From: an uncultured Desulfobacteraceae bacterium
Lineage (GTDB): Bacteria; Desulfobacterota; Desulfobacteria; Desulfobacterales; JALSRD01
Reading direction: 5' to 3'
Length of the DNA: 64,000 nt
Assembly: GCA_964442705.1 (NCBI GenBank)
Contig: CAYUAQ010000005.1
Span: forward strand, 1,102-65,101
Program-made: the position numbers and the translations under genes
Shown: positions 1-64,000 of the stretch, piece after piece
Layout of the letters: each line of letters begins with the position of its first letter
How positions within the stretch are numbered: the stretch's first letter is position 1
Notes under the pieces: model-generated
The model's database searches: none
What the model saw: the letters and a program-made list of their open reading frames with translations, nothing else
What the model was told of the DNA's origin: nothing

Positions 1-91
1 CGATTGTTCTGTGCCGGCCGGATTTGGTTTATAGCGGCCGAAAGTTTTTGATCCCCTGTTTCAACCCATTATCGGAAGGAGGAGGACATCA

Positions 92-2002
92 ATGACCAAC
101 CCTTATGACATTGCCTTTAAACGTTCCATCGAAGACCCGGACGGCTTCTGGGCGGAGGCGGCGCAGAACTGCCACTGGTACAAGAAGTGGGACAAGGTTC
201 TGGACGACAGCAACAAGCCTTTTTACCGCTGGTTCACCGGCGGTGAGATCAACACCTGTTACAATGCCCTGGACTACCACATCGAACAGGGGCGTGGCGA
301 TCAGGCCGCCCTGATCTATGACAGTCCGGTGACCGACACCATCAAAACATACACCTATACCGAACTGCGGGATGAAGTGGCCCGATTCGCCGGGGTACTC
401 AAGGGACTCGGGGTTGAAAAAGGCGACCGCGTCCTGATTTACATGCCCATGATCCCCCAGGCGGCCATGGCCATGCTGGCCTGCGCCCGCATCGGTGCCG
501 TACACTCGGTGGTTTTCGGCGGGTTTGCGGCCAACGAACTGGCCACGCGCGTCAACGACGCCAAACCCAAGGTGATCGTTTCGGCCTCCTGCGGCATAGA
601 AGTCAAAAAGGTCATTGCCTACAAGCCGCTTCTGGATGAAGCCATCCAGATGTCGGATACCGACGCACGCCCCCAAAAGTGCGTCATTTTTCAGCGGCCC
701 ATGATCGAGGCCTCTCTGATAGAGGGCCGCGACCTGGACTGGGAATCGGCCATGGCGGATGCGCAGCCGGCCGACTGCGTGCCGGTGAAGGCCACCGACC
801 CGTTGTACATCCTGTACACCTCGGGCACCACCGGACAGCCCAAGGGCGTGGTTCGGGACAACGGCGGCCACGTGGTGGCCCTGAAGTGGAGCATGAAAGC
901 CATCTACAACGTGGACCCCGGTGACGTCTACTGGGCGGCTTCGGATGTGGGCTGGGTGGTCGGCCATTCCTACATCGTATACGGACCGCTTTTTCAGGGC
1001 TGCACCACCATTCTTTTCGAGGGCAAGCCCGTGGGTACGCCCGATGCCGGGGTGTTCTGGCGCGTCATCTCCCAGCACAAGGTCAACTGCCTGTTCACCG
1101 CGCCCACCGCTTTTCGGGCCATTAAACGCGAAGACCCCAACGGCGATCTGATCAAGGACTACGATCTGTCCTGTTTCCAGGCGCTGTTTCTGGCCGGAGA
1201 ACGGCTGGATCCCGACACCCTGAAATGGGCCCAGAGCAAACTGGGGGTACCGGTCATCGACCACTGGTGGCAGACCGAAACCGGATGGGCCATCTGCGCC
1301 AATTGCCTGGGGCTGCATCAGTTCCCGGTCAAGGAGGGATCTCCCACCAAACCGGCGCCCGGCTGGAATCTGTTCGTGGTAGACCCAGACAACAATCCCG
1401 TAAAAGCCGGTGAGATCGGCGCGCTGGTTGTCAAACTGCCGCTGCCACCGGGATCGTTGCCCACCCTCTGGAACAATGACGAACGTTACGTCGAATCCTA
1501 CCTCAAGGAGTTCCCGGGCTATTACAAGACCGCTGACGCCGGATACATCGATGAAGACGGCTATGTCTTCGTCATGGCCCGCACCGATGACATCATCAAC
1601 GTGGCCGGCCACCGTCTGTCCACCGGAGCCATGGAGGAAGTGCTGGCCGATCATCCGGATGTGGCCGAATGCGCCGTGCTGGGCGTGGAAGACAAACTCA
1701 AGGGACAGGTACCGGTGGGATTTCTGGTGCTCAACGCCGGTGTGACCCGCAGTCATGACGAGATCATCACCGAAGTCATACAGATGGTGCGCACCCGCAT
1801 CGGGCCGGTGGCCTCCTTCAAAACGGCCACCGTGGTCAAGCGACTGCCCAAAACCCGCTCCGGCAAAATCCTGCGGGGTACCATCCAGAAGATCGCGGAC
1901 AACAGGGAATTTAAAGTTCCGGCCACCATTGACGACCCCGCCACCCTCAGTGAAATGGAAGAGGCGCTGGAAAAAATCGGCTATGCCAAAGCCCGAAAGT
2001 AA
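92..2002 (+). CDS. prpE: Propionate--CoA ligase / AMP-forming short-chain acyl-CoA synthetase
   Basis: 636-aa ORF with ANL-superfamily motifs YTSGTTGQPKG, WWQTETG, DEDGY..ARTDD and PKTRSGKI. N-terminal FKRSIEDPDGFW and C-terminal IDDPATL resemble PrpE more than Acs (from memory of the E. coli proteins). GGAGGAGG Shine-Dalgarno at 78-85, 6 nt before ATG92. Confidence 0.88.
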   Translation: MTNPYDIAFKRSIEDPDGFWAEAAQNCHWYKKWDKVLDDSNKPFYRWFTGGEINTCYNALDYHIEQGRGDQAALIYDSPVTDTIKTYTYTELRDEVARFAGVLKGLGVEKGDRVLIYMPMIPQAAMAMLACARIGAVHSVVFGGFAANELATRVNDAKPKVIVSASCGIEVKKVIAYKPLLDEAIQMSDTDARPQKCVIFQRPMIEASLIEGRDLDWESAMADAQPADCVPVKATDPLYILYTSGTTGQPKGVVRDNGGHVVALKWSMKAIYNVDPGDVYWAASDVGWVVGHSYIVYGPLFQGCTTILFEGKPVGTPDAGVFWRVISQHKVNCLFTAPTAFRAIKREDPNGDLIKDYDLSCFQALFLAGERLDPDTLKWAQSKLGVPVIDHWWQTETGWAICANCLGLHQFPVKEGSPTKPAPGWNLFVVDPDNNPVKAGEIGALVVKLPLPPGSLPTLWNNDERYVESYLKEFPGYYKTADAGYIDEDGYVFVMARTDDIINVAGHRLSTGAMEEVLADHPDVAECAVLGVEDKLKGQVPVGFLVLNAGVTRSHDEIITEVIQMVRTRIGPVASFKTATVVKRLPKTRSGKILRGTIQKIADNREFKVPATIDDPATLSEMEEALEKIGYAKARK

Positions 2003-2040
2003 ATAGCCGCCGCAGTTGATGATCTGCAGCAAGAAAAAGC

Positions 2041-2073
2041 CGGCCCTCTGATATAAAGTGGGCCGTCTTTTTT
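2041..2073 (+). terminator. Putative rho-independent terminator after prpE
   Basis: CGGCCC (2041-2046) pairs with GGGCCG (2060-2065) across a 13-nt loop, followed by TCTTTTTT. The stem is short and the loop long. Confidence 0.45.
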
Positions 2074-2166
2074 GAGTTATTAAAATTTGTTACGGATAAA
2101 AACCTAAGATAACACAACATACTTCTGGTGACTTTCTGGTTTCACGTCGGCAACAGGATCTGTACA

Positions 2167-2553
2167 ATGCCAAAGAAGATATTGATCGTTGATGACGAAC
2201 CCAGCATTGTGGCGCCGCTTCAGTTTCTGATGGAAAGGAGCGGCTACGAGGTCATGGTGGCTACCAGTGGCGAAAAAGCGCTCGAGATGATCAACGAAAA
2301 TCGGCCGGATCTGGTATTGCTGGATGTCATGCTGCCCGGCCTCAGCGGATTCGATGTCTGTCGCATGATACGCGAAGACAGTGAACTTGCCGGCACTCGT
2401 ATCATTCTGGTCACGGCTCTGGGACGAAGGGTCAACGTCGCCAAGGGTATGGCGCTGGGGGCCGACGATTACATTGTCAAACCCTTTGCCAATCAGGAAC
2501 TGGTCGCCAAGGTGAAACAGCTGCTGGATCCCCTTCATGAGACTGAAAAATAA
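2167..2553 (+). CDS. Single-domain response regulator (CheY-like receiver, no output domain)
   Basis: Start taken at MPKKILIVDDEPS (ATG2167) inside track ORF 2128-2553. Receiver signature present: acidic DDE, phospho-acceptor D in LVLLDVMLPG, T in ILVTA, K in IVKPF. About 128 aa. Confidence 0.85.
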   Translation: MPKKILIVDDEPSIVAPLQFLMERSGYEVMVATSGEKALEMINENRPDLVLLDVMLPGLSGFDVCRMIREDSELAGTRIILVTALGRRVNVAKGMALGADDYIVKPFANQELVAKVKQLLDPLHETEK

Positions 2554-4696
2554 ATTCTGGCTGCTGCTGGTCATACCGACGCTTTTCATGATCGCCATCA
2601 TTGTGATCATGGCGGTATTGTTCTGGCAGCAGATGACACCGCAACAGCGGGTTCTCTTTCTGGGCATCACTAAAGAATATTTCATTTATTTTTTCGGCGG
2701 CGCCATCTTTCTGGTGGCTGGTATCGGACTGCTGATCGACGGCATCATCAACACCTATGTCATTCCGGTGGCCAAGGTGGCTGAAGAAACGTCGGTGATC
2801 TTTTCGGTTAACCCTGGCCATCGCATCGCCCCCATCGGGGGCAGGGATATCCACAAACTGATCCACGCCATCAACGAGGGGGCCCAGCGTTACGAGGACT
2901 TGAAAAGCTCCGTGGACGAGGCCATCCGGCAGGCCAAAAGGGAGGTGGAAGAGGAAAAAAATCTGTTGGCCGGGCTCATGGCCGAACTTCCCGAGGGCGT
3001 TATCGTCTGCAACCGGGAAGGAAATATTCTGCTTTACAACCGACGGGTGATCCGCCTGCTGGTGGAAGGGTGCACACATGCCGCCGAAGCCGATGTAGAG
3101 CCCTTCATCGGGCTGGGGCGTTCGATTTCCGATATTATCGATGAGCACCTCATCTCCCATGCCATCGATGAGATCCTTTACAAATTGAAGCAGAAAGTGT
3201 CTCCCGTGGTTTCTCATTTCGTAATCACCAGTTGTGAAGATGCCCTGCTGGATGTCGAGGCCGCCCCTATTGTCGATCGGCAGAGACGTTTTAACGGCTT
3301 CATCCTGCTGATCCGGGATATCACCGAGCAGCTGAAAACCGACAGTCAGGTGGCCGCGCTGCTGCAGTCGCTCATTCGATCCATGCGGGCTTCGCTGGCC
3401 AGTATTCGATCGGCCATCGAAGCCATCGTCGAATTTCCGGACATGAATGAACGGCAGCTGGAAAACTTCAAGCGCATTATCCATGAAGAAGCCGTATCGT
3501 TGAGTGCCATACTGGAGGAAAATGCCAACGAGTATGCCGAACATATCCGCTCCCGCTGGCCGCTGATTTCCATCCGGGCCACCGAACTGGCCGACGCATT
3601 GATCAGCAGGGCATACCAGAAGCTGGGGCTGAAGGTCGACGGCGACTTGGTCGAAGCCGAGTGCTGGATTAAGGTCGACAGCTACGCTTTCATCCTCAGC
3701 CTTCTCTATCTGCTGGACCGGCTGCAGGAGACCGTCAAGGCGAAAAAATACAGCCTCAGCATCCAGGTTGAGGATTGCCTGGCAGCCATCGATATCGCCT
3801 GGCAGGGCAAGACCATTGCCCAGCAGGAGCTAAAAAAGTGGTGCCGGAAGACCATTTGCGTCGGCAGGGAGGCCCTGGCCCTGACCATGGAGGAGCTGTT
3901 GTCCCATCACGAAGCCGAGATATGGAGCTGCCCACCGGAAAACGGAAGCCCGGGGGCGCACATCCGCATCGCCCTTCCGGCGGCCGACACCTGCCGACCG
4001 GATCAGATCGGCGGATTGACCATTTTGCCGGACAGCCGACCGGAGTTCTTCGACTTCGACCTGTTCCATCAGCCGGGCCAAACGCCGGACGTTGACAGTC
4101 AGCCGCTGGATCAGCTGTCCTATACGGTTTTCGACACAGAGACCACGGGTCTGGACCCCCGGGGAGGCGACGAGATCATCTCCATCGGTGCGGTGCGTAT
4201 TATCAATGGGCGCATATTGCGAAACGAACGTTTCGACCAGCTCATCGACCCGCGGCGGGCGCTGCCGCCGGAGTCCACCCGTATCCACGGCATCCGCCCC
4301 GACATGCTGGCGGGGCAGCCCCCTATTGAAGAGGTGCTGCCCCGGTTTCATCAATTCGCCCGGGACACGGTCCTGGTGGCCCACAATGCCGCTTTCGACA
4401 TGCAGATGCTCAAGATGAAGGAGGAATTGACGGGGGTCAAATTCATCAATCCGGTGCTGGACACCCTGCTGTTGTCCGCCGTGGTTCATCCCGCCCAGGA
4501 GGATCACAGTATGGAGGCCATGGCACAGCGCCTGGGGGTAAATATCGTCGGGCGGCACACCGCCATCGGGGATGCGCTTTCCACGGCGGAGCTTTTTCTG
4601 AAACTCATCCCCCTGCTTTTTCAGCAGGGCATTCGAACGCTGAAAGAAGCCCGTCTGGCCTCCCGAAAAACCTACTATGCGCGATTGAAATATTAG
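2537..4696 (+). CDS. Membrane-anchored sensor-like protein: 2 TM + HAMP/PAS-like region + degenerate HisKA/HATPase core + DEDDh (DnaQ/epsilon-like) 3'-5' exonuclease
   Basis: 719-aa ORF with N-terminal hydrophobic helices. DHp-like SLIRSMRASLASIRSAIE lacks the His. The ATPase boxes are degenerate. The C-terminal exonuclease motifs are intact: FDTETTGL, VAHNAAFD, HTAIGDA. The ATG overlaps the receiver gene by 17 nt. Confidence 0.85.
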   Translation: MRLKNKFWLLLVIPTLFMIAIIVIMAVLFWQQMTPQQRVLFLGITKEYFIYFFGGAIFLVAGIGLLIDGIINTYVIPVAKVAEETSVIFSVNPGHRIAPIGGRDIHKLIHAINEGAQRYEDLKSSVDEAIRQAKREVEEEKNLLAGLMAELPEGVIVCNREGNILLYNRRVIRLLVEGCTHAAEADVEPFIGLGRSISDIIDEHLISHAIDEILYKLKQKVSPVVSHFVITSCEDALLDVEAAPIVDRQRRFNGFILLIRDITEQLKTDSQVAALLQSLIRSMRASLASIRSAIEAIVEFPDMNERQLENFKRIIHEEAVSLSAILEENANEYAEHIRSRWPLISIRATELADALISRAYQKLGLKVDGDLVEAECWIKVDSYAFILSLLYLLDRLQETVKAKKYSLSIQVEDCLAAIDIAWQGKTIAQQELKKWCRKTICVGREALALTMEELLSHHEAEIWSCPPENGSPGAHIRIALPAADTCRPDQIGGLTILPDSRPEFFDFDLFHQPGQTPDVDSQPLDQLSYTVFDTETTGLDPRGGDEIISIGAVRIINGRILRNERFDQLIDPRRALPPESTRIHGIRPDMLAGQPPIEEVLPRFHQFARDTVLVAHNAAFDMQMLKMKEELTGVKFINPVLDTLLLSAVVHPAQEDHSMEAMAQRLGVNIVGRHTAIGDALSTAELFLKLIPLLFQQGIRTLKEARLASRKTYYARLKY

Positions 4697-4799
4697 CGAT
4701 GCAGTTATCGGCTACCGCTAAACGGCTGCCAATAAAAATAGGCTGAAAAGGCCGTCCCATTTTTTTGTTTCTTGGCGACCGCAATTCAAACGCGGTGCA

Positions 4800-7520
4800 C
4801 TAGGGTAGGGGAAGCGTAAAAGAGAAGGTGGCGCCCTGGCCGGGTCGGCTCTGCACCCAGATGCGTCCGCCGTGGTGCTCGATGATGCTTTTCACGATGG
4901 CCAGGCCCAGGCCCGACCCGGGAGGACGTCCCAGGCCGGAATGGCGGATCTGGCGGAACTTTTCAAAGATGATCTGCTGGTTTTCAGGCTGGATGCCGAT
5001 GCCGTTGTCCTGAACATCGATCCGCACCTCCCGTTCGGCTGCCGCCATGCGGATGCTAATCTGCCCCCCTGACTCGGGACAGAATTTCACGGCGTTTGAA
5101 ATCAGATTGACCATGACCTGGATCAAACGGTCACGATCACCTCTGACGGCCGGGGGCTTCGGTTTGATAGCGGTTTCCAGATGGATATTCTTCTCGCGGA
5201 TGAGCTGCCGGGTGGCATTGAGCGCATCGTTGATGACGTCACGCAGATCGACGTCGGTGGTCTGCCACTCCATCATCCCCGAATCCATTTTCTGAAAATC
5301 GAGCACCTGGGCAATCAATCGGGACAGGCGCTCGCTTTCCTTGAGTATGATGCCGGAAAAAGCGTTTTGTTTTTCGGGGGTCAGGTCCTCATTTTCATTG
5401 AGAATCTCTGCAATGGAACGAATCGAGGTGAGGGGAGTGCGCAGTTCATGGGTGACGGTGGAGATGAATTCGTCTTTGAGCCGATCGAGTTCCTGGAGCC
5501 GTTCATTGGCGGCGCGCAGCTCTATGGTCAGCTTCTCCAGCCGATGGCTGTAAGCAATCGCCTGGCGGGTTTCGTCCAGAATGTCCATCACTTCGTCTAT
5601 GCTGATGGGTTCCTCCTTGGCCACAGAGGACACCAGCACCCGGGCGGATGCCGACCCCACCGTGCCGGCCAGGAGCTGCTCCGAATAAGTGACAAAACCT
5701 GCGTCCGCGGGGATTTTATCGATGGTTCTGAACTGATGCTGGGCAGCATACTCGCGGAGCACTTCACGGGTACGTTTTTCACCCAGGAAGCGTGTGAGCA
5801 GTGCCCGCAGTTCACGGATGGAGGTTTCACCGCGCCACAGGGAGGTGCGGTCAACCGCCGGCGCTTCCCGGAAAATATCCACGAACAGGGCCGCCTGGGC
5901 ATGCTCCAAGGCCGAGGGACGGCTGAAGAGCGACCCCCCTACATACCCGGCCAGGTTGATCAGCAGGCTCCAGCAAATGGCATTGGCGATATGGTCCGTG
6001 GGCGTGATACCGATATCCAGGCCAAACAGTTGATGCGGCTTCAGCAGAGAAATCCCCCAAGGGCCTTCCAGCACGAACTGGCGTGACAAAAGACCGGCCT
6101 CGGCCAGAGACGGCAGGAAGAGGGTGTAAGCCCAGACGCCGAAACCGGCCAGCAGCCCCCACAGGGCTCCCGTACGTGTGCCCCGTTTCCAGAAGATGCC
6201 GCCGATGATGGCCGGTGCAAACTGGGCCACGGCCGTAAAAGACACCATGCCGATGGACACCAGGGTCAGAAACCTGGCGATGAAATGAAAGTACGCGTAC
6301 CCCATCAGCAGGATCAGCACGATACTGCCGCGACGGATGCTCAGCAGAAGACCGCTGAGTTCTTTCTGGCGCGAAAAAAAGGGATGCGGAATCCGCAGCA
6401 GTATGGGCATCACCAGGTCGTTGCAGATCATGGTGGACAGGGCCATGGTTTCAACGATGACCATGCCGGTGGCCGCCGACAGGCCGCCGATGAAAACGAA
6501 CAGCGCCAACCCTTCCTGCTGTGCCGACATGGGCAGCGTCAGCACAAACGTATCAGCGTCCACCGACCCGGGGGCAAAACGAAGCAGTCCGCCGAAGGTC
6601 ACCGGCAGAACGAAAATATTGATGGCCAGCAGGTAGAGCGGAAACAGCCAGATGGCCTTACCAAGGTGTTTTTCGTCGACGTTTTCCACCACCGTGACCT
6701 GGAACTGCCTGGGAAGCAGCACCACCGCCATCATGGAGACGAAGATATACATGTACCAACCGGAGTAGGCGGCGGCACTGGTATCCATGGACCACAGGCT
6801 GCGAAAGGCGGCCACCTCTCCTGCCCGGGCAAAGATATCATCGACCCCGTTGAATAATCCGAATGTCACAAAAACACCCACTGCCAGGAAGGCCAGCAGC
6901 TTGACGATGGACTCAAAGGCAATGGCGGCGACGATCCCCTCGTGCCGCTCGGTGGCCTCCAGGTTCCGGGTTCCGAAAAGAATGGCGAAAACGGCCAGCA
7001 GCATGGCCACGTAGAAAGCGGTGTCATGAAAAACCGGAATATCACTGAAGAGGTGGGCCGACCCGAAATGGGGATAATGCTTGATGAGCAGATAACTGGC
7101 CGATATGGCTTTTAGCTGCAGCGCGATGTAGGGGACTACACCGACGACCGCCATTATCGTGGCAATACCCCCCAGCACGGAACTCTTGCCGTAACGTGAG
7201 GCGATAAAATCGGCGATGGAGGTGATGCTGTGAGTTTTGCTGATGCGGATGATTTTGCGCAACACCATCCACCCCAGCGTCATCATGAGGGTAGGACCAA
7301 TATAGATGGGCAGAAAACCGACGCCGGTTTTAGCCGCACGCCCGACGCTGCCGTAGAAAGTCCAGGCGGTACAGTACACGGCCAGGGAGAGGGCATAGAT
7401 GTAAGGATTGCTGATGATACTGCGGCCGGATTCGGCAGCCTTGTCACCGTAAAAAGCGATGGCGAAAAGGATGCCGATATAACCGAACGAACACAGGAGG
7501 ATGGTTCCTGTCTGCAGCAT
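4800..7520 (-). CDS. Sensor histidine kinase with N-terminal Na+/solute symporter (SSS/SLC5)-like domain (CbrA/CrbS-type architecture, no receiver domain)
   Basis: 906-aa ORF. About 500 aa of polytopic SSS-like membrane domain, a linker, then a canonical HisKA (FISTVTHELRTPLTSIRS) and HATPase_c (NLISNAVKF, DNGIGI, GSGLGLAI). Confidence 0.9.
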   Translation of the reverse strand: MLQTGTILLCSFGYIGILFAIAFYGDKAAESGRSIISNPYIYALSLAVYCTAWTFYGSVGRAAKTGVGFLPIYIGPTLMMTLGWMVLRKIIRISKTHSITSIADFIASRYGKSSVLGGIATIMAVVGVVPYIALQLKAISASYLLIKHYPHFGSAHLFSDIPVFHDTAFYVAMLLAVFAILFGTRNLEATERHEGIVAAIAFESIVKLLAFLAVGVFVTFGLFNGVDDIFARAGEVAAFRSLWSMDTSAAAYSGWYMYIFVSMMAVVLLPRQFQVTVVENVDEKHLGKAIWLFPLYLLAINIFVLPVTFGGLLRFAPGSVDADTFVLTLPMSAQQEGLALFVFIGGLSAATGMVIVETMALSTMICNDLVMPILLRIPHPFFSRQKELSGLLLSIRRGSIVLILLMGYAYFHFIARFLTLVSIGMVSFTAVAQFAPAIIGGIFWKRGTRTGALWGLLAGFGVWAYTLFLPSLAEAGLLSRQFVLEGPWGISLLKPHQLFGLDIGITPTDHIANAICWSLLINLAGYVGGSLFSRPSALEHAQAALFVDIFREAPAVDRTSLWRGETSIRELRALLTRFLGEKRTREVLREYAAQHQFRTIDKIPADAGFVTYSEQLLAGTVGSASARVLVSSVAKEEPISIDEVMDILDETRQAIAYSHRLEKLTIELRAANERLQELDRLKDEFISTVTHELRTPLTSIRSIAEILNENEDLTPEKQNAFSGIILKESERLSRLIAQVLDFQKMDSGMMEWQTTDVDLRDVINDALNATRQLIREKNIHLETAIKPKPPAVRGDRDRLIQVMVNLISNAVKFCPESGGQISIRMAAAEREVRIDVQDNGIGIQPENQQIIFEKFRQIRHSGLGRPPGSGLGLAIVKSIIEHHGGRIWVQSRPGQGATFSFTLPLP

Positions 7521-7555
7521 GGAATTTCCCGTTAACTTTGTGCCTTATCCGGACT

Positions 7556-7753
7556 TCATGGACGTTCCTTGGTGATCCACGACGTCAGGAGAATGATAGA
7601 CAGCCAGGCGGCAAACAGGTAAACGTAAAAAAGGGGAATACCCATGAAGAGGGTATCCATATTGAACAGGGAAAGCAGTGGATAGTTGAACAGCACCAGC
7701 CCGATCAGAAATACGGCCACCAGGCGGCCATTTTTCAGCTTGTCTCTGGTCAT
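7556..7753 (-). CDS. Small two-TM membrane protein immediately upstream of the transporter-kinase (DUF3311/CbrX-like position)
   Basis: 65-aa ORF with two hydrophobic helices (VAVFLIGLVLFNYPLLSLF; LFYVYLFAAWLSIILL). It ends 35 nt before the kinase start on the same strand. Confidence 0.5.
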   Translation of the reverse strand: MTRDKLKNGRLVAVFLIGLVLFNYPLLSLFNMDTLFMGIPLFYVYLFAAWLSIILLTSWITKERP

Positions 7754-7981
7754 GATGAAGCCCCCCTTTCGTCTTTCGGCAGTCGCATGGTGCAGGTTGC
7801 CATCAGGCCGGATACCCGCTATTGTTTATATGGAAAATCAGGTGCCCTGTCAACGAGCGCCGGGGAACATCGCCAAACTACAGCGGCCGGGGGCGCTGTT
7901 TTTCCTTGGAAAGCACCGGAAACCGTGCTAACCAGATTCAATTCGGCATCACCAATGTAACCAGGGGCTCAGGAGGAGCGT

Positions 7982-10324
7982 GTGATGAGTACCCAAGCAT
8001 TTCAGTTTTTAAAGACCATCCCTATTTTCGCTTCGTTGCCGAAGCATGAACTGGACAACATTGCCAAGCATGTTTACGTCAAGAAATCCCCCCGGGGGAC
8101 AATTCTGGCCCACCAGGGAAAGACTCCCATCGAGGATATTTTTATCCTGAAGAGCGGCATGCTGGAGCTGTTCTATACCAACGTCAAGGGGGAAAAAATA
8201 CTGAGCGGCAACCTGCAGTCGGGCGATATTTTCGGTGGTATTTCGCTGCTCATGAACGCCGGCTTGGCGGTGAGGACGGTTACTGTGGAAAGGGACGCGT
8301 CCTTTTACCTGCTTCCCAAAGACCTGTTTCTTGAACTGTGTGGACGTTACAAAACTTTTTATCAGTATTTCGTTGATGCGTTCAGTCAGCGCATGCTGGA
8401 CGAATCATACGCCAGTATCATCGGAGCCACCCAGGCGTTAAACTTCCTGTCCCAGACGGTGCCCTTCTCTTTTCTGCCCGATAACTTGCGCAAGCAGGCC
8501 GCTGACCAGGTATCCCTGATTCACTATGCCCAGGACACCGTACTGTGCATCCAGGGCAAAACCGAACTGGAACATCTGTACATCATCCAGAAGGGGGCGG
8601 CCGAACGGTACTACGAGAAGGACGGCAAGAAAACGCTCAAGGGCCTCATGGGTGAGGGCGACATCTTCGGCGGCATCTCTATCCTGCTCAACCGCGGGAT
8701 TGCCGTCAGATCGTTGCGCACCATAGAGGATGCGTACATCTACCTGCTTCCCAGAAACGTTTTTCTGGAGATTTGTGAGTCTCACGAACCTTTCAGCGAA
8801 TATTTTACCGATACTTTTGGCAAGCGCATGCTGGACAAATCCTACCGGTCCATCATCGCCCAGAGCCTGCGGCCGCGAGAAGACGAACTGCCTTTTCTGA
8901 ACCAGGCCGTGTCCACCATCGTACAGACCGATATCGTGCACTGCCCCCCGGATACCAGCATTCAGGAAGCTGCTTCGGTGATGAAACGCCACGGGTGCAG
9001 CTCGATATTTGTCAGAGAGGACGATGGCCGCTATACGGGCGTCATCACGGACAACGACATGCGCAACAGAGTGATTGCCGATGGTTACGATATTCATCGG
9101 CCGGTTTCCGACATCATGTCATCGCCGCTCATAACGGTGCCTTCGGATGCGCTCATATTCGAGGCGCTGATGACCATGATGCAGCACAACATCAAGCATC
9201 TGGCGGTGACTGACGCCGATGCCCATGTGGTGGGAATCCTCAGCAACCAGGACCTCATCAATGCGCAGGGAAACTCACCGCTTTTCCTCATCCGCAGTAT
9301 TAATACGGCAACATCGATGGAAGACCTCACGGATGTACAGGCCAGACTGCCTCATCTCGCCAAGGGATTGATCAGCAGCGGGGCCAAAGCACGCAACGTG
9401 ACACGGCTTATCACCACCGTTGCGGATGCGGTGCTGAAAAAAATCGTTGGGTTTGCCCTCGACGAACTGGGGGCGCCGCCGGCCCGGTTCGCCTTCATGA
9501 TCATGGGCAGCGAAGGTCGCCGAGAGCAGACCTTTAAAACTGATCAGGACAATGCCATCGTTTTCGAAGATGTTGCACCGGAAAAGGCAGAGGAAGTGAA
9601 AGCCTATTTCCTGCGTTTCGGCGAACTGGTGTGCGGCTGGCTGGATCAGGCCGGATACGCCTTCTGTCAGGGAGGGGTAATGGCCAAAAACCCCCGATGG
9701 TGCCAGTCCCTGACATCCTGGAAAAAGGATTTTTCCAACTGGATTCACGCGGCCGAACCGGAAGACCTGCTGCAGTCCAGCATTTTTTTTGATTTCCGGG
9801 GGGGATACGGTGATATGTCGCTGATCGATGAACTGCGCGGCTACCTCTTCGACTCGCTGAAAGGCTGGGCCGGGTTCTTTCGGCATCTCACCGAAAACGC
9901 CCTCCATTTCAGGCCGCCCATTGGATTCTTCCGAAACTTCGTGGTGGAATCCAAGGGTAAACACCGCAATGCGTTCGACATCAAAGGCGCGTTAATGCCC
10001 ATCGTGGACTTCGCCCGTATCTATGCGTTGAAGCATGGCATCGATGAAACCAACACCCTGGACCGCCTGCAGCAGCTATCCGTAATGGGAGCGCTTTCCT
10101 GGGAGGAGTACAACGAACTCGAGCAGTCTTACTGTTTCATGATGCAGTTGCGCTTCGTACGGCAGATTACGGCGGTTCTGGACGAAAATCAAAAGCCGGA
10201 CAACTATATCAACCCCAAGAAACTGTCACGTATTGAACAGACCATGCTGCGGGAAATCTTCAAGCGCATCGAAAAGTACCAGTCCAAGTTGGAGATCGAT
10301 TTCACAGGAGTTGCGTGGGCTTGA
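7982..10324 (+). CDS. Signal-transduction nucleotidyltransferase: 2x cNMP-binding-like + CBS pair + DUF294 NTase + DUF294_C
   Basis: 780-aa ORF. Two beta-barrel cNMP-like domains (GDIFGGISLL..AVRTV and GDIFGGISILL..AVRSL) and a CBS pair. Pol-beta-type NTase motif GSEGRREQTFKTDQDNAI. AGGAGG lies upstream; the true start may be ATG7985. Confidence 0.9.
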   Translation: MMSTQAFQFLKTIPIFASLPKHELDNIAKHVYVKKSPRGTILAHQGKTPIEDIFILKSGMLELFYTNVKGEKILSGNLQSGDIFGGISLLMNAGLAVRTVTVERDASFYLLPKDLFLELCGRYKTFYQYFVDAFSQRMLDESYASIIGATQALNFLSQTVPFSFLPDNLRKQAADQVSLIHYAQDTVLCIQGKTELEHLYIIQKGAAERYYEKDGKKTLKGLMGEGDIFGGISILLNRGIAVRSLRTIEDAYIYLLPRNVFLEICESHEPFSEYFTDTFGKRMLDKSYRSIIAQSLRPREDELPFLNQAVSTIVQTDIVHCPPDTSIQEAASVMKRHGCSSIFVREDDGRYTGVITDNDMRNRVIADGYDIHRPVSDIMSSPLITVPSDALIFEALMTMMQHNIKHLAVTDADAHVVGILSNQDLINAQGNSPLFLIRSINTATSMEDLTDVQARLPHLAKGLISSGAKARNVTRLITTVADAVLKKIVGFALDELGAPPARFAFMIMGSEGRREQTFKTDQDNAIVFEDVAPEKAEEVKAYFLRFGELVCGWLDQAGYAFCQGGVMAKNPRWCQSLTSWKKDFSNWIHAAEPEDLLQSSIFFDFRGGYGDMSLIDELRGYLFDSLKGWAGFFRHLTENALHFRPPIGFFRNFVVESKGKHRNAFDIKGALMPIVDFARIYALKHGIDETNTLDRLQQLSVMGALSWEEYNELEQSYCFMMQLRFVRQITAVLDENQKPDNYINPKKLSRIEQTMLREIFKRIEKYQSKLEIDFTGVAWA

Positions 10325-10385
10325 TGCGCCTTGTAACAGGGGCCTTTCCACAGGGAAATCTTCGGCCGGATTCTCCTGACTCTTC

Positions 10386-11507
10386 ATGAAATCATCCGAT
10401 TTGGTCGCCATGAAAATTTCCAAATTCTACGTCCATCAGGAAGTCAGTGAACATGAACAGGTGCGGCGGTTCCAGAAACGGCTGAAACTCTCTGCGGCCA
10501 TCGTCAGGGATGTCACTGAGGTTTATCGACACGTGATGGCATCCGACGATCCCATAGGCGCCGGAAAGCAGACCCTTTTTCTGACCAGAAACAGGGGGCC
10601 GTTCGTACGCCAATGCCCGGGTACACGCCACTACCTGTGCTGTGGTTACCGGATTCTGCATATCGGCACCTACTGCACCATGGATTGTGCCTACTGTATT
10701 CTGCAGTCTTACTTCCATCCACCGCTGCTGCAGTTCTTTGTCAACCAGGAGGATCTCCACCGGGAACTCGATGATTTTTTCCGGCAACCCGGCGTCAAAC
10801 GGATCGGCACCGGGGAATTTACAGACAGCCTCATATGGCAGATGTGGACGGATATCGGTGGCCGGCTGGTAGAGCGTTTCGCCCGCCAGGAAAATGCCGT
10901 GCTGGAACTCAAAACCAAAACCACCGCCGTGGAGGCCTTCAAGGGGCGCCGGCACAACCGTAAGACCATCATGGCCTGGTCGCTGAATACCCCCCGCGTG
11001 ATAGCGTCTGAAGAGCGGGGGACCGCCAGCTTGGCGGCCCGTCTCGATAGTGCGCGCAGGTGCGAGCAGTGGGGCTATCCCCTGGCGTTTCATTTTGACC
11101 CCATGGTGATCTACGACGGATGCCGTGAAGAGTACCTGCAGGTTGTCGATCAACTGTTCCGTAACATTTCTGCCGGAAATGTGGTATGGATCAGCCTGGG
11201 CAGTTTGCGTTTCATGCCGTCCCTGAAGGTCATCATCGAAAATCGTTTTCCCCGGTCTAAAATTGCATATGGTGAATTCGTAGGCGGTTTGGACGGAAAG
11301 ATGCGCTATTTCAAACGTCTCAGGATTGGTTTGTACCGCAGCATGGTAGCACATATTCGGACCCTGGCACCCGACGTGAACGTGTATTTCTGCATGGAAG
11401 ATGAAGAGGTCTGGCAGCAGGCTTTTGGTTTCGCCCCTAAAGATCCGCATGGCATCGCGGAGATGCTGGACCGCAGTGCGGTTCGGCATTGCGGGTTGAA
11501 GTTATGA
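10386..11507 (+). CDS. Radical SAM protein, spore-photoproduct-lyase-like (SplB/COG1533 family)
   Basis: 373-aa ORF with a CX3CX2C cluster in GTYCTMDCAYCILQSYF. Size and layout are typical of SPL-family DNA repair lyases. An alternative start is ATG10410. Confidence 0.72.
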   Translation: MKSSDLVAMKISKFYVHQEVSEHEQVRRFQKRLKLSAAIVRDVTEVYRHVMASDDPIGAGKQTLFLTRNRGPFVRQCPGTRHYLCCGYRILHIGTYCTMDCAYCILQSYFHPPLLQFFVNQEDLHRELDDFFRQPGVKRIGTGEFTDSLIWQMWTDIGGRLVERFARQENAVLELKTKTTAVEAFKGRRHNRKTIMAWSLNTPRVIASEERGTASLAARLDSARRCEQWGYPLAFHFDPMVIYDGCREEYLQVVDQLFRNISAGNVVWISLGSLRFMPSLKVIIENRFPRSKIAYGEFVGGLDGKMRYFKRLRIGLYRSMVAHIRTLAPDVNVYFCMEDEEVWQQAFGFAPKDPHGIAEMLDRSAVRHCGLKL

Positions 11508-11536
11508 TAGCAAACTACCGATATGACTATCAGAGA

Positions 11537-12196
11537 ATGAATTACAAGACACTGCTGACGTGTCTGGTCCTGGTGGTGACAGGCATCAGCTTGCAAAGCG
11601 GGTACGCCGCGGAGACGGTGGTGCACGTCAAACGGGTCAATGATGGTGATACCATCACGTTGACGGATGGACGTCTGGTTCGGTATATAGGCGTGGATAC
11701 ACCCGAGATCGATTACGAGAGACGCAGGGCTGAACCGCTGGCTTATGAGGCCAGGGATTTCAACCGGATCATGCTGAAGGCGGGAGGGGTTCGACTGGAA
11801 TTCGACAGGCAGACAAAAGACGGTTACGGCCGGACACTGGCCTATGTCTTTTTACGTGACGGTACTTTTGTAAATGCTGAAATACTGAGACAGGGATATG
11901 GATTTTTTCTGCCGACGGGTAAGAACAACCGTTACGGGAGGAAGCTGCTGGAAGCTCAGCGTGAGGCCATGTCGGCTGGGCGGGGGATCTGGAGAAACTG
12001 GCGGGAAACGGGGAAAAGGGGCTATATCGGAAATCGACGCTCTATGCGGCTGCATCTGAGAACATGCCCTTCGGCAGCCGGCATATCGAGATCCAACCGG
12101 GTGTATTTCAAGACCAGCTGGGATGCGTTCTGGAAAGGGTATGCACCGGCCAGGGGATGTATGAAACCGAAAAGATCAAAATGGACAAGAAAATAG
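11537..12196 (+). CDS. Secreted thermonuclease (staphylococcal-nuclease fold) with C-terminal Cys/His-rich tail
   Basis: Start taken at MNYKTLLTCLVLVVTGISLQSGYA|AE, a signal peptide. SNase catalytic pattern present: VNDGDTITL, YIGVDTPE, GRTLAYVF, NAEILRQGYG. The tail is HLRTCPSA...ARGC. Confidence 0.85.
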   Translation: MNYKTLLTCLVLVVTGISLQSGYAAETVVHVKRVNDGDTITLTDGRLVRYIGVDTPEIDYERRRAEPLAYEARDFNRIMLKAGGVRLEFDRQTKDGYGRTLAYVFLRDGTFVNAEILRQGYGFFLPTGKNNRYGRKLLEAQREAMSAGRGIWRNWRETGKRGYIGNRRSMRLHLRTCPSAAGISRSNRVYFKTSWDAFWKGYAPARGCMKPKRSKWTRK

Positions 12197-12858
12197 AAGT
12201 CATTCAGACGCTTTTGAAGCACCGCAACCATGAGGTTGAGGAAATTAAGAACGGTTGCCGTCTGAAACTGAATCTCGATGATCAGAAGTGTAGCGTAGAC
12301 TTTTACATACTGCTGAGTGCGCCTGACCAGATCCGCGTCAAAGTGACCATCGACGGTATCAAGAATGTGGAGCATTCGGTCCAGCTTCAAACGGTGCAGG
12401 ACCTGCTGGAAGAGGCGCTCAGAGGGGCGGCAGCGGTGGAGAAACTGAGTTTTTTCGGACCGCGCGGGTCGTCCTCTATTTTCTATGCCCGTGTTTTCAT
12501 GGACAGGGACCCGCAAGTCGTGTTGAGCCGCTTTGAGGCGGCTGAACGTGCCTTTACCCAGTTGCAGGGGCTGGATTCAAAAAAATTCAGGCGGAACCTG
12601 GACCGGTTGGGATTGCCCCGTTCCAGCACCGTGCGGGTGGCACTGGCCAGGATTTTCAGGGAATCCATTGACGCCCAGGAATTGCTGGCGACGGTGGACA
12701 GCGAAGCCCGCAAAATCGTACACAGCGACCAGTGGCGCACACTGCGGGAGATCCGCTCCAAGAAGCAGCTTTCGGCAGCCAATTACATCATCGATCTGCT
12801 CTGGGAAGAGATCAGCCGAACCTTTATCGAACGCGCGCGCCAGGAGCTGAACGGATAG
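12181..12858 (+). CDS. Hypothetical cytoplasmic protein; start overlaps the nuclease stop
   Basis: Track ORF 12064-12858. ATG12181 (MDKKIEVIQ) overlaps the nuclease 3' end by 16 nt. I saw no signal peptide and no recognisable motif. Confidence 0.55.
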   Translation: MDKKIEVIQTLLKHRNHEVEEIKNGCRLKLNLDDQKCSVDFYILLSAPDQIRVKVTIDGIKNVEHSVQLQTVQDLLEEALRGAAAVEKLSFFGPRGSSSIFYARVFMDRDPQVVLSRFEAAERAFTQLQGLDSKKFRRNLDRLGLPRSSTVRVALARIFRESIDAQELLATVDSEARKIVHSDQWRTLREIRSKKQLSAANYIIDLLWEEISRTFIERARQELNG

Positions 12859-12869
12859 CTTTTGCGGTT

Positions 12870-15218
12870 TCATAGCACAGAGGGGCGGCGCACAGCGCGA
12901 ACCGAGGCGCAATCACGGGAGTCGAACTGGCTCTTGTTCCGCCCGTCGGGCCCAGAGGAAATGACATCCACCACCTTGCTCCAACCTTCGGCATCCGTAT
13001 AGCGGGTATAGCTTTTGGACGTCCAGTACCAGTGGACTTTATCGGCAGGCAGCGGAAAGGAATGGCTGTACAGCTGCTGGAGTTCGCCCGGGGTGGGCAA
13101 CCGCCAGTCGGTAAAGCCCCCCAGTTTCATGGACGTGACGTAATCATGGGCGGCTTTGTAATCGAGACAGTCCGTATGGTCTCCCAGTTCATCGTAAGCA
13201 TCCAGCAAAGCCCACATGAGGCCGCTTTTAACATCTTCCACGATCCCGCTCCCAGCGATCTTGAACCGGTCGCCGGCCCGTCTGAGATGCTCTTGCGCCG
13301 ATTTTCTCAAATCGGCAATATGCACATCCTTCTGCTGCCGGACGATCCGCTCTACTTCCACCTGGATTTCCTTTTTCACGCTCGTATCCGGGTAGGACAC
13401 CAGGTAGTCCATATACACTCTGCGGGCCGCTTCAAGATCAGAGCCGGCTTTTTCCGCCTCGGCTTTAAGGCTGGCCAATGCCAGTTGATCCGTGAGCCTG
13501 GCTTCAAGTTCTGATTTTAGTTCCCTGAGGCCGATCATGCGGGAGTCGTCCTCGTAGATGACCAGAAACGACTGCAGGTGGTTGAGTGCCGCCTGCAGGT
13601 CCGGAACGCTTTCAGCCTCCCGGCCGTCCCGAAGCAGCCGCACATAATACGCTTCGCGGGCCGAGGCAATCATCTTTTCGGCATCACCGCGGTGCTCCGA
13701 TTTCGGATGGGTCTTCAGGAATTGGCGGGCGGCCGTTACCCTGGCATAGACATCGGCGGAATTAGTGGATGCCAGCTTCTCAAAAGCGGCTTGATCCCGC
13801 AGCGTCGCCAGAACAGCCATTTTTTTCTTGATTTCGGGCCTATAGCGGCTGTCGGGATGGGCGGCAAGATATCGCTGGTAAACGTTCTCGGCTTCATCCA
13901 GACGGCCCTCTGACTGCAGTTCATCGGCCTTCTGGTTCATGTTTCGGTAATCACCGGCCACAATCTGTTGCTCTACCGTCATGAGCTTCTGCTGGGCTTT
14001 GGCGGCGACGTCACTGCCCTGCTTGGCCTGGATAAAAGACTGTAGCAGCTGTCTCTGTCTGCTCAGATCGCTTTCACGGTCCAAACGGGCGGTCAGGTCC
14101 TGATAGGCCTTTTCAGTGCGCTGCTGCCCCATGACTTTGTAGGCGGTAAATCCGGCCGCGAACAGCACCAGGCACACGGCGGCAACCAGTACCGGAGACC
14201 GGTGGCGCCGTTTCGGTTTTTCAATGGTCCATTTTCTGCGCTGACAATAATTTTCAATATAGGCGCGGGCCTCCTGCTCATCCATACCGAACTGCACGGC
14301 CCGCTCTACCAGTACATCGAGGTATTCGGCCCGGATCTTACCGTCCATACCGGCTACATCGATGTCGGAATTGAGCTCTTTCAGGTGAGACTGGGCCAGG
14401 GTGGCATCGTAAAGGCGGCGGCTGTTTTCATCCTTGAACAGCGTGATGCAATGACCGGCCAGAATGCCGGCAGCCGTGGTGACGGCGTCGGTGGCCGAAG
14501 TCTTATGGACCTGGGCCTCTCTTTCCCTGGCCTTTTCCAGCAGCAGTGCCAGCCCGGATCCCGGCGGCAGTCCCAGAAAGTCGTACAGGGATGTCTTGCC
14601 GACGATTTCAAGGTTACTGCTGATGACGCCGGCGATGGTTTTATCCAGGGTTTCCAGCTTGTCGATGGCCCCGGCGCCCTCTTTGCGGATGGGCCCCTGG
14701 ATACGCTGTCGGACCTGGTCGTTGTCGACACCATGGAGTTTGGCGATCTTGCCGATTTCTTCTTCGGTTATGTAGCCCTTGCTCATGCGGATGGCAATGG
14801 ACTTGTCGATCTCGGCGTTCTTTTCCTCCTGCTTGCGGCGAATGCGCGCTCGGATGTCGGCTTCGGACATCTGGTGCATTTTCGCCAGCTTGAATATTTC
14901 CTGGTCGGTCATAAAGCCCTTGCTCATGCGAATGGCGATATGACGGTCGATTTCGGAATATTTGGACGCCAGCTGCTTCTCGAGTTTCTCTCCGGCCCGG
15001 CGGGCTTCTTCTTCACGCAGCTTCGGATCCAGCATGACTTTCCGCATTTCGGGGATCATGCCGATGATCTTTTTGGCCTGCAGCGACTTGGTGGGATGGT
15101 TGCGAAAACGGCTCCACCTGGCCCTCAGGGTGTCGATAGCCTTTTCAATGACTTCCGCCCTGTCTTCCGGGGGGTCCAGGGAAAGTTCAAGCAGCAGGTA
15201 AAAGTTCTCTCTTTCCAT
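12870..15218 (-). CDS. Transmembrane J-domain-like co-chaperone candidate with TPR-like region and C-terminal DUF1566 (Lcl C-terminal-like) domain
   Basis: 782-aa ORF. The N-terminus has a J-domain-like pattern, NFYLLLELS..EVIEKAIDTLRARWSRFRNHPTK (HPT instead of HPD). It has a 47-aa tandem repeat, one TM helix (VLVAAVCLVLFAAGFTAY) and a helical repeat region. The C-terminus shows GLMW..DWRLPTPGELQQLY..WYWTSKSY..VRAVR. The start lies 3 nt after the Hsp70 stop. Confidence 0.8.
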   Translation of the reverse strand: MERENFYLLLELSLDPPEDRAEVIEKAIDTLRARWSRFRNHPTKSLQAKKIIGMIPEMRKVMLDPKLREEEARRAGEKLEKQLASKYSEIDRHIAIRMSKGFMTDQEIFKLAKMHQMSEADIRARIRRKQEEKNAEIDKSIAIRMSKGYITEEEIGKIAKLHGVDNDQVRQRIQGPIRKEGAGAIDKLETLDKTIAGVISSNLEIVGKTSLYDFLGLPPGSGLALLLEKAREREAQVHKTSATDAVTTAAGILAGHCITLFKDENSRRLYDATLAQSHLKELNSDIDVAGMDGKIRAEYLDVLVERAVQFGMDEQEARAYIENYCQRRKWTIEKPKRRHRSPVLVAAVCLVLFAAGFTAYKVMGQQRTEKAYQDLTARLDRESDLSRQRQLLQSFIQAKQGSDVAAKAQQKLMTVEQQIVAGDYRNMNQKADELQSEGRLDEAENVYQRYLAAHPDSRYRPEIKKKMAVLATLRDQAAFEKLASTNSADVYARVTAARQFLKTHPKSEHRGDAEKMIASAREAYYVRLLRDGREAESVPDLQAALNHLQSFLVIYEDDSRMIGLRELKSELEARLTDQLALASLKAEAEKAGSDLEAARRVYMDYLVSYPDTSVKKEIQVEVERIVRQQKDVHIADLRKSAQEHLRRAGDRFKIAGSGIVEDVKSGLMWALLDAYDELGDHTDCLDYKAAHDYVTSMKLGGFTDWRLPTPGELQQLYSHSFPLPADKVHWYWTSKSYTRYTDAEGWSKVVDVISSGPDGRNKSQFDSRDCASVRAVRRPSVL
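14676..14957 (-). repeat. In-frame 141-nt (47-aa) tandem duplication inside the J-like gene
   Basis: AGCCCTTGCTCATGCG occurs at 14774-14789 and 14915-14930. The protein copies are EIDRHIAIRMSKGFMTDQEIFKLAKMH.. and EIDKSIAIRMSKGYITEEEIGKIAKLH.. The boundaries are approximate. Confidence 0.6.
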
Positions 15219-15220
15219 CC

Positions 15221-16885
15221 TCAGTGTATCACCAGGCTCTGGCTGCGGGTCTTGGCCTCTTCCAGCTCTTTCCCGTGAATGACGGCATTGGTTTCAATGA
15301 CTACCGCCACTTTGCGGGACTGGGACGACTCCACCGCCGTGATGCTCAGCCGCCCCTCCTTGTTCAGTTTGAAGGTGATGTCGATGGGCAGGTCTGCGGG
15401 AAGACCCGGTGGCAGGTTCAGAACGGCCGTGCCGATTTCCATGGCGTATCCCGGGGAGAGGGTTTCCTCGCTGGTTTCGTTCTCCATGATGCGGATCAGA
15501 ACCGTCTCCTGGTCGGCGACGGCCGTGTAGAAGGTTTTGGCCGCTTCGGTCGGTACCGAGGTGTTGCGCAGAATGAGGTTGTAGACCATCTCCGCTTCCC
15601 CCTGGTCCCGCACCACCACCCCAAAACTCTTGCTGGCAACGTCCCTGACTTTTATCAGGGAGCTCTCCACTGCCGGCAGGGTGTAACCGGTTTCCCTGGC
15701 CAGTTCGGTGGCGGCTTCCTTGACGATCATTTCCGGACTCAGCTCCAGCACCTCTTCATTGCTCTTATCCGTAGGGCCCTGGGTCTCGGAAATTTTCTGA
15801 ACCAACCCGTCGTTGAGGGCCAGTTTCCATCCGTAGATGGCGGCCCCCTTGGCCACCACCCCGTCCGGATCGTACACCTTGGGGACGACACCGAATTCCT
15901 CCTGGATGCGGGTCGCAATCTGCGGCATACGCGAAGATCCGCCCACCAGGATGAAGTCATCGAAAGCCTCGTGGCCTTTGCGGGCAGCCTCGCTGAGCAT
16001 TTCCCGGGTGAAGGTAATGGTTCTCTCCACCAGGTCCCGGGTGATCTCTTCGAACTTGGCCCGCTGCAGCTCCACCTTCACCCGCTGACCGCCGTGGGTG
16101 ATGGAAATAGGGGTTTTCTCTCTCTGGGTGAGGATTTTTTTGGCCTTTTCCGCAGAGATCAGCAGGTCTTGACAGGTGTCGGGATCCTCAAGAATGTCTT
16201 CGGTGATGCCGGTCTGACGCTGAAATTCTTCCACCAGATAGGCCACCACGCGATCATCCCAGTCTTTGCCCCCCAGGTTGTGATCCCCGCCAGTGCAGAT
16301 GACTTCGATGGCATCGCTGTCGATGCTGATCATGGTGACATCAAAGGTGCCGCCGCCCAGGTCGTAGACCAGGACGGAGCGTTTGGTCAGGGGATCTTCG
16401 GCACAGTAGGCAATGGCGGCGGCGGTGGGTTCGTTGATCACCTGGCGGACGTTGAAACCGGCGATTTCGCCGGCTCTTCTGGTGGCCTCGCGTTCGTTTA
16501 TGCCGAAATAGGCCGGGCAGGTGATGACCACGTCATTGACCTTTTCCCCCAGGTTCTGTTCGGCATCCTGGGCCACTTTTTTCAGAATGAAACTCGATAT
16601 CTCTTCGGCCCGGTATTTCCTGGAATCGTATTCGAACAGAAATTCCGGTTCCCCCACTGCGCGTTTGACAAAACTGACCACATCGTTGGGGTACAGTTTG
16701 GAACTCTCCTTGGCCACATCACCAACCACGATCACGTCACCGTCAAAAAAAACCACCGAGGGTGTTACCCGCTGATTGTCGCTGTTGGGGATGATGACCG
16801 CCTTGCCGTAATCATCCACATAAGCGATCGACGAGTTGGTGGTTCCCAGATCAATTCCGAAGACCCACTTGATTTTACTTGTCAT
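15221..16885 (-). CDS. Atypical Hsp70 (HscC-like, truncated lid)
   Basis: Start taken at MTSKIKWVFGIDLGTTNS (ATG16885, GGAGAA upstream) inside track ORF 15221-16948. Full actin-like NBD motifs are present (DLGTTNS, DLGGGTFD, VGGSSRMP). The beta-sandwich SBD is present and the helical lid is short. About 554 aa. Confidence 0.9.
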   Translation of the reverse strand: MTSKIKWVFGIDLGTTNSSIAYVDDYGKAVIIPNSDNQRVTPSVVFFDGDVIVVGDVAKESSKLYPNDVVSFVKRAVGEPEFLFEYDSRKYRAEEISSFILKKVAQDAEQNLGEKVNDVVITCPAYFGINEREATRRAGEIAGFNVRQVINEPTAAAIAYCAEDPLTKRSVLVYDLGGGTFDVTMISIDSDAIEVICTGGDHNLGGKDWDDRVVAYLVEEFQRQTGITEDILEDPDTCQDLLISAEKAKKILTQREKTPISITHGGQRVKVELQRAKFEEITRDLVERTITFTREMLSEAARKGHEAFDDFILVGGSSRMPQIATRIQEEFGVVPKVYDPDGVVAKGAAIYGWKLALNDGLVQKISETQGPTDKSNEEVLELSPEMIVKEAATELARETGYTLPAVESSLIKVRDVASKSFGVVVRDQGEAEMVYNLILRNTSVPTEAAKTFYTAVADQETVLIRIMENETSEETLSPGYAMEIGTAVLNLPPGLPADLPIDITFKLNKEGRLSITAVESSQSRKVAVVIETNAVIHGKELEEAKTRSQSLVIH

Positions 16886-16968
16886 GAGGCACCGATTCTC
16901 CTGATCACCCTTCTGAAAAATCACATTGTCCGGTGCCATAAAATCCATGGCACCGGTTTCAGGAACGG

Positions 16969-19041
16969 CTATTCTTTTTCCCTGTTGACTTCCTCGATGA
17001 TCTTATCGGCAATTTGAGCGGGAACTTCATCATAATGTGAAAATTCCATGGTAAACATTCCCCGGCCGCCGGTCATCGACCGCAGATCCGGCGCATAGGT
17101 GAGGAATTCCGCCAGGGGCACCTGGGCTTTGATCACCTGGTTTTTGCCTTCGCTGTCCATGCCCATCACACGACCACGCCGGCTGTTGAGGTCTCCCATG
17201 ATATCGCCCATGTATTCATCCGGGGTGATCACGGTAACGTTCATGATCGGTTCCAGCAGCACGGGGTTGGCTTCGGCCACCGCCTTTTTAAAGGCCAGGG
17301 ATCCGGCGATTTTGAAAGCCATTTCCGAAGAGTCGACCGCATGGTAGGAGCCGTCATCGAGGGTGACCTTGAAATCGATGGTGGGAAACCCGGCCAGCAC
17401 CCCCTTCTGGGCGGCTTCGCGGATGCCCTTTTCAACGGCCGGGATGTACGTCTTGGGAATCACGCCCCCCACGATGGCATCCACAAACTCGAAGCCCGCC
17501 CCCCTGGGCAGGGGCTCCATCTGAATCCAGCAGTCACCGTACTGGCCGTGGCCGCCGGTCTGTTTCTTGTGCTTCCCCTGAACACGCACCTTTTTCTTGA
17601 TGGTCTCGCGGTACGGCACCTTGGGAATCGCCAGCTGCACTTCGACGTTGAACTTGCGCTTCAGTTTTTCCACCGTGGCTTCGATGTGCACCTGGCCGCG
17701 ACCGGAAAGCAGAATCTCGCTGGTCTCGGCGTTCCTGTCCAGCTTCAGGCCCGGGTCTTCTTCTATCAGCTTGACCAGAGAAGAATAGACCTTGTCCTCA
17801 TCCCCCTTGGCCTTGGCTGAAACGGCGAAAGAGATCAGTGTGGGCAGGGGATCGGCGCACTTGAAGCGCACCTTGCGGCCATCGTCACACAGGGTATCCC
17901 CGGTGGTGGTTTCCTTGAGCTTGGCCACCGCCACGATACTTCCCGGTACGGCCCCCTTGGCCGGTTTCTGTTCTTTTCCGGCCAGTTCCAGCAGCTGGTT
18001 GAACCGCTCCTTGGTATCCTTGGTGACGTTGTAGAAAGTGCCGTCCGACCCCAGCGTGCCTGAAACCACCCGGAAAATGGAAAGACGGCCGGCATAGGGA
18101 TCGGCAACGGTTTTAAAGACAAAGCCGCTGAAAGGCGCCTCCGGATCGGCTTCGATCTCGATCTCGCTTTCACCCTCGGCGTCCATGGCTTGCCAGCTGC
18201 CCCTTTCCAGAGGAGAGGGCATGCCGTCATTTATAAAATCCATCAACAGGTCGATGCCGATATTGGCGGTGGCTGAACCGCAGAGCACCGGTACGATTTC
18301 CCGCTGTCTGACGGCCTGCTTGAGGGCGCCGATGAGCTCTTCATCGCCCAGGGTTTCTCCCTCCAGATATTTCTCGAGCAGCTCGTCATCGGCCTCGGCG
18401 ATGTTTTCAACCAGTTTTTCCCGTTCCTCCTCCACCTGCTCGGCCATCTCTTCCGGTATGGCAACGGGCGAGGCTTTCCCCTGGTCGTCATATTCGTAGG
18501 CCTGCATGCCGATGAGATCCACCACCCCCCGAAACTTGGCCTCTGCGCCGATGGGCAGTTGCACCATAACCGGTTTGACGGAAAAACAACCGGCGACATC
18601 CTCGAGGGTGCGCATGAAATCCGCCCTTTCACGATCGAGCTTGTTGACGAAAATCAGGCGCGCCTGACTGAATTCATCGGCAAATTCCCATGCCTGTTCG
18701 GTCTGAACCTTGACACCGTCGACGGCATCGATGACTAGGATCACGCTGTCGGCTGCCTGCATGCAGAGTCGCGTGTCGGTAAAAAAATTCTGATCACCGG
18801 GGGTGTCGATCAAACTGATGGTATGTTTCTTCCACGGGAGCTGATGAAAGCTGCTGCTGATACTCGTCTGGCGTTTGAGCTCCTCGGGCTCGAAATCCAT
18901 GGTGGTATTCTGGTCTTCAACCCTTCCCAGACGGTTGATCACACCGCTGTCATACAGCATCGCTTCGGCCAAAGATGTTTTCCCGGCCCCGCCATGGGCA
19001 ACCAGTGCGATAGTTCTCAACCTTTCCACGCTTTCTGTCAT
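16969..19041 (-). CDS. Elongation factor G paralogue (EF-G-2-type)
   Basis: 690-aa ORF. G1 is AHGGAGKTS, G3 is DTPGD (no His), G4 is NKLD. Domain IV/V show KVPYRETI, KKQTGGHGQYGD and VLLEPI. GAGGAG Shine-Dalgarno lies before the ATG. Confidence 0.9.
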   Translation of the reverse strand: MTESVERLRTIALVAHGGAGKTSLAEAMLYDSGVINRLGRVEDQNTTMDFEPEELKRQTSISSSFHQLPWKKHTISLIDTPGDQNFFTDTRLCMQAADSVILVIDAVDGVKVQTEQAWEFADEFSQARLIFVNKLDRERADFMRTLEDVAGCFSVKPVMVQLPIGAEAKFRGVVDLIGMQAYEYDDQGKASPVAIPEEMAEQVEEEREKLVENIAEADDELLEKYLEGETLGDEELIGALKQAVRQREIVPVLCGSATANIGIDLLMDFINDGMPSPLERGSWQAMDAEGESEIEIEADPEAPFSGFVFKTVADPYAGRLSIFRVVSGTLGSDGTFYNVTKDTKERFNQLLELAGKEQKPAKGAVPGSIVAVAKLKETTTGDTLCDDGRKVRFKCADPLPTLISFAVSAKAKGDEDKVYSSLVKLIEEDPGLKLDRNAETSEILLSGRGQVHIEATVEKLKRKFNVEVQLAIPKVPYRETIKKKVRVQGKHKKQTGGHGQYGDCWIQMEPLPRGAGFEFVDAIVGGVIPKTYIPAVEKGIREAAQKGVLAGFPTIDFKVTLDDGSYHAVDSSEMAFKIAGSLAFKKAVAEANPVLLEPIMNVTVITPDEYMGDIMGDLNSRRGRVMGMDSEGKNQVIKAQVPLAEFLTYAPDLRSMTGGRGMFTMEFSHYDEVPAQIADKIIEEVNREKE

Positions 19042-19228
19042 TTACCGCTCCTCTCTGTTGTATTGGTTAACAAACCAAGTGATTTCAAAAAAGTTCCCGG
19101 CGACGTCGGCACCTTATCCTTATCCTTGGGGGCACAATTAAATCTGGGCACCTTATTGGTTTCACAGAAAAAAATCAAGCCCAAAAGGTGACGGTTTTCC
19201 GGCCTCCCCGCCTGGTGCCCATGGGTGG

Positions 19229-20008
19229 CTAGGCAGACACGAGAGGGTCTTCTAGCACCGAATGCATCAGAAATTCACGGTTTCCTTTGGCGCCGGGCAG
19301 GGGGGAGGGGGTCAGCCCCCGAACGCAGAGGCCCAAGTTCTCAAAATACTGCCGCAGCTTGGCGATGACATCGCGATGCACCGCCGGATCTCTTACAATG
19401 CCGCCCTTGCCCACTTTTTCGCGCCCGGCTTCGAATTGGGGTTTCACCAGGGTTATCAAGTCGGCACGGGGCTTCAGGAAAGCCAGCACCGCCGGCACGA
19501 CGATCCTGAGCGAGATGAAGGACACATCGATGGTGGCCAGTTCGATGCCCTCCGGAATGTCGGTTGTCGTGGCGTAGCGGATGTTGCACCGTTCCCGCAG
19601 GATCACGCGCGGATCCTGCCGAAGGTTCCAGGCCAGCTGACCATAGCCCACATCGATGGCATAGACCCGCCGGGCACCCTGCTGCAGCAGGCAGTCGGTG
19701 AATCCGCCGGTGGAAGCCCCCACATCCAGGCAGATCCGTTCCCCGGCATCCACCTGAAACGTTTGCAAGGCAGCCTGCAGTTTCAACCCGCCACGGCTGA
19801 CATAGGGGAGGTCTCCGCCTCTGAGCGTGATCTCGGCGCTGACGGGGATCGGGGTGCCCGGTTTGGTCACCGGGATGTCGTTGACCAGCACCTTGCCGGC
19901 CATGATGAGGGCCTGGGCCCGCCGGCGGCTGGGGGCCAGTTTCAGTTCCACCAGCCGGATGTCCACACGCTTTTTGGGTGGTTTTTTATGACGGGCAGCT
20001 GTTTTCAT
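19229..20008 (-). CDS. tlyA: TlyA-family rRNA 2'-O-methyltransferase (S4 + FtsJ domains)
   Basis: Start taken at MKTAARHKK (ATG20008) inside track ORF 19229-20047. S4-like RLVELKLAPSRRRAQALIMAGKVLVN and SAM motif LDVGASTGGFTDCLLQQGA. Confidence 0.8.
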   Translation of the reverse strand: MKTAARHKKPPKKRVDIRLVELKLAPSRRRAQALIMAGKVLVNDIPVTKPGTPIPVSAEITLRGGDLPYVSRGGLKLQAALQTFQVDAGERICLDVGASTGGFTDCLLQQGARRVYAIDVGYGQLAWNLRQDPRVILRERCNIRYATTTDIPEGIELATIDVSFISLRIVVPAVLAFLKPRADLITLVKPQFEAGREKVGKGGIVRDPAVHRDVIAKLRQYFENLGLCVRGLTPSPLPGAKGNREFLMHSVLEDPLVSA

Positions 20009-20098
20009 CGGAAACTGCCGTCCGGCATCAGGGTGGCTACAGGCCATAGACAGGCCGGATCGGCAAGGCAGGGCAGGGGAGCAGTGCAGAAGTGCTCT

Positions 20099-21985
20099 TC
20101 AACCGCTTCCGGCAACCAGTTCTCTGCCGGCTTTGACTATCCCGTCGGCATCGATGCCGTACTTGGCCCGTAAAATTTTCTGGGGGCCGTGCTCCACAAA
20201 AGTATCGGGAACACCGATGATGCGCAGGCCGCCGGCAGCAATCCCGGCTTCGGCCAGACATTCCAGGACGGCACTGCCGAAGCCCCCCTGTCGGACGTTT
20301 TCTTCGACGGTGATCACGTTGCCGATCCTCCCCGCCAGGGAACATATCAGCCCACGATCCAGTGGTTTGACAAACCGGCTGTTGACGACAGTGGCGGCAA
20401 TACCCACGGCTTTGAGGCTTTCGGCGGCGACCAGCGCGTCTTGAACCAGATGTCCGATGGCCAGAATCAGTACATCGTCTCCCTCGGTCAGTACCTCGGC
20501 TTTACCGATGGTCAACAGGGGGATGTCGCCGCTTTCCAGGGGCTCCCTGCCAAGGGCTTCCCCACGTGGATAGCGCAGTGCGATGGGGCCGTCATGTTCG
20601 ATGGCCGTGATCAGCATGCGCTGCAGCTCGTACCCGTCTTTGGGGGCCATCACCACCATGTTGGGAAGGCTTCTCAAATAGCTCAGGTCGAACACGCCGT
20701 GGTGAGTGGGACCGTCATTTCCGACAATGCCGCCACGATCAATGGCAAAGACGACCGCGTGCGCGTCAATGCAGACATCGTGAACGATCTGGTCATAGGC
20801 CCGCTGCAGGAAGGTGGAGTAAATGGCCACCACCGGCTTGAGCCCCTCGGTGGCCATGCCGGCGGCAAAGGTAACTCCGTGCTGTTCGGCGATACCGACA
20901 TCGAACAAACGATCCGGGAACAACTGGCCAAACCGGGTCAGGCCGGTGCCCTCGGGCATGGCGGCCGTAATGGCGACGATGCGCCGATCGTTTTGCGCCA
21001 GCGTCACCATGGTGTCTCCAAAAATCTGCGTGTAGCTCGGTGTCGGTTTTTTGATGTCCAGGCAGCTGCCCGTTTCCACGTCAAAAGAACCGCAGCCATG
21101 GAAATAGACCGGATTGTCTTCGGCCGGCCTATAGCCCTTGCCCTTCTTGGTGCTGACGTGCAGAAGGACGGGTTCGTGCATGTCCTTGATGTTTTCAAGG
21201 ATGTCGATGAGGTGCTCCAGGTTGTGTCCGTTGATGGGTCCGAAGTATTCAAACCCGAAAGCCTCGAAGAGCATACCAGGCGTGACAAAGGTCTTAAAGG
21301 ATTCTTCGGTGCGCTTCATCAGCTGGTAAATGTCGTCCCCGATTCTGGGCAGCGATTTGATGAATTCCCCGAAGTCGCGCCTCAAATCCTGGAGTCGGCG
21401 CGCTGAAAAGGTGCGGCTCAGAAAGGAGGAGAGGGCGCCCACATTTCGGGAGATGGACATGTCGTTGTCGTTGAGAATGACAATCAGATCCTTGTGAATA
21501 TCGCCTGCCTGGTTGAGGCCTTCATAAGATATCCCGGCCGTCAAGGATCCGTCTCCGATGACGGCAATCACCTTGGCGGGGTCCTGTCGGAGTCGTTTGG
21601 CGCAGGCGATTCCCAGTCCAGCGGAAAGGGAGGTGCTGCTGTGCCCGGTGGAAAAGGCATCATGGGGGCTTTCGGAAATGCGCGTAAATCCCGAAATGCC
21701 CTCGTACTGTCGCAGGGTGTGGAAAACCTGCCTGCGGCCAGTGAGCATTTTATGGGCATAGGCCTGATGACCAACGTCCCATATGATTTTATCGTCCGGT
21801 GTGTGGAAAACATAGTGCAGGGCAATGCCCAGTTCAACGGCACCCAGGCTGGAAGCCAAATGGCCGCCGGTCTTGGAAACCACCTCGACAATGGCGGAGC
21901 GAATCTCTTCGGCCAGGGCCGTGAGGTCTTCCCGGTTCAGTTTTTTTAAATCGTCTGGAGAGTCGATATGCTCGAGAAATGTCAA
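20099..21985 (-). CDS. dxs: 1-deoxy-D-xylulose-5-phosphate synthase
   Basis: 628-aa ORF with [18 protein letters not shown], the TPP motif [19 protein letters not shown] and transketolase-like C-terminal domains. TTG start, with AAGGTG Shine-Dalgarno 5 nt upstream. Confidence 0.95.
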
Positions 21986-22013
21986 TTTGGCACCTTATTC
22001 TGGAAAACCACTC

Positions 22014-22059
22014 AAAAAACCGGAAAGATTCGGGCAACCAGTGCCAATGGTTTCCGGTT
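22014..22059 (-). promoter_or_regulatory. Hairpin plus U-tract between xseB and dxs (leaky terminator or attenuator)
   Basis: On the minus strand AACCGGAAA (22059-22051) pairs with TTTCCGGTT (22026-22018). An inner GGCA/TGCC pairing is possible. TTTT follows (22017-22014). The element ends about 17 nt before the dxs Shine-Dalgarno. Confidence 0.4.
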
Positions 22060-22081
22060 GACGGTTTTTGGGTTGACGGTT
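22056..22081. repeat. Direct repeat GGTTGACGGTT x2 (15-nt period) in the xseB-dxs spacer
   Basis: GGTTGACGGTT at 22056-22066 and 22071-22081, separated by TTTG. Confidence 0.6.
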
Positions 22082-22158
22082 ACGGAATCATCACATTCAA
22101 AGCAGTTAACAAAACCCCATGCGGCTTGCAAGGATTTATTGGCGGGCCGGACAGCACC

Positions 22159-22389
22159 CTAGCCTTCTGTTTTTTCAAAAGGAACTTCCTGAAGCCGGCC
22201 ATCGGCCTCTTTGAGCAGGAGGCTGATTTTCTTTTCGGTTTCGTTCAGCATTTTACGGCAGTAGGCTGACAGTTTGACGCCCTCTTCGAACTTTTTGACC
22301 GCGCGTTCCAGTGGCAGGTCTCCGTTTTCGAGCTCATCGACAATTTTTTCTAGTTTATTCAACGCTTTTTCAAATGGTTGTCCACTCAT
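22159..22389 (-). CDS. xseB: Exodeoxyribonuclease VII small subunit
   Basis: 76-aa ORF, FEKALNKLEKIVDELENGDLPLERAVKKFEEG. It overlaps the xseA stop by 4 nt. Confidence 0.88.
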   Translation of the reverse strand: MSGQPFEKALNKLEKIVDELENGDLPLERAVKKFEEGVKLSAYCRKMLNETEKKISLLLKEADGRLQEVPFEKTEG

Positions 22390-23780
22390 TTATCATAATT
22401 TCCTTTATCTTTAACCGATTCCCAGAAAGCTTTCTGGCCCAGTTCCCGCCGGATGGTTTTGACGGCAAGGGCCCCTCTGGCAAGCACGACTTCAACCTCT
22501 TGGCCCACATGGACCGCCCGGGCCGAAGTGATGATCTTTCCGCTCTCAGGCTCTCGCGTGATGCTGTAGCCACGCTTCAGAATGGCCTCGGGATTCAATG
22601 CCCCCAGTTTGGACGTCAGTTCCTGCACCCGGGCCCTCAGCCGTTCCAGGATCGACTGAATACTCACCCTGGCCTGCAGGTCTATATTTTCAAGTTTTAC
22701 CTTATTATTTATAATTTTATCTGCTGGATTTATAGATGATATGCTTTGTTGTATAATTTCCACTTGATACCGTTTTATCGCCATCTGGCCAAGCAGCGCA
22801 CGCCGCAGGCGGTTGTCGAATTCGTCAATTTGCCTTTGCCGCCGCACCAGTTCTGCCCGTGGATCGACGAGGCCTTTTTGGATGTGCGCCAGCATTCTGC
22901 GGGCGTCATCGATGCAGCGCCGCAAGGCGTTGACGAGCCTGTCGGTCATCTCATCGCACCGCATCACCAGATCCTCCTTCAAAGGCACGACGATTTCAGC
23001 GGCCGCCGAAGGGGTCGGAGCACGCACGTCGGCCGCCATGTCGGCAATGGTATGATCGGTCTCATGGCCCACGGCGGATACGATCGGTATGCGGCTCGCA
23101 GCGATGGCGCGTGCCACGATTTCGGTGTTGAACGGCCAGAGGTCTTCCAGGGAGCCTCCGCCCCGGGCCAGAATGATGACGTCGGACTTTTCGCGCTGAT
23201 TTACCTGTTCCAGAGCCTCGGCGATCTCTGCGGCGGCCTCGTCGCCCTGCACCTTGACCGGCACGATGTCGATAATCAGATCCGGGTAGCGTCGATCAAG
23301 CACCTGCAGTATGTCGAAAAGCACCGAGCCGGTGGGGGATGTTACCAGGCAAATGCGGGCCGGCAGAAACGGCAGCGGCTTTTTGCGGCTCTCATCAAAC
23401 AGCCCCTCCTGCAACAGCTTTTCCCTGAGCTGCTCAAAGGCTATCTGAAGGGCGCCAACGCCCTCAGGTTCCAGGTGTTCAATGATGATCTGGTATTCTC
23501 CCCGCGGCGCGTAGAGCGACAGGCGGCCCAGTCCCAGAATGCGCATGCCGTCTTGGGGGTCGAATTTGAGCAAGCGGTTCTGGGATCTGAACATGACAGC
23601 GCGTATGAGGGCCTTTTCATCCTTGAGGGCGAAATAAAAATGACCCGAGGCCGGTATGCGCAAGTTGGATATCTCGGCCCGGATCCAGACAAAGGGATAG
23701 TGTTTTTCGAGAAGCGCCTTTATTGCCAGCGTCAACTCGGTCACCGTATAGATGTGTCCGGGTGGTTGCGTCTCGATCAC
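22386..23780 (-). CDS. xseA: Exodeoxyribonuclease VII large subunit
   Basis: 464-aa ORF with an N-terminal OB fold (YTVTELTLAIKALLE..VWIRAEISN), a catalytic region (ARGGGSLEDLWPFN, VSAVGHETD) and a long coiled coil. GTG start. Confidence 0.9.
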   Translation of the reverse strand: MIETQPPGHIYTVTELTLAIKALLEKHYPFVWIRAEISNLRIPASGHFYFALKDEKALIRAVMFRSQNRLLKFDPQDGMRILGLGRLSLYAPRGEYQIIIEHLEPEGVGALQIAFEQLREKLLQEGLFDESRKKPLPFLPARICLVTSPTGSVLFDILQVLDRRYPDLIIDIVPVKVQGDEAAAEIAEALEQVNQREKSDVIILARGGGSLEDLWPFNTEIVARAIAASRIPIVSAVGHETDHTIADMAADVRAPTPSAAAEIVVPLKEDLVMRCDEMTDRLVNALRRCIDDARRMLAHIQKGLVDPRAELVRRQRQIDEFDNRLRRALLGQMAIKRYQVEIIQQSISSINPADKIINNKVKLENIDLQARVSIQSILERLRARVQELTSKLGALNPEAILKRGYSITREPESGKIITSARAVHVGQEVEVVLARGALAVKTIRRELGQKAFWESVKDKGNYDK

Positions 23781-23830
23781 GGTTCCCGCCTTACATCTCG
23801 TAAGGTCTGATAATGTATATTATGTAAACT

Positions 23831-24133
23831 TTAAGTTCTGGCGGCGGCGGTGTGCTCTCCGGGACGAAAACGCGCCAGGTATTCGCGCACGGCCGGCAGC
23901 ACGAACACCTGGTCAAGGGCCATTTTCGCCAGGCACTCCCCCAGCGCCTCGTTCTTTCGCCGCACCGGCAGATGTCTGTCCACCAGGAACATGCGCTTTC
24001 CCCGCACGACGCACAGACCGCTGCGGGCGCTGGTGCCGGTACTTCTGAAATTCTGCTCCGAAACCGTGATGTCCAGTTTCTCGGCCAGATCCTTCAGAAG
24101 CGCATACAAAGACTCCTGCTTCATCATATCCAT
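23831..24133 (-). CDS. Small hypothetical protein
   Basis: Start taken at MDMMKQESLY inside track ORF 23831-24226, because the longer version would run into the divergent BI-1 gene start. No recognisable motif. Confidence 0.4.
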   Translation of the reverse strand: MDMMKQESLYALLKDLAEKLDITVSEQNFRSTGTSARSGLCVVRGKRMFLVDRHLPVRRKNEALGECLAKMALDQVFVLPAVREYLARFRPGEHTAAART

Positions 24134-24201
24134 CACAGAACACCTTGAAATCAACCGCAGCTGTGTTATATTGATAACACTAAACCAAACAGGAGGCAAA
24201 T

Positions 24202-24909
24202 ATGGATAGCGTACCACTGAGGACAACTACCGCTGACGTTCAGGTTCGGGTCAACAGTTTCGTCCGCAGCGTATACAATTGGATGGGCATGGGGTTGGCG
24301 CTGACCGGACTGATCGCCTATTACATCGCCGGCAGCGAAGCGGCCATCCGCTTCATTTTCGGCAACCAGATGGTCTTTTTCGGCCTGATCATCGGTGAGC
24401 TGGCCCTGGTCTTTTATCTGAGCGCCAGAATACAGAAAATACAGGCATCCACCGCCACGGCGCTGTTCCTTCTGTATTCGGCACTGAACGGCGCAACGCT
24501 TTCTTTTGTCTTTATCGCCTACACCAAGAGCTCGGTGGCATCCACCTTCTTCATCTGCGCCGCCACTTTCGTGGCCTGCAGCCTGTTCGGATGGATGACC
24601 AAGCGTGACCTTACCTCGCTGGGCGGATTCATGTTCATGGGGCTGATCGGCATCATCATCGCGTCGGTGGTCAACATGTTCATCAAGAGCAGCGGCATGA
24701 GCATGATCATCTCTTACATCGGCGTGCTGGTATTCGTGGGGTTGACCGCCTACGACACCCAGAAAATAAAATCCATGGCTCTGAGCCAACCGGCCGGCCT
24801 GGATGCGGCGGTGGTCCGAAAGGGTGCCATCATCGGTGCCCTGGCACTGTATCTGGATTTCATCAACCTGTTCCTGATGTTGCTCAGGATTTTGGGTAAC
24901 CGCGAATAA
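24202..24909 (+). CDS. Bax-inhibitor-1/YccA family membrane protein
   Basis: 235-aa ORF with seven hydrophobic segments. The N-terminal FVRSVYNWMGMGLALTG and C-terminal LALYLDFINLFLMLLRILG are typical of the BI-1/YccA family. Confidence 0.85.
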   Translation: MDSVPLRTTTADVQVRVNSFVRSVYNWMGMGLALTGLIAYYIAGSEAAIRFIFGNQMVFFGLIIGELALVFYLSARIQKIQASTATALFLLYSALNGATLSFVFIAYTKSSVASTFFICAATFVACSLFGWMTKRDLTSLGGFMFMGLIGIIIASVVNMFIKSSGMSMIISYIGVLVFVGLTAYDTQKIKSMALSQPAGLDAAVVRKGAIIGALALYLDFINLFLMLLRILGNRE

Positions 24910-24920
24910 CAGTCTGAAGT

Positions 24921-24959
24921 AAAAAAAGGCTCCCCCAAGCTCAGGGGGAGCCTTTTTTT
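24921..24959. terminator. Bidirectional rho-independent terminator between the BI-1 gene and glmM
   Basis: A7 (24921-24927), stem GGCTCCCCC (24928-24936), loop AAGCTCA, stem GGGGGAGCC (24944-24952), T7 (24953-24959). The glmM stop codon lies in the loop. Confidence 0.8.
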
Positions 24960-26302
24960 GCCCCGATTTGCGCTTCGATGACCCCGGCAATGCGCTGGCA
25001 ATATCGTCGCGTCTGCGCTTCCGTAGGACCTTCCACCATTACCCGGCACTGGGGCTGCGTGCCGGAATAACGCACCAGCACGCGTCCTGATGCCCCCAGT
25101 TCGTTTTCAACCGTTTTTATGGCTGTCTGCACGGCATCCAGAGAAGAAAGCGGCGGTTTGCCGCCAACATCCACGTTAATCAGGACCTGCGGAAAACGTT
25201 TCATCACCCGAGCCAGCTCCGAAAGCCGGCGGCCGGACGTTTGCATGGCCTCAAGAACTTTGAGTGCGGTCAGCATGCCGTCGCCGGTGGTATGATGGTC
25301 CAGAAAAATCGTGTGCCCCGAATCTTCGCCTCCCAGAACCGCCCCGCACTGCCGCATCTTCTGCATGACAAACCGATCGCCCACGTCGCAGGTTTCATGA
25401 CGGATACCCATGTTTTTCAAGGCTGCCGACAGTCCCAGGTTGCTCATGATGGTGCTGACCACGATGTTGTTTCCGAGTCGGCTCGCATCCTTTAAAAAGC
25501 CGGCACAGATGGCCAGCACCTGATCGCCGGTCAACACCTGTCCGGTTTCATCCACGGCAATGAGACGGTCACCGTCACCGTCGAAGGCGAAGCCAACCCG
25601 GGCACCGTGAGCTACTACCGCCCGGCAGAGATTTTCGGGATGCTCTGATCCGCAGCCATCATTGATGTTCACGCCGTTGGGTCGATGACACAGGCAGTGT
25701 ACCTCGGCCCCCAGATCGGCGAACAGCGACGGCGCGATTCCAGAGGTGGCACCATTGGCGCAGTCCAGCACCAGACATACGCCCTCCAGACAGGGTTTTT
25801 CCGTAAGCTGCCGGGACAGAAAGGCGCGGTACAGATCGGCGGCATTTTCCAAATGGCGTATCCTGCCCGTATGATCGGGCTCCCCGGGTTCCGGACAGGT
25901 TTCCGGCCGGCGCACCAGTTCCTCGATGCGCTGCTCTTCTTCTACGGCGAGCTTGTAACCCCTGCCGTCGAAAACCTTGATGCCGTTGTCATAAAAAGGA
26001 TTGTGGGAAGCCGATATCATCACACCGGCACCCGCATCCGTGGTACGGCTCAGATAGGAAACGGCCGGTGTGGGAATTACCCCGCATTTGGTGACGTTCA
26101 CCCCGGCCGAACAGATGCCGGCGCACAGGGCGTTTTCCAGCATGCCACCTGAAAGGCGCGTGTCCCTTCCGACCACGACGGCCCTTTCACGGGACCCGAA
26201 CAGGCAGCCCACGGCCCGCCCGACTGAAAGGGCCACTTCGACGGTCACGGGGTGTCGATTGGCCCGACCCCGGATGCCGTCGGTTCCAAAAAGCTCACCC
26301 AT
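24941..26302 (-). CDS. glmM: Phosphoglucosamine mutase
   Basis: Start taken at MGELFGTDGIRG (ATG26302, with GGAGG 5 nt upstream) inside track ORF 24941-26317. Active-site SASHNP is present, with the metal loop DGDGDR and sugar loop GGEDSGH. Confidence 0.93.
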   Translation of the reverse strand: MGELFGTDGIRGRANRHPVTVEVALSVGRAVGCLFGSRERAVVVGRDTRLSGGMLENALCAGICSAGVNVTKCGVIPTPAVSYLSRTTDAGAGVMISASHNPFYDNGIKVFDGRGYKLAVEEEQRIEELVRRPETCPEPGEPDHTGRIRHLENAADLYRAFLSRQLTEKPCLEGVCLVLDCANGATSGIAPSLFADLGAEVHCLCHRPNGVNINDGCGSEHPENLCRAVVAHGARVGFAFDGDGDRLIAVDETGQVLTGDQVLAICAGFLKDASRLGNNIVVSTIMSNLGLSAALKNMGIRHETCDVGDRFVMQKMRQCGAVLGGEDSGHTIFLDHHTTGDGMLTALKVLEAMQTSGRRLSELARVMKRFPQVLINVDVGGKPPLSSLDAVQTAIKTVENELGASGRVLVRYSGTQPQCRVMVEGPTEAQTRRYCQRIAGVIEAQIGAKKGSP

Positions 26303-27548
26303 CGGTTCCTCCCTCAAATCTGATTTCCGGGAAAACAGCCGCCATTTCCGACGCCACCCGATTTACGATGCCCTGCAGCCAGTGGATACCGGCTTCTTTC
26401 AGACGACTATCCAGGGCCTGTACAACACGCACATAGTCGCGACCCTGTCGTGCGATCTCTTCTTCAATCCCGGCAACGAAGCGGCTGTCCGGTTTCATGC
26501 CGCCTGCGGCCTGATCCTGTTTTTTCAGAACCTCCTGAACGGCATTGAAAATTCCTCTGCGTACAGGGGCAACCGGACCGGCGCCGTCTGCTTCCGCGTC
26601 GGTGCATAATGTTCCCATGATGCGGCAGAAAGCCGTGAAACGCAGGATGCGTTCTTCGATGATGCTGTCGATGTTGTCCAGCAATCCCGCATGCAACGGT
26701 TTCGGGAAGTCTTCGCCGACAAAAAGGCTCCTGACACGGCGATACCACTGCCGCAGGGCAAACAGGTTACCGATGTACAGCACGTTGTTGATCACCGTGG
26801 AATGGATTTGATTGATTCCGGCAGCCGTGAAGGGAACGCTGCGATGCCGTTGCCCGCCGCCACCGAGGATCAGCCGCCCAGGCCGCAATTCGTCACGACG
26901 GCAGATGGTCCCGGCTGCCACCACCGTGCCGAAGGTGATGCGCCGGGGGCCCACCAGGCCGCCCTGCCCTCCCAAAAAAATGGGGTCCTGATCGAGCATC
27001 ACACCTCTGGGCACATCTCCCAGCAGCGAAGCCGTGGCTTTGTCCTGGTTGGGGGTGTAGTTGAAGTGGATGTACGAACTGCCGACTTCGCTGTGGTTCC
27101 CGGGGCTGGTGCCGCCGGCCATCAGGCAGTCGCAGAAATTGATGAGACTGCCTAAGGTGACAAAGGGAAAGAGGATGGTCTGTTTCAGCGCTACGCTGTG
27201 GGCACCGCGGGCACCCTCTTCCAGAATGGTCCCCTCGCGCACGTGCGCACCGGACTTCATGGAAGCGCGGGCGAGAAACACCGCCCCGCTGAAATAGCCG
27301 CCCGCCAGCTTGACGCTGGGACCGATGCGGCAGTTTTCGATGGTAACCGGCGCCTCGCGCCCCAACTCGGCGTTGCTCATGATCAGGGTCTCGCGGCCGC
27401 TTATCCGGGTGCCGCCGTGAATCTTGACGCCTTCTGCCGAAATACGATCCAAGTCCACCTCCGGGCCCACATAAACGCTTTCCGGGCAGCGGATGGCAAC
27501 GCCCTTTTCAATAAGCCTTCGAATTCGCTCGCTTCTGTCTTCTCCCAT
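26295..27548 (-). CDS. Stand-alone left-handed beta-helix (hexapeptide-repeat) protein with C-terminal helical domain; GlmU-acetyltransferase-like candidate
   Basis: 417-aa ORF. The N-terminal about 230 aa carry imperfect hexapeptide periodicity (VKIHGGTRISGRETLI.., VKLAGGYFSGAVF.., GGQGGLVGPRRITFGTVVAAGT). There is no N-terminal nucleotidyltransferase domain. The 3' end overlaps the glmM start by 8 nt. Confidence 0.65.
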   Translation of the reverse strand: MGEDRSERIRRLIEKGVAIRCPESVYVGPEVDLDRISAEGVKIHGGTRISGRETLIMSNAELGREAPVTIENCRIGPSVKLAGGYFSGAVFLARASMKSGAHVREGTILEEGARGAHSVALKQTILFPFVTLGSLINFCDCLMAGGTSPGNHSEVGSSYIHFNYTPNQDKATASLLGDVPRGVMLDQDPIFLGGQGGLVGPRRITFGTVVAAGTICRRDELRPGRLILGGGGQRHRSVPFTAAGINQIHSTVINNVLYIGNLFALRQWYRRVRSLFVGEDFPKPLHAGLLDNIDSIIEERILRFTAFCRIMGTLCTDAEADGAGPVAPVRRGIFNAVQEVLKKQDQAAGGMKPDSRFVAGIEEEIARQGRDYVRVVQALDSRLKEAGIHWLQGIVNRVASEMAAVFPEIRFEGGTDG

Positions 27549-27555
27549 ATCTCGG

Positions 27556-29970
27556 TCAATTTCTGACGTTTCTGTTGCGAATCAACTGTTTGTACAGCAA
27601 TTCAATATCCGCGATGAGCCGATCCCGGCTGTATCGATCGATGACAAAGGCCCGCGCCTGGTCCACCCTTTGGCTGAATTCGTCGGATCCGACGTCTATG
27701 AGAAACTTGATCCCTTCGGCAAATCCGACCGGGTCGAAGCGGTTGCACAGGACCCCCCTTCGGCACAGCGAGAATCCCTCCTGCCCCGGCACGCAGTCCG
27801 GGACTCCCATGAGATCCTGTACGCCGCCCACTTTGGTGGCGATGACAGGAACAGAGGAAGCCATGGCTTCGATAATAGAAACGGGTGTTCCCTCGTTAAT
27901 GGACGTCAGCGCCAGAATATTCAAATCCGCATATACCTCCGCCACATCCCGTATCCAGCCACAGAAGATGACAGACGGTTCAATCCCCAGCCGTCTGCTC
28001 TGGTCCTTCAGCTGTTCCTTCAACTCGCCGTCACCAACCACCACAAATTTTATCGGAAGTTTCGGGTAACGGTCCAGCAGAATTTTGGCAGCGTCCAGAA
28101 ACATGCCATGATTTTTGATGGGCACCAGCCGCCCGATGATACCGATAAGAACGGTCTCATCGTCGACCCCTATGCGTCGACGGAAGCGCCCCCTGTGTTT
28201 GTGGGCCCTCAGAAACGGATTTAGATCGAACCCCAGTTCGATGACTTTTGTCTTGGAGGCCGGTGCGATGCGATACGCTTCAACCAGCTCTTTTTTCTGG
28301 CTTTCGCTGATGGCGATGATGACGTCGGTCATCCGCCCGATGACCCGCTCGACCAGAACAAATGTGTGCGACTTGAGCCGATTGAAATACCCCCGAAAAA
28401 TATGCCCGTGAAAGGTATGAACGGTCAGAATTTTCTGACGTCCCAGCAGGTTGCACAGGAAAACCGTGGTGCGGGCGCCAGAGCCGGCCTTGGCGGTATG
28501 GGTGTGGACGATGTCCGGATGGAACTGGCGAATCAGTCTGAAGATATTTAAAAAGACCCTGAAATCTTTTCGAATGCTGATTTCACGCTGAAGATCTTCG
28601 ATGACGATGGGCTTGTTTTCGAAATCATCGAAAAGATATCCCATATCCCCCTCGTTGGGAGAGATGGTTCCGGTGATGATGGTGGATTCGAAGATTTTCG
28701 AATCCAGTCCCTTGCTCAGCAATTGCACGTGGATGGCCGGGCCACCGATGTTGAGCCGAGAAATAATACGCATTACCCGGATCTTATGCTCCCTTTCCTC
28801 CCGGCCGCCCACCGGGGCTGACAAAAGGGGCTGTCTTTCCTTTTGGTGCGATTCGTCCGTCAGCATCTGGCGGTACAGTGCGATAACCCCCGTGATCATG
28901 CGCTCCACGGAAAAATGAGTGCTGACGCGCTGGAACCCGGCCCGCCCGAATTGCTGGCGCAGGTCTGGGTTTTCCATGAGCAGGTTGACCGCCTGCGCTA
29001 ATGTTTCCACGTCCCCGGGTGCCACCACCAGGCCGGTTTTACCCTGCTGGTTGACGTAGGAGGTGCCGGTGTTCAGTTCCGTACAGACCACTGGTTTACC
29101 GCAGGCCATGGCCTCCAGCTGAACGATACCGAAAGCTTCGCTGCGCTGAATGGAGGGCAGGACAAACACATCGCAGGCATGCAGGTAGCTGATCATTTCG
29201 GGGTCCGACAGTTCCCCCAGAAAGATGATTTTGTCTATCAGTTGGGCCTCACGCGTCTGGCGCCGAAGTTCACGCTCAAGCGGTCCGGTGCCGATAAGCA
29301 GCAACTTTGCATTGATGTGCCGCATGGCCTCGATCATGACGTGAAGCCCCTTGTAGTAGCGAAACCGCCCGATAAACAGGATAAACGGGCCGTGCTGCCG
29401 CTTTATGGCTTCAATTTCATTTTCTTTTTCGCGGGGATAACGGAACTTTTCAATGTCGATGCCCAGCGGTATGACACGGCATTTGGATTCGAAGCCGGAC
29501 AACACGGGGGATGAGCGCACATAATTTTTCGAAGTGGCGATGATGGCGCGGCTCTTTTTCAGAAAACGCACCAGAAAGGGGGAGTAAACCTCCTTCAAGC
29601 GTTTCTGCTTGACGATGTCGCTGTGATAGGTGACGATCACGTTGTTGGTGAGGCCCGGAAAGAGCGATGAAAGTTCGGCCGTGGGGTTTGGGAAATGAAA
29701 GTGTATGATGTCGGCATCCCTTCCCAGCTTCTGAAGCCAGAAGGGAAATGTGGCGTTCAGCGGTGCCGATGCAAAGCGGCCCACCTGGGGCACTTTGGTC
29801 ACCGGGATGCCGTTGATGTTGACTCGCTCCAGAGACGCCCGGGTGTTGGAGACCAGCACTTCAACATCGATACCGTGGCGCTTCAGCCCCTCGGACAGCA
29901 GGTTGAGGTGCCCCTCGATGCCGCCTTTGACAGGCGGGTAATAATCTTTATAAACCTGCAGGACCTTCAC
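27556..29970 (-). CDS. Double-domain GT4 glycosyltransferase (two GT-B modules)
   Basis: Start taken at GTG29970 (VKVLQVYKDYYPP), which forms a GTGA overlap with the upstream stop; the track ORF runs to 30024. Two EX7E-type motifs are present: SEAFGIVQLEAMACGKPVV and NEGTPVSIIEAMASSVPVI. Confidence 0.85.
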   Translation of the reverse strand: MKVLQVYKDYYPPVKGGIEGHLNLLSEGLKRHGIDVEVLVSNTRASLERVNINGIPVTKVPQVGRFASAPLNATFPFWLQKLGRDADIIHFHFPNPTAELSSLFPGLTNNVIVTYHSDIVKQKRLKEVYSPFLVRFLKKSRAIIATSKNYVRSSPVLSGFESKCRVIPLGIDIEKFRYPREKENEIEAIKRQHGPFILFIGRFRYYKGLHVMIEAMRHINAKLLLIGTGPLERELRRQTREAQLIDKIIFLGELSDPEMISYLHACDVFVLPSIQRSEAFGIVQLEAMACGKPVVCTELNTGTSYVNQQGKTGLVVAPGDVETLAQAVNLLMENPDLRQQFGRAGFQRVSTHFSVERMITGVIALYRQMLTDESHQKERQPLLSAPVGGREEREHKIRVMRIISRLNIGGPAIHVQLLSKGLDSKIFESTIITGTISPNEGDMGYLFDDFENKPIVIEDLQREISIRKDFRVFLNIFRLIRQFHPDIVHTHTAKAGSGARTTVFLCNLLGRQKILTVHTFHGHIFRGYFNRLKSHTFVLVERVIGRMTDVIIAISESQKKELVEAYRIAPASKTKVIELGFDLNPFLRAHKHRGRFRRRIGVDDETVLIGIIGRLVPIKNHGMFLDAAKILLDRYPKLPIKFVVVGDGELKEQLKDQSRRLGIEPSVIFCGWIRDVAEVYADLNILALTSINEGTPVSIIEAMASSVPVIATKVGGVQDLMGVPDCVPGQEGFSLCRRGVLCNRFDPVGFAEGIKFLIDVGSDEFSQRVDQARAFVIDRYSRDRLIADIELLYKQLIRNRNVRN

Positions 29971-31097
29971 TGTATGGCCGCCCCTTCCAGGGTTTGAATG
30001 GTTTTCCGGGCGCAATCCGTCCATGAGAAGGCTCGGGACCGTTGCCGGCCGGCCGCAATCAGTCTTTTGCGCAGTTGTTCATCGCACAGCACGGATAAGA
30101 CAGCTTCTGCAAGCCCCCTGGTGTCTGTGGGATCCACCAGCAGTGCTGCGTCCCCGGCCACCTCGAGCATGGAGGATACACTTGACGTAATGACCGGTGT
30201 TCCCATGGCCATGGCTTCCAGAATGGGAAATCCGAACCCCTCGTAAATCGAGGGCAGAACAAGGCACACGGCCCGTCTGTAGAGCCGGGCCAATTGTGCG
30301 CGGCTCAGATAGCCCGTGAGCCGGACATTTCTTTTGACGGGGCTCTGCGCCAGTTTGGTGAAAAAAGCGCTGTTTTTCCAGCCGCTGCCCCCCACGATGA
30401 CCAGATGGAGACCGTGCCGCCTTGGATCCAGTCTCTCGAAAGCCCTGAAAAGACCTTCGAAATTTTTCCTGGGATCGAGGGTTCCCACGAACAGAACGAA
30501 CCTGTCAGGGAAATCGTCTGCCGCTGCGGCGGTTTCCGGCTCATCCGGCAGTGGCGGAACGCCCGGGTAAATCACCCTGATTTTAGAAGGTGTTACGCCA
30601 TACCAGCGCTCCAGATCCCGGCGTGTGGAATACGCATCGGTGATGATGGCCCCGGCCCTGCGGATGGAAGCCTTCATCAGCAGCCGCTCTACCATCAGGT
30701 TGGCCCGACTCATGGTTTGCGGGTAGCGCCGGTGCACGATATCATGAATGGTGACCACGCATCCCACTGCGGGCGGCAGCAGCACGGGAAGATGGTGCCG
30801 GGGACTCCAGAAAACGTCTAGCTGCAGGCGCCGGGCCAACAGCGGGGCCTGGGTCTGCATCCAGACGGTACTGGTCAGTTTTTTCGACGACCCACCCTCA
30901 AACTTGTGCCATCGGGCGTGGACCGTGCGGTAAGGCATGGGCGCATTGGATATCAGGAAGAAGCGATGCGGGGATTCCACAGCCTGCATGGCGTCCAGGA
31001 GATGTTTGACGTAATAGCCGATGCCGGTCAGCTGATAGCTCAGGGGACGTGCGTCGATGCCGATATGCAGGCCGCGTTCTGCGGTGTTTTTTTCCAT
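29967..31097 (-). CDS. GT4 glycosyltransferase
   Basis: 376-aa ORF with YEGFGFPILEAMAMGTPVITS and GT-B fold features. Confidence 0.85.
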   Translation of the reverse strand: MEKNTAERGLHIGIDARPLSYQLTGIGYYVKHLLDAMQAVESPHRFFLISNAPMPYRTVHARWHKFEGGSSKKLTSTVWMQTQAPLLARRLQLDVFWSPRHHLPVLLPPAVGCVVTIHDIVHRRYPQTMSRANLMVERLLMKASIRRAGAIITDAYSTRRDLERWYGVTPSKIRVIYPGVPPLPDEPETAAAADDFPDRFVLFVGTLDPRKNFEGLFRAFERLDPRRHGLHLVIVGGSGWKNSAFFTKLAQSPVKRNVRLTGYLSRAQLARLYRRAVCLVLPSIYEGFGFPILEAMAMGTPVITSSVSSMLEVAGDAALLVDPTDTRGLAEAVLSVLCDEQLRKRLIAAGRQRSRAFSWTDCARKTIQTLEGAAIQ

Positions 31098-31098
31098 T

Positions 31099-33573
31099 TC
31101 AAAGAGCCGTCTGTCCGTCGGCAGGCCCGGCAGCTTGCCTTTGCGCCGGTGAAAACCAGCCGCTGACGCGTTTCAACCGGCCGGCCAACCGGCTGGCGAT
31201 GACCATCCAGTCATAGTGTTCCACCACGCAATCCCTGGCGTGCCGAATCCGGGATACCATCGGCGCGCGATTGTCCCGCATGCTTTCAAGCGCTTCGGCA
31301 AAGTCATTCAGTTCGGCCAGCTCAACGTACCGTTCATCCGCCAGCAGCAGGCCCCTGGCACCATGGGGCGTCGAGAGGATGGGAATGCCGGCGGCGGCAT
31401 ATTCCAGCATCTTCAGGTTGGTTCCGGAGCCAGCGGCCATAGGATTCAGGGCCACATCGGCACAGTGCAGCACCACTTCACGGGTCTGGTTGTCAACAAC
31501 CCCCAGCAGCCCGACGTTGGCCGGGATCCTGCGGTCCTGAACAGCCTGGCCGACGCTGCCCATCACCAGGAAGAACATGTCCGGCAGCCGGGTGGCCAGT
31601 TCCAGGACAAACAGCAGGGCATCCACATTGGGACCATGCCAGCTGCCCGTAAACAGCGCCGTAAAAACACGACCGATGCCCAAACGCCGTTTTGCGGCCA
31701 TGCGTTCTTTCCAGGGGCAGAAGGTAACGGATTCCAGGTCCACGCCGTTGGGAATCAGCCACACCTTTTCCGGACCGATGCCATATCGGTCCTGGAGCCT
31801 GCGGGCATCCTGGGGTGAGCATGCCTGCACGAACCGGCTTAAATGACAGCAGTCCCTCTCCACTGCTGCGGTCCTCTCCAGCAATTGCCGCCCCCGGGCG
31901 GTGGCGGCCAGGATAGCCGCCTTGAGATCGGCCTCCACGTTATGGGCCTCGTAGATGATTTCCTTTCCCGGGCAGGCTTCCTGAATGGCCGGCAGGCAGA
32001 AGGGATGGGAAACAACCACTGCGCAAGCCTGGCGGGCGGATCTGCTCACGGCTTCGCCGAAAGCGGGGGTCAGCCCGAACAGCTCGGGAAAGGCGACATC
32101 GGTGACGGCGACAGCGCCGGCCTGGTCGCTGATGCGCTGTTCGGCCCGCTCGTGTGCGGCGCTCTTGGGCACCCGGATCTCAAACAGTCCCGGGGCGATT
32201 TCCGTTTCCATGTACGCCTGGCTGCAATGCCCCAATGTCACCAGGTCGATGCGGCAGGACAGGGCTGCCGCCAGGTGCCGGTAGAGGTGGAACACCCGCT
32301 GCTGACCGCCGCCGCGGGGCGGAAACACGGCAAAAGGCACCACCACGCAGAGGCCCGCCGGCTGATCCTCAACCCCCTCCCCTTTTGCGGCTGCCGGCCG
32401 CTTTCCAGGTGGCTTTTCCGCTAGCAGGGCCGCCACCGTGTTGGTCCAGGTGATGGGGGCAACCCGGCGCTGGCCCCGCAGCCCCATTTCCATCGCTTGG
32501 CGGGGGTGCCGGCACAGGTAGTCGATTTTTTCAGCGATGGCCTGGGGTTCCGGCGGTGTGCTGAAACCGGTGAGTCCGTTTTCCACGAACTCGTTGGGGC
32601 CGCCGGCGTCGGTCACCGTGATGACCGGTTTGCCGCACATCATGGCTTCGACGGTAACCAGGCCGTAGTCTTCATCGTGTGGCACGAAAAGAACCGCCAG
32701 GGCGTTGCTGTAGTAATCCATCACCCGGTCATCGTTGACAAACCCCATGAATTCGACCCGGGTATCGCCCCGCGCCATGCGCCGCAGGCGATCCTCATCG
32801 GGACCGCTGCCGGCTATCTTGAGAGGTATATCGGCCTTTACGTATTTCATGGCCTCGATCAGCAGCGCAATGCGCTTGGGCCCGTCCAGGCGGCTGACGG
32901 TGAACAGGTGCCTGGCCGGTCCCCGGCGAAATCCGGTGAGATTGGAGGGGGGATAGATCACGTGTACGCGTTTGGGGTCCGGAAAATAGTCACGTCGACC
33001 GGCCACGTTGGCCGAGATGGCGGCGTATTTTCGGATAGCGGCGGGAGACAACCCGATGCCGTCCAGGAAGTGGACGATTTCCCGTGCCAGAGGACCCGGG
33101 AAACGAAAAGCCCCGTCATTGTCCCTGCAGTCCCCGCGCCGGCAGAGGGCATCCCAGCGGTCGAAAAACTCGTCCAGACACGATCGTCGCCCGCGGTTGC
33201 GGTGCATAAAATCCGTCAGGGAGATGATTTCGGGATCCCGACCCTCATACACCTCGGGTTCGTCGCACAGGTAGTAGGTGTCGTACAGCCCCCGCAACCG
33301 GTGAAGCATGTAGCAGACGTGATTGGCATGGTGCACCATCCAGGCCGGATATTTGGTGGAGATCAGCAGATCGAAATAGGAAAGATCCAGCCGTGTGAAC
33401 CGGCGGTAACCGTCCACGAGATCCCGCAGGTTGGATTCAGGGCTGGGCAGTTTGATAAGCTCGGCCTGGTGCGGCGTGTGCTGATTGATGTGGTCCAGCA
33501 GTCCCCAGTGCAGGTTTTCAGCACCGCCGATGGTGAAGGGAACAGGACTGGGAGCCACGATGCCGATTTTCAC
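31099..33573 (-). CDS. Double-domain GT4 glycosyltransferase
   Basis: Start taken at GTG33573 (VKIGIVAPSPVPF), which forms a GTGA overlap with the upstream stop; the track ORF runs to 33603. Motifs DEDYGLVTVEAMMCGKPVI and GSGTNLKMLEYAAAGIPIL. Confidence 0.85.
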   Translation of the reverse strand: MKIGIVAPSPVPFTIGGAENLHWGLLDHINQHTPHQAELIKLPSPESNLRDLVDGYRRFTRLDLSYFDLLISTKYPAWMVHHANHVCYMLHRLRGLYDTYYLCDEPEVYEGRDPEIISLTDFMHRNRGRRSCLDEFFDRWDALCRRGDCRDNDGAFRFPGPLAREIVHFLDGIGLSPAAIRKYAAISANVAGRRDYFPDPKRVHVIYPPSNLTGFRRGPARHLFTVSRLDGPKRIALLIEAMKYVKADIPLKIAGSGPDEDRLRRMARGDTRVEFMGFVNDDRVMDYYSNALAVLFVPHDEDYGLVTVEAMMCGKPVITVTDAGGPNEFVENGLTGFSTPPEPQAIAEKIDYLCRHPRQAMEMGLRGQRRVAPITWTNTVAALLAEKPPGKRPAAAKGEGVEDQPAGLCVVVPFAVFPPRGGGQQRVFHLYRHLAAALSCRIDLVTLGHCSQAYMETEIAPGLFEIRVPKSAAHERAEQRISDQAGAVAVTDVAFPELFGLTPAFGEAVSRSARQACAVVVSHPFCLPAIQEACPGKEIIYEAHNVEADLKAAILAATARGRQLLERTAAVERDCCHLSRFVQACSPQDARRLQDRYGIGPEKVWLIPNGVDLESVTFCPWKERMAAKRRLGIGRVFTALFTGSWHGPNVDALLFVLELATRLPDMFFLVMGSVGQAVQDRRIPANVGLLGVVDNQTREVVLHCADVALNPMAAGSGTNLKMLEYAAAGIPILSTPHGARGLLLADERYVELAELNDFAEALESMRDNRAPMVSRIRHARDCVVEHYDWMVIASRLAGRLKRVSGWFSPAQRQAAGPADGQTAL

Positions 33574-34610
33574 CCGAGCAACTCCTCCACCACTTGGTGC
33601 CACGTGATCTTCATCTGCCGGTAGCGCGCCAAACCCGCCCGACCCATCTGTTCGGCAACTTCGGGTTGAAAATGAAGTTCATCGATGGCCTGGGCGATTT
33701 CTTCGGGATCAGGCGCCGTCACCAATCCGGTCTGGCGGTGACGCACGAATTCCAGCGCCCCGCCCGAGTCCTCACAGGTGATAACGGGTTTGGCGGCCAG
33801 CATGGCTTCCAGGGTCACATAGCCGTAATCTTCCCGGAAGGGACCGAAAAACACGCCCCGGCAGCGCGCGTAGCAGGCCAGCAGTTCGTCATGGCCGATG
33901 CGCCCCATGAGCCGCACCCGCTCCTGCAGGCCGAGTTTCGCGATAAGCTGCTCCAGTGCCGGCCGACAGCCGCCCTCTCCGGCGATGAGCGCCGCCACGG
34001 GGGCCTTGACATGCCGCATGGCCTTTACCAGAAGCTCCTGGCGTTTCAGCGCCTCCAGCCGGCTGGGAAAAAAAATGAACGGTTCGGCCTCGGCATGGTA
34101 AAACCGTTCGGCCAGGAGCGGCGGGTGGTACAGCGGCGTGGACTCCACGGCGTTGAAGCGCCGCATGCGCCGGGAAACTTCGCGGGCAATGGTGAACACT
34201 TTTCGGCAACTGCGCAAGTGCCGGGTGTCCTGTGCCATGACCTGCCGCCGCAACTGCTGGCCTTCGCTGCTGCGCCGCAGTTCCTGGCCATAGGAGGTGT
34301 CCCACAGCTCGTAGACCGCCCGGTGCTGATGGAGCAGCCATACCACTTTGTGAGGATGCTGGAGGTAAAACGAGGGGAAGGTCAGGCAGATGACCCGGTC
34401 GATGGAAATGCCGTTCAGCCGCGTGAAATCTTCCTGCCGCCAGGCCTGCATGCAACGCAGCACTTCGGCAGGCGGATGGAAACGAAACGGCAGGGTGATG
34501 ACCGCCACCTCGATGCCACGTTCGGCCAGCGCCTTTTTCAGTCCCATGGTCAGGTTGTCGGCGCCCCCCCGGATGAAGGGAACCTGTACGGTGGCGATGG
34601 CCACTTTCAC
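33570..34610 (-). CDS. GT4 glycosyltransferase
   Basis: 346-aa ORF with REDYGYVTLEAMLAAKPVITC. Its GTG start forms a GTGA overlap with the methyltransferase stop. Confidence 0.85.
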   Translation of the reverse strand: MKVAIATVQVPFIRGGADNLTMGLKKALAERGIEVAVITLPFRFHPPAEVLRCMQAWRQEDFTRLNGISIDRVICLTFPSFYLQHPHKVVWLLHQHRAVYELWDTSYGQELRRSSEGQQLRRQVMAQDTRHLRSCRKVFTIAREVSRRMRRFNAVESTPLYHPPLLAERFYHAEAEPFIFFPSRLEALKRQELLVKAMRHVKAPVAALIAGEGGCRPALEQLIAKLGLQERVRLMGRIGHDELLACYARCRGVFFGPFREDYGYVTLEAMLAAKPVITCEDSGGALEFVRHRQTGLVTAPDPEEIAQAIDELHFQPEVAEQMGRAGLARYRQMKITWHQVVEELLG

Positions 34611-35770
34611 GGACGGTATCCCACCAGGACGAAATCCCGCGAAACCTTCACGTAGTCCATCAGTCTTTCGAAGCGGCGCTCTTCGGCAGGTTGCAGGCGC
34701 CGGTCCCCGCCGTCCTCCACGAGAAAATAAGCGGTTGGCCGGGCAAACCCCCGGCAGCGGGCCAGAAGCGCCAGGGTATCCGGGTGAACTGGATTGCGGT
34801 GGGTGGGGTCGCGGTAGAAATCCCCCCCGCTCACCAGCAGGTTGCGGGCGTTGGGTGTTTCCAGAATAACGATCCCCCCTGGGGTGAGCACCCGCAGAAT
34901 TTCATCCAGCAGTTCGATCTGAGCCTCGAATTCCAGATGCTCGATGAGGTGAAAGGCCGTCACAGCCCCCAGGCTCTGTGCTGAAAGGGTCTTAAGATAC
35001 CCGAACACATCCGCTTCGACGACGGTGAGGCCCTGCTCGCTGCACTCCTGTATCATCAGGCGGTTGGTATCCACACCGCTGGCCTGCAGTCCGCTTTCGG
35101 CCAGCAGTGTCAGCCATTCGCCGCGTCCGCAGCCCAGGTCCAGTATGGGTCGGTGCGGCTCTCCGGCACCGGCTTCACGGATCAGGGGAAGATAAATTTC
35201 CAACGACTCCCGGATCGTTTCAGCGGGGCCTCGGAACCGATCCTGGAAGGCGGCGTAGAGCGGATCGAGCAGGTGCGCCGAGGCCCGGTTTTTATCCGGA
35301 AACCTCTGTTCTGGCGCCGCATCTGCCGGCGTTCCTACCGGCATCGTCTGGGCCAATCGCTCCATTTCCCGCTGCTGAAAGGAAAGTCCCCTGGCCACCT
35401 GGGCCAGGGAATGTTCCAGTCGCTGGATCTGCTGATCCTGCAGCCGCACCACCAGGTGAAGCGCCTGTATCACCGACTGGTTGAACATGCGTTGGGGCGT
35501 TGTGATGACCTGGGTCAGGTAGATCATCGTTCTGGCGGCCGTCCTGGCCAGCCAGCGGACCCGTCGGCTGAAGCGGTTCATCTCCGGAACCCGGGTGCCG
35601 ACACGCGCATTTTGCTCGGCGCGGTTGATGGTCTGAAAAAGCTCGGCGCGGTTGAAAGCCGGCGCCTTGGACGCTGACGTCTCCGCGCCAACGGCACGGC
35701 GGGCGGCTTCCTCGCGGATACGGGTCATGATGGTTTCCACGTCCACGGGCCGGCTGTCCTGGTGGTTCAT
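34607..35770 (-). CDS. Class I SAM-dependent methyltransferase with N-terminal coiled-coil region (WbdD-like chain-terminator candidate)
   Basis: Start taken at MNHQDSRP (ATG35770, ATGA overlap with the wzt stop) inside track ORF 34607-35875. SAM motif I is ILDLGCGRGEW. It sits directly after wzt. Confidence 0.78.
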   Translation of the reverse strand: MNHQDSRPVDVETIMTRIREEAARRAVGAETSASKAPAFNRAELFQTINRAEQNARVGTRVPEMNRFSRRVRWLARTAARTMIYLTQVITTPQRMFNQSVIQALHLVVRLQDQQIQRLEHSLAQVARGLSFQQREMERLAQTMPVGTPADAAPEQRFPDKNRASAHLLDPLYAAFQDRFRGPAETIRESLEIYLPLIREAGAGEPHRPILDLGCGRGEWLTLLAESGLQASGVDTNRLMIQECSEQGLTVVEADVFGYLKTLSAQSLGAVTAFHLIEHLEFEAQIELLDEILRVLTPGGIVILETPNARNLLVSGGDFYRDPTHRNPVHPDTLALLARCRGFARPTAYFLVEDGGDRRLQPAEERRFERLMDYVKVSRDFVLVGYRP

Positions 35771-37005
35771 GCCCTTGCTTTCCTCCTGATTTCCACGCGG
35801 ACCGGCAGCGCCGCCGTTCCTACGAAGGCAGCCTCGCTTCCGGGAACGATCTGAAACACAAGGCACTGGTCCCACCAGTCCAGGCTGTTCTCCACGTGGC
35901 GAAATCCCTGGTGCACGGCCAGGCTGATGGAGTAGTGCCCTCTTCCCAGATGCAGCCCCACCTCGAAATCCAGTTCCAGTTCCTCACCCGGCTCGAAATG
36001 TCCCGGTGAAACTTTGAGATGTCGCGTGTTGGTGCCGAAAACGTCATTTCCCAGCCGGTCTCTGATGATAAAGCCCACCGTGATATCGGCAACCGGCTTC
36101 TGAAAAGACACCGCCAGCTCCAAACGGGCGCTCTCCCCTACCCTGAAGGCCCGTGCCGATCGCCCGTCCCTGCCCACGAGCGCTACTTTCCGAACGCGGG
36201 CATCCCCACTGCCTGATCGGGTGCTGTGCCGGCCGAAGGCGTTTTCGGTCTGTTTGATTTCCTCTTCGTGTTTCTGGCGCGCTACCAGGGCGTTGTAGTA
36301 ATCCAGCAGCGCGTCGGGTTCGCCATCCTTGATGAGCCTGCCCTGGTCCAGCAGCAGGGCCCGTTCGCACAGCGATTTTACGGCGGCGGGATCATGGGAC
36401 ACGAAAAGCAGGGTGGTGCCCTTTTTCTTGAAGGCGCGGATGCGCTGCATGCACTTGTGCTGAAAATAGGTGTCTCCCACGGACAGGGCTTCGTCCACCA
36501 CCAGGATCTCCGGCCGCACGGCGGTGGCGGCACTGAATGCCAGCCGCACCTGCATGCCGGTGGAATACACGCGCATGGGCTGGTCCATGTAGTCGGAAAG
36601 CTCTGAAAAGGCCTCGATTTCGGGCAGCAGCCGTTCGCTCTCCCTGCGGCTCAGCCCCATCATCTGGCAGGTCATCAGCGCGTTGGTGCGGCCGCTGAAG
36701 TCGGGATGAAATCCCAGTCCCAGCTCCAGCAGGGCGGACACCCGGCCGCGGATGCCCACGCGGCCCTCGGTGGGCTGGGCCGTGCCGGTGAGAATCTTCA
36801 GCAGCGTGCTCTTGCCCGCGCCGTTCTGTCCGATGATACCGACGGATTCGCGCTGGCGCACGCCGAAAGAGACGTCCTGCAAAGCCAGGCGGGGTTCATG
36901 GGCGATGCGCCGTCCCAGGGACAGCCACTCCCCCAGGCGGGACCACTGGCTCGGGTAGCGTTTGTAGCGTTTGGTGACATGTTCGGCGGTGATTATGGTG
37001 CTCAC
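35767..37005 (-). CDS. wzt: O-polysaccharide ABC transporter ATP-binding protein with C-terminal extension (Wzt-type)
   Basis: 412-aa ORF with Walker A GQNGAGKST, signature YSTGMQVRL, Walker B ILVVDEAL and FVSHD. A C-terminal beta-rich domain of about 160 aa follows. The GTG start overlaps the wzm stop. Confidence 0.9.
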   Translation of the reverse strand: MSTIITAEHVTKRYKRYPSQWSRLGEWLSLGRRIAHEPRLALQDVSFGVRQRESVGIIGQNGAGKSTLLKILTGTAQPTEGRVGIRGRVSALLELGLGFHPDFSGRTNALMTCQMMGLSRRESERLLPEIEAFSELSDYMDQPMRVYSTGMQVRLAFSAATAVRPEILVVDEALSVGDTYFQHKCMQRIRAFKKKGTTLLFVSHDPAAVKSLCERALLLDQGRLIKDGEPDALLDYYNALVARQKHEEEIKQTENAFGRHSTRSGSGDARVRKVALVGRDGRSARAFRVGESARLELAVSFQKPVADITVGFIIRDRLGNDVFGTNTRHLKVSPGHFEPGEELELDFEVGLHLGRGHYSISLAVHQGFRHVENSLDWWDQCLVFQIVPGSEAAFVGTAALPVRVEIRRKARA

Positions 37006-37823
37006 AGCTCATCCACCATTTCGCCGGAGAGGCGCTGGAAAACGACAAAGCCGATGATCAGCGCCAGGGCGGCACCCAGCATATGCCAGCCGAAGCGGTC
37101 CCACTGGGGCCATTTGTCGTAAAGTACGATCTGCTGGTAACTGGTGACGAAGCGGGTCATGGGATTGAGTTCCACCAGCTTTTTGGCCGTCGGCGGCAGA
37201 ATGTTGAGGGGATAGACCACCGGTGTGAACCAGAACCAGAACTGCAGCACGATAGTGACGATATGAGTGACATCCCTGAAAAAGACATTGAGCGTACCCA
37301 GGAAAACACCGGCGCCCAGTACAAAGAACTGCTGCAGGCACAGCAGGGGTACAAAGGCGACGATAGACATCCCCGGCAGCCGGCCGGTGAGCAGCAGAAA
37401 ACTCACGAAGATACCGAAAATAATGATAAAATTAAGTGCACTAGAGAGAAATACGATCAGCGGCAGGGTGGTTCGGGGGAAATTTACCTTTTTAAGCAGG
37501 GTGGCGTTGTCCACGAACATTTTGGGACAGCGTCCCAGCAGGTCCGAAAAAAACCCCCAGGTGATCACCCCGGAGCAGACGAACATGCCGTATCCCATGG
37601 TGTCGGCCACGCCGGGGAGTTTGGCCCGCATGATCTTTGAGAAGATGACGGTATAGATGAATATCATGGCCATGGGATTTAAAATCGACCAGACACTGCC
37701 CAGCAGCGACCCCAGATAGTTTCCCCGAAATTCGCGCCACACCATGCTGAAGACAAATCCCCGGTACCGCCACAGCGCCCGCAGCCGGTCGGTCTGGGAT
37801 CTTATGAAAAAACCAGAACTCAT
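37002..37823 (-). CDS. wzm: ABC-2 type polysaccharide export permease (Wzm-type)
   Basis: Start taken at MSSGFFIRS (ATG37823, ATGA overlap with the gmd stop) inside track ORF 37002-37913. Six hydrophobic segments typical of ABC-2 permeases. Confidence 0.85.
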   Translation of the reverse strand: MSSGFFIRSQTDRLRALWRYRGFVFSMVWREFRGNYLGSLLGSVWSILNPMAMIFIYTVIFSKIMRAKLPGVADTMGYGMFVCSGVITWGFFSDLLGRCPKMFVDNATLLKKVNFPRTTLPLIVFLSSALNFIIIFGIFVSFLLLTGRLPGMSIVAFVPLLCLQQFFVLGAGVFLGTLNVFFRDVTHIVTIVLQFWFWFTPVVYPLNILPPTAKKLVELNPMTRFVTSYQQIVLYDKWPQWDRFGWHMLGAALALIIGFVVFQRLSGEMVDEL

Positions 37824-38809
37824 GTTCGCCCGTTTATGTGCCCCTCCAGCAGCGCCAGGTCGGCCTCTACCATCATTTTGACCAGTTCTTCGAATTTTAC
37901 CCGCGGCTGCCACCCCAGCTTTTCCCGACCTTTGCGGTAATCACCCTTCAGGAGATGGACCTCGGCGGGACGGTAGAAACGTTCGTCCACCACCACGTGC
38001 TTTTTCCAGTCCAGGTCCAGATAATCGAAGGCCATCTCCACAAATTCCTGCACCGCATGGGTTTCATTGGTGGCAATGACGTAGTCATCGGGCGCCGCCT
38101 GCTGCAGCATCAGCCACATGGCCTCCACGTAGTCGCCGGCAAACCCCCAGTCCCGCTTGGCGGCCAGGTTGCCCAGGCGCAGCTCCTGCGTACGGCCCAG
38201 CTTGATGCGGGCCGCCGTGCTGGTGATCTTGCGGGTCACGAACTCGTACCCCCGCCGGGGCGATTCGTGGTTGAAAAGAATCCCGCTGCACCCGAACAGA
38301 CCGTAGGAATCCCGAAAATTGCGGATGAGATCGAAACCGGCCACCTTGGAAATGCCGTAGGGGGAGCGCGGGTAAAAAGGAGTGTCCTCGTTCTGGGGGG
38401 TCTGCCGGGCATGACCGAACATCTCGCTGGTGGCGGCAAAGTAGAAACGACAGTCCGGCGCCTTCTCCTTGACGGCCGACAGCATGTACAGCGTCCCGTT
38501 GATGTTGGTGTTGATGGTGGAAAAAGCGTCTTCGAAGGAATAGCTCACGAAGCTCTGGGCTGCCAGGTGATAGCATTCGTGGGGTTTGACCTTCTCCACC
38601 ACGTTGAACAGGCTGGCATAGCTTTCCAGCGTGGCGGCATGCAGCGTCACCTTGTCCAGGATATGGTTGATCCGCCACAGGCGGTGGGCCGGGTCTTCCA
38701 GGGCCACCCTCCGTACGATGCCGTGCACCTCGTATCCCTTTTCCAGCAAAAGCTCCGAAAGGTAGGATCCGTCCTGCCCGGTGATTCCGGTGATCAATGC
38801 CCGCTTCAT
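37820..38809 (-). CDS. gmd: GDP-mannose 4,6-dehydratase
   Basis: 329-aa ORF with MKRALITGITGQDGSYLSELLLEKGYEVHG, ATSEMFG and SPYGISK (YxxxK). Confidence 0.93.
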   Translation of the reverse strand: MKRALITGITGQDGSYLSELLLEKGYEVHGIVRRVALEDPAHRLWRINHILDKVTLHAATLESYASLFNVVEKVKPHECYHLAAQSFVSYSFEDAFSTINTNINGTLYMLSAVKEKAPDCRFYFAATSEMFGHARQTPQNEDTPFYPRSPYGISKVAGFDLIRNFRDSYGLFGCSGILFNHESPRRGYEFVTRKITSTAARIKLGRTQELRLGNLAAKRDWGFAGDYVEAMWLMLQQAAPDDYVIATNETHAVQEFVEMAFDYLDLDWKKHVVVDERFYRPAEVHLLKGDYRKGREKLGWQPRVKFEELVKMMVEADLALLEGHINGRT

Positions 38810-38861
38810 CAGTGCTGTTTCCTTTCTGTCAATTGCGCTGCCAACGATCAGGTTCCAGATG

Positions 38862-40760
38862 TCAGTTGCCGGGTAAGCGCCCGTGCTGGCGGATGGGGCT
38901 CAGGGCAATGCCCAGCACCCGCCGGTCGTTCCCCAGCCCCAGTTTGCGGGGAACGAAGGTGCGGCTTACAGCGGTCTGAAAAAATACTTCCCGGTTTCTG
39001 GGACCGGGCAGAAAATAGTCCAGTTTCCGGGTTCCGGGTTCCGAAAACAGGAGGCGGTCCAACGGCTTTCCATCGATGGACACGATGACGAGAAGCGGTT
39101 CTTCCAGCCTGGCGGTGGCACCGTGCGCATAAATCTTCAGCGAAAGGCCGTTGCGCCTCATTTTTATGCGGGTGGAGGATTTTTGCGAAGTCCAGACCAT
39201 CTTTCCATAGGGAGGCCCCCAGTTTTCCCAGGGAAGATACAACCCATACTCGTTTTTCAATGGCCACCAGGAGGCCTGCTGCGTGGCGGCGTATCCCCGG
39301 TTTCCCAGGGAAGAGGCGTAAGTGCCGGCAGAAAAAACCACCATGAAAGCCACCGCCATTGCCGCCACAACGCGGGAGCGGATTTTCAGGACCGGTTGCC
39401 ATCCGGCTTTGAGTCCTGTTGAAAAAAGATACCCCAGCAGCACACAGACGATCCAGGCCACTTCGGGAGAAAAGGTATGCGGGCCTGTGAGGCACAGTAC
39501 CACCATCACCGCCACCGTGCAGGTTACCATGCCCGTGGCAAAGCGTTGCCGCGCATCCGCGATTTTGTCCCGGAGGTGTACAGCGGCATGAATCGGAATC
39601 AGGAAAAACAGCAGCACCACGACCACCAGTGGTAGGCCCAGTTCGGCGGCTACCTGCAGATAGAGGTTTTCGGCGTTGTCTATGTAACCCGTGTGCTCGC
39701 CGTAGCGGGCTCTCGTGTTGTCCACCTGCCGCCAGAACCCTCCAGGTCCCCATCCCGCCCAAGGCGAGCGCCCTACCATTCGAACCGCCTGTAGGCCCAA
39801 CTCCCACCGGCTGGAAAGCCGTCGGAGGTCGCCGGCTTGTTTGCTCGACTCGAGGGAATGCAGCAGGCGGCTGGCAAGAGGCATTTCCTGCAGGCGCCCG
39901 CTCTTCAGCAGAATACCGCCGACCAGCAGCACGGCCACCAGCACAGCCGCCAATGACCAGACGATCATCCGGCCAGCCGAAATCTTTCTTTCCATGAGGC
40001 GGTGTCGCACGGGCAGGAACAGGGTGATCATCAGCAGGATACCCCCGAAGGCGGTGCGGCTGCCACTCAAAAAAACCGCCCAGCAGATCAGCACCAGCAC
40101 CAGGCCGTAAGCCATTTTTGCCATTTTACCCCGTGAAAGCACCAAGGCCATCAGCGCAATGGGAAACAGCAGGAACAGCGTTATTCCGAATCCGTTGACA
40201 TCCGACCCCAGGCCCGAAACCCGGTCCGCCCAGGTGCGCGCCGAGGGATTCCAGAAATGGAAATCGATATAGGCTTGATAGACAGCCACCCCCAGGGAGG
40301 GCAGCAGCAGCAGCGGCAGCGCTTTCAGGTATCCGAGACCGTTTTCCATATTCTGAAACAGGGCCATGGAAATCACCAGCAGCATCGGAAACAGCAGATA
40401 AACGGCTGTCTGCCGCGTCAGGGTGCCCTCGCCCCAGAAAGCGGTACCGCGGGCGGCGGTAATATAATCGGCCGGATCCAGCCGACTCAAGGCCAAATGA
40501 TGCATGAGAGCGGATACCAGAACCGCGACGGCATACGCCAGTGACAACCAAAGCAGGCATTTGCCGTTTCCCATCCAGCGCCGGTCCGGCAGCAATACAC
40601 AGGTTGCCAGCACCAGCGTGCTCACGGCCACCCTCAGCCACGCTGAACCGATACCCGACAGCCACAGAAAGGCACTGCTGAGCAGCACGAACAACACCAT
40701 GCTGAAAAAATGCCCCCGCAGTCGACCGGGAACCGTCAATCGATTACTGGAAGCGATCAA
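38862..40760 (-). CDS. O-antigen ligase (WaaL/Wzy_C) family membrane protein with C-terminal periplasmic domain
   Basis: 632-aa polytopic ORF. A large loop with SGSRTAFGGILLMITL is typical of the O-antigen ligase domain. A soluble tail of about 170 aa follows. The TTG start abuts the upstream stop, so the start is uncertain. Confidence 0.7.
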   Translation of the reverse strand: MIASSNRLTVPGRLRGHFFSMVLFVLLSSAFLWLSGIGSAWLRVAVSTLVLATCVLLPDRRWMGNGKCLLWLSLAYAVAVLVSALMHHLALSRLDPADYITAARGTAFWGEGTLTRQTAVYLLFPMLLVISMALFQNMENGLGYLKALPLLLLPSLGVAVYQAYIDFHFWNPSARTWADRVSGLGSDVNGFGITLFLLFPIALMALVLSRGKMAKMAYGLVLVLICWAVFLSGSRTAFGGILLMITLFLPVRHRLMERKISAGRMIVWSLAAVLVAVLLVGGILLKSGRLQEMPLASRLLHSLESSKQAGDLRRLSSRWELGLQAVRMVGRSPWAGWGPGGFWRQVDNTRARYGEHTGYIDNAENLYLQVAAELGLPLVVVVLLFFLIPIHAAVHLRDKIADARQRFATGMVTCTVAVMVVLCLTGPHTFSPEVAWIVCVLLGYLFSTGLKAGWQPVLKIRSRVVAAMAVAFMVVFSAGTYASSLGNRGYAATQQASWWPLKNEYGLYLPWENWGPPYGKMVWTSQKSSTRIKMRRNGLSLKIYAHGATARLEEPLLVIVSIDGKPLDRLLFSEPGTRKLDYFLPGPRNREVFFQTAVSRTFVPRKLGLGNDRRVLGIALSPIRQHGRLPGN

Positions 40761-42155
40761 TCAAATGCCCCTGAAAGCAAAAATGAGTGTCTCGATCAGA
40801 ATGGCCACATCCAGGAAAAAGGAAACGTGCCGGATGTAATAAAGGTCATAATCCATGTTTTCGTGAATGGCGCGGCTGCGGTCACCGCTGAGCTGCCACA
40901 TACCGGTGAGCCCCGGCAGCATCTGGAGCCGTTCGCGCTGGAGCGCGTTATATTTTTTCACGATAAACGGCATCTCCGGCCGCGGCCCCACAAAGGACAT
41001 GTCCCCCTTGAGGATATTGAACAGTTGCGGGACCTCGTCAAGGCTGGTCTTTCTCAGAAATCGTCCTACCCGGGTGATGCGCGGGTCTTCGTGGCTTGTG
41101 GGGCTGGGTGCCAGCGGATCCGTTTCGCGGTGCATGGTACGAAACTTGTAGACGGTAAATATCTTTCCGTTCTTGCCCACGCGGTCGTGGGTAAAAATTA
41201 CGGGTCCGGCAGAGTCGACCTTGATGGCCAGGGCTATGACCAGCATCAGCGGCCACAGCAGCATCAGCAGAACGATGGATAGTGCCATGTCCAGATAGCG
41301 TTTGACATACAGGTAGGGTTTTTTCTGCTGGCGCACTTCTTCAACCACCGGCAGGTCGCCGATGGTGAAAATACGGATACGGTGCACAAAAAGCCGATAC
41401 AAATTGGGAATGAAACATGCCTTCAGCCCGCATTTCTTGATATTTTCCAGAATGGCCAGCAGGACGTCGCTGCTCACGTTGGAAATCGCCACCCAAACTT
41501 CGTCGACGTGGTGTTCCTGCCTGATGCGGCTGAGCTGACCGCCATTTCCCAGCACACATAGTCCGCCCTTGCAGTTGAACCCGAGCTGCCGGAAAACCGA
41601 CCCGGCTTTTCCAGGATCGTCGTCGATGAAGCCCACCGGCGTGATACCCATCTTGGGAGAATTGACGATGTTGCGATACAGGGTCTGCCCCAGTTCTCCA
41701 GCCCCGTATATCAGTATCTTTTTGTTCATTCCGGAGAGCCGGTTGGCCACCGGCAGCAGATGGTAGAGCACCGTACGTTCGATGACCAGCAGGACCATGG
41801 AAAGGACATAGGAAAATCCCAGTGTGTACCGTGAAAGGTAAATGGTGCCGAAGTAGAGAAAAACCGCAAACACCAGGTAGCTGATGGTAACGCCTTTGCA
41901 GACCGCCTTGATTTCATTGACGTTGAGCAGGCTGGACTCCCGCCGGTAGGCCCCTACGATCTGCAGGATCACCACTACCGTGGCCGCGGCGATCAGGGCG
42001 GCGATCATCACCTGGTGGTCCGGGTAATAGACCTGCCTGCCGATGTTGAGCATGCGGTACAGCCGATAGGAGGCCAGCATACCGGCGAAGAGCACGAGGA
42101 AATCGATGCCCCGGTACACCGCCGCCATGAAAATGGTGAAAGTTCCGCTTTTCAT
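40761..42155 (-). CDS. Polyprenyl-phosphate hexose-1-phosphate transferase (WbaP/WcaJ-type bacterial sugar transferase)
   Basis: 464-aa ORF with N-terminal TM helices, a Rossmann-like central region and the C-terminal catalytic domain KFRTM, SLDEVPQLFNILKGDMSFVGPRP, PGLTGMWQ. Confidence 0.88.
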   Translation of the reverse strand: MKSGTFTIFMAAVYRGIDFLVLFAGMLASYRLYRMLNIGRQVYYPDHQVMIAALIAAATVVVILQIVGAYRRESSLLNVNEIKAVCKGVTISYLVFAVFLYFGTIYLSRYTLGFSYVLSMVLLVIERTVLYHLLPVANRLSGMNKKILIYGAGELGQTLYRNIVNSPKMGITPVGFIDDDPGKAGSVFRQLGFNCKGGLCVLGNGGQLSRIRQEHHVDEVWVAISNVSSDVLLAILENIKKCGLKACFIPNLYRLFVHRIRIFTIGDLPVVEEVRQQKKPYLYVKRYLDMALSIVLLMLLWPLMLVIALAIKVDSAGPVIFTHDRVGKNGKIFTVYKFRTMHRETDPLAPSPTSHEDPRITRVGRFLRKTSLDEVPQLFNILKGDMSFVGPRPEMPFIVKKYNALQRERLQMLPGLTGMWQLSGDRSRAIHENMDYDLYYIRHVSFFLDVAILIETLIFAFRGI

Positions 42156-43309
42156 GGGGTCATTTCACCGGCAGGCTCTTGAAGACGCCGAGGCAGCGGC
42201 CTGCGGCAGAGCCGGTAGAAAAGGCTTTCGTAGGCGTCGGTTACACTTTCCCATTGAAAGCGCTGCGTTGCCCGCTTGGATGCTAGGCTGCGAAAACGCT
42301 CCAGTTGTCCCTGGTCGGAGAGCAATTCCTGCAAAATCAGCCGTAGTTCTTGGCTGCCCCCTGCCCCGTTGTAGGACAGTCCGGCGTCTGAGATGGTCTC
42401 CAGATTTTCTTCCGTGCCGTTGACGACAACGCAGTTGCCCAGCGCCATGGCCTCTAGCAGGGCGGGGTGGGTTCCCCCGACACCCGAAGTCTCAACGAAA
42501 ATGGCGGCATTGGATCCCAGCTCCCGGTAGCCGCGGCCGAAAAGGTAACCGGTGAAAATGATGCGGGTGTCGTCCCTGGCGGCGTCTTTGAGCCGCTGTA
42601 TGTACGCGTCCGCATACGGTGCGTCGCCCACTATCACGCACTTCAGGGAAGTGTCAAGATGGCGGAAGGCCTCCACCAGATGGTGGGCACAGTTCTCGGG
42701 GACCAGCCTGCCGACAAAAAGGATGTAGCCACGCGGTTCCAGACCCAGGCCGGCCAGTGTTTCCCCAGGGGGTTCAGGACGCACTTCAGAGCCATAGGGA
42801 ATATAGGGCGGACGTTTTCCGTAACGGCGTTCATAATACGCCTGCACCGCCCGGGAGTCGGTCAGAAACCGGTTGGGTAGCCGGGTGGCGAGATACTCCG
42901 CTGTCTTGATGTAGAGTTTGGCCGCCGCAGGCCATTTTTCTCTCTTCCAGTCCAAACCGTCCACGTTCAGGAGCGTGCGGGTGCCTGCCAGTCGCGGAAT
43001 CCAGCTCATGAGGCTGTTTCCGGCGATAAAGTAGAGCCCGATGTCAAACCCCTGCCCCAAGGCGTGCAGGGAGGAAAGGAAGGTGTGCAGCAGGGTGTCG
43101 AAATACTTGTTTGCCAGGGTGGGCAGCTTGACCAGATGCATGCCCCGGTACGTGGTCTGGTTATAAACGATGTGGTGAGACCGGCAGTACACCGTTACCC
43201 GGTGACCGCGCCGTACCAGCCGCCAACCCAACTCTTCCACACAGGTTTCGAACCCGCTGTAACTGGCGGGCACCCCCCGTGTACCCAACATGGCGATATT
43301 TAATGTCAT
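42152..43309 (-). CDS. GT4 glycosyltransferase with DUF1972-type N-terminus
   Basis: 385-aa ORF. The N-terminal IAMLGTRGVPASYSGFETCVEEL is the hallmark of rhamnosyl/hexosyl transferases of this subfamily. GGTHPALLEAMALGNCVV. Confidence 0.85.
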   Translation of the reverse strand: MTLNIAMLGTRGVPASYSGFETCVEELGWRLVRRGHRVTVYCRSHHIVYNQTTYRGMHLVKLPTLANKYFDTLLHTFLSSLHALGQGFDIGLYFIAGNSLMSWIPRLAGTRTLLNVDGLDWKREKWPAAAKLYIKTAEYLATRLPNRFLTDSRAVQAYYERRYGKRPPYIPYGSEVRPEPPGETLAGLGLEPRGYILFVGRLVPENCAHHLVEAFRHLDTSLKCVIVGDAPYADAYIQRLKDAARDDTRIIFTGYLFGRGYRELGSNAAIFVETSGVGGTHPALLEAMALGNCVVVNGTEENLETISDAGLSYNGAGGSQELRLILQELLSDQGQLERFRSLASKRATQRFQWESVTDAYESLFYRLCRRPLPRRLQEPAGEMTP

Positions 43310-43316
43310 TGTTTAT

Positions 43317-43346
43317 ATATTAGAGCTTATCTATTTTATATTTCAA
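43317..43346 (-). promoter_or_regulatory. Candidate sigma70-type promoter in an AT-rich spacer; may give a leaderless transcript
   Basis: Minus strand: A-rich UP-like tract, TTGAAA (43346-43341), 18-nt spacer, TAATAT (43322-43317), then 7 nt to ATG43309. There is no Shine-Dalgarno. Confidence 0.3.
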
Positions 43347-43395
43347 TTTTTTTACTGAAAGTTGATACCTTATACCTGACATCTTGCACCTTCCA

Positions 43396-44376
43396 TCACC
43401 CCATAAATAAGTCCATCATATATTTTTCATCCACCCGTTTTTTCGCCTGTATAACCCGTCGTTTTTTCAGCGTCTCCGGCATGAGCCGGATGACCAGCCA
43501 CAGCGCCGGCAGCGAACGGTGCTCTGCCAGCAGAACGTAGCCCACCACCAGCAAATCCCGGTAAAGCGCCGGGCCGGCGAACTTCACGGCATGCCCCAGT
43601 GTCTGATTCTTCAAGCGCATCAGAAAGCGGTTTTTTACCGAATGCATGTTGAGCAGGGGCGCGATGTCACGACGCCGTAAGCCCGGCCTCAACCCGCGGG
43701 CATGGTAGGCCACGGCGCGGGGTGTGTAAAGCCCTTTCCAACCCAGGAGCTGAGCCCGCCAGGCCAGATCGGCGTCTTCACGGTAGATCACGAAGGCCTC
43801 GTCGAATACCTGCCCGTCCACGGCGACGTCGGCCAGCATGTCGCGACGGTAAAGCGGCGCCGCACCGGAGGGGCCGAAAATAGGGCTCTTTTCTTCAAAC
43901 CCACCACTGTCGATCTCATCGGCACCCCGGTCGAAATGACGCATCTGGCGACTGAAAAGCATGCCCGTGGAATCGATCACCGGCGGACTGAGCGGGTTCA
44001 GATCTCTGCCCATGCGCAGCAGTTTACCGGAGACCATCCCCACGGCGGGATCCGATTCGGCGGCCGCGACCATTGCCGTAATGAAGCCCGGCGTGAGCAC
44101 CACGTCGGCATTCAGCAGCACCACGTAGTCGCCGCCGGTTCGCTGGATGCCGATATTGTTGGCCCGGCAGAAAAACAGGTTGCGGCTGAATTCAAGCACT
44201 TCAAACCGGGGGTAACGCCGTCGGACCCTATCGGCGGCCCCGTCCTGGGAAGCGTTGTCCAGGAACAGGACTTTCAGCCGGGGATAGTCCTGGCGCGCGA
44301 CGCTGTCCAGGCAGGCGTTAAGCGACCAGAGAGACCGGTAATAGAGGATGATGATGCTAACCGCCGGAGCTGCCAT
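43396..44376 (-). CDS. GT2 glycosyltransferase
   Basis: 326-aa ORF with VSIIILYYRS, LDNASQDG and LLNADV (DxD-like). Confidence 0.85.
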   Translation of the reverse strand: MAAPAVSIIILYYRSLWSLNACLDSVARQDYPRLKVLFLDNASQDGAADRVRRRYPRFEVLEFSRNLFFCRANNIGIQRTGGDYVVLLNADVVLTPGFITAMVAAAESDPAVGMVSGKLLRMGRDLNPLSPPVIDSTGMLFSRQMRHFDRGADEIDSGGFEEKSPIFGPSGAAPLYRRDMLADVAVDGQVFDEAFVIYREDADLAWRAQLLGWKGLYTPRAVAYHARGLRPGLRRRDIAPLLNMHSVKNRFLMRLKNQTLGHAVKFAGPALYRDLLVVGYVLLAEHRSLPALWLVIRLMPETLKKRRVIQAKKRVDEKYMMDLFMG

Positions 44377-44476
44377 TTCTGTTTAAAATCCCGCCAGCGG
44401 GGTCACGGAGACCCGGGCGTTTTATCAAGCTTTTTCCCCGCGCCCCCGTGTTCCCCGCGGCGAAGCTGTCTGCACC

Positions 44477-45487
44477 TCATCGAACGGTATATTCCGAAGC
44501 GCCGAGCTGCTGGGTTACCGGACGCTGCGCCCGCCGGAACACCCCCCCGTGGGACAGAATCTTGTCGATATAATCCGCATCCACCCGTCGATTCCGTTGA
44601 ATGCGGGTGCGTTTCCGACGCATTTTGTCGCCCCCTCTGAAAGCATCCCGGTAAGCGGCGAAAATCAGTTTGGCCCTGCCCCTCAGGGGGTGGTAGAAAA
44701 GGGAGGCTGCATTGTAAAACAGCATCTGGGGCCAGTACCTGCGGAGCAGTTCACGGGGCATGTTCTTAATGACCACCCACAGCTGGTTGCGGCGCATGAG
44801 GTAAAACCACCGGGGGGACCGCCCGATGGTAGTGCCCCCCTTATGGTAGACAACGGCTTCCGGAACGTAACGACAGCGGTATCCGCGCAGCTGCGCGCGG
44901 AAGCTCAGATCCACGTCTTCTGCGTTGGCAAAAAAATCTTCATCCAGCAGACCGATGTCTGCCAGCATGTCACGCCGGTAGAGCGCTGCCCCGGCGCAAG
45001 CGCCGAAGACCGGGCATGGCTCCTGAAAGCGTCGGCCGTTTTTTTGAAGCCACCCTCTCTTGGCGGCAAAACCTGCCGTGAAAAACAGATCTCCGGCACT
45101 GTCGATAAGGTCACGCCGGTCGAAGAGCAGCATCCGGGAGGCAAAAAGCCCGGCATCGGGGTGCTTTGCGGCGGTCTCGAGGAAACTTTTCAGCCAGTGG
45201 GGAGACACCTCGGTATCGTTGTTGAGAAGGGCGATGAAATCTCCCCGGGCGGCTCTTATGCCCACGTTGTTACCGGCACAAAAGCCAAGATTGGAACGGT
45301 TTTCCATAATCAGCACCTCCGGGAAACGCTCTTTCACGAAGGCAACCGAGTCGTCACGGGAACCGTTGTCCACCAGGATGACTTCCACGTCCTCGGTCTG
45401 CTGTCGCCGAAGCGAGCGCAGGCAGACTTCGAGATGGGGTCTGCCGTTCCAGTTCAGTACCACGACACTGATGAGGGGATTGGGCAT
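44477..45487 (-). CDS. GT2 glycosyltransferase (rhamnosyltransferase-like)
   Basis: 336-aa ORF with ISVVVLNWNG, VDNGSRDDS and LLNNDTEV. Confidence 0.85.
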   Translation of the reverse strand: MPNPLISVVVLNWNGRPHLEVCLRSLRRQQTEDVEVILVDNGSRDDSVAFVKERFPEVLIMENRSNLGFCAGNNVGIRAARGDFIALLNNDTEVSPHWLKSFLETAAKHPDAGLFASRMLLFDRRDLIDSAGDLFFTAGFAAKRGWLQKNGRRFQEPCPVFGACAGAALYRRDMLADIGLLDEDFFANAEDVDLSFRAQLRGYRCRYVPEAVVYHKGGTTIGRSPRWFYLMRRNQLWVVIKNMPRELLRRYWPQMLFYNAASLFYHPLRGRAKLIFAAYRDAFRGGDKMRRKRTRIQRNRRVDADYIDKILSHGGVFRRAQRPVTQQLGASEYTVR

Positions 45488-45566
45488 TGAAAAAAGCGGT
45501 CAGGTATCAGGTGTCAGCTGTCCACTAAAGGAAGCGCCGCTTGACTCCTGACTTTTTACGAAATCA

Positions 45567-46535
45567 TCAACCCGTGTCGTTCTTTTGAGTGGCGGCATGC
45601 TCCATCCCGTTTACGATGACTTTGCGGATGGTATAGGCCGTGTCGTTGGTTTTTTCGAAGTAGATTTTCATCAGCACATCCGCCAGCAGCCCGGATATGA
45701 ACAGCTGGATCCCGGTAATGGTCAGAAAGGCGGCCAGCAGCGGAAAGGCTGAATTGGACATATCCTCTCCCCTGAGAAACAGAAAGAAAGTATACAGGAC
45801 GGTGATCATGCCCATCAAGAGGCAAATCAGCCCCCCGCCCCCCAGCAGGTGCAGCGGCCGAACGGCGTATTTGTTCCAGAACCACACCGACAGGATGTCC
45901 ACGAATCCCTTGATGGTCCGGCGCCAGTCGTACTTGGTGCTCCCCGCCACCCGCGGCCGGTGATTGACGGCCAGTTCACCGATTTGGAAGCCCTTTATTT
46001 TCAGCAGCGCCGGGATGAAGCGGTGCATCTCTCCGTACAGCCGCACGTGTTCAAAACAGCTGCGACGATATATTTTCAGCGAACAGCCGCTGTCGTGGAT
46101 GCCGTCTTTGAGAAGCAGGGCGCGGAGGAGATTGGCGCCCCGCGACACCAGTCGTTTGGCGGTTTTATCGCGGCGGTTCACCCGCCAGCCGGACACGGCG
46201 TCCAGATTGTTCTCCTCCAGGTACTGCACCAGCCGGGGAATGTCGTGAGGGTCATTCTGGCGGTCTCCGTCCATAGTGACGATATAGTCATACTGCGCAT
46301 GATCGATGCCGGCGTCCAGGGCCGCGGTCTGACCGAAGTTTTTCTGAAAACAGACCAGTTTCACGGGCCTGAGCCCGGCGGCGACCTCGACGGTGCCGTC
46401 GGTGGATCCGTCGTCGACGATGATGATCTCGTAACGATAGGCGTTGGTTTCGCATACCTGCACGATCTCCTGGTGAAGCGCGACGATATTTTCCGCTTCG
46501 TTCATGACGGGGACAATGATGGATAGGCTCGTCAT
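45567..46535 (-). CDS. Polyprenyl-phosphate glycosyltransferase (GT2, GtrB/ArnC/DPM1-like, two C-terminal TM helices)
   Basis: Start taken at MTSLSIIVPVMNE inside track ORF 45567-46571. IIVDDGSTDGT and MDGDRQNDP are present. Two C-terminal helices (LLGGGGLICLLMGMITVLY and LAAFLTITGIQLFISGLLA). Confidence 0.8.
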   Translation of the reverse strand: MTSLSIIVPVMNEAENIVALHQEIVQVCETNAYRYEIIIVDDGSTDGTVEVAAGLRPVKLVCFQKNFGQTAALDAGIDHAQYDYIVTMDGDRQNDPHDIPRLVQYLEENNLDAVSGWRVNRRDKTAKRLVSRGANLLRALLLKDGIHDSGCSLKIYRRSCFEHVRLYGEMHRFIPALLKIKGFQIGELAVNHRPRVAGSTKYDWRRTIKGFVDILSVWFWNKYAVRPLHLLGGGGLICLLMGMITVLYTFFLFLRGEDMSNSAFPLLAAFLTITGIQLFISGLLADVLMKIYFEKTNDTAYTIRKVIVNGMEHAATQKNDTG

Positions 46536-46750
46536 TTCTGCGCCTTGTGCTTTCTGTTGGTATATTCTCAAAAACCTCAGTTAAGTGGTTGCCAGAGGTG
46601 CGCCAATCGTGTTTCGGTGGGGCGACTTTGAAATTCAGACGGACGACCGGATGGCGCCCCGGATGGACACCGGGCGAAGGCGAAACACCATCGGCGCGGA
46701 GTCACCGGAACGTATTGAACATACTTCTCTTCTGTTGTGGCTGTCCCGGG

Positions 46751-47323
46751 TTACCTGGCACGCGGCGCCTGGCTGAATGCCTTCTCGATGGCGGAGGCCC
46801 AGACGTGCAGGATAAAAACGTGCGCTTCCTGTATACGGGCGGTGCGGGTGGCCGGCACCACCACCGAGGTATCGCAAAGCGATTTCAGCCGGCCGCCGTC
46901 TCTGCCCAGCAGGCCGATGGTGGCAAGGCCTTTCTGGCCGGCGACATTGAGCGCTTCGCCTATGTTTTCTGACATCCCCGAAGTGGAGATACCCACCAGC
47001 ACGTCACCGGCCCCCCCCAGGGCCTCCACCTGCCGGGCGAACACCCGGGAAAAGGCATAGTCGTTGGCCACGGCCGTCATGATGGATGAATCCGTTGTCA
47101 ATGCGACGGCGGCCAGCGCCTGCCGTTCGGCTTCGAAGCGGCCCACCAGTTCGGCGGCAAAATGCTGGGCATCCGCGGCGGAGCCCCCGTTTCCGCAAAT
47201 CATCACCTTGCCGCCCTTTTTCAGGGCTGCCGTCATCACCGCGACGGCTGTGCCAACCGCCGCCTCCAGGTGCGGCAGCTTTTCGAAACAGCGTCTGTGT
47301 TCATCAAGGTGTTCCAGGAACAT
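46751..47323 (-). CDS. gmhA: D-sedoheptulose-7-phosphate isomerase (SIS domain)
   Basis: 190-aa ORF with KVMICGNGGSAADAQHFAAELVGRF, LTTDSS and GISTSGMSEN. Confidence 0.85.
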   Translation of the reverse strand: MFLEHLDEHRRCFEKLPHLEAAVGTAVAVMTAALKKGGKVMICGNGGSAADAQHFAAELVGRFEAERQALAAVALTTDSSIMTAVANDYAFSRVFARQVEALGGAGDVLVGISTSGMSENIGEALNVAGQKGLATIGLLGRDGGRLKSLCDTSVVVPATRTARIQEAHVFILHVWASAIEKAFSQAPRAR

Positions 47324-47359
47324 GGGTTCAAATCCTTCCCGTTGATGGTGAATGACACC

Positions 47360-49243
47360 TCAGACCTTGGGGATAGGCAACAGCCCGTAAAATAGAAAGG
47401 AGTAGGCACCAAGGATAAACAGGGAAATCGCCAGGAGGTTCAGCAACCTGGCGGGAACACGTTCTTCTACCTGCACGAGCAACATGCCGACCATGGCGAA
47501 AAGCGGTAGGAAATAACGGCCCTGGTTCTGAAGGTCCACATTCCATGAATTCCAGAACGCGGCGCCCACCAGCGTCAGGCCGCAGATAATCACATTGGCC
47601 AGGTCCAGTTTGATGGGAAACGCTGTCCGAAAGCAAGCGGACCATACCAGCAAAGCGGACAGCAGGTAAACGAGATATTTAATGACCTGGTAATAGAGAA
47701 TCGAGCCGTACAAAGACATGTAGCCGTACACGCCGAAGGTGCTCTGAAACGATATGCGCCCCCAGCCGTAGCGGTCGAACATCTGCTCAATGGTGACGCC
47801 GCGCTTTTTCAGGTTCAGCCCGAAATGCTGGGCCCTCAGCGGGGTATTGGGCTTGAACCGGGGTCTGGCCTGCTGGTTGCGGCATTCGGTCAGTTTCCGG
47901 GATCGATCCCAGCCGTTCTGAACCACATCGTAACCGAAACGCCCCCCCGCCAGAACCATGGCCACGGCCACAACCAGCCCCAGCCGTTTCCAGGTGCGCA
48001 TGGGCACGGAAAAACCGCTCTCCAGCAGCCTGATAACCAGAAAGCCCGCCAGAAAAATGCCGAAAAAATAAAAGTTTAGTTTGAGCAGCGGCACCATGGC
48101 CAGCAGCAGGGCGGCGCCCATCAGCCGACCGGCCAATGCCGCCGCCGGCAGGTCTTCGAAAACCAGCTGCCTGGCCGGGCTGCGCTTTTCCAGTACCATG
48201 TATGCCAGCAGGAAGCAGATGAACAGGGAGAAGGCATCGGAGTTGAAGTAACTGAAGATATACCACACCTGGGGACTGATCAGCAGCGGCAGGTACAGAA
48301 TACGGTGTTCGCTTTTTACCAGGCACAGCCACAGCAGAATGCCGAACAGCAGGATATTGAAAAAACGCAGCCGCAGGTGTGCCTCCAGGGGCAGCATGGC
48401 CAGCATACGGGAAAATTTGCCGGCGAAAAAATAAACGATCTCGAAGGAGTCCAGGCGGGAGACACCGTGCACACTGTAAGTTCCGGCGGCCTCCGGTGAA
48501 CATATGGCCGGCAGCAGCCAGTGATCTTCATAAAATTGTGCAGCCTGAACGTGCACGTATTCGTCGGGGTGCATGTTGAACCGGCTGACCATGGCCATGG
48601 CCATGATCAGCCCCAGGATGAATATCATCAGCCGCGGCGCGTAACGCCAACCCGAAGGAACCCGAACCGCCAATTCCAGTAGAAGGCCCACCAGGAAGGC
48701 CAGAACCGCTATTTTCAGGATGGAAGGCAGCCAGTTGGCGCCCCCCCTGCGGGCTAGGATAGCGGCTTCCAGCTGGGGGTCTTGCCCGGCCGTGGTAATG
48801 GCGATGCCCTCTTTTTTGAGGGTGACCGCTTTTATCTGCTGCAGCGGTCTCAGATTTTCGGCATTCTGCCGGGCGGAAATGGCGATGCTCCGATAAGGCA
48901 CCTGGGATATCACGATACGGGCAATCACGACATTTCCGGGCCTGTCCAGCGGGTCGATACGAATCCTGCTGATGTCGCCCAGGTCGCCCATGAAAAAGGC
49001 GTACTGTGTCTGGGAGGAGGTGATCAGCACCGATGCCGAGCGCCTCTCGCTGTATGCCCCACCCTTTCCGGCCCAGTATATTTTGAAACTGCCCCGCGTG
49101 TCGGTTCTCAGCGATATCCGCACCAGTGCCCTGTGGGACAGGAGCCATGCGCTCAGCACAAGCCCGAGAACGAGGAAGACAACTATGCGCTTTTGGGGAG
49201 ATAGATACATGCAGGGATGATTTCGTTGGCGGGCATGGATCAC
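47360..49243 (-). CDS. Large polytopic membrane protein, GT-C/DUF2142-like candidate glycosyltransferase
   Basis: 627-aa ORF. It has an N-terminal TM helix, a domain of about 150 aa, then at least 10 TM helices. The first loop motif HPDEYVHVQAAQFYEDHW recalls polyprenyl-P-dependent GT-C enzymes. The start may be GTG49243 or ATG49210. Confidence 0.6.
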   Translation of the reverse strand: MIHARQRNHPCMYLSPQKRIVVFLVLGLVLSAWLLSHRALVRISLRTDTRGSFKIYWAGKGGAYSERRSASVLITSSQTQYAFFMGDLGDISRIRIDPLDRPGNVVIARIVISQVPYRSIAISARQNAENLRPLQQIKAVTLKKEGIAITTAGQDPQLEAAILARRGGANWLPSILKIAVLAFLVGLLLELAVRVPSGWRYAPRLMIFILGLIMAMAMVSRFNMHPDEYVHVQAAQFYEDHWLLPAICSPEAAGTYSVHGVSRLDSFEIVYFFAGKFSRMLAMLPLEAHLRLRFFNILLFGILLWLCLVKSEHRILYLPLLISPQVWYIFSYFNSDAFSLFICFLLAYMVLEKRSPARQLVFEDLPAAALAGRLMGAALLLAMVPLLKLNFYFFGIFLAGFLVIRLLESGFSVPMRTWKRLGLVVAVAMVLAGGRFGYDVVQNGWDRSRKLTECRNQQARPRFKPNTPLRAQHFGLNLKKRGVTIEQMFDRYGWGRISFQSTFGVYGYMSLYGSILYYQVIKYLVYLLSALLVWSACFRTAFPIKLDLANVIICGLTLVGAAFWNSWNVDLQNQGRYFLPLFAMVGMLLVQVEERVPARLLNLLAISLFILGAYSFLFYGLLPIPKV

Positions 49244-49265
49244 GCCAGCAGCCGAATCGGAGACT

Positions 49266-50237
49266 TCACCGAAATGCTGGCGGCACTTGTTCGGGGAAAA
49301 TGTACAAGCTGGGGTCCGTGTTTTTCCCCTCGGTGGTGAGCTGGATGCCGTTGCGCGGTTTTTTTACCCGGTCCTGGACGCGCCAGCAGAATATCTGCGC
49401 GGATGATTCGTAGAGTACATAGTCGGAATCGTTGGCAACCGCTGCGCGGTGGCATCGGCCCTGTCCGATAAAATAGGACGATTCCGACAGGCTGCCCCGG
49501 GCAGCATCGAAAAAGGCGATGTACAGCGGCCGGTTGATGTTGCCCCGGACCCTGCGTGTCATGACGAGGAAGCGGCCGTCCGGGGACCAGGCCGGTTCGC
49601 AGTCTCCCTTGCGCATCAGCGCATTGGCGATATAGCGCCTGTTCTTCAGGTCGATGATCATGCTGCGATGCCCCTGGTCGGCGGTAAACGTCAGCAGGTA
49701 ACGCCCGCGGAAGCGTAGTTCGGCGCATTGGCCCAGCCGGAATCCCCGGTAGGGCGGTTTGCCCTCATCGTGAATGGTATGGATTTTGCGGGAAACCAGA
49801 TCCAGTTTGACGACTTTGCGGGCATCATCCCTGCGGATGGCCACCACCGCCTGGCCGTCCTCGGTCCAGTAAGCGCCGGTTCCGTATGCGGTGACCACGT
49901 TTTTCATTATCCGCATGGGGTTCGAAAGGTCGTTTTTCATCAACCAGACATCGTGTCCCCGCGTAAAAACGAATCCGGCACCGTCCGGAGACCATCGCGG
50001 ATTCTCACCCGGCGTGATGCGGATCGGCTTCCAGAGGGCGAGCCGCGATGCGGTGACCACGCCGTCGCGGGACCACAGCAGAACAGCCGTCGGAATCTTG
50101 GCGGCCAGACGCTGCCGCGGGCTTTTCGCCTCGGTAGACGACAGGATGCGCGGCGTCAGCAGATACCACGACACCACCCCGGCAGCGAACAGCAGGATCG
50201 GCACCGCCGCCAACAGAAGTTTACGGCGTTTTTTCAT
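49266..50237 (-). CDS. Membrane-anchored TolB-like beta-propeller (PD40 repeats) protein
   Basis: 323-aa ORF with signal anchor MKKRRKLLLAAVPILLFAAGVV and repeated WSPDG motifs. Confidence 0.65.
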   Translation of the reverse strand: MKKRRKLLLAAVPILLFAAGVVSWYLLTPRILSSTEAKSPRQRLAAKIPTAVLLWSRDGVVTASRLALWKPIRITPGENPRWSPDGAGFVFTRGHDVWLMKNDLSNPMRIMKNVVTAYGTGAYWTEDGQAVVAIRRDDARKVVKLDLVSRKIHTIHDEGKPPYRGFRLGQCAELRFRGRYLLTFTADQGHRSMIIDLKNRRYIANALMRKGDCEPAWSPDGRFLVMTRRVRGNINRPLYIAFFDAARGSLSESSYFIGQGRCHRAAVANDSDYVLYESSAQIFCWRVQDRVKKPRNGIQLTTEGKNTDPSLYIFPEQVPPAFR

Positions 50238-50247
50238 GGGTCAGGCT

Positions 50248-50808
50248 TCAGGCATGTCGCGGCTGTTTGCGTGAGAGGAAAAACAGCAGCACGGTAAACG
50301 GCACCGTCAGCATCATTTCCAGGGCGATCACGTACAGGTTGTGTTTGGAGAATACGTCCGCCAGAAACTGACCGATGGTGGCGTCGTCCAGCACCGAATG
50401 CATGACCGGCGGCAGCAGCGGAATCATGAAGTAGTGACCCGAAAACGGCCACAGAATCGGAATGCCGAAAGGGGGACGTCCGTCCATCGAGAGCAGATCC
50501 AGCAGCAGATGGGACCCATAGAGGGCGAACATGAAGAAAAATTCACGCCCGAAGCGCCGGCTGGTGGTTAAACTGATGATAACGCCGGCAATCAGGGCAA
50601 ACATAAAACCGAAACCGATGCTGTGGCTGATGCCGTGATGGTAGAGGTTGGGTGTTCCCCGCAGCATGCCGGGAATAAAATCCAGGTCCGGGGCATTGGC
50701 CAGGAAAATATAGACGCCCAGCAGCAGCAGGCTGCGGGGTTTCAGCGATTTGTCGCGCCAGGCGGCGATGACGTAGCCGGCCAACGAGTGTCCCACGGGT
50801 GAAGACAT
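50248..50808 (-). CDS. Membrane-bound metal-dependent hydrolase (YdjM/DUF457-like)
   Basis: 186-aa ORF with N-terminal SPVGHSLAGY and HHGISHS, and four hydrophobic segments. Confidence 0.6.
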   Translation of the reverse strand: MSSPVGHSLAGYVIAAWRDKSLKPRSLLLLGVYIFLANAPDLDFIPGMLRGTPNLYHHGISHSIGFGFMFALIAGVIISLTTSRRFGREFFFMFALYGSHLLLDLLSMDGRPPFGIPILWPFSGHYFMIPLLPPVMHSVLDDATIGQFLADVFSKHNLYVIALEMMLTVPFTVLLFFLSRKQPRHA

Positions 50809-50812
50809 TCTA

Positions 50813-52759
50813 TTATCCGTTCAGACCGCAGGTTGCGGCCTTTTCTCTGAGGTAGTTCTTTAAATATTGCCGGCCCTGATTCTCGATATGCAGGCGATAC
50901 CAGATTTCGGCGTTGACCAGCAGCCACAGGCGGTTGCCATGGTCCGCTCTTTTACTCAAATGCTGCTCCAGCAGTTCATCGATGGCGGCCCGGGCTAAAT
51001 AGCCATCCCGTACCAGAGAGGCATCTTTTAAAAATAGAACGTAAAGCAGCCGGAACTCGTTTTCAAGCAAATAAGTCAGCGGCGACGAAAATCCTTGTTT
51101 TTTTCGGCGAATCAACGCCGGCGGCAGAAGTTTTCGACCCAGCGCCGTCTGGATAACCCGTCTGCGCGTCCCCCTGATCTTGAACTCCGGCGGCATGCCG
51201 GCACAGAACTCCGCCAGTTTGTGATCCAGGAAAGGTGATCGGGCTTCGAGTCCATGGGCCATGGTCATGCGGTCCAGGATCATGTTGGGATGGTCGGGCA
51301 TGCGCGTCATAGCGTCCACGTACAGCATGCGGTCGACGGGGCGCGCGGCGTTGTCGCGGTCGAAATAGTATGCCAGGTTGGCTTCGGGGTCGAACAACCC
51401 CGCCTGCTTCTGAAAAAAAGGCGTGTAGAGCGCCCTTTTGTAGCGGTCTGAAAAATAGAAATAACTGAGGCTCCTGGCATAGCGCAGGCCGCTGCTGTAA
51501 AAGGACATCTGGTGTATCCAGCGCAGCTTGTGGCTCAGGCTGCGATACCAGAAACCCTCGGGCATGCGGTCGAGCAGTTTCTCGATTACCCGCCTGCGCA
51601 AGGTCTCCGGCAGCATGGCATAGTATCCGGCATAGATGTTGCCGTAGTAGCGGTCATAGCCGCCGAAAAGCTCATCGCCGCCGTCGCCCCCCAGCACCAC
51701 CTTGACTTCCCGGCGGGCCAATTCCGATATGCAGTACATGCATACCGACAGCGGATCCGAGGGCTCGTCCAGGTGCCACACCAGGTCGGGCAGTTTGCGC
51801 ACCAGGGAGGGGTTGATGGTCAACTCGAAGTGGCGGGTGCCGCACTGATCGGCCACCATGCGGGCATAGGGAAGCTCGCTGAAACCGGCATAGGGCACAT
51901 CACCGGAAAAGGTCTTGAAGGCCTCACCGTTAACACGATGCATCATGGCGACCACCAGACTGGAATCCATGCCGCCGGACAGAAAGGCGCCCACCGGCAC
52001 GTCGCTGACCAGGTGGTATTTTACGGTGGATTCCAGGCGGTTTTCCAGTTCCTGCAGGGTGTCCCCGAAAGATTGTCGACGCTTGGGTTCAAACCTCAAC
52101 TGCCAGTACGGCTGAATATCGACACGGCCGTTTTCAAACACCAGTTTGTGCCCCGGCGGGAGTTTGCGCACCCCCCGGAACATGGACCGCGGCGGCGTTA
52201 TGATGCGGATGGTCAGGTATTCGTAAAGGGCCTGGCAGTCCATTTCCCGCAGCTCGGGTTTGAGGGCCAACAGGGATTTGATCTCGGAGGCAAAGGCGAA
52301 AGCCGTTCCCCCGTGGTGATAGAAAAGCGGCTTCTGCCCCAGATGATCCCGGGCCATGAAAAGCCTTTTGCGGCGGGTATCGTAAATGGCCAGCGCAAAC
52401 ATGCCCCGCAGCTCTTTGACACAGTCTTCGCCCTTTTCCTCGTACAGATGCAGGACCACCTCGGTGTCACTGCGGGTCTTGAACCGATGGGGCTGGCTGA
52501 GACGCGCTTTGATCTCCTCGAAATTATAAATCTCGCCGTTGAAGGTGATCCACAGCGTGCCGTCCTCGTTGCACATGGGCTGGTGACCGCCGTCGAGGTC
52601 TATGATGGACAGCCTGCGCTGTCCCAGTCCCACGGTGCCGCTTTCATCGATATACATCCCCTCGTCATCGGGACCGCGGTGCCGCAACATGCGGTTCATC
52701 AGGCGAATCTGTTGTTCCGATACCCCTTCAGGGCATATGATTCCCGTTATGCCACACAC
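50813..52759 (-). CDS. Asparagine synthetase B-family glutamine amidotransferase
   Basis: 648-aa ORF with the Ntn nucleophile MCGI and the PP-loop FLSGGMDSS. This family is common in glycan loci as a uronamide or other amidotransferase. Confidence 0.88.
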   Translation of the reverse strand: MCGITGIICPEGVSEQQIRLMNRMLRHRGPDDEGMYIDESGTVGLGQRRLSIIDLDGGHQPMCNEDGTLWITFNGEIYNFEEIKARLSQPHRFKTRSDTEVVLHLYEEKGEDCVKELRGMFALAIYDTRRKRLFMARDHLGQKPLFYHHGGTAFAFASEIKSLLALKPELREMDCQALYEYLTIRIITPPRSMFRGVRKLPPGHKLVFENGRVDIQPYWQLRFEPKRRQSFGDTLQELENRLESTVKYHLVSDVPVGAFLSGGMDSSLVVAMMHRVNGEAFKTFSGDVPYAGFSELPYARMVADQCGTRHFELTINPSLVRKLPDLVWHLDEPSDPLSVCMYCISELARREVKVVLGGDGGDELFGGYDRYYGNIYAGYYAMLPETLRRRVIEKLLDRMPEGFWYRSLSHKLRWIHQMSFYSSGLRYARSLSYFYFSDRYKRALYTPFFQKQAGLFDPEANLAYYFDRDNAARPVDRMLYVDAMTRMPDHPNMILDRMTMAHGLEARSPFLDHKLAEFCAGMPPEFKIRGTRRRVIQTALGRKLLPPALIRRKKQGFSSPLTYLLENEFRLLYVLFLKDASLVRDGYLARAAIDELLEQHLSKRADHGNRLWLLVNAEIWYRLHIENQGRQYLKNYLREKAATCGLNG

Positions 52760-52797
52760 TTGCTGTCAGTTTCCTCCCCTGCCGGGTCATTTCCCGC

Positions 52798-53940
52798 TCA
52801 CGTGGTTTTGACCAGACCAAGATAGCGATCAACGACCGCATCGATGCTGTATTGACTTATCCGCGATCGGTTTTCAGCCGACATTTTTTCGCGCAGGTTT
52901 TCGGAATGCAGTAGGCTGCCGACAGCCCCGGCAAGGGCGCCCGCATCTCTACTGTTTACCAGAATCCCGTTGACGCCGTCTTCGATGAGGTCAACCTGTC
53001 CTCCGTTGTTGGTGGCGATGATGGGCAGACCGACCTGCATGGCCTCCTGCAGCACGATACCGAACCCCTCGTGCAGCGAGCTCAAAACGTAAATATCGGC
53101 GTTGGCCAGATACTGAAACTTCTTTTCTTCGGAAACCTGGCCGACAAAGTGCACCCGCGACTGCACGTTCAGTCCGGCGGCCAGCTCGATGAGACGGTCT
53201 TTTTCCCGGCCGTCACCGATGATCAGCGCCTCCACATCGTTGCCCATGTGGCACAGCGACTGGATCAGGTACTCGAAGCCCTTGCGTTTTACCAGACGAC
53301 CGACACTGACAAGATACTTCTTGTCTTCATGCAGGTGGAGCGCTTGCCGGGAGACCGGCCGGAAACGGAAAGGCTCATACGCAAGGGGAATGACCTCGAT
53401 GTGCCGGCGGGGGCGGTAGAATGCAATCGCGTTTTGCCGGGTGTTGCTGGACTGGGCCACGATGCAGTCCGACCGGTTCAGCAGGAAGCGCACCACGGGC
53501 TTGAAGAGTGCCGAGCGGTGCGGGGAGCTTTTTTTGGACGGGTCGTAAATGTCCCCGCCGTGAATGGACAGGATATTGAAAACGGGAAAAAGCGACGTGA
53601 GGAGGACACCCACAGGGCCGGTGGGCAGCACGAAGTGGGTATTGATGAAATCATAGTGCTTTCCGGCGCACAGCCTGGCGGCACACAGGAAGGCCGGCGG
53701 CAGGTACGAAAACATGGACACGAAGGTGGCCGTCTGCTGCTCTTTGCGGCCCAACACGGGCACCCGATACACCTGCACGCCGTCCATGGTTTCCCTGGCG
53801 GCCAGGCGGCCGTGGCGGCTGGTGACCACGTCCACGGCGATGCCCCGCTGAAGGAACCCGCGCGCCAGGCTATGGGAAACCCGGCCGCCGCCGCCGCCCA
53901 AGGGTGGATACTCATAGTTTAGAATCAGTGCGCGTTGCAT
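52798..53940 (-). CDS. GT4 glycosyltransferase
   Basis: 380-aa ORF with YPPLGGGGGRV and HEGFGIVLQEAMQVGLPIIATNNGG. Confidence 0.85.
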   Translation of the reverse strand: MQRALILNYEYPPLGGGGGRVSHSLARGFLQRGIAVDVVTSRHGRLAARETMDGVQVYRVPVLGRKEQQTATFVSMFSYLPPAFLCAARLCAGKHYDFINTHFVLPTGPVGVLLTSLFPVFNILSIHGGDIYDPSKKSSPHRSALFKPVVRFLLNRSDCIVAQSSNTRQNAIAFYRPRRHIEVIPLAYEPFRFRPVSRQALHLHEDKKYLVSVGRLVKRKGFEYLIQSLCHMGNDVEALIIGDGREKDRLIELAAGLNVQSRVHFVGQVSEEKKFQYLANADIYVLSSLHEGFGIVLQEAMQVGLPIIATNNGGQVDLIEDGVNGILVNSRDAGALAGAVGSLLHSENLREKMSAENRSRISQYSIDAVVDRYLGLVKTT

Positions 53941-53941
53941 A

Positions 53942-54892
53942 TCACTGGGCCCGCATGGTGGGTACGAAGATCTGGTGCAGCATGGGCACGTCCACGAAGA
54001 GCAGCAGCAGCATCACGCCGACGCAAAGCGTTGCGAAAATGACGAATCCCCGCTGGCGATAGAGCCGTTCAGGGTATTGAGCCGGACTGTCGACCAGAAA
54101 ACCGAGATGAATATACCAGCCGATGAACCCGGCGATGAAAGGAAAAGACAGCAGCAGCTCCAGCCGGTAGCGCATGATAAAAACGCCGAAAAAAAGACCG
54201 AAAGCCACGGCGTAGTATGCCACACTGACCAGCAGCCGCTCTTCGTTGTAGTGCCCGAAACTGTTGCGATAATGGGAGGCCCTCTCAGGGTTGGCAATCT
54301 TGCGGTATTCGGCAAAGCGCTTGACCGCCATGAAAAAGGCACCCACCATCCAGTAGGCCACGATCAACGACACCGGGGGCAGTTTCACCATGCCGGCCGC
54401 ATACCAGCCCGCCAGCAGTCTCAGGGGGTTGTTGACGGCTTCGCTGAGGACATCCAGATAGGGCTTGTCTTTGGAACGAACGGGCGGGATGTTGTACACA
54501 CACCCCATGACCCACAGGCCGGCGGAAACCATGAAGAGCTGTTTTCCCAGAACGGCTGAAAACCCCAGGCCGACCGCCGCCAGCAGGATCCATTCGGTAT
54601 AGGCAGCACCGGCATTCACCTGTCCCGAGGGAACCGGGCGGTATTTTTTCACGGGATGCAGGGCATCGTGGGGCGCATCGATGAGCTCGTTGATGACATA
54701 GTTGCTCGATGCCACCAGGCCGAAGGCTATCAGCGCCGCCGCCACTCGCCACAGCAGTTGCCAGCCCACAATCAGGGGGTTGTCGTACACCGCCAGAACG
54801 ATACCCGGCAGCATGAAGACGTTTTTAAACCAGTGGTCGAAGCGGGCGATTTTCAGGTAAGGGTTCAGGCTCATGGCAGTTTGGCTGTTCAT
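53942..54892 (-). CDS. UbiA-superfamily prenyl-phosphate transferase, decaprenyl-phosphate phosphoribosyltransferase (DPPR synthase)-like
   Basis: 316-aa polytopic ORF. HWFKNVFML, SNYVINELIDAPHDALHPVKKYRPVPSGQV and AVKRFAEYRKI parallel the Rv3806c-type pattern (QWVKNV.., NDxxDxxxDxxHPxKxxRPxxxG), recalled from memory. Confidence 0.8.
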   Translation of the reverse strand: MNSQTAMSLNPYLKIARFDHWFKNVFMLPGIVLAVYDNPLIVGWQLLWRVAAALIAFGLVASSNYVINELIDAPHDALHPVKKYRPVPSGQVNAGAAYTEWILLAAVGLGFSAVLGKQLFMVSAGLWVMGCVYNIPPVRSKDKPYLDVLSEAVNNPLRLLAGWYAAGMVKLPPVSLIVAYWMVGAFFMAVKRFAEYRKIANPERASHYRNSFGHYNEERLLVSVAYYAVAFGLFFGVFIMRYRLELLLSFPFIAGFIGWYIHLGFLVDSPAQYPERLYRQRGFVIFATLCVGVMLLLLFVDVPMLHQIFVPTMRAQ

Positions 54893-54946
54893 CTCCGGAG
54901 GTGATGGCTTAAGAGGGCCTATGGCCGCAGACCTACATAACTTCGA

Positions 54947-55786
54947 TCACGAGGCCAGAAAACTTTCCACCCTCCGGCGCCGGTCCCCTGTGTGTGCCAG
55001 AAGGTACGGGGACCACAACGCCAGTGCAAAGGTGCCCATCAGCACCGCGCCCCAGGCGCACTTGACCACAACCACCCGCCATACGGAACTGTCGGCGCGT
55101 ATGCGCGCGGCATCTACGGTAATATTGAGCGGCCCCCAGACGCGCAGCGTGTGCCCGTCGATGTCTTTGATGGCCCCACTTTCAGACGCTGCGGTCAGAG
55201 ACACGATGGTCCTGCCGGTGTACTCCGCCAGGGCGATGTAAAAGAAAAAAAGATCCGTACCGTATGACAGCCTCTGTATGTCGCAGGGGAAAAAGTGGCG
55301 CCCGTAATACAGACGACGAGGACGTTGCCCCGGATAAAAGCGTAGGGGTTGGCTGTTTTTTCCAATAGGCGCGGGCAGAATGAAATCAAGATCGGTGGCG
55401 GTGGCCCCCCGTGATCGGTAAATCGAAACAAAAACATCGCTCCGGCCTGATAAGGACTGCCGCAGGGAAAACTCCATGGATTCCGGCACCACCCCGATCC
55501 TCAGGGCTATGCCCGTAAGGGGCAGCGGGGTGAAAAAAACGAAGGCGACGACGACCGTGGCCGCGCCGGACAGGCACCACAGAGACAGACGTCTTTTCCG
55601 TAAGGCACCCGTTTGGCGGTCAACGAGGACGGCGATGGCCAGTCCCAGGAGAAACGACGCCGGCGCACAGGCAAGATAGATGTTGTGGGCGCAGAGACGA
55701 AAGACCAGGATCCCGAGCAGGGCCGCCGCGCCGACATACAGCAGGAAAACACCGGACCAGAAAAAGGCTCTCTGGGATGGCTCCAT
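54947..55786 (-). CDS. Hypothetical membrane protein (3 N-terminal TM, extracytoplasmic domain, C-terminal TM)
   Basis: 279-aa ORF called on its hydrophobicity pattern only. Confidence 0.5.
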   Translation of the reverse strand: MEPSQRAFFWSGVFLLYVGAAALLGILVFRLCAHNIYLACAPASFLLGLAIAVLVDRQTGALRKRRLSLWCLSGAATVVVAFVFFTPLPLTGIALRIGVVPESMEFSLRQSLSGRSDVFVSIYRSRGATATDLDFILPAPIGKNSQPLRFYPGQRPRRLYYGRHFFPCDIQRLSYGTDLFFFYIALAEYTGRTIVSLTAASESGAIKDIDGHTLRVWGPLNITVDAARIRADSSVWRVVVVKCAWGAVLMGTFALALWSPYLLAHTGDRRRRVESFLAS

Positions 55787-55822
55787 GCCGTGAGTGCAAT
55801 CGTCTGGTGTAATCAGGATCCG

Positions 55823-58081
55823 CTATCCCCTGGTGTCCGGCACCGGCGCTTTAAAATTGAGCCGCCGAACTTCCCATTTCCCGCCGCCCGCCGGATCTCC
55901 GGTCTTACCGTCACGCGGCCCGATCTCGATGACCACCCGATCCCCGCTCAGGTTCCCCATTGAATCCGAGGGCAGCAAAAACCGGAAATCCTGCCACTCG
56001 GTGGACAATTCCCCCTGTGCCGCCTCCCGCCCATTGACCGTGACACGAAAAGACCCTGCTGAACCTGGATGGCCTCCAGCCAACCGAGCCGAAAAAGTGA
56101 ACAGCGCCTTTTCCCTGAGCACATCGGATCTGACAAGCCGCAGAATGCGGCTCCCGGTAAAAACCTCCTGCCGGGGTTTGTAAAGCGAATAAATGCCATC
56201 CCGGGCCACCAGCCGCCAGTGTTTATCGATATGCGCCCACGGAAAAGGCTTGTGCCACCCCTTGGCGAGCCAGCGCGTGGCGGGACGGTCTATCACCAAA
56301 AAAACCCTGGGCCATATCTGTGTCAACCGCCGCGTGACCTCTTCAATATTCCAACCGCGCATCAGCTGCTCCAGCTCCGTGAACAGCCGCGGCACAAAAC
56401 CGGAAATCCCATTAACGGTGAAATGAAAATCACCGATGGTGTTCATGATGATGTTGTTGTTGATGACTTTGGGTTCCGTGGGAATTTGAAACAGGACGCT
56501 TTCGGCAGGCAGCTGCCGGACGCGCTGCATGACCGGGGAATGGACCAGGTTGACATAGTCTTCGTAACGGTATTTGATGTGAGAGGCCTCGTAGACCAGC
56601 ATTCCCATAAGCATCGGTACAATCCAGACGAGCCGCTTGTCGATGTAGACCAGCCGGTGCAGGGTAAAACTCCCGGCGACCACCAGGTAGGTCAACGGAA
56701 TGATGGCAAAACGCGTCAACCCTCTCACCAGCCCGAAGATCGGTGTGGCGGTGAACAGTGCCGCCAGGGGGCCGTATCCCAGTTTCAGCAGCTGGGTGTC
56801 GTGCCGTACCGTAATCACCGGCCCCAGGCTGATGAAAAAACACAGTACCGCACCTGCCGCCAGTGCACCGATCAACCTCTCTTCGCGGCCGCCCTTTGAA
56901 GGCATCAGAATTTGCAGACCATAGAGTGCCAGCAGCAGGAGGGACACCGGCAGCAGCAGGACGTGCAGCCCACGGAATTTTCCGGAATAGGCATTGGCGA
57001 TGAGCACCGCCCAGAACAGTGTCCACAGGAAAAACTTGGCAACCGCCGTTATCAGCGCGACCCGGCCCTTTTTTTCCCTTTTCCACGGCAGCCGGGAGGC
57101 ACCGGCGCCGATAAAGACCAGCGTGAGCAGTGCCAGCACGCTGCCGGGAAACAGATAGGTTTCGGTCCAGCGCACCGGCGGATTGAACAGCGAATAAATC
57201 AGGTACGCCGAGCGCGTGTCCACATAGTGCAGCGCTTGGGCGTGGCTGATCTGAAAATCCCTCAGCCCACGGACGTATCCCCCCTCCATACGCAGAATGA
57301 CATAAGGATATAGGTAGGCGGCCGCGATGATGGCCACGCCGGCCACCATGAGCGCCCCGGAAAGATAAAAACGCCCGCTTTTCAACAGCTGACGATGGTT
57401 GACCACGTGAACGATTAAAACACACCCCAGCGGGAAAGCGACCATGTAGGTGTAATAGATGCAGGATGTGACGGCGATGTAAAATCCGGCACAGAACCAC
57501 AGCGCACGCCTGACCGTCGGCTCCCTCAGCCAGCGGATGAACAGCAGCAGTATCAACGGGATGACGAAGGTCAGGATCATGTTGAATTCGATGTAAAAGG
57601 CCATCATGAAGGGCATGAGGCAGTAAATGAAGCTTCCCAGGTATCCGGCCGCACGCCCGATCTTGAGCTCCCGCAGGAGCGCATACATGCTCACGCCGGC
57701 CAGCGCCCAGAAGAACAGCATGGTGCCGTTGAAGGCCAGAAAGCGGTTGTGGCTGACGGCCCACAGGGCCGCATACAGGAAGGACTCGGGCCACAACATT
57801 TCACCAAAAGCCAGGGTGTACAGGTGCGGATAGAAGTAGTCTGCGTTGTAATGGGGAAAGAGAATGCTGCCCTGCAGAATATGCTGGGCGTTCCAAGCCA
57901 TCCAGTGTCCCATTACCTTGGGGTCCCAGTGCTCCCCCAGCCCGGTGAAAAAATAGGCTTTCCACGGCCGGACACTGAACAGCACCGCAAGCGCCAGCGC
58001 ACTGAAAAGGATGGCCCTTTCCACGGGATTTCCCAGGCGTCGCAACAGGGTCCCGTGATGTGGTTTCCGCATTTCCATCAA
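55823..58081 (-). CDS. Large polytopic membrane protein with C-terminal soluble domain, GT-C-like candidate
   Basis: 752-aa ORF with at least 12 TM helices, an early loop GEHWDPKVMGHWMAW and a C-terminal beta-rich domain of about 200 aa. The start is TTG58081 or ATG58078, overlapping the upstream stop. Confidence 0.6.
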   Translation of the reverse strand: MMEMRKPHHGTLLRRLGNPVERAILFSALALAVLFSVRPWKAYFFTGLGEHWDPKVMGHWMAWNAQHILQGSILFPHYNADYFYPHLYTLAFGEMLWPESFLYAALWAVSHNRFLAFNGTMLFFWALAGVSMYALLRELKIGRAAGYLGSFIYCLMPFMMAFYIEFNMILTFVIPLILLLFIRWLREPTVRRALWFCAGFYIAVTSCIYYTYMVAFPLGCVLIVHVVNHRQLLKSGRFYLSGALMVAGVAIIAAAYLYPYVILRMEGGYVRGLRDFQISHAQALHYVDTRSAYLIYSLFNPPVRWTETYLFPGSVLALLTLVFIGAGASRLPWKREKKGRVALITAVAKFFLWTLFWAVLIANAYSGKFRGLHVLLLPVSLLLLALYGLQILMPSKGGREERLIGALAAGAVLCFFISLGPVITVRHDTQLLKLGYGPLAALFTATPIFGLVRGLTRFAIIPLTYLVVAGSFTLHRLVYIDKRLVWIVPMLMGMLVYEASHIKYRYEDYVNLVHSPVMQRVRQLPAESVLFQIPTEPKVINNNIIMNTIGDFHFTVNGISGFVPRLFTELEQLMRGWNIEEVTRRLTQIWPRVFLVIDRPATRWLAKGWHKPFPWAHIDKHWRLVARDGIYSLYKPRQEVFTGSRILRLVRSDVLREKALFTFSARLAGGHPGSAGSFRVTVNGREAAQGELSTEWQDFRFLLPSDSMGNLSGDRVVIEIGPRDGKTGDPAGGGKWEVRRLNFKAPVPDTRG

Positions 58082-59091
58082 CCGGTGGAGGCCTCGCCGG
58101 TATTGTCGGCACCGCTTCGCAGTTTTTCCAAATCGAGCGTTTTTTTCTCTTTCAAATAAAAAATGCCACCGACGAGACTCAGGGGAATAAGCAGCGCACG
58201 GATCACCAGCATCATCATAAGGGCGGCGTCGAAGGTCATGCCCATGTCCCCCATGACGTAGATAAAAGAGCCGTCAAACAGTCCGATGCCGTTCAGGGAC
58301 ACCGGGATCAAGGCCGCCAGGTTGCTGATGGCGGCACCCAGCACCAGCCGCGCCAGGCCCGACGGATCGCCGGCGGCGTACGAGAGAATCAGCATCCAGG
58401 AAAGCGTGAACAGGTGGAAGCCGAACGATATGGCGATGACCTGAAGGGTCTTTGCAGGCTGCCGTCGATAGTCAGCTGAAAGCGCCAGCACTTTCTTCAG
58501 TTTGGCGGGAAACCACCTGGCCGCCAGCAGCCATGACTGGGCGCGCCCCGAAACCGTCATGAACAGAATCGGGGACAGGGCGACGGCCCCAAAAACCAGG
58601 GTGACGGGAAAGAGCCACGGCGGATGGAAATCCCCCTGGGCATGGACAATTGCCCCGCCCATGGCCGCCAACGCCACCAGCGCCCAGATGCCGGTCAGGC
58701 GTTCGGTCAGCACGGCGACCACGGCGGCTGCGCGGCTGGGGTGATTCCGCGCTGTCTGGTAGATGCGGTAGACGTCGCCGCCGATGTTGCTGGGCAAAAA
58801 GTTGTTAAAAAAAACAGACGTGAAATAATACCCCTGCAGCCGATTGAAGCCGAAGTGCAACCCGTGAACCGACAGAATGAGGCGCCACTTGTAGGTGCTG
58901 ATGGTGACGCCCAGCAGCATGCCGACGAAAACGGCGCTTATCATCAACGGGTTGGCCCGCCTGAGTGTGTCCCAGATGGCGCGCCAATCCCCCTGCCAGA
59001 TGATCAGGGTGCACAGGGTTGCCGTGACCAGGCCCTTTAATATGGTTTTGGCGCGGCCGCTGAGCACGAATTTTCGGGAAGCCTTTTCCAC
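58078..59091 (-). CDS. Flippase-like membrane protein (LPG-synthase TM-domain / UPF0104 family)
   Basis: 337-aa ORF with 8 TM helices and YKWRLIL..NFLPSNIGGDVYR, characteristic of the family. Confidence 0.65.
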   Translation of the reverse strand: MEKASRKFVLSGRAKTILKGLVTATLCTLIIWQGDWRAIWDTLRRANPLMISAVFVGMLLGVTISTYKWRLILSVHGLHFGFNRLQGYYFTSVFFNNFLPSNIGGDVYRIYQTARNHPSRAAAVVAVLTERLTGIWALVALAAMGGAIVHAQGDFHPPWLFPVTLVFGAVALSPILFMTVSGRAQSWLLAARWFPAKLKKVLALSADYRRQPAKTLQVIAISFGFHLFTLSWMLILSYAAGDPSGLARLVLGAAISNLAALIPVSLNGIGLFDGSFIYVMGDMGMTFDAALMMMLVIRALLIPLSLVGGIFYLKEKKTLDLEKLRSGADNTGEASTG

Positions 59092-59106
59092 CGCCCAATA
59101 CCTGGT

Positions 59107-59880
59107 TCAATCCCGCATCCGCACCACCCTGGCCGGGATGCCCACGGCAATGGCGCGGTCGGGAATGTTGCCATTCACCATGGCGCAGGCCCCCACCACG
59201 GCACCTTCTCCGATGGTGACGCCGTCCAGAACGGTGACCCGTGTTCCCAGCCAGGCGCCGGATCCGATGCGAATGGGCCCGGTGGTGTATACCTCCTGGT
59301 CCATGACGGCTTCCGAGCCTTCGAAACGGTAGGCCCCGGCGCTCAGGTAGCAGCCCCCGGCCGTCAGCACGGCTTCTCCGGTTTCGACGCCGTCCATGGA
59401 AACCACCACGGAGTTGCTGCCCAGGCTGGTGCGGCGGCCGAAGCGAATGGGCCCGTTCTTGGCCAGCAGCAGGCAGTTCCGGTTGATCAGCACCCGGTCA
59501 CCCAGAACCAGGCCTGCTTCGCCGGCACCGCGTGCATCCAGCACACAGTTGTCGTCCACGGTGACATGACTGCCCAGGTAAATGTTGTGGGGGTGCCGAA
59601 AGGTGACGTTGCGCCCGATGATCACGCCCCGGCCGAACCCACCGAACAAGCGCGGATAGAATTGTTTGCGCAGCAAAAAGCCCACCCCACCGGGCAGGGG
59701 CCCCAGCACGGCGGTCAGCAGTTCGTAGACCGCAAAACGCGAAAAATCCGGCCTGCCGCAAGTCAGGGCCCGGTAGGTATCTAGGGGCGGGGATTTTTCA
59801 TCCGCCAGCCGGTGCCGGATGTTGTCGGCCTTGTCGATGATTTTGATTTTCTGTGGTGACGTCTTCACGCGGTGCCTCAT
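59107..59880 (-). CDS. Hexapeptide-repeat (LbH) acetyl/acyltransferase
   Basis: 257-aa ORF with multiple [LIV]-G-x4 repeats (IGRNVTF.., LGDRVLINRNCLL.., IGSGAWLGTRVTVLDGVTIGEGAVVGA). Confidence 0.8.
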   Translation of the reverse strand: MRHRVKTSPQKIKIIDKADNIRHRLADEKSPPLDTYRALTCGRPDFSRFAVYELLTAVLGPLPGGVGFLLRKQFYPRLFGGFGRGVIIGRNVTFRHPHNIYLGSHVTVDDNCVLDARGAGEAGLVLGDRVLINRNCLLLAKNGPIRFGRRTSLGSNSVVVSMDGVETGEAVLTAGGCYLSAGAYRFEGSEAVMDQEVYTTGPIRIGSGAWLGTRVTVLDGVTIGEGAVVGACAMVNGNIPDRAIAVGIPARVVRMRD

Positions 59881-59886
59881 TCCTTG

Positions 59887-60618
59887 CTATTTTCGACACA
59901 CGGCCGCTATTTTTTTGGTGAATATCCGGTTGGTTTTACCATAATACTTAAAGCTTATCCTCAATATCATCTGGATAATCGTATCCAGAAACTGTCCGAT
60001 GTAATTGGCCGGGTTTTCGTAAAAAATATAGAGGTTGAGCGGAAACACGGTGATGTTTTTAAAGCCGCTGTAGTCCAGCACCTGTCGCAGGCTGTACTCG
60101 GTCATGGTGTTGTAGTGGTCGAAGTTCTGGGCCAGCGCTTCCGAGCCGGTGATGGGATTGGCGCCGTTCAGCGAGTGCACCGCCAGCAGGCCGCCGGGTT
60201 TCAGGCTGCCGTGGCACAGGGACAGAAAGCGCAGGATTTCCGGCTTGGTGAGATGATTTAGCTCCTGTTCGGCGAAAATGGCGTCGTAGGCCCCGGGGTT
60301 GTCTTTGAGGAAAGTGAAGGCATTGGCCACCTGGCAGTCGAGCCGCCTCGCCTTTGCGTAGGCGACCTTGTCCGCGTCGGCGTCGATCCCCAGAACACTG
60401 CCGACGCCCATTTTTTTCAGCAGATCTACAAAATAGCCGGGACCGCAGCTGATCACCAGTACGCTGTCGCCAGGCTTTATGGTCATGTACTTCAGATAGT
60501 TTCGCCGGTAGAACTTGCCAAAGGTGTCGTAGCCTTTTTCGATGTTGGCGGGGGCCTCCCAGAAGGTATCGAAAGGTTCGATCTGTGCCGTCAGTTTTTT
60601 ATCGACTTGCATGTTCAT
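59887..60618 (-). CDS. Class I SAM-dependent methyltransferase
   Basis: 243-aa ORF with motif I VLVISCGPGYF, plus DAIFAEQELNHL and LKPGGLLAV. Confidence 0.8.
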   Translation of the reverse strand: MNMQVDKKLTAQIEPFDTFWEAPANIEKGYDTFGKFYRRNYLKYMTIKPGDSVLVISCGPGYFVDLLKKMGVGSVLGIDADADKVAYAKARRLDCQVANAFTFLKDNPGAYDAIFAEQELNHLTKPEILRFLSLCHGSLKPGGLLAVHSLNGANPITGSEALAQNFDHYNTMTEYSLRQVLDYSGFKNITVFPLNLYIFYENPANYIGQFLDTIIQMILRISFKYYGKTNRIFTKKIAAVCRK

Positions 60619-60724
60619 CTCCTTGTGGGCATTTTACGGGGGGTTGATGTGCCCGGGCAGGACGGGTCCTGCAGATTGCCACTCCTGAAAAACGCTGAAA
60701 AGATGGCGAGAGGCGAGCGCGCTG

Positions 60725-61717
60725 TTAAAGCATACGGTGCCGGCGGTACCAGTCGGCTGTTCGGGCGGCCCCCTCGTCAAAGGCGACTTGCGGAACGAAA
60801 CCTAGAATTTCGGCCGATTTGCGGCGTGAAAACAAAAAACTCTTGCGGAAAAAGTCCATGCGCCGCCGGTGCAGCGGCGGCTGGATACCCAGGGGCCGCA
60901 GCGTCAGCTCCATGGCGGCGGCGGCCATCATGAAAGGCAGCATGGGGGCCTGTAGCCTTGGGAGCCGCCTGTCCAGTACGCGGGCCACGCTGCGCACCAT
61001 CTCCCGTGTGGTAAGCGGTTCTTTTCCGGCCAGCACGAACAGGCCACCGGCTGCATTTTCATTTTCGGCGGCCAGCAGCAACCCGTCGATGAGGTCCTGG
61101 ATGTAGATCAGGTGATGGATATTGTCGCCGCTGCCGATGATGAAGAAGGTGCCTTTCTGGACACCTCTGAAAAGCTTCAGCAGCCGGCGGTCGCCGGGGC
61201 CATAGGTTTCGGAAATACGAATAGCCACCACCGGCAGCCGGTCCCTGTAAGCCATGACGGCCCTCTCACCGGCCAGTTTGGTGATGCCGTAAATGTTGTC
61301 GGGTCGCAGCGGGGAGTCTTCGTCGATAACGCCGCCCAGCGCCGAACCGTAAACACCGATGGTGCTGCCGTGCACGAAACGCTTCACCCCGACGGCGGCG
61401 CTGGCCGCCAGCACGGTTTGGGTGCCCCTGAGATTGACGTCCCAGAAAACCTGGTCCGGCACGTTGGCTTCGTGCTGGGCCGCAGCCAGGTGAAAGACCA
61501 CCTCGCTCCCCTCGGCCGCTTCCACGACACGGGCCTTTTCGGTCATGGAGCCCAGGATGATTTCAGCGCCGCCGCTTTTGAGCGTGTCGGCATTGGCCCT
61601 CTCGGCCGGTGTGTTCAGCCGGCCGTAGATGCGCACCCTGTCGCCGCGCTGCAGGCAGTGCAGGGCCAGTCGCGAACCGATAAATCCCGTGCCGCCGGTG
61701 ATCAGTACAGTGGTCAT
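60725..61717 (-). CDS. NAD(P)-dependent extended SDR (epimerase/dehydratase/reductase family)
   Basis: 330-aa ORF with ITGGTGFIGSRL and YGITK (YxxxK). The start forms an ATGA overlap with the upstream FAD enzyme's stop. Confidence 0.85.
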   Translation of the reverse strand: MTTVLITGGTGFIGSRLALHCLQRGDRVRIYGRLNTPAERANADTLKSGGAEIILGSMTEKARVVEAAEGSEVVFHLAAAQHEANVPDQVFWDVNLRGTQTVLAASAAVGVKRFVHGSTIGVYGSALGGVIDEDSPLRPDNIYGITKLAGERAVMAYRDRLPVVAIRISETYGPGDRRLLKLFRGVQKGTFFIIGSGDNIHHLIYIQDLIDGLLLAAENENAAGGLFVLAGKEPLTTREMVRSVARVLDRRLPRLQAPMLPFMMAAAAMELTLRPLGIQPPLHRRRMDFFRKSFLFSRRKSAEILGFVPQVAFDEGAARTADWYRRHRML

Positions 61718-63402
61718 CTATCGCTCTCCGTCCCCCGCCAGGGATAGGCCTGGTAAGTTTCCTCGATTTCTTTTTCCAGGCGGCTGCGCCGCCAGCCCAG
61801 TTCCGCCGCCATGAGGGCGGCGCACTGCTCCAGCGCCCTCCGGGAAGGGGCGCAGCCGCTGCCGAGATCAGTGCGCCGCAGCACCACGTCGGACAGCTTG
61901 CAGGCCATCTCCGTTCTCACGGCGTGCAGAACCTCGCTCTCGATAACCGTCGAACCGCTTATGGCGGACAGATGCTGAAAATTTTTACCGGCGTGCTGCA
62001 GCACCTCCCCATAGGCCGATCCGTAGTTTCGAATCAGAGACGCCATCTGTTGCGGGCGCAGTTTGCCGCCGGCATCCCGTTTAAGCTTTTTCCTAAGGCG
62101 GCCGAAATCGTCGATATCTCCCCCGTGCAGGGGGACTCTGGCGGAGTCCGGAAAAGGTCCTCGCCTTCCCAGCTGGCGTGAAACCAGATCCATGGCCCTG
62201 GACGCCATGCCGCGGGCCGTGGTGGCCCTGACGCCGATGAGGGTCAGCAGTCCGCCCACGCCGTGCGTCTCGGCGTGATCGATTACCTGGGAACGTTTTC
62301 CGAAACTGATTTCCATGCTGCCCTGCCGGCCTTCCTCGCCAAAGAGCGTCAGCCCCATGTTGACCACCTGGATATCCTTCAGCGAAGGCACCAGGCCGGG
62401 ATAGGCCTTGTTAACCTCACGGGCGTACCCCCGCAGTTCTTCGGCCGTGACTGTCAGCGCCTCCGGCGGCTGGTCAAACACCTTGTGCCACACGCCCACG
62501 AGGGTGTGCCGGCGCCAGGGCACCGCAAACAGGTGCCGCCCCCCCCGGTCCACGATGGTGTCGGCGTCCCTTGTTTCCGTAGCCAGGGCCAACCCGCAAC
62601 GGCTTTCAAAACGCCGGGGAATGACAAAAGCCAGATCCCGGGAAAAGGTGGGGCGCGGATCGATGCTCAGGCCCAGGTCGTCCTCCATGATACGGTGCGC
62701 CCAGGGACCGGCCGTGTTGAGCACACAACGCCCCCTGATTTCGATGCTGCCGCCGCTCAGTATATCCAGGGCCCGCACTCCGGCGATGCGGCCCCCTTTT
62801 CTCAGGAACCCGGTGGCCTCCAGGTAGTTGGCGGCTACGGCGCCCCTTTCCACGGCGGATCTGACGAAGGCCAGCGCCAGCCGGGGCGGATTGTACATCT
62901 GGCCCTCTTCGAAAACGGCGGCGCCGGTGAGTCCCTCCCGCTTTATCCCCGGAAACCGCTTCAACACCTCGCGGGTGGAAAAAAAGTACCCGGGCCGGAT
63001 GCGCCTTTCCGGCAGCAGCCCCCGGTTGCGGTCCAGGGTCAGGGCATCGTAGAGCAACATGCCGGCCCCCAGAAAAGCTTTGCCCTTCACGCCGTGCCCG
63101 TAAGTGGGAATCACGATGGGCAGGGTATGCACCAAGTGCGGGGCGATGCGCAGCAGCGCCGAGCGTTCGCGGCTGGATTCTCGCAGCCGCCGGATGTCGC
63201 CGTGCTGCAGGTAGCGTATGCCGCAGTGCACCATCTTGAAGTGGTTGGCGGATGTGGCGTGGCAGAAATCACGCTTTTCCACCAGAGCCACGGAAAAACC
63301 CCGCAGGGCCGCCTCCCATGCGGCGCTGGCGCCGAAGATACCGCCGCCGACGACAACGATATCAAAGGGATGGCGTGTCAGGTCAGATAAATTTCTGATC
63401 AT
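61714..63402 (-). CDS. FAD-dependent oxidoreductase (GlpD/DAO-like fold)
   Basis: Start taken at MIRNLSDLTRHPFDIVVVGGGIFGASAAWEAALRG (ATG63402) inside track ORF 61714-63453. SANHFKMVHCGIRYL resembles the GlpD family. Confidence 0.85.
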   Translation of the reverse strand: MIRNLSDLTRHPFDIVVVGGGIFGASAAWEAALRGFSVALVEKRDFCHATSANHFKMVHCGIRYLQHGDIRRLRESSRERSALLRIAPHLVHTLPIVIPTYGHGVKGKAFLGAGMLLYDALTLDRNRGLLPERRIRPGYFFSTREVLKRFPGIKREGLTGAAVFEEGQMYNPPRLALAFVRSAVERGAVAANYLEATGFLRKGGRIAGVRALDILSGGSIEIRGRCVLNTAGPWAHRIMEDDLGLSIDPRPTFSRDLAFVIPRRFESRCGLALATETRDADTIVDRGGRHLFAVPWRRHTLVGVWHKVFDQPPEALTVTAEELRGYAREVNKAYPGLVPSLKDIQVVNMGLTLFGEEGRQGSMEISFGKRSQVIDHAETHGVGGLLTLIGVRATTARGMASRAMDLVSRQLGRRGPFPDSARVPLHGGDIDDFGRLRKKLKRDAGGKLRPQQMASLIRNYGSAYGEVLQHAGKNFQHLSAISGSTVIESEVLHAVRTEMACKLSDVVLRRTDLGSGCAPSRRALEQCAALMAAELGWRRSRLEKEIEETYQAYPWRGTESDR

Positions 63403-63427
63403 ATTGAAAGCTGACGATCGGCGGCAG

Positions 63428-64000
63428 TCATGCCCAGCTCCGCGCTCTGCCACGTGCGCTGCGCCGGATGGCTCTGCAGATCATGAGGAGTGAAAGCACC
63501 ACGATCACGAAAGCGCCTGAAAATACAATCGGCCAGGAAAGCTGTCCATTGATCATGAGACGGCTGAAGAGAATCAGTGGATAGAGAATCGTCCGAACCA
63601 AGGTCTTCAGTGTTTCGTGGCGGCGGATGTAATCGGCAATCGGAGGAGAGTAGGCATAGTATCGGGCCACAAACCAGCGGCCCGGATCGTTGGTCAACAG
63701 GAATTTGTCTCTGAAAACTGAAAGCAGACGAACCTGAGAAGCCAGTGGCGTTCCGAAAGCTGCCGTGGCAATGAAACAGCCGCCCCCCCCGCCGCCGCTT
63801 GCCACGGGGGGGGTGCTGCCAGGCGGCGTGGTTCCGGGCCCGGATCCAGAAGATCCAATGGCTGCATACCAGGCGTTGGCCAGCACTTTGTACCCCTCAC
63901 TGTTGGGATGGACGCCGTCGTCGCTCCACGAATTCCAGTGCGGTGCCAAGGCCTTGAAGGAAGCAGCCCGGCTTACGTTTTTTTCACCGGCGATATCGGC
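63428..64000 (-). CDS. SGNH/GDSL hydrolase (5' end outside the window) with Gly/Pro linker and CFIATAAFG-type C-terminal membrane anchor domain
   Basis: The reading frame is open to the window edge, with no stop between 63949 and 64000. Block [11 protein letters not shown], linker [26 protein letters not shown], then [11 protein letters not shown]..LRxFRD..YYxxSPPIADxI and a terminal TM helix. Confidence 0.7.

Follow-up and report, generated by a model that had tools for sequence, protein, structure and literature searches.

A receiver-less SSS kinase, a stand-alone receiver, a sensor-exonuclease of ~720 aa and a DUF294 nucleotidyltransferase form one conserved signalling cassette. We describe it from the window, a 64,000-nucleotide stretch of DNA from an uncultured Desulfobacteraceae bacterium (GCA_964442705.1, CAYUAQ010000005.1:1102-65101). 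The cassette recurs in Desulfobacterales, in beta-, gamma- and alpha-proteobacteria, in Chloroflexota and in Actinomycetota (at least five phyla), despite rearrangement. Judged by its relatives, the host is Desulfobacterales-like and not a gamma-proteobacterium. The initial annotation had described five genes in this region, and Pfam and NCBIfam scans, from which the domain calls were taken, recovered all five with the coordinates and domains it gave. They are listed here together with a mini-ORF.

92-2002, plus strand: Acs/PrpE-family short-chain acyl-CoA synthetase, 636 aa; Pfam ACAS_N, AMP-binding and AMP-binding_C
2128-2553, plus strand: stand-alone receiver (single-domain response regulator); Pfam Response_reg, 3.6e-31
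2537-4696, plus strand: membrane-anchored sensor-exonuclease, 719 aa; Pfam RNase_T, 1.4e-39 (DEDDh), and PAS_4
4800-7520, minus strand: SLC5/SSS-type sensor histidine kinase, 906 aa; Pfam SSF (weak), HisKA and HATPase_c
7556-7753, minus strand: mini-ORF, two-helix membrane hairpin, 65 aa, 35 nt upstream of the kinase gene
7982-10324, plus strand: DUF294 nucleotidyltransferase, 779-780 aa; Pfam 2 x cNMP_binding, 2 x CBS, DUF294 and DUF294_C

The kinase gene is convergent with the exonuclease gene and divergent from the DUF294 gene. The receiver likely starts at the ATG at 2167, which gives 128 aa, and its gene overlaps that of the sensor-exonuclease by 17 nt. For the DUF294 protein the start at 7985 is favoured because of an AGGAGG ribosome-binding site. 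An SSS transporter gene lies on the same contig, just upstream.

Conservation of the cassette

We scored 46 genome loci in which at least ~6 kb of sequence flanks the exonuclease gene on either side. The SSS kinase, the receiver and DUF294 are all present in 32 of these, and at least one of them in 40. Writing D for DUF294, H for the kinase, R for the receiver, E for the sensor-exonuclease and A for an Acs-like ligase, the gene orders D-H-R-E, H-R-E-D and A-H-R-E-D recur in Desulfobacterales, Rhodocyclaceae, Thiothrix, Xanthobacter, Caldilineaceae and Nocardioidaceae. In most loci a receiver gene immediately precedes the exonuclease gene; in ~20 of them the two overlap by 4 nt, and the two genes are translationally coupled.

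Among 31 related genomes, a strong DUF294 match was found in 12/12 with the full-length fusion, and the fusion in 0/11 without DUF294 (Fisher p = 0.0014). In several genomes (for example L020, L025, L028, L056, L057 and L070) the members of the cassette lie apart, on separate contigs or at separate loci. Seven genomes in which no DUF294 gene adjoins the exonuclease gene encode DUF294 elsewhere; two of these have no cassette gene beside the exonuclease, and a search of both found the kinase elsewhere in each. The association of the genes is far above chance.

The component proteins

The acyl-CoA synthetase led the initial annotation to call the region prpE-linked. Membership of the Acs/PrpE family holds, but PrpE identity is less certain: PrpE equivalog models are top-scoring for the ligase, yet it stays under their cut-offs (771 bits vs 955; 720 vs 827), and it passes the Acs subfamily model NF001208 (664.7 vs a cut-off of 657). 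On these profile scores the prpE label for 92-2002 is not secure. Orthologs with ~80% identity occupy the same position in loci L002-L005, L008 and L019, and an Acs-family gene lies within 10 kb in at least 20 of 80 loci. The ligase also has the conserved SGK acetylation-site motif.

In the 906-aa SSS kinase the H, N, G1 and G2 boxes are all intact, and the Pfam/NCBIfam scan found no receiver domain. Its residues 2-666 are 42% identical to a 1158-aa receiver-bearing hybrid SSS kinase of the CrbS/MxtR type from Pseudomonas sp. MMS21, against 34% identity to the CbrA-type kinase of the same organism. By these identities it is a CrbS-like paralogue, and this genome has no second SSS kinase. The receiver has its DD pair, D66, T96 and K118, all conserved across 65 orthologs. 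No DNA-binding regulator was seen in the loci of three relatives whose full gene lists were read.

The mini-ORF (7556-7753) is a positional analogue of CbrX, which binds the SLC5 domain of CbrA (PMC13022988). As in CbrX-CbrA of Pseudomonas, the gene for a two-helix membrane mini-protein of ~60-90 aa immediately precedes that of an SLC5-type kinase; unlike that pair, the genes here do not overlap but are separated by a 35-nt gap, and no sequence similarity to CbrX was seen. Its one match is a faint one to DUF3311. Comparable ORFs of 78-89 aa precede the kinase in L001 and L004.

The sensor-exonuclease consists of two TM helices, a long helix, a PAS domain, a dead DHp domain, a degenerate CA domain, a linker and an intact DEDDh exonuclease, in that order. 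The linker joining the CA domain to the exonuclease is conserved as SRPEF[YF]DFDLF. In the AlphaFold2 model (pLDDT 76.6) the N-terminal two thirds form a full PAS-DHp-CA histidine-kinase fold, whose top Foldseek matches are WalK, VicK, YF1 and the ThkA-TrrA complex (E down to 4.5e-21); the VicK match is also seen at the sequence level. This part lacks the phospho-His, the N-box Asn and the G1/G2 boxes. Arg281 stands in for the phospho-His, and across 80 homologs this position is Glu in 54, Arg in 8, Asp in 7 and His in only 2. The N-box Asn is replaced by Arg or Lys in 71 of the 80, and G1 reads DxxWxG. The C-terminus matches Pol III epsilon/PolC in Foldseek, with 39% identity to the T. maritima PolC exonuclease in the alignment, and D533, E535, D621, H674 and D679 are invariant in 80/80 homologs. 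Judged from these residues, the protein combines a catalytically dead kinase with a live 3'-5' exonuclease, in agreement with the pseudo-kinase exonuclease of the initial annotation.

A profile of the dead-kinase core, run against this genome, gave the neighbouring SSS kinase 61.7 bits vs 29.9 for the next-best histidine-kinase-like ORF. By this measure the dead kinase and the core of its neighbour are paralogues, and no other ORF in this genome is as close to the dead kinase. The residues of DHp helix 1 that usually determine partner specificity are common to the kinase and the dead kinase only in part. In this helix, a kinase and a dead kinase from one locus resemble each other no more than those from different loci do, so docking of the receiver on the dead kinase has no support from covariation. 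Alternatively, the partner of the dead kinase may be the SSS kinase itself.

The DUF294 protein (AlphaFold2 model, pLDDT 83.6) has the intact nucleotidyltransferase motif that had been read from the sequence; this motif, GS...DQD, is invariant in 34 homologs (G508, S509, D520 and D522). The longer form GSEGRREQ..TDQD parallels GGYGRREQ..SDVD of this genome's GlnD, and hhalign against GlnD N-termini gave a probability of 84.5% (E 6.9e-6, 194 columns) in an alignment that extends over the helical C-terminal domain with its Lys motif. DUF294_C belongs to the same Pfam clan as the C-terminal domain of GlnD/GlnE (CL0291, HEPN/KNTase_C; PMC3710099). By these alignments the catalytic part is GlnD/GlnE-like. 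The PF03445 profile also matches one ORF of ~850-945 aa (usually 870-920 aa) in most related genomes, and the additional matching ORF of this genome reads as GlnD.

The two cNMP-like pockets carry IFGGISLL and IFGGISIL. They have GG in place of GE, as first annotated, and an Arg three residues farther on, so that a ligand other than cAMP or cGMP may be bound; the non-canonical pocket is a family trait. Foldseek places the tandem cNMP-like domains near the nucleoside-binding, cAMP-independent PKA regulatory subunits of trypanosomes. Many cassette-linked DUF294 proteins are ~480-500 aa long and have no cNMP domain.

Relation to known systems

In Pseudomonas, the cNMP-CBS-DUF294 and exonuclease genes form an operon under direct CrbS/CrbR (MxtR/ErdR) control, with PP_0354/PP_0353 and Pflu5625 as direct targets (PMC9927547, PMC5715377, bioRxiv 10.64898/2026.09.07.749794), and PA3232-PA3235 are upregulated ~16-fold on propionate (PMC9765439). 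The link of this pair to acs/actP and to symporter-type kinases, which the initial annotation had put forward, is found in these reports. Its remark that the pair has no established function is echoed in a September 2026 preprint (bioRxiv 10.64898/2026.09.07.749794).

The cassette resembles this classical pair in that the same two enzyme families are paired, are tied to uptake and activation genes for acetate, propionate and pyruvate, and stand under an SLC5-type kinase. The classical exonuclease is short and soluble (~235-280 aa) and encoded right after DUF294 (the two genes are strictly adjacent in 5/5 classical loci examined: L085, L086, L087, L090 and L091), whereas here it is fused to two TM helices, a PAS domain and a dead histidine kinase. 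The classical DUF294 protein has one cNMP domain and the one here has two cNMP-like domains. Classical control is transcriptional, via CrbR, whereas the cluster here has a stand-alone receiver, a kinase without a receiver domain, and no DNA-binding regulator that could be seen. With the SLC5-STAC hybrid kinase of CrbS/CrbR (MxtR/ErdR), the window's kinase shares an SLC5-like membrane domain, the HisKA and HATPase_c domains that come after it, and an acs-related context. It differs in having no C-terminal receiver domain, in a neighbouring partner that is a single-domain receiver and not a LuxR-type regulator, and in the mini-ORF ahead of its gene, as in cbrX-cbrA.

In Caulobacter, the histidine pseudokinase DivL senses whether the single-domain response regulator DivK is phosphorylated (PMC4211667). 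The sensor-exonuclease likewise folds as a histidine kinase but has no phospho-accepting His, and we propose this fold as the input surface for the phosphorylated receiver. DivL, however, carries Tyr where the His would be and relays its signal to a further kinase, CckA. In the sensor-exonucleases this residue is Glu, Asp or Arg, the ATP-binding boxes have been lost as well, and the scaffold is covalently joined to a hydrolase.

Possible outputs of the cassette

Since the genes form one cassette and the dead kinase appears paralogous to the neighbouring kinase core, the output is probably enzymatic, via the receiver, and not transcriptional. This probable output, the conservation of the cassette and the dead-kinase paralogy go beyond the initial annotation. 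Pseudomonas and Vibrio regulate this enzyme pair through transcription, from CrbS to CrbR, whereas control here would be post-translational. Our preferred reading, itself tentative, is that the locus is a carboxylate-responsive cassette with such an enzymatic output, in which DUF294 and the exonuclease set a nucleotidylylation state.

The SLC5-type kinase and its small membrane partner would sense the availability or flux of short-chain carboxylates, as the kinship with CrbS/MxtR suggests. The kinase would autophosphorylate and pass the phosphoryl group to the stand-alone receiver, a partnership suggested by conserved adjacency; the two proteins hold every residue needed for phosphotransfer. 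By analogy with DivL-DivK, the phospho-receiver would dock on the DHp/CA scaffold and switch the DEDDh hydrolase on or off, with the PAS domain supplying a second, cytoplasmic input. The GlnD/GlnE-type DUF294 protein would be gated by its CBS pair (adenylate charge) and by the non-canonical cNMP-like modules. It would add an NMP to a carboxylate uptake or activation protein, with the adjacent Acs/PrpE-like ligase and the SSS transporter as candidates, and the exonuclease would hydrolyse the phosphodiester and remove the NMP.

Of all these steps, the add/remove cycle is the least secure. GlnD (PII uridylyltransferase/UMP-removing enzyme) and GlnE (glutamine synthetase adenylyltransferase), which have the NTase core and the Lys-bearing helical domain in common with DUF294, reversibly nucleotidylylate a metabolic protein in answer to metabolite sensors. 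In both, an HD domain or a second NTase-like domain within the one polypeptide does the removing, whereas the proposed remover here would be a separate DEDDh exonuclease, which would be without precedent. We know of no DEDDh/DnaQ-type enzyme that hydrolyses protein-NMP adducts. PolC/epsilon proofreading domains work on nucleic-acid 3' ends, and the closeness of the exonuclease domain to them counts against protein-NMP removal. The writer/eraser idea fits the apparent GlnD-like kinship of DUF294 and the published phenotypes: growth of P. putida on pyruvate is hit harder by loss of the exonuclease than by loss of the NTase (PMC9927547), as expected if an inhibitory mark cannot be removed. These phenotypes are mild, and a model with the exonuclease as effector fits them equally well.

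That alternative, in which DUF294 is the regulator of the exonuclease, is on the whole unlikely. The membrane-tethered DEDDh enzyme would degrade or mature particular RNAs (or DNA ends) that affect carboxylate metabolism, switched by the phospho-receiver via the dead-kinase scaffold. DUF294 would act on the exonuclease itself, for instance by nucleotidylylating it much as HEPN RNase toxins are modified by MNT enzymes, or would have a different target in parallel. The HEPN/KNTase_C clan holds both DUF294_C and partners of MNT nucleotidyltransferases (PMC3710099), and the clearer P. putida phenotype belongs to the exonuclease mutant, with mRNA degradation proposed by the authors (PMC9927547). 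An exonuclease domain that is fully intact and of the canonical DnaQ/PolC 3'-5' type, and the strict adjacency of the pair in the five classical loci, also suit this reading. However, no RNA target or motif is evident (Rfam gives no match in 1-12500), a membrane anchor is unusual in an RNA-processing exonuclease, and no stand-out modification-site residue is common to the fused and the short exonucleases.

It is improbable that DUF294 adds untemplated nucleotides to an RNA (or DNA) 3' end and the exonuclease trims them, with kinase-receiver and CBS/cNMP inputs setting the balance, much as the CCA-adding enzyme adds and RNase T trims on tRNA 3' ends. Pol-beta-fold NTases and DEDDh exonucleases both include nucleic-acid 3'-end enzymes, and the co-occurrence of the two enzymes is strict, but the DUF294 catalytic region aligns with GlnD and not with CCA-adding enzymes or poly(A) polymerases, and a profile search of PDB sequences gave no nucleic-acid polymerase.

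The GG and shifted Arg of the cNMP-like pockets, and the structural closeness of these domains to the trypanosome subunits, would suit a DUF294 protein that makes a small linear or cyclic nucleotide messenger, sensed by these odd domains and degraded by the exonuclease; breakdown of short nucleotide signals is an activity of some DEDDh enzymes, oligoribonuclease among them. Such a messenger is more doubtful still: the ~480-500-aa cassette-linked proteins have no cNMP domain, to our knowledge the GlnD/GlnE-like group contains no messenger synthase, and no receptor protein is evident. That the genes are merely neighbours sharing a location or regulon, with no action on one another, would suit the split cassettes and the window's kinase and DUF294 genes, which do not share one strand with the receiver-exonuclease pair, but is very improbable given the retention of the cassette across at least five phyla despite rearrangement, the receiver/exonuclease coupling, the likely dead-kinase paralogy and the perfect presence/absence match of the fusion and DUF294 across genomes.

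Whichever output the cassette has, it is a widely conserved bacterial signalling cassette that joins a transporter-like kinase, a bare receiver, a dead-kinase exonuclease and an apparently GlnD-like NTase near genes for the uptake and activation of short-chain acids. What sets it apart from the published pair is the fused, membrane-bound dead-kinase exonuclease, together with a stand-alone receiver and a receiver-less SSS kinase.

Gene content and spread of the cassette

ORF listing and profile scans place all five genes named in the initial annotation at 92-10324 of the window, and a mini-ORF lies just upstream of the gene for the SSS (SLC5-type) sensor kinase.

Genes of the cassette in the window
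92-2002, + strand: Acs/PrpE-family ligase, 636 aa
2128-2553, + strand: single-domain receiver
2537-4696, + strand: PAS-plus-RNase_T protein (the sensor-exonuclease), 719 aa
4800-7520, - strand: SSF/HisKA/HATPase_c kinase (the SSS kinase), 906 aa, without a receiver domain
7753..7556, - strand: mini-ORF, 65 aa, two-helix membrane, 35 nt upstream of the SSS kinase gene
7982-10324, + strand: protein with two cNMP, two CBS, a DUF294 and a DUF294_C domain

A gamma-proteobacterial host is rejected, because the named relatives, about 45-50% identical, belong to the Desulfobacterales and Desulfococcaceae. The window begins 1.1 kb into its contig, and the C-terminal half of an SSS-family transporter lies 5' of it. 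The ligase had been called prpE, an identity that does not hold at the equivalog level. It scores best with the PrpE models, yet below the NCBIfam equivalog cut-offs of NF007815 and TIGR02316 (771.1 bits against 955; 720.3 against 827.4). Only the Acs subfamily model NF001208 is passed (664.7 against 657), which leaves short-chain acyl-CoA synthetase as the cautious name. In a promoter/terminator scan of window 1-12500, promoter-like sites are at chance level (8 found, 7.4 expected), and there is no convincing terminator between the ligase and receiver genes. No Rfam family matches window 1-12500 at E <= 0.1.

Window 10386-12196, 3' of the cassette, carries an SPL-like radical-SAM gene after the DUF294 gene. 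Such a gene follows the cassette, usually right behind DUF294, in six Desulfobacterales loci (L001, L005, L007, L009, L014 and L022). A secreted-type SNase nuclease gene lies 3' of the radical-SAM gene here, and is present too in L005, L009 and L014. The beta-, gamma- and alpha-proteobacterial loci yielded neither gene, and this neighbourhood is lineage-specific synteny.

Relatives of the sensor-exonuclease, about 720 aa long, number in the hundreds. Searched on its own, the sensor part matches at least 300 clusters built at 50% identity (302 found, E <= 1e-30), and since most of these proteins are 700-730 aa long, the fusion is the rule. A scan with one genome per species gave at least 600 pattern matches and at least 375 confirmed relatives. 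Their hosts are Desulfobacterales, Rhodocyclaceae, Burkholderiales, Thiothrix, Competibacter, a Pseudomonas, Xanthobacter, Chloroflexaceae, Caldilineaceae and Nocardioidaceae, and the cassette is spread over at least five phyla.

Homologs of the window genes were located by tblastn in the 80 loci kept from the scan, and the cassette was counted at the 46 whose flanks reach at least 6 kb upstream and at least 5.5 kb downstream of the exonuclease gene. SSS kinase, receiver and DUF294 are all present at 32 of the 46, at least one of them at 40, and none at six. The commonest orders are DUF294-kinase-receiver-exonuclease, kinase-receiver-exonuclease-DUF294 and Acs-kinase-receiver-exonuclease-DUF294. 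Translational coupling joins the receiver gene to the exonuclease gene: the two overlap by 4 nt in about 20 loci and by 17 nt in the window and in locus L002. Seven genomes without DUF294 beside the exonuclease (the six no-partner loci and the Pseudomonas) all encode DUF294 elsewhere. Both no-partner genomes searched for an SSS kinase (two of the six) also have one elsewhere, once next to DUF294. Among 31 related genomes, the full-length fusion occurs in 12, all with a strong DUF294 match, and in none of the 11 without DUF294 (Fisher p = 0.0014). The co-occurrence of the cassette genes across genomes is thus supported.

The sensor-exonuclease

The AlphaFold2 model of the sensor-exonuclease (mean pLDDT 76.6) contains the following parts.

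Parts of the sensor-exonuclease in the AlphaFold2 model
N-terminus: two TM helices
After the TM helices: long helix
Residues 154-261: PAS domain
Residues 263-336: DHp, two helices
Residues 344-483: CA-like alpha/beta domain
Between the CA-like domain and the exonuclease: linker, low confidence
Residues 529-719: exonuclease

Residues 124-481 match the VicK sensor kinase by sequence alone. In Foldseek searches the best PDB matches of the first two thirds of the protein are whole sensor kinases; the matches include WalK, VicK (4i5s), the YF1 LOV-kinase and ThkA complexed with the regulator TrrA. Among 80 homologs the phospho-His position holds Glu in 54, Arg in eight (R281 of the window protein among them), Asp in seven and His in two, and 74 retain the HELR-motif Arg. 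The N-box Asn is Arg or Lys in 71 of the 80, the G1 box reads DxxWxG, and G2 is lost. The HisKA phosphatase residues (E/D at H+1, T/N at H+4) are likewise missing. Without these residues the region can have no kinase activity and, by the usual mechanism, no phosphatase activity. The "pseudo-kinase" of the initial annotation is therefore real, a histidine kinase fold in both AlphaFold2 and Foldseek that lacks the phospho-His and the ATP-binding residues. DivL-like histidine pseudokinases share this combination, a DHp+CA fold without a phospho-accepting His or ATP-binding residues.

The origin of the dead kinase was sought with a profile of the family DHp+CA region, searched against all ORFs of this genome. 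The neighbouring SSS kinase scores 61.7 bits (E 5.7e-17), and the next best histidine-kinase-like ORF 29.9 bits. By these scores, the dead kinase is a paralogue of the adjoining SSS kinase. Identity in DHp helix 1 between the SSS kinase and the dead kinase is 0.259 within loci and 0.268 across loci (53 loci; permutation p = 0.996). No covariation of the SSS kinase with the dead-kinase DHp helices was found across the 53 loci, a result that speaks neither for nor against a shared receiver.

The exonuclease domain has an RNase_T match of 1.4e-39 (Pfam). It carries the Exo I DxE, Exo II D and Exo III H-x4-D motifs of a DEDDh enzyme in the RNase_T fold, and the residues D533, E535, D621, H674 and D679 are kept in all 80 homologs. 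The C-terminus of the model matches Pol III epsilon and PolC in Foldseek, superposing on Pol III epsilon with an rmsd of about 2.2 A.

Other parts of the protein are also conserved. The dead CA domain is joined to the exonuclease by a linker with a nearly invariant motif, S-R-P-E-[YF]-[YF]-D-F-D-L-F (window 4034-4066, residues 500-510). Of 80 homologs, 78 have R501 and all have F507, L509 and F510, yet the motif is disordered in the AlphaFold2 model. Its "DFDLF" is loosely like the beta-clamp-binding pentapeptide QL[SD]LF. The motif is missing from the one short classical exonuclease sequence read (L085), and the C-terminal tail KTYYARLKY of the sensor-exonuclease is conserved too. In the sensor part (window 2537-3330), N92, P93, H95, R96 and G101 of the juxtamembrane loop are invariant or nearly so, as are E150, C158, N159, G192, G194 and R195 of the PAS core, with one Cys invariant. 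This conservation suggests a conserved cytoplasmic ligand or contact.

Two related genomes carry parts of the protein. G007:C2:2054-3439 is a 470-aa ORF with only the sensor and dead-kinase part; G011:C1:2354715-2355245, a 179-aa ORF, covers just an exonuclease domain, which is 75% identical. Split genes, frameshifts or assembly artefacts could account for them.

The SSS kinase, the receiver and the DUF294 protein

The SSS kinase has the layout of CrbS/MxtR-type SLC5-STAC hybrid kinases, in which an SLC5/SSS membrane domain is fused to PAS-HisKA-HATPase_c. The HisKA and HATPase_c matches are strong, and the SSF match (E 2.3e-4) is under the gathering score. The H (THELRTPLTSI), N (NLISNAVKF), G1 (DNGIGI) and G2 (GSGLGLAI) boxes are canonical. 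Residues 2-666 are 42% identical to the CrbS-type hybrid kinase of Pseudomonas sp. MMS21, and identity to CbrA of the CbrA/CbrB pair in the same strain is 34%, so the window kinase is closer to the CrbS type and is a receiver-less CrbS relative. CrbS/MxtR ends in a receiver domain and works with a LuxR-type partner (CrbR/ErdR), whereas the window kinase stops after HATPase_c at residue 906 and is adjoined by the single-domain receiver. That receiver is the sole regulator found beside the SSS kinase in the gene lists of the window and three relatives, and no DNA-binding regulator was found in the window cluster or in the three relatives' loci read. The receiver has the DD pair, D66, T96 and K118, which are conserved in 65 orthologs; the nearest other receiver in this genome, on contig C45, is 53% identical to it. 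By position the mini-ORF is an analogue of CbrX, which in a 2026 cryo-EM preprint (PMC13022988) is bound to the SLC5 domain of CbrA. Similar ORFs precede the SSS kinase gene in loci L001 and L004.

The DUF294 protein belongs to the DUF294/COG2905 family. Both Pfam domains score above gathering (PF03445, DUF294, 165.3 bits against 21; PF10335, DUF294_C, 155.5 against 22.5), and the residues G508, S509, D520 and D522 of its G[SG]...DxD motif are invariant in 34 of 34 homologs. Two cNMP_binding and two CBS stretches make up its N-terminal sensor modules. Each of the cNMP-like pockets has FGG in place of the FGE of CAP and PKA, and its phosphate-binding Arg comes three residues later. The substitution had been noted before and is confirmed here; because a classical one-cNMP relative has FGG too, the odd pocket is a family trait.

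PF03445 also cross-matches one ORF of about 850-945 aa (usually 870-920 aa) in most related genomes, with E of about 1e-4 to 1e-6. In this genome that ORF reads as GlnD, since it has GGYGRREQCIHSDVDLLFL and an HD region and ends in ACT-like repeats. The window DUF294 counterpart of GGYGRREQCIHSDVDLLFL is GSEGRREQTFKTDQDNAIVF. The catalytic half of the DUF294 protein aligns with nine GlnD N-termini (hhalign probability 84.5%, E 6.9e-6, 194 columns) over the NTase core and a helical domain with a conserved Lys, in agreement with the Pfam clan assignment (PMC3710099). PDB sequences searched with a profile of the NTase and C-terminal region gave nothing significant. For the whole DUF294 model, the best 50 matches listed by Foldseek are all tandem cNMP-domain proteins (PKA/PKG regulatory subunits, Epac). 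The characterised members of the GlnD-type group, GlnD, GlnE and DrrA, nucleotidylylate proteins, which is the chief reason to expect that DUF294 acts on a protein.

Proposed mechanism and its meaning

In Pseudomonas, the genes for a one-cNMP DUF294 protein and a short exonuclease form an operon, the classical pair, which is a direct target of MxtR/ErdR (CrbS/CrbR). Pflu5625 (PMC5715377) is a member of such a pair and PP_0354/PP_0353 (PMC9927547) is another. PA3232-PA3235, actP included, is about 16-fold up on propionate (PMC9765439). The tie of these genes to acs/actP and to symporter-type kinase control, stated in the initial annotation, is thus published, and the context read from the window, carboxylate genes with a symporter-type kinase, was right. 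A September 2026 preprint (bioRxiv 10.64898/2026.09.07.749794) states, as the annotation had, that the function of the pair is still unclear, and suggests that it may modify a protein, comparable to PII uridylylation. The cassette is a variant of this known but unsolved system, and no published description of the four-gene cassette or the dead-kinase fusion was found in the literature searched.

Three Desulfobacterales genomes were confirmed to have the classical pair, and Pseudomonas sp. MMS21 to have two. Besides a kinase-receiver-sensor-exonuclease cassette with no adjoining DUF294 gene (locus L016), this Pseudomonas carries, in L088-L091, its two classical pairs (one beside a VC_2705-family symporter), CbrA/CbrB and a hybrid kinase of the CrbS type. 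The strain is in culture, and both wiring types could be compared in this one host.

Judged by their sequences, all four proteins hold the residues that their predicted roles need. The SSS kinase would sense carboxylate flux and phosphorylate the receiver, which may then dock on the dead DHp/CA region and switch the exonuclease. The dead kinase is a candidate docking site for the phosphorylated receiver, via its DHp, because the receiver gene is coupled to the fusion gene and the dead kinase is paralogous to the adjoining kinase core. DivK-P acting on DivL provides a model for such docking (PMC4211667). The DUF294 protein, gated by its CBS and cNMP-like modules, would nucleotidylylate a protein of carboxylate uptake or activation, and the exonuclease would strip this mark. 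Hydrolysis of a Tyr/Thr-O-P-5'-nucleoside bond, releasing NMP, would chemically parallel the exonuclease reaction, and the writer/eraser idea is plausible. To our knowledge, no DEDDh enzyme removes NMP from a protein. For this reason the full chain, from kinase through receiver to a dead-kinase switch of the exonuclease, with DUF294 writing and the exonuclease erasing, is put forward tentatively and at somewhat less than an even chance, and the de-nucleotidylylase step alone is considered doubtful.

Deletion of PP_0353 delays growth on pyruvate, and deletion of PP_0354 has little effect (PMC9927547). These P. putida phenotypes are compatible with the main rival explanation, that the exonuclease is an effector on RNA or DNA regulated by DUF294, but they suit the writer/eraser model equally, and the rival seems unlikely. 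In its boldest form, the writer/eraser model has the phosphorylated receiver act through the dead kinase on a membrane-tethered DEDDh de-nucleotidylylase that erases AMP/UMP marks set by DUF294 on a carboxylate transporter or acyl-CoA synthetase, a reading that is rather unlikely.

The classical pair is among the strongest dependents of the acetate-switch regulator in Pseudomonas and Vibrio, and its role has withstood genetics for about a decade. The cassette would put both enzyme types under direct protein-level control by a symporter-type kinase. It also offers cleaner handles than the classical pair, namely a kinase and receiver dedicated to each other, a putative docking surface on the dead kinase, and several cultured hosts. 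Isolates found in the genome scan include Tepidicella xavieri DSM 19605, Ramlibacter aurantiacus AW1, Aquabacterium humicola, Piscinibacter aquaticus, Xanthobacter spp. and Pseudomonas sp. MMS21. If the exonuclease is a de-nucleotidylylase, the DnaQ fold would gain a new activity, and two-component systems a new, hitherto undescribed class of output. The uptake and activation of short-chain acids would then be set post-translationally by carboxylate flux, adenylate charge and a nucleotide-like ligand, and the wide spread of the cassette points to general post-translational control of short-chain acid assimilation.

Follow-up and report, generated by a model that had tools for sequence, protein, structure and literature searches.

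Near the start of the window (the whole 64,000-nucleotide stretch analysed here, from an uncultured Desulfobacteraceae bacterium) lie an acyl/acetyl-CoA synthetase gene (acs), a stand-alone receiver gene (REC), a gene for a 719-aa membrane protein that ends in an exonuclease, and genes for an SLC5/STAC transporter-like sensor histidine kinase and a DUF294 nucleotidyltransferase (Table 1). A first-pass annotation had placed the 719-aa ORF at 2537–4696 (+) with the end of the receiver gene 17 nt inside it, and these coordinates are borne out: the receiver stop is at 2553 and the two ORFs share the 17 nt ATGAGACTGAAAAATAA. The most likely receiver start is ATG 2167, which gives a protein of 128 aa, equal in size to its homologues; the mechanical ORF list starts the same gene at GTG 2128. 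The kinase encoded at 4800–7520 combines an SLC5-type transporter domain with an intact HisKA/HATPase_c core, and its residues 7–474 match the CbrA SLC5-STAC structure (PDB 10ED) at E 2e-69, making it a kinase of the CbrA/CrbS type. It is the probable cognate kinase of the receiver. For the small two-TM ORF that directly precedes the kinase gene, unannotated counterparts of 74–89 aa occur at the matching position in four other loci (L001, L004, L005 and L006).

Table 1. Genes and protein features at the locus (positions in the window; aa numbering of the 719-aa protein where residues are given).
Feature	Position	Strand	Basis
Acyl/acetyl-CoA synthetase gene, directly preceding the receiver gene	92–2002	+	ACAS_N, AMP-binding, AMP-binding_C
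Stand-alone receiver (REC) gene, 128 aa	2167–2553	+	Pfam Response_reg, E 3.6e-31
TM / helical linker / PAS / pseudo-histidine-kinase / DEDDh exonuclease protein, 719 aa	2537–4696	+	ORF list, Pfam, profile and fold searches
Two TM helices, ∼ aa 8–30 and 50–72, membrane anchor	2558–2752	+	Kyte-Doolittle, 19-residue window ≥ 1.6; AF2 helices 5–32, 49–90
Helix-loop-helix linker, HAMP-like in topology only	2753–2983	+	AF2: helix to aa 90, loop 91–102, helix 103–149
Cytoplasmic PAS domain, aa 150–265	2984–3331	+	Pfam PAS_4, E 8.5e-6
DHp-like helical hairpin, aa 263–336	3323–3544	+	HMM and hhalign register; AF2 helices 263–299, 305–336
CA-like (Bergerat-fold) domain without ATP-binding residues, aa 337–483	3545–3985	+	Residue register; Foldseek match to kinase CA
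Linker motif SRPEFFDFDLF (also given as SRPEFYDFDLF), aa 500–510, between CA-like domain and exonuclease	4034–4066	+	Conservation
DEDDh (DnaQ/PolC-type) 3′-5′ exonuclease domain, aa 527–719	4115–4696	+	RNase_T, E 1.4e-39
SLC5/STAC transporter-like sensor histidine kinase, 906 aa, H-box THELRTPL intact	4800–7520	−	HisKA, E 8.6e-18; HATPase_c, E 5.8e-32
Small two-TM ORF, 65 aa	7556–7753	−	Directly upstream of the kinase gene
2× cNMP-binding / 2× CBS / DUF294 nucleotidyltransferase, 780 aa	7982–10324	+	DUF294, E 9.4e-49; DUF294_C, E 1.1e-45

The 719-aa protein begins with the two TM helices that the first-pass annotation had described, and hydropathy and the AF2 helices agree on them. Only ∼ 17 residues separate the two hydrophobic segments; with so short a loop the segment is an anchor and not a periplasmic sensor domain. 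Of the HAMP/PAS-like region proposed to follow, the PAS half stands and the HAMP half finds no support in the sequence: Pfam HAMP matched none of 37 family members at E ≤ 0.1. In the AF2 model the linker leads into the PAS domain through a long helix. PAS_9 or PAS_4 was matched in 34–35 of the 37 members. Residues of this domain that are conserved across the family include C158, N159 and G192-L-G-R-S196, and with a mean pairwise identity of 48% it is the second-best conserved domain of the protein.

The region that follows had been read as resembling a HisKA/HATPase_c core. The 719-aa protein alone gives no Pfam HisKA or HATPase_c match at E ≤ 1; among relatives, weak HisKA matches occur in 6/21 and 4/37 (two member sets), and no HATPase_c match was found in the 21- and 37-member sets searched with Pfam. 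A kinase-core profile of 21 sequences (aa 262–500) matches WalK/YycG (5c93, 4u7n) at E ∼ 3e-5 and VicK (4i5s) at E 1.6e-3, each time across both DHp and CA, and hhalign pairs the core with the neighbouring genuine kinase cores over 208 columns (probability 99.4%, E 5.9e-22). An AF2 model of aa 262–500 (pLDDT 82.6) has the DHp hairpin and the α/β CA (Bergerat) fold of a class I sensor histidine kinase, and the top 50 PDB matches found for it by Foldseek are all histidine kinases (E 2e-11 to 2e-8). Profile, hhalign and fold comparison thus agree on a true DHp/CA homologue. The full-length model also aligns with WalK (9a5d) and VicK (4i5s) over 416–495 columns. WalK and VicK give the best profile and fold matches (9a5d, 4i5s, 5c93, 4u7n) and have their parts in the same succession (TM, helical linker, PAS, DHp, CA); aa 1–500 descend from a sensor histidine kinase of this type. 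WalK and VicK themselves, however, have the His, N, G1 and G2 boxes of genuine kinases, and no nuclease follows at their C-terminus.

The phospho-acceptor His, the N-box Asn and the G1 Asp that mark a class I histidine kinase have been lost family-wide. HMM and hhalign both place the phospho-acceptor register at R281 (nt 3377–3379), which upholds the earlier His-to-Arg assignment. Among 86 relatives this position is Glu in 55, Arg in 9 and Asp in 9; a conserved His is not seen (2/86). Arg is a peculiarity of the Desulfobacterales, most relatives having Glu. The N-box and G1 box are as degenerate as had been claimed: the N-box Asn corresponds to R395 (Arg in 65 and Lys in 10 of the 86) and the G1 Asp to W422 (Trp in 81/86). 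H458 of the HGG motif is retained. At the position of the phosphatase Glu/Asp (His+1) 59/86 relatives have Gly and 2/86 Asp, and at that of the phosphatase Thr/Asn (His+4) 79/86 have Ala, Gly or Ser. Having lost the phospho-acceptor, both nucleotide-site residues (the Asn for Mg/ATP and the Asp for adenine) and the residues for phosphatase action, the pseudo-kinase is predicted from its sequence to be unable either to phosphorylate or to dephosphorylate. Mean pairwise identity of DHp and CA is 35%; the most conserved DHp residue is the Arg at His+3 (R284), kept in 79/86 relatives.

The C-terminal domain presents the opposite picture: its mean pairwise identity is 65%, versus the 35% of DHp and CA, and no other part of the protein is as constrained. 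Pfam RNase_T spans aa 531–687 with 136.7 bits against a cut-off of 24. All catalytic residues of a DEDDh exonuclease, the ExoI D-x-E (D533, E535), the ExoII Asp (D621) and the ExoIII H-x4-D (H674, D679), are each present in 86/86 relatives, so that the catalytic motifs reported at first pass are intact here and unsubstituted in orthologues. The nearest solved relative is the PolC exonuclease of T. maritima (2p1j, E 6.5e-31), and Foldseek superposes the RNase H-like exonuclease fold on PolC 9qpc with an rmsd of 1.6 Å over 187 columns and on the ε subunit 2ido with a TM score of 0.84. The active-site set is conserved and the exonuclease is predicted to be active. PolC, DnaQ (ε) and DinG-N (2p1j, 9qpc, 1j53, 8zef) have the fold and the DEDDh residues in common with it, but they are parts of replicases or helicases, or soluble subunits, without a fused membrane sensor or kinase-like module. 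The linker motif between the CA-like domain and the nuclease is also strongly conserved: F507, L509 and F510 occur in 86/86 relatives, R501 in 84, P502 in 83 and D506 in 83.

The pattern is more than chance, for it recurs in at least 120 full-length homologues and 375 genomic relatives. Proteins of ∼ 700–730 aa are almost the only ones with the sensor/pseudo-kinase module (268 clusters at E ≤ 1e-30), and no full-length representative has the module without the ∼ 220-aa C-terminal domain. The first-pass annotation knew of no characterised member with this architecture, and our literature search likewise found no paper describing it; the family is widespread and undescribed.

The gene order is conserved too, across the Desulfobacterota, the Beta-, Gamma- and Alphaproteobacteria, the Chloroflexota and the Actinomycetota. 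In 67/78 loci the end of the receiver gene falls within a few nucleotides of where the exonuclease gene starts, most often with a 4-nt overlap; overlaps range from 1 to 17 nt in most loci and are mostly 1–4 nt. The receiver-exonuclease pairing noted in the window is thus a conserved one. The 69 upstream receiver homologues, mostly 121–130 aa and 47–64% identical, form one orthologous family in which the phospho-acceptor pocket (DD, D, T and K), intact here too, is conserved. It was wrong to call this receiver an orphan: here an SLC5/STAC kinase gene comes next after the exonuclease gene, on the minus strand, and in 50/72 loci the kinase, receiver and exonuclease genes are collinear, all on one strand and with the kinase gene immediately before that of the receiver. 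A survey for neighbouring DUF294 genes, suggested earlier, found one within 10 kb in 43 of the 54 loci with full flanks; in the same 54 loci an Acs gene is present in 25 (upstream in L002–L010 and elsewhere). As a rule, the operons encode nothing else that could serve the kinase and receiver as an output. Synteny thus places the exonuclease gene third in a conserved module, SLC5/STAC kinase–receiver–pseudo-kinase-exonuclease, which is usually accompanied by DUF294 and often lies beside acs and actP-like genes.

How a dead kinase core might serve a receiver is illustrated by DivL of Caulobacter crescentus. This protein has neither kinase nor phosphatase activity; the response-regulator (RR)-docking face of its DHp binds DivK∼P, for which R553, the His+3 residue, is required (PMC4211667). 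DivL too is a PAS-containing kinase chassis in which the phospho-acceptor His is replaced and catalysis lost; R284 is the equivalent of R553, and the DivL DHp-CA structure (4q20) is among the Foldseek matches of the aa 262–500 model. The analogy is partial: at the His site DivL has Tyr, and its N, G1, F and G2 boxes are retained, whereas in the pseudo-kinase-exonuclease family the ATP-binding residues are gone and the His site holds Glu, Arg or Asp. In addition, DivL has no enzymatic output and signals ‘backwards’ via its PAS domains to a second kinase, CckA, whereas here a nuclease lies C-terminal, and receiver binding is demonstrated for DivL whereas for the exonuclease protein we infer it.

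The synteny of the gene, behind a transporter-like kinase and a receiver and beside acetate-utilisation genes, suggests a two-component signal that switches a nuclease and not a gene. As the best explanation of the whole we propose a membrane-anchored, presumably dimeric signalling nuclease that is switched by a receiver docked on the dead DHp, and we would give this proposal about an even chance of being correct. The SLC5 kinase would sense a short-chain carboxylate such as acetate and phosphorylate the receiver, and receiver∼P, like DivK∼P on DivL, could then dock on the retained RR-binding face of the DHp. The resulting rearrangement of DHp and CA would be passed through the conserved linker and switch the exonuclease, with the PAS domain as a possible second, intracellular input. 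By similarity the substrate would be a 3′-OH nucleic-acid end, probably processed jointly with the DUF294 nucleotidyltransferase. Both the docking and the gating of the nuclease are what we infer. The linker is disordered in the AF2 monomer (pLDDT < 50 for aa 486–509), and the absence of a visible path to the nuclease in that model counts against the proposal.

Alternatively, the dead core could be a dimerization and signal-transmission scaffold, in which sensing of an intracellular ligand by PAS and linker drives the exonuclease via the DHp coiled coil while the receiver acts elsewhere (for example by draining phosphate from the SLC5 kinase, or with DUF294 or something more distant as its target). 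We regard this as rather doubtful, although several observations fit it. The PAS domain is second only to the nuclease in conservation, with C158, N159 and the GLGRS stretch invariant. The upstream receiver is absent in 11/78 loci, and L001 has the module without any receiver, both of which count against docking. In a mutual-information analysis of 67 receiver/exonuclease pairs, 30 DHp pairs were among the top 300, which is not above the expected 32.9. The classical specificity positions also differ between the genuine kinase and the pseudo-kinase (for example, His+12 is Phe, Leu or Ile in the former and Ala in the latter), so that a shared docking code is not evident. Set against these are the overlap of the receiver and exonuclease genes and its retention across phyla, the usual lack of another output protein in the operons, and the fact that the one DHp residue conserved above all others is the RR-contacting Arg that DivL needs for RR binding.

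A further proposal, that the pseudo-kinase acts on the SLC5 kinase through mixed membrane complexes or heterodimers of their related DHp domains and so modulates its kinase/phosphatase output, the nuclease being separate or moonlighting, appears unlikely to us. Both are membrane proteins encoded by adjacent genes, and the DHp sequences are related, as the hhalign score and the shared IRA..E and RFLGII..E motifs show. DHp heterodimers between paralogous kinases are rare, however, and the strong constraint on the exonuclease points to the nuclease as the likely output; among full-length representatives the module never occurs without the C-terminal domain. It is more unlikely still that the DHp/CA-like region is a histidine phosphotransferase of the Spo0B/ChpT type or a dedicated receiver phosphatase. 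Spo0B and ChpT are likewise kinase-derived, with a DHp and a degenerate CA-like domain that does not bind ATP, and are partners of receiver domains; they retain a phosphorylatable His on DHp helix 1. A few members of the present family do have a His in register (L021, L022) or one turn earlier (position 277, 23/86), but no DHp His is family-wide (281, 2/86; 277, 23/86; 316, 12/86), and the residues for phosphatase action and catalysis have gone. That the protein is an ordinary replicative proofreading subunit (DNA polymerase III ε) or a generic housekeeping exonuclease without a signalling role is hardly credible: databases do name relatives ‘DNA polymerase III subunit epsilon’ and the domain resembles ε and PolC exonucleases, but equivalog cut-offs are not reached (dnaQ_proteo 111.6 versus 222.7 bits, PRK05711 104 versus 196; the only NCBIfam model passed is the domain-level TIGR00573), a 500-aa membrane sensor/pseudo-kinase extension is present, and the gene keeps a fixed place beside a two-component pair, DUF294 and genes for acetate utilisation.

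A further parallel to the proposed receiver-switched nuclease is offered by the CrbS/CrbR (MxtR/ErdR) and CbrA/CbrB systems, in which an SLC5 kinase, DUF294 and a DEDDh exonuclease are linked beside acs and actP-type genes (PMC5715377, PMC9927547, bioRxiv 10.64898/2026.09.07.749794); the window likewise groups acs, exonuclease, SLC5 kinase and DUF294 genes. In P. putida the operon of PP_0354 (DUF294) and PP_0353 (RNase_T exonuclease) is a direct, strongly dependent target of MxtR/ErdR (= CrbS/CrbR), and deletion mutants grow less well on propionate and pyruvate (PMC9927547; bioRxiv 10.64898/2026.09.07.749794). This independent tie between an SLC5 kinase, DUF294 and an exonuclease speaks for our best explanation. 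Pseudomonas mutants of the short DUF294-linked exonuclease are only mildly affected, which counts against it. In Pseudomonas and Vibrio the link is transcriptional, via the DNA-binding CrbR/ErdR, and the exonuclease is short and soluble, whereas the receiver of the present locus lacks a DNA-binding domain and the sensor/pseudo-kinase module is part of the exonuclease protein, which implies that control acts on the protein. Locus L080 has a short exonuclease next to DUF294 that is only distantly related (E 1.5e-18), so the long form is a paralogue.

More tentatively, and as a possibility that we do not hold to be probable, the family may represent a new two-component output, in which a transporter-like kinase that senses short-chain carboxylates phosphorylates the receiver, receiver∼P is read by a dead kinase core and the carbon source switches 3′-end processing at the membrane without a transcription factor; the exonuclease and DUF294 would form a trimming/tailing pair, and the linker would be a latch or a partner-docking motif. 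If this is true, carbon-source status would directly switch nucleic-acid 3′-end processing, a previously unrecognized mode of two-component output.

Pfam recognizes PAS_4 (aa 150-265) and RNase_T (aa 531-687, E 1.4e-39) domains in the 719-aa protein, and hydropathy indicates two TM segments with only about 17 residues between them. No HisKA, HATPase_c or HAMP match was returned for the window protein, so more sensitive tests were needed for the middle region. A 21-sequence profile of aa 262-500 matches WalK/YycG (5c93, 4u7n; E about 3e-5) and VicK (4i5s), in each case over both the dimerization-phosphotransfer hairpin (DHp) and the ATP-binding domain (CA) of histidine kinases, and places the family consensus 'sltrsiraslAsiRsAiEa' under 'nvsHELRTPLTSLRSYIEA' of the solved kinases; taken individually, 6 of the 21 family members reach Pfam HisKA. 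The AF2 model of aa 262-500 (pLDDT 82.6) shows two long helices and then an alpha/beta domain, and its top 50 Foldseek matches in the PDB are exclusively histidine kinases, among them WalK, HK853, CpxA, an EnvZ chimera, KinB and the DivL pseudokinase (4q20). The full-length model aligns with WalK (9a5d) and VicK (4i5s) over 416-495 columns, and its C-terminal domain fits onto the PolC exonuclease at 1.6 Å. Comparison by hhalign of an 81-sequence profile of the region with the neighbouring SLC5-kinase cores (probability 99.4%, E 5.9e-22, 208 columns) sets position 281 at the phospho-acceptor His, 395 at the N-box Asn and 422 at the G1 Asp. The kinase-dead, histidine-kinase-like middle region of the first-pass annotation is borne out by these comparisons, and its TM pair and PAS segment stand; the HAMP segment that it added is not supported, the Pfam model being matched by none of 37 members. 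Residues C158, N159, G162, N168 and F228 and the G192-L-G-R-S196 loop of the PAS domain are near-invariant family-wide, a sequence pattern that hints at a specific ligand or cofactor.

Residue conservation was counted over 86 relatives from several phyla. The predicted His-to-Arg exchange is confirmed in the window (R281), but Arg is specific to Desulfobacterales (9 relatives), whereas Glu is the rule (55); Asp is found in 9 and His in 2. The degeneration reported for the N-box and G1 extends across the family, with the Mg-binding Asn at 395 replaced by Arg (65) or Lys (10) and the adenine-binding Asp at 422 by Trp (81). The acid-base residue at His+1 (position 282) is Gly in 59 and the phosphatase Thr/Asn at His+4 (position 285) is Ala, Gly or Ser in 79. 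Residues kept in the DHp are R284 at His+3 (79/86), A293 and E318. A phosphotransfer or phosphatase role is given a smaller weight and was rejected: no other DHp His is conserved (position 277 in 23/86, position 316 in 12/86), which argues against a Spo0B/ChpT-like phosphotransferase, and the family has lost the catalytic residues at His+1 and His+4. Two Desulfobacteraceae loci (L021 and L022) encode proteins with a His in the phospho-acceptor register (LWQHQLTQS), yet without the N-box Asn or the G1 Asp; they have no same-strand receiver upstream and may represent a separate sub-clade with different wiring.

Judged from the alignments, constraint on the protein is strongest in the exonuclease domain, which has a mean pairwise identity of 65% versus 35% for DHp and CA. 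D533, E535, D621, H674 and D679 are each present in 86/86 relatives, so that the DEDDh site is intact, as first described, and free of substitutions. Among solved structures, the domain is closest to the exonuclease domain of PolC (2p1j, E 6.5e-31), to epsilon and to the N-terminal exonuclease of DinG. Its scores fall far short of the NCBIfam thresholds that define genuine epsilon subunits, so that the label 'DNA polymerase III epsilon' in databases is not justified, and the same scores speak against the protein being a plain epsilon subunit, another explanation of smaller weight. The linker ahead of the domain (SRPEFYDFDLF in the family) equals the catalytic residues in conservation (F507, L509 and F510 86/86, R501 84, P502 and D506 83 each) and is disordered in the AF2 monomer model; it looks like a short docking motif, and its core, DFDLF, loosely resembles the beta-clamp-binding pentapeptide QL[SD]LF. 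An exonuclease-domain search gave many 'short' matches. The two on long contigs that were looked up (L087 and L088), both highly similar to the window domain, proved to be long forms split by frameshifts in long-read metagenome assemblies; these two lend no support to a separate, closely related short form, and such splits make 'short' homologues look more numerous in protein databases than they are.

Features of the window and of compared genomic loci (L handles)
Source	Feature	Position	Strand	Remark
Window	Acyl/acetyl-CoA synthetase (Acs)	92-2002		636 aa
Window	Receiver	2167-2553		Most plausible start ATG 2167 (128 aa), which fits the length of the homologues
Window	719-aa ORF	2537-4696	+	From ORF listing
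Window	PAS of 719-aa protein	2984-3331		aa 150-265
Window	Linker motif SRPEFFDFDLF	4034-4066		aa 500-510
Window	906-aa kinase (SLC5/STAC type)	4800-7520	-	
Window	65-aa ORF	7556-7753	-	Two hydrophobic (TM) helices; directly upstream of SLC5 kinase gene
Window	cNMP/CBS/DUF294 nucleotidyltransferase	7982-10324		
Window	Spore-photoproduct-lyase-like radical-SAM gene	10386-11507	+	After DUF294
Window	SNase-type nuclease	11489-12196	+	After radical-SAM gene
L021	Long form with register His	5645-7804		Desulfobacteraceae
L022	Long form with register His	10001-12160		Desulfobacteraceae
L080	Short exonuclease between DUF294 ORFs, and SLC5 kinase/receiver/long-exonuclease module	85-3980 and 6523-11899		Betaproteobacterial
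L087	Split long form	6505-8681		483 + 226 aa
L088	Split long form	8001-8855		

ORFs were called in all fetched loci and searched with the window's proteins. The receiver ORF overlaps the 719-aa ORF by 17 nt (ATGAGACTGAAAAATAA), as the first-pass annotation had it, and the gene pair is conserved in related genomes: the receiver ends within a few nt of the exonuclease start at 67 of the 78 loci with enough upstream sequence, most commonly with a 4-nt overlap, and is missing upstream at the other 11. The receivers belong to a single orthologous family (mostly 121-130 aa; 47-64% identity with the window receiver) that conserves the acidic pair and the phospho-acceptor Asp along with the Thr and the Lys. 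At 50/72 loci, the gene immediately before the receiver, on the same strand, encodes a transporter-like kinase of >800 aa; this kinase gene is inverted in the window and some other Desulfobacterales. The N-terminal 470 residues of the SLC5 kinase, whose kinase core spans about aa 640-906, correspond to the SLC5-STAC portion of CbrA from Pseudomonas (PDB 10ED, E 2e-69), which assigns it to the CbrA/CrbS 'transceptor' kinases. Given this adjoining kinase, the receiver is not the orphan that it had been taken for. The suggested survey found DUF294 within 10 kb at 43/54 loci, and an Acs gene likewise at 25/54. By gene order, the conserved unit is SLC5 kinase, receiver, pseudo-kinase-exonuclease, usually with DUF294.

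Around this unit, unannotated genes of 74-89 aa occupy the position of the 65-aa ORF in L001, L004, L005 and L006. Two Acs paralogues (about 677 and about 636 aa) with an SSF transporter between them lie upstream of the receiver in L002, L004, L005, L007 and L010; the window Acs is the counterpart of the second copy, and the window begins close to that gene. The radical-SAM and SNase pair also occurs in the Desulfobacterales-type loci L005, L006, L007, L011 and L016, and none was seen in proteobacterial loci; in the SNase, the predicted N-terminus includes a hydrophobic stretch, possibly a signal peptide. The pair, the exonuclease and the nucleotidyltransferase make four nucleic-acid enzymes in one acetate-linked cluster. 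A promoter/terminator scan of 1950-8050 gave 4 promoter-like sites against 3.6 expected, which is chance level and no guide to the operon structure.

In Pseudomonas putida, the PP_0354 (cNMP/CBS/DUF294)-PP_0353 (RNase_T exonuclease) operon is directly controlled by MxtR/ErdR (= CrbS/CrbR), the acetate system that has an SLC5 kinase, and is among the most strongly dependent targets; the PAO1 homologues adjoin actP and yjcH, and deletions cause only moderate defects, on propionate and pyruvate (PMC9927547; bioRxiv 10.64898/2026.09.07.749794; PMC5715377). SLC5 kinase, DUF294 and DEDDh exonuclease are thus already linked as a trio, but in Pseudomonas through a DNA-binding regulator and with a short, soluble exonuclease. 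Both forms coexist in L080, where the 230-aa DUF294-adjacent exonuclease (E 1.5e-18 to the window domain) lacks the linker motif. This coexistence makes the long form a paralogue that has a control module of its own.

As a rule, the output of a response regulator is a domain fused to its receiver. To our knowledge, Caulobacter crescentus DivL is the only studied case of a kinase core reused to sense a phosphorylated receiver. DivL is no longer catalytic and uses its RR-docking face to bind DivK~P, for which the His+3 Arg (R553) is required (PMC4211667). The equivalent of R553 is R284, the best-conserved DHp residue of the exonuclease family. DivL, however, keeps its ATP-binding boxes, whereas the family has lost the N-box Asn and G1 Asp, and DivL lacks an enzymatic output, whereas the family core is fused to an enzyme within an SLC5-kinase module. 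The family is best classed, by this analogy, as a DivL-like dead kinase core with an enzyme fused to it, set in such a module.

What is established, at the level of sequence, is the protein's anatomy, with an intact nuclease and with all kinase and phosphatase residues lost, together with the conserved SLC5 kinase and the conserved, translationally overlapping receiver. We propose that the SLC5 kinase would phosphorylate the receiver, that the phosphorylated receiver would dock on the retained DHp face, as in DivL, and that docking would alter nuclease activity via the DHp/CA module and the conserved linker. This model has, in our estimate, an even chance of being correct. Counted against it are the loci without an upstream receiver, the ATP-binding boxes kept by DivL, and specificity positions that are not common to pseudo-kinase and genuine kinase. 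In APC-corrected mutual information over 67 non-redundant receiver/exonuclease-protein pairs, the best-scoring position pairs were spread across every domain; phylogeny dominated the signal, and the DHp was not enriched (30 of the 300 top-scoring pairs versus 32.9 expected). That the core is only a scaffold, with the PAS domain driving the nuclease and the receiver acting elsewhere, seems unlikely, and regulation of the genuine SLC5 kinase by the pseudo-kinase carries a smaller weight.

The first protein search returned at least 120 full-length homologues (715-741 aa, 44-77% identity), the source-named members being Desulfobacterales and related MAGs, and a scan in which each GTDB species was represented by one genome gave at least 375 relatives. 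The best 80 of these fall in Desulfobacterota, Beta-, Gamma- and Alphaproteobacteria, Chloroflexota and Actinomycetota, with Xanthobacter, Tepidicella, Ramlibacter, Piscinibacter, Aquabacterium, Noviherbaspirillum and a Pseudomonas as cultured carriers, among them Xanthobacter sp. AM33, Tepidicella xavieri DSM 19605, Piscinibacter aquaticus and Pseudomonas sp. MMS21. One locus, L033, has two copies of the long form. Queried with aa 73-500, the sensor/pseudo-kinase module yielded 268 clusters at 50% identity (E<=1e-30), nearly all of them proteins of about 700-730 aa in which it occupies residues about 74-490; the module is essentially always attached to the exonuclease. No description of the fusion was found in the literature on DUF294-exonuclease, pseudokinase-exonuclease or SLC5/STAC kinases, in line with the first-pass annotation, which knew of no characterized member; that annotation's finding is real and its reading largely right.

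The family is widespread and known only under a generic name, DNA polymerase III epsilon, that is misleading for these genes. It offers a concrete, testable handle on the role of the DUF294-exonuclease pair in the acetate, propionate and pyruvate regulon of CrbS/MxtR, and makes the function of that pair in short-chain carboxylate metabolism experimentally approachable. Here an enzyme appears fused to a dead kinase core that would be the receiver's docking site; if docking is true, in a family of this spread across several phyla, such 'reverse' use of kinase cores would be a general design.
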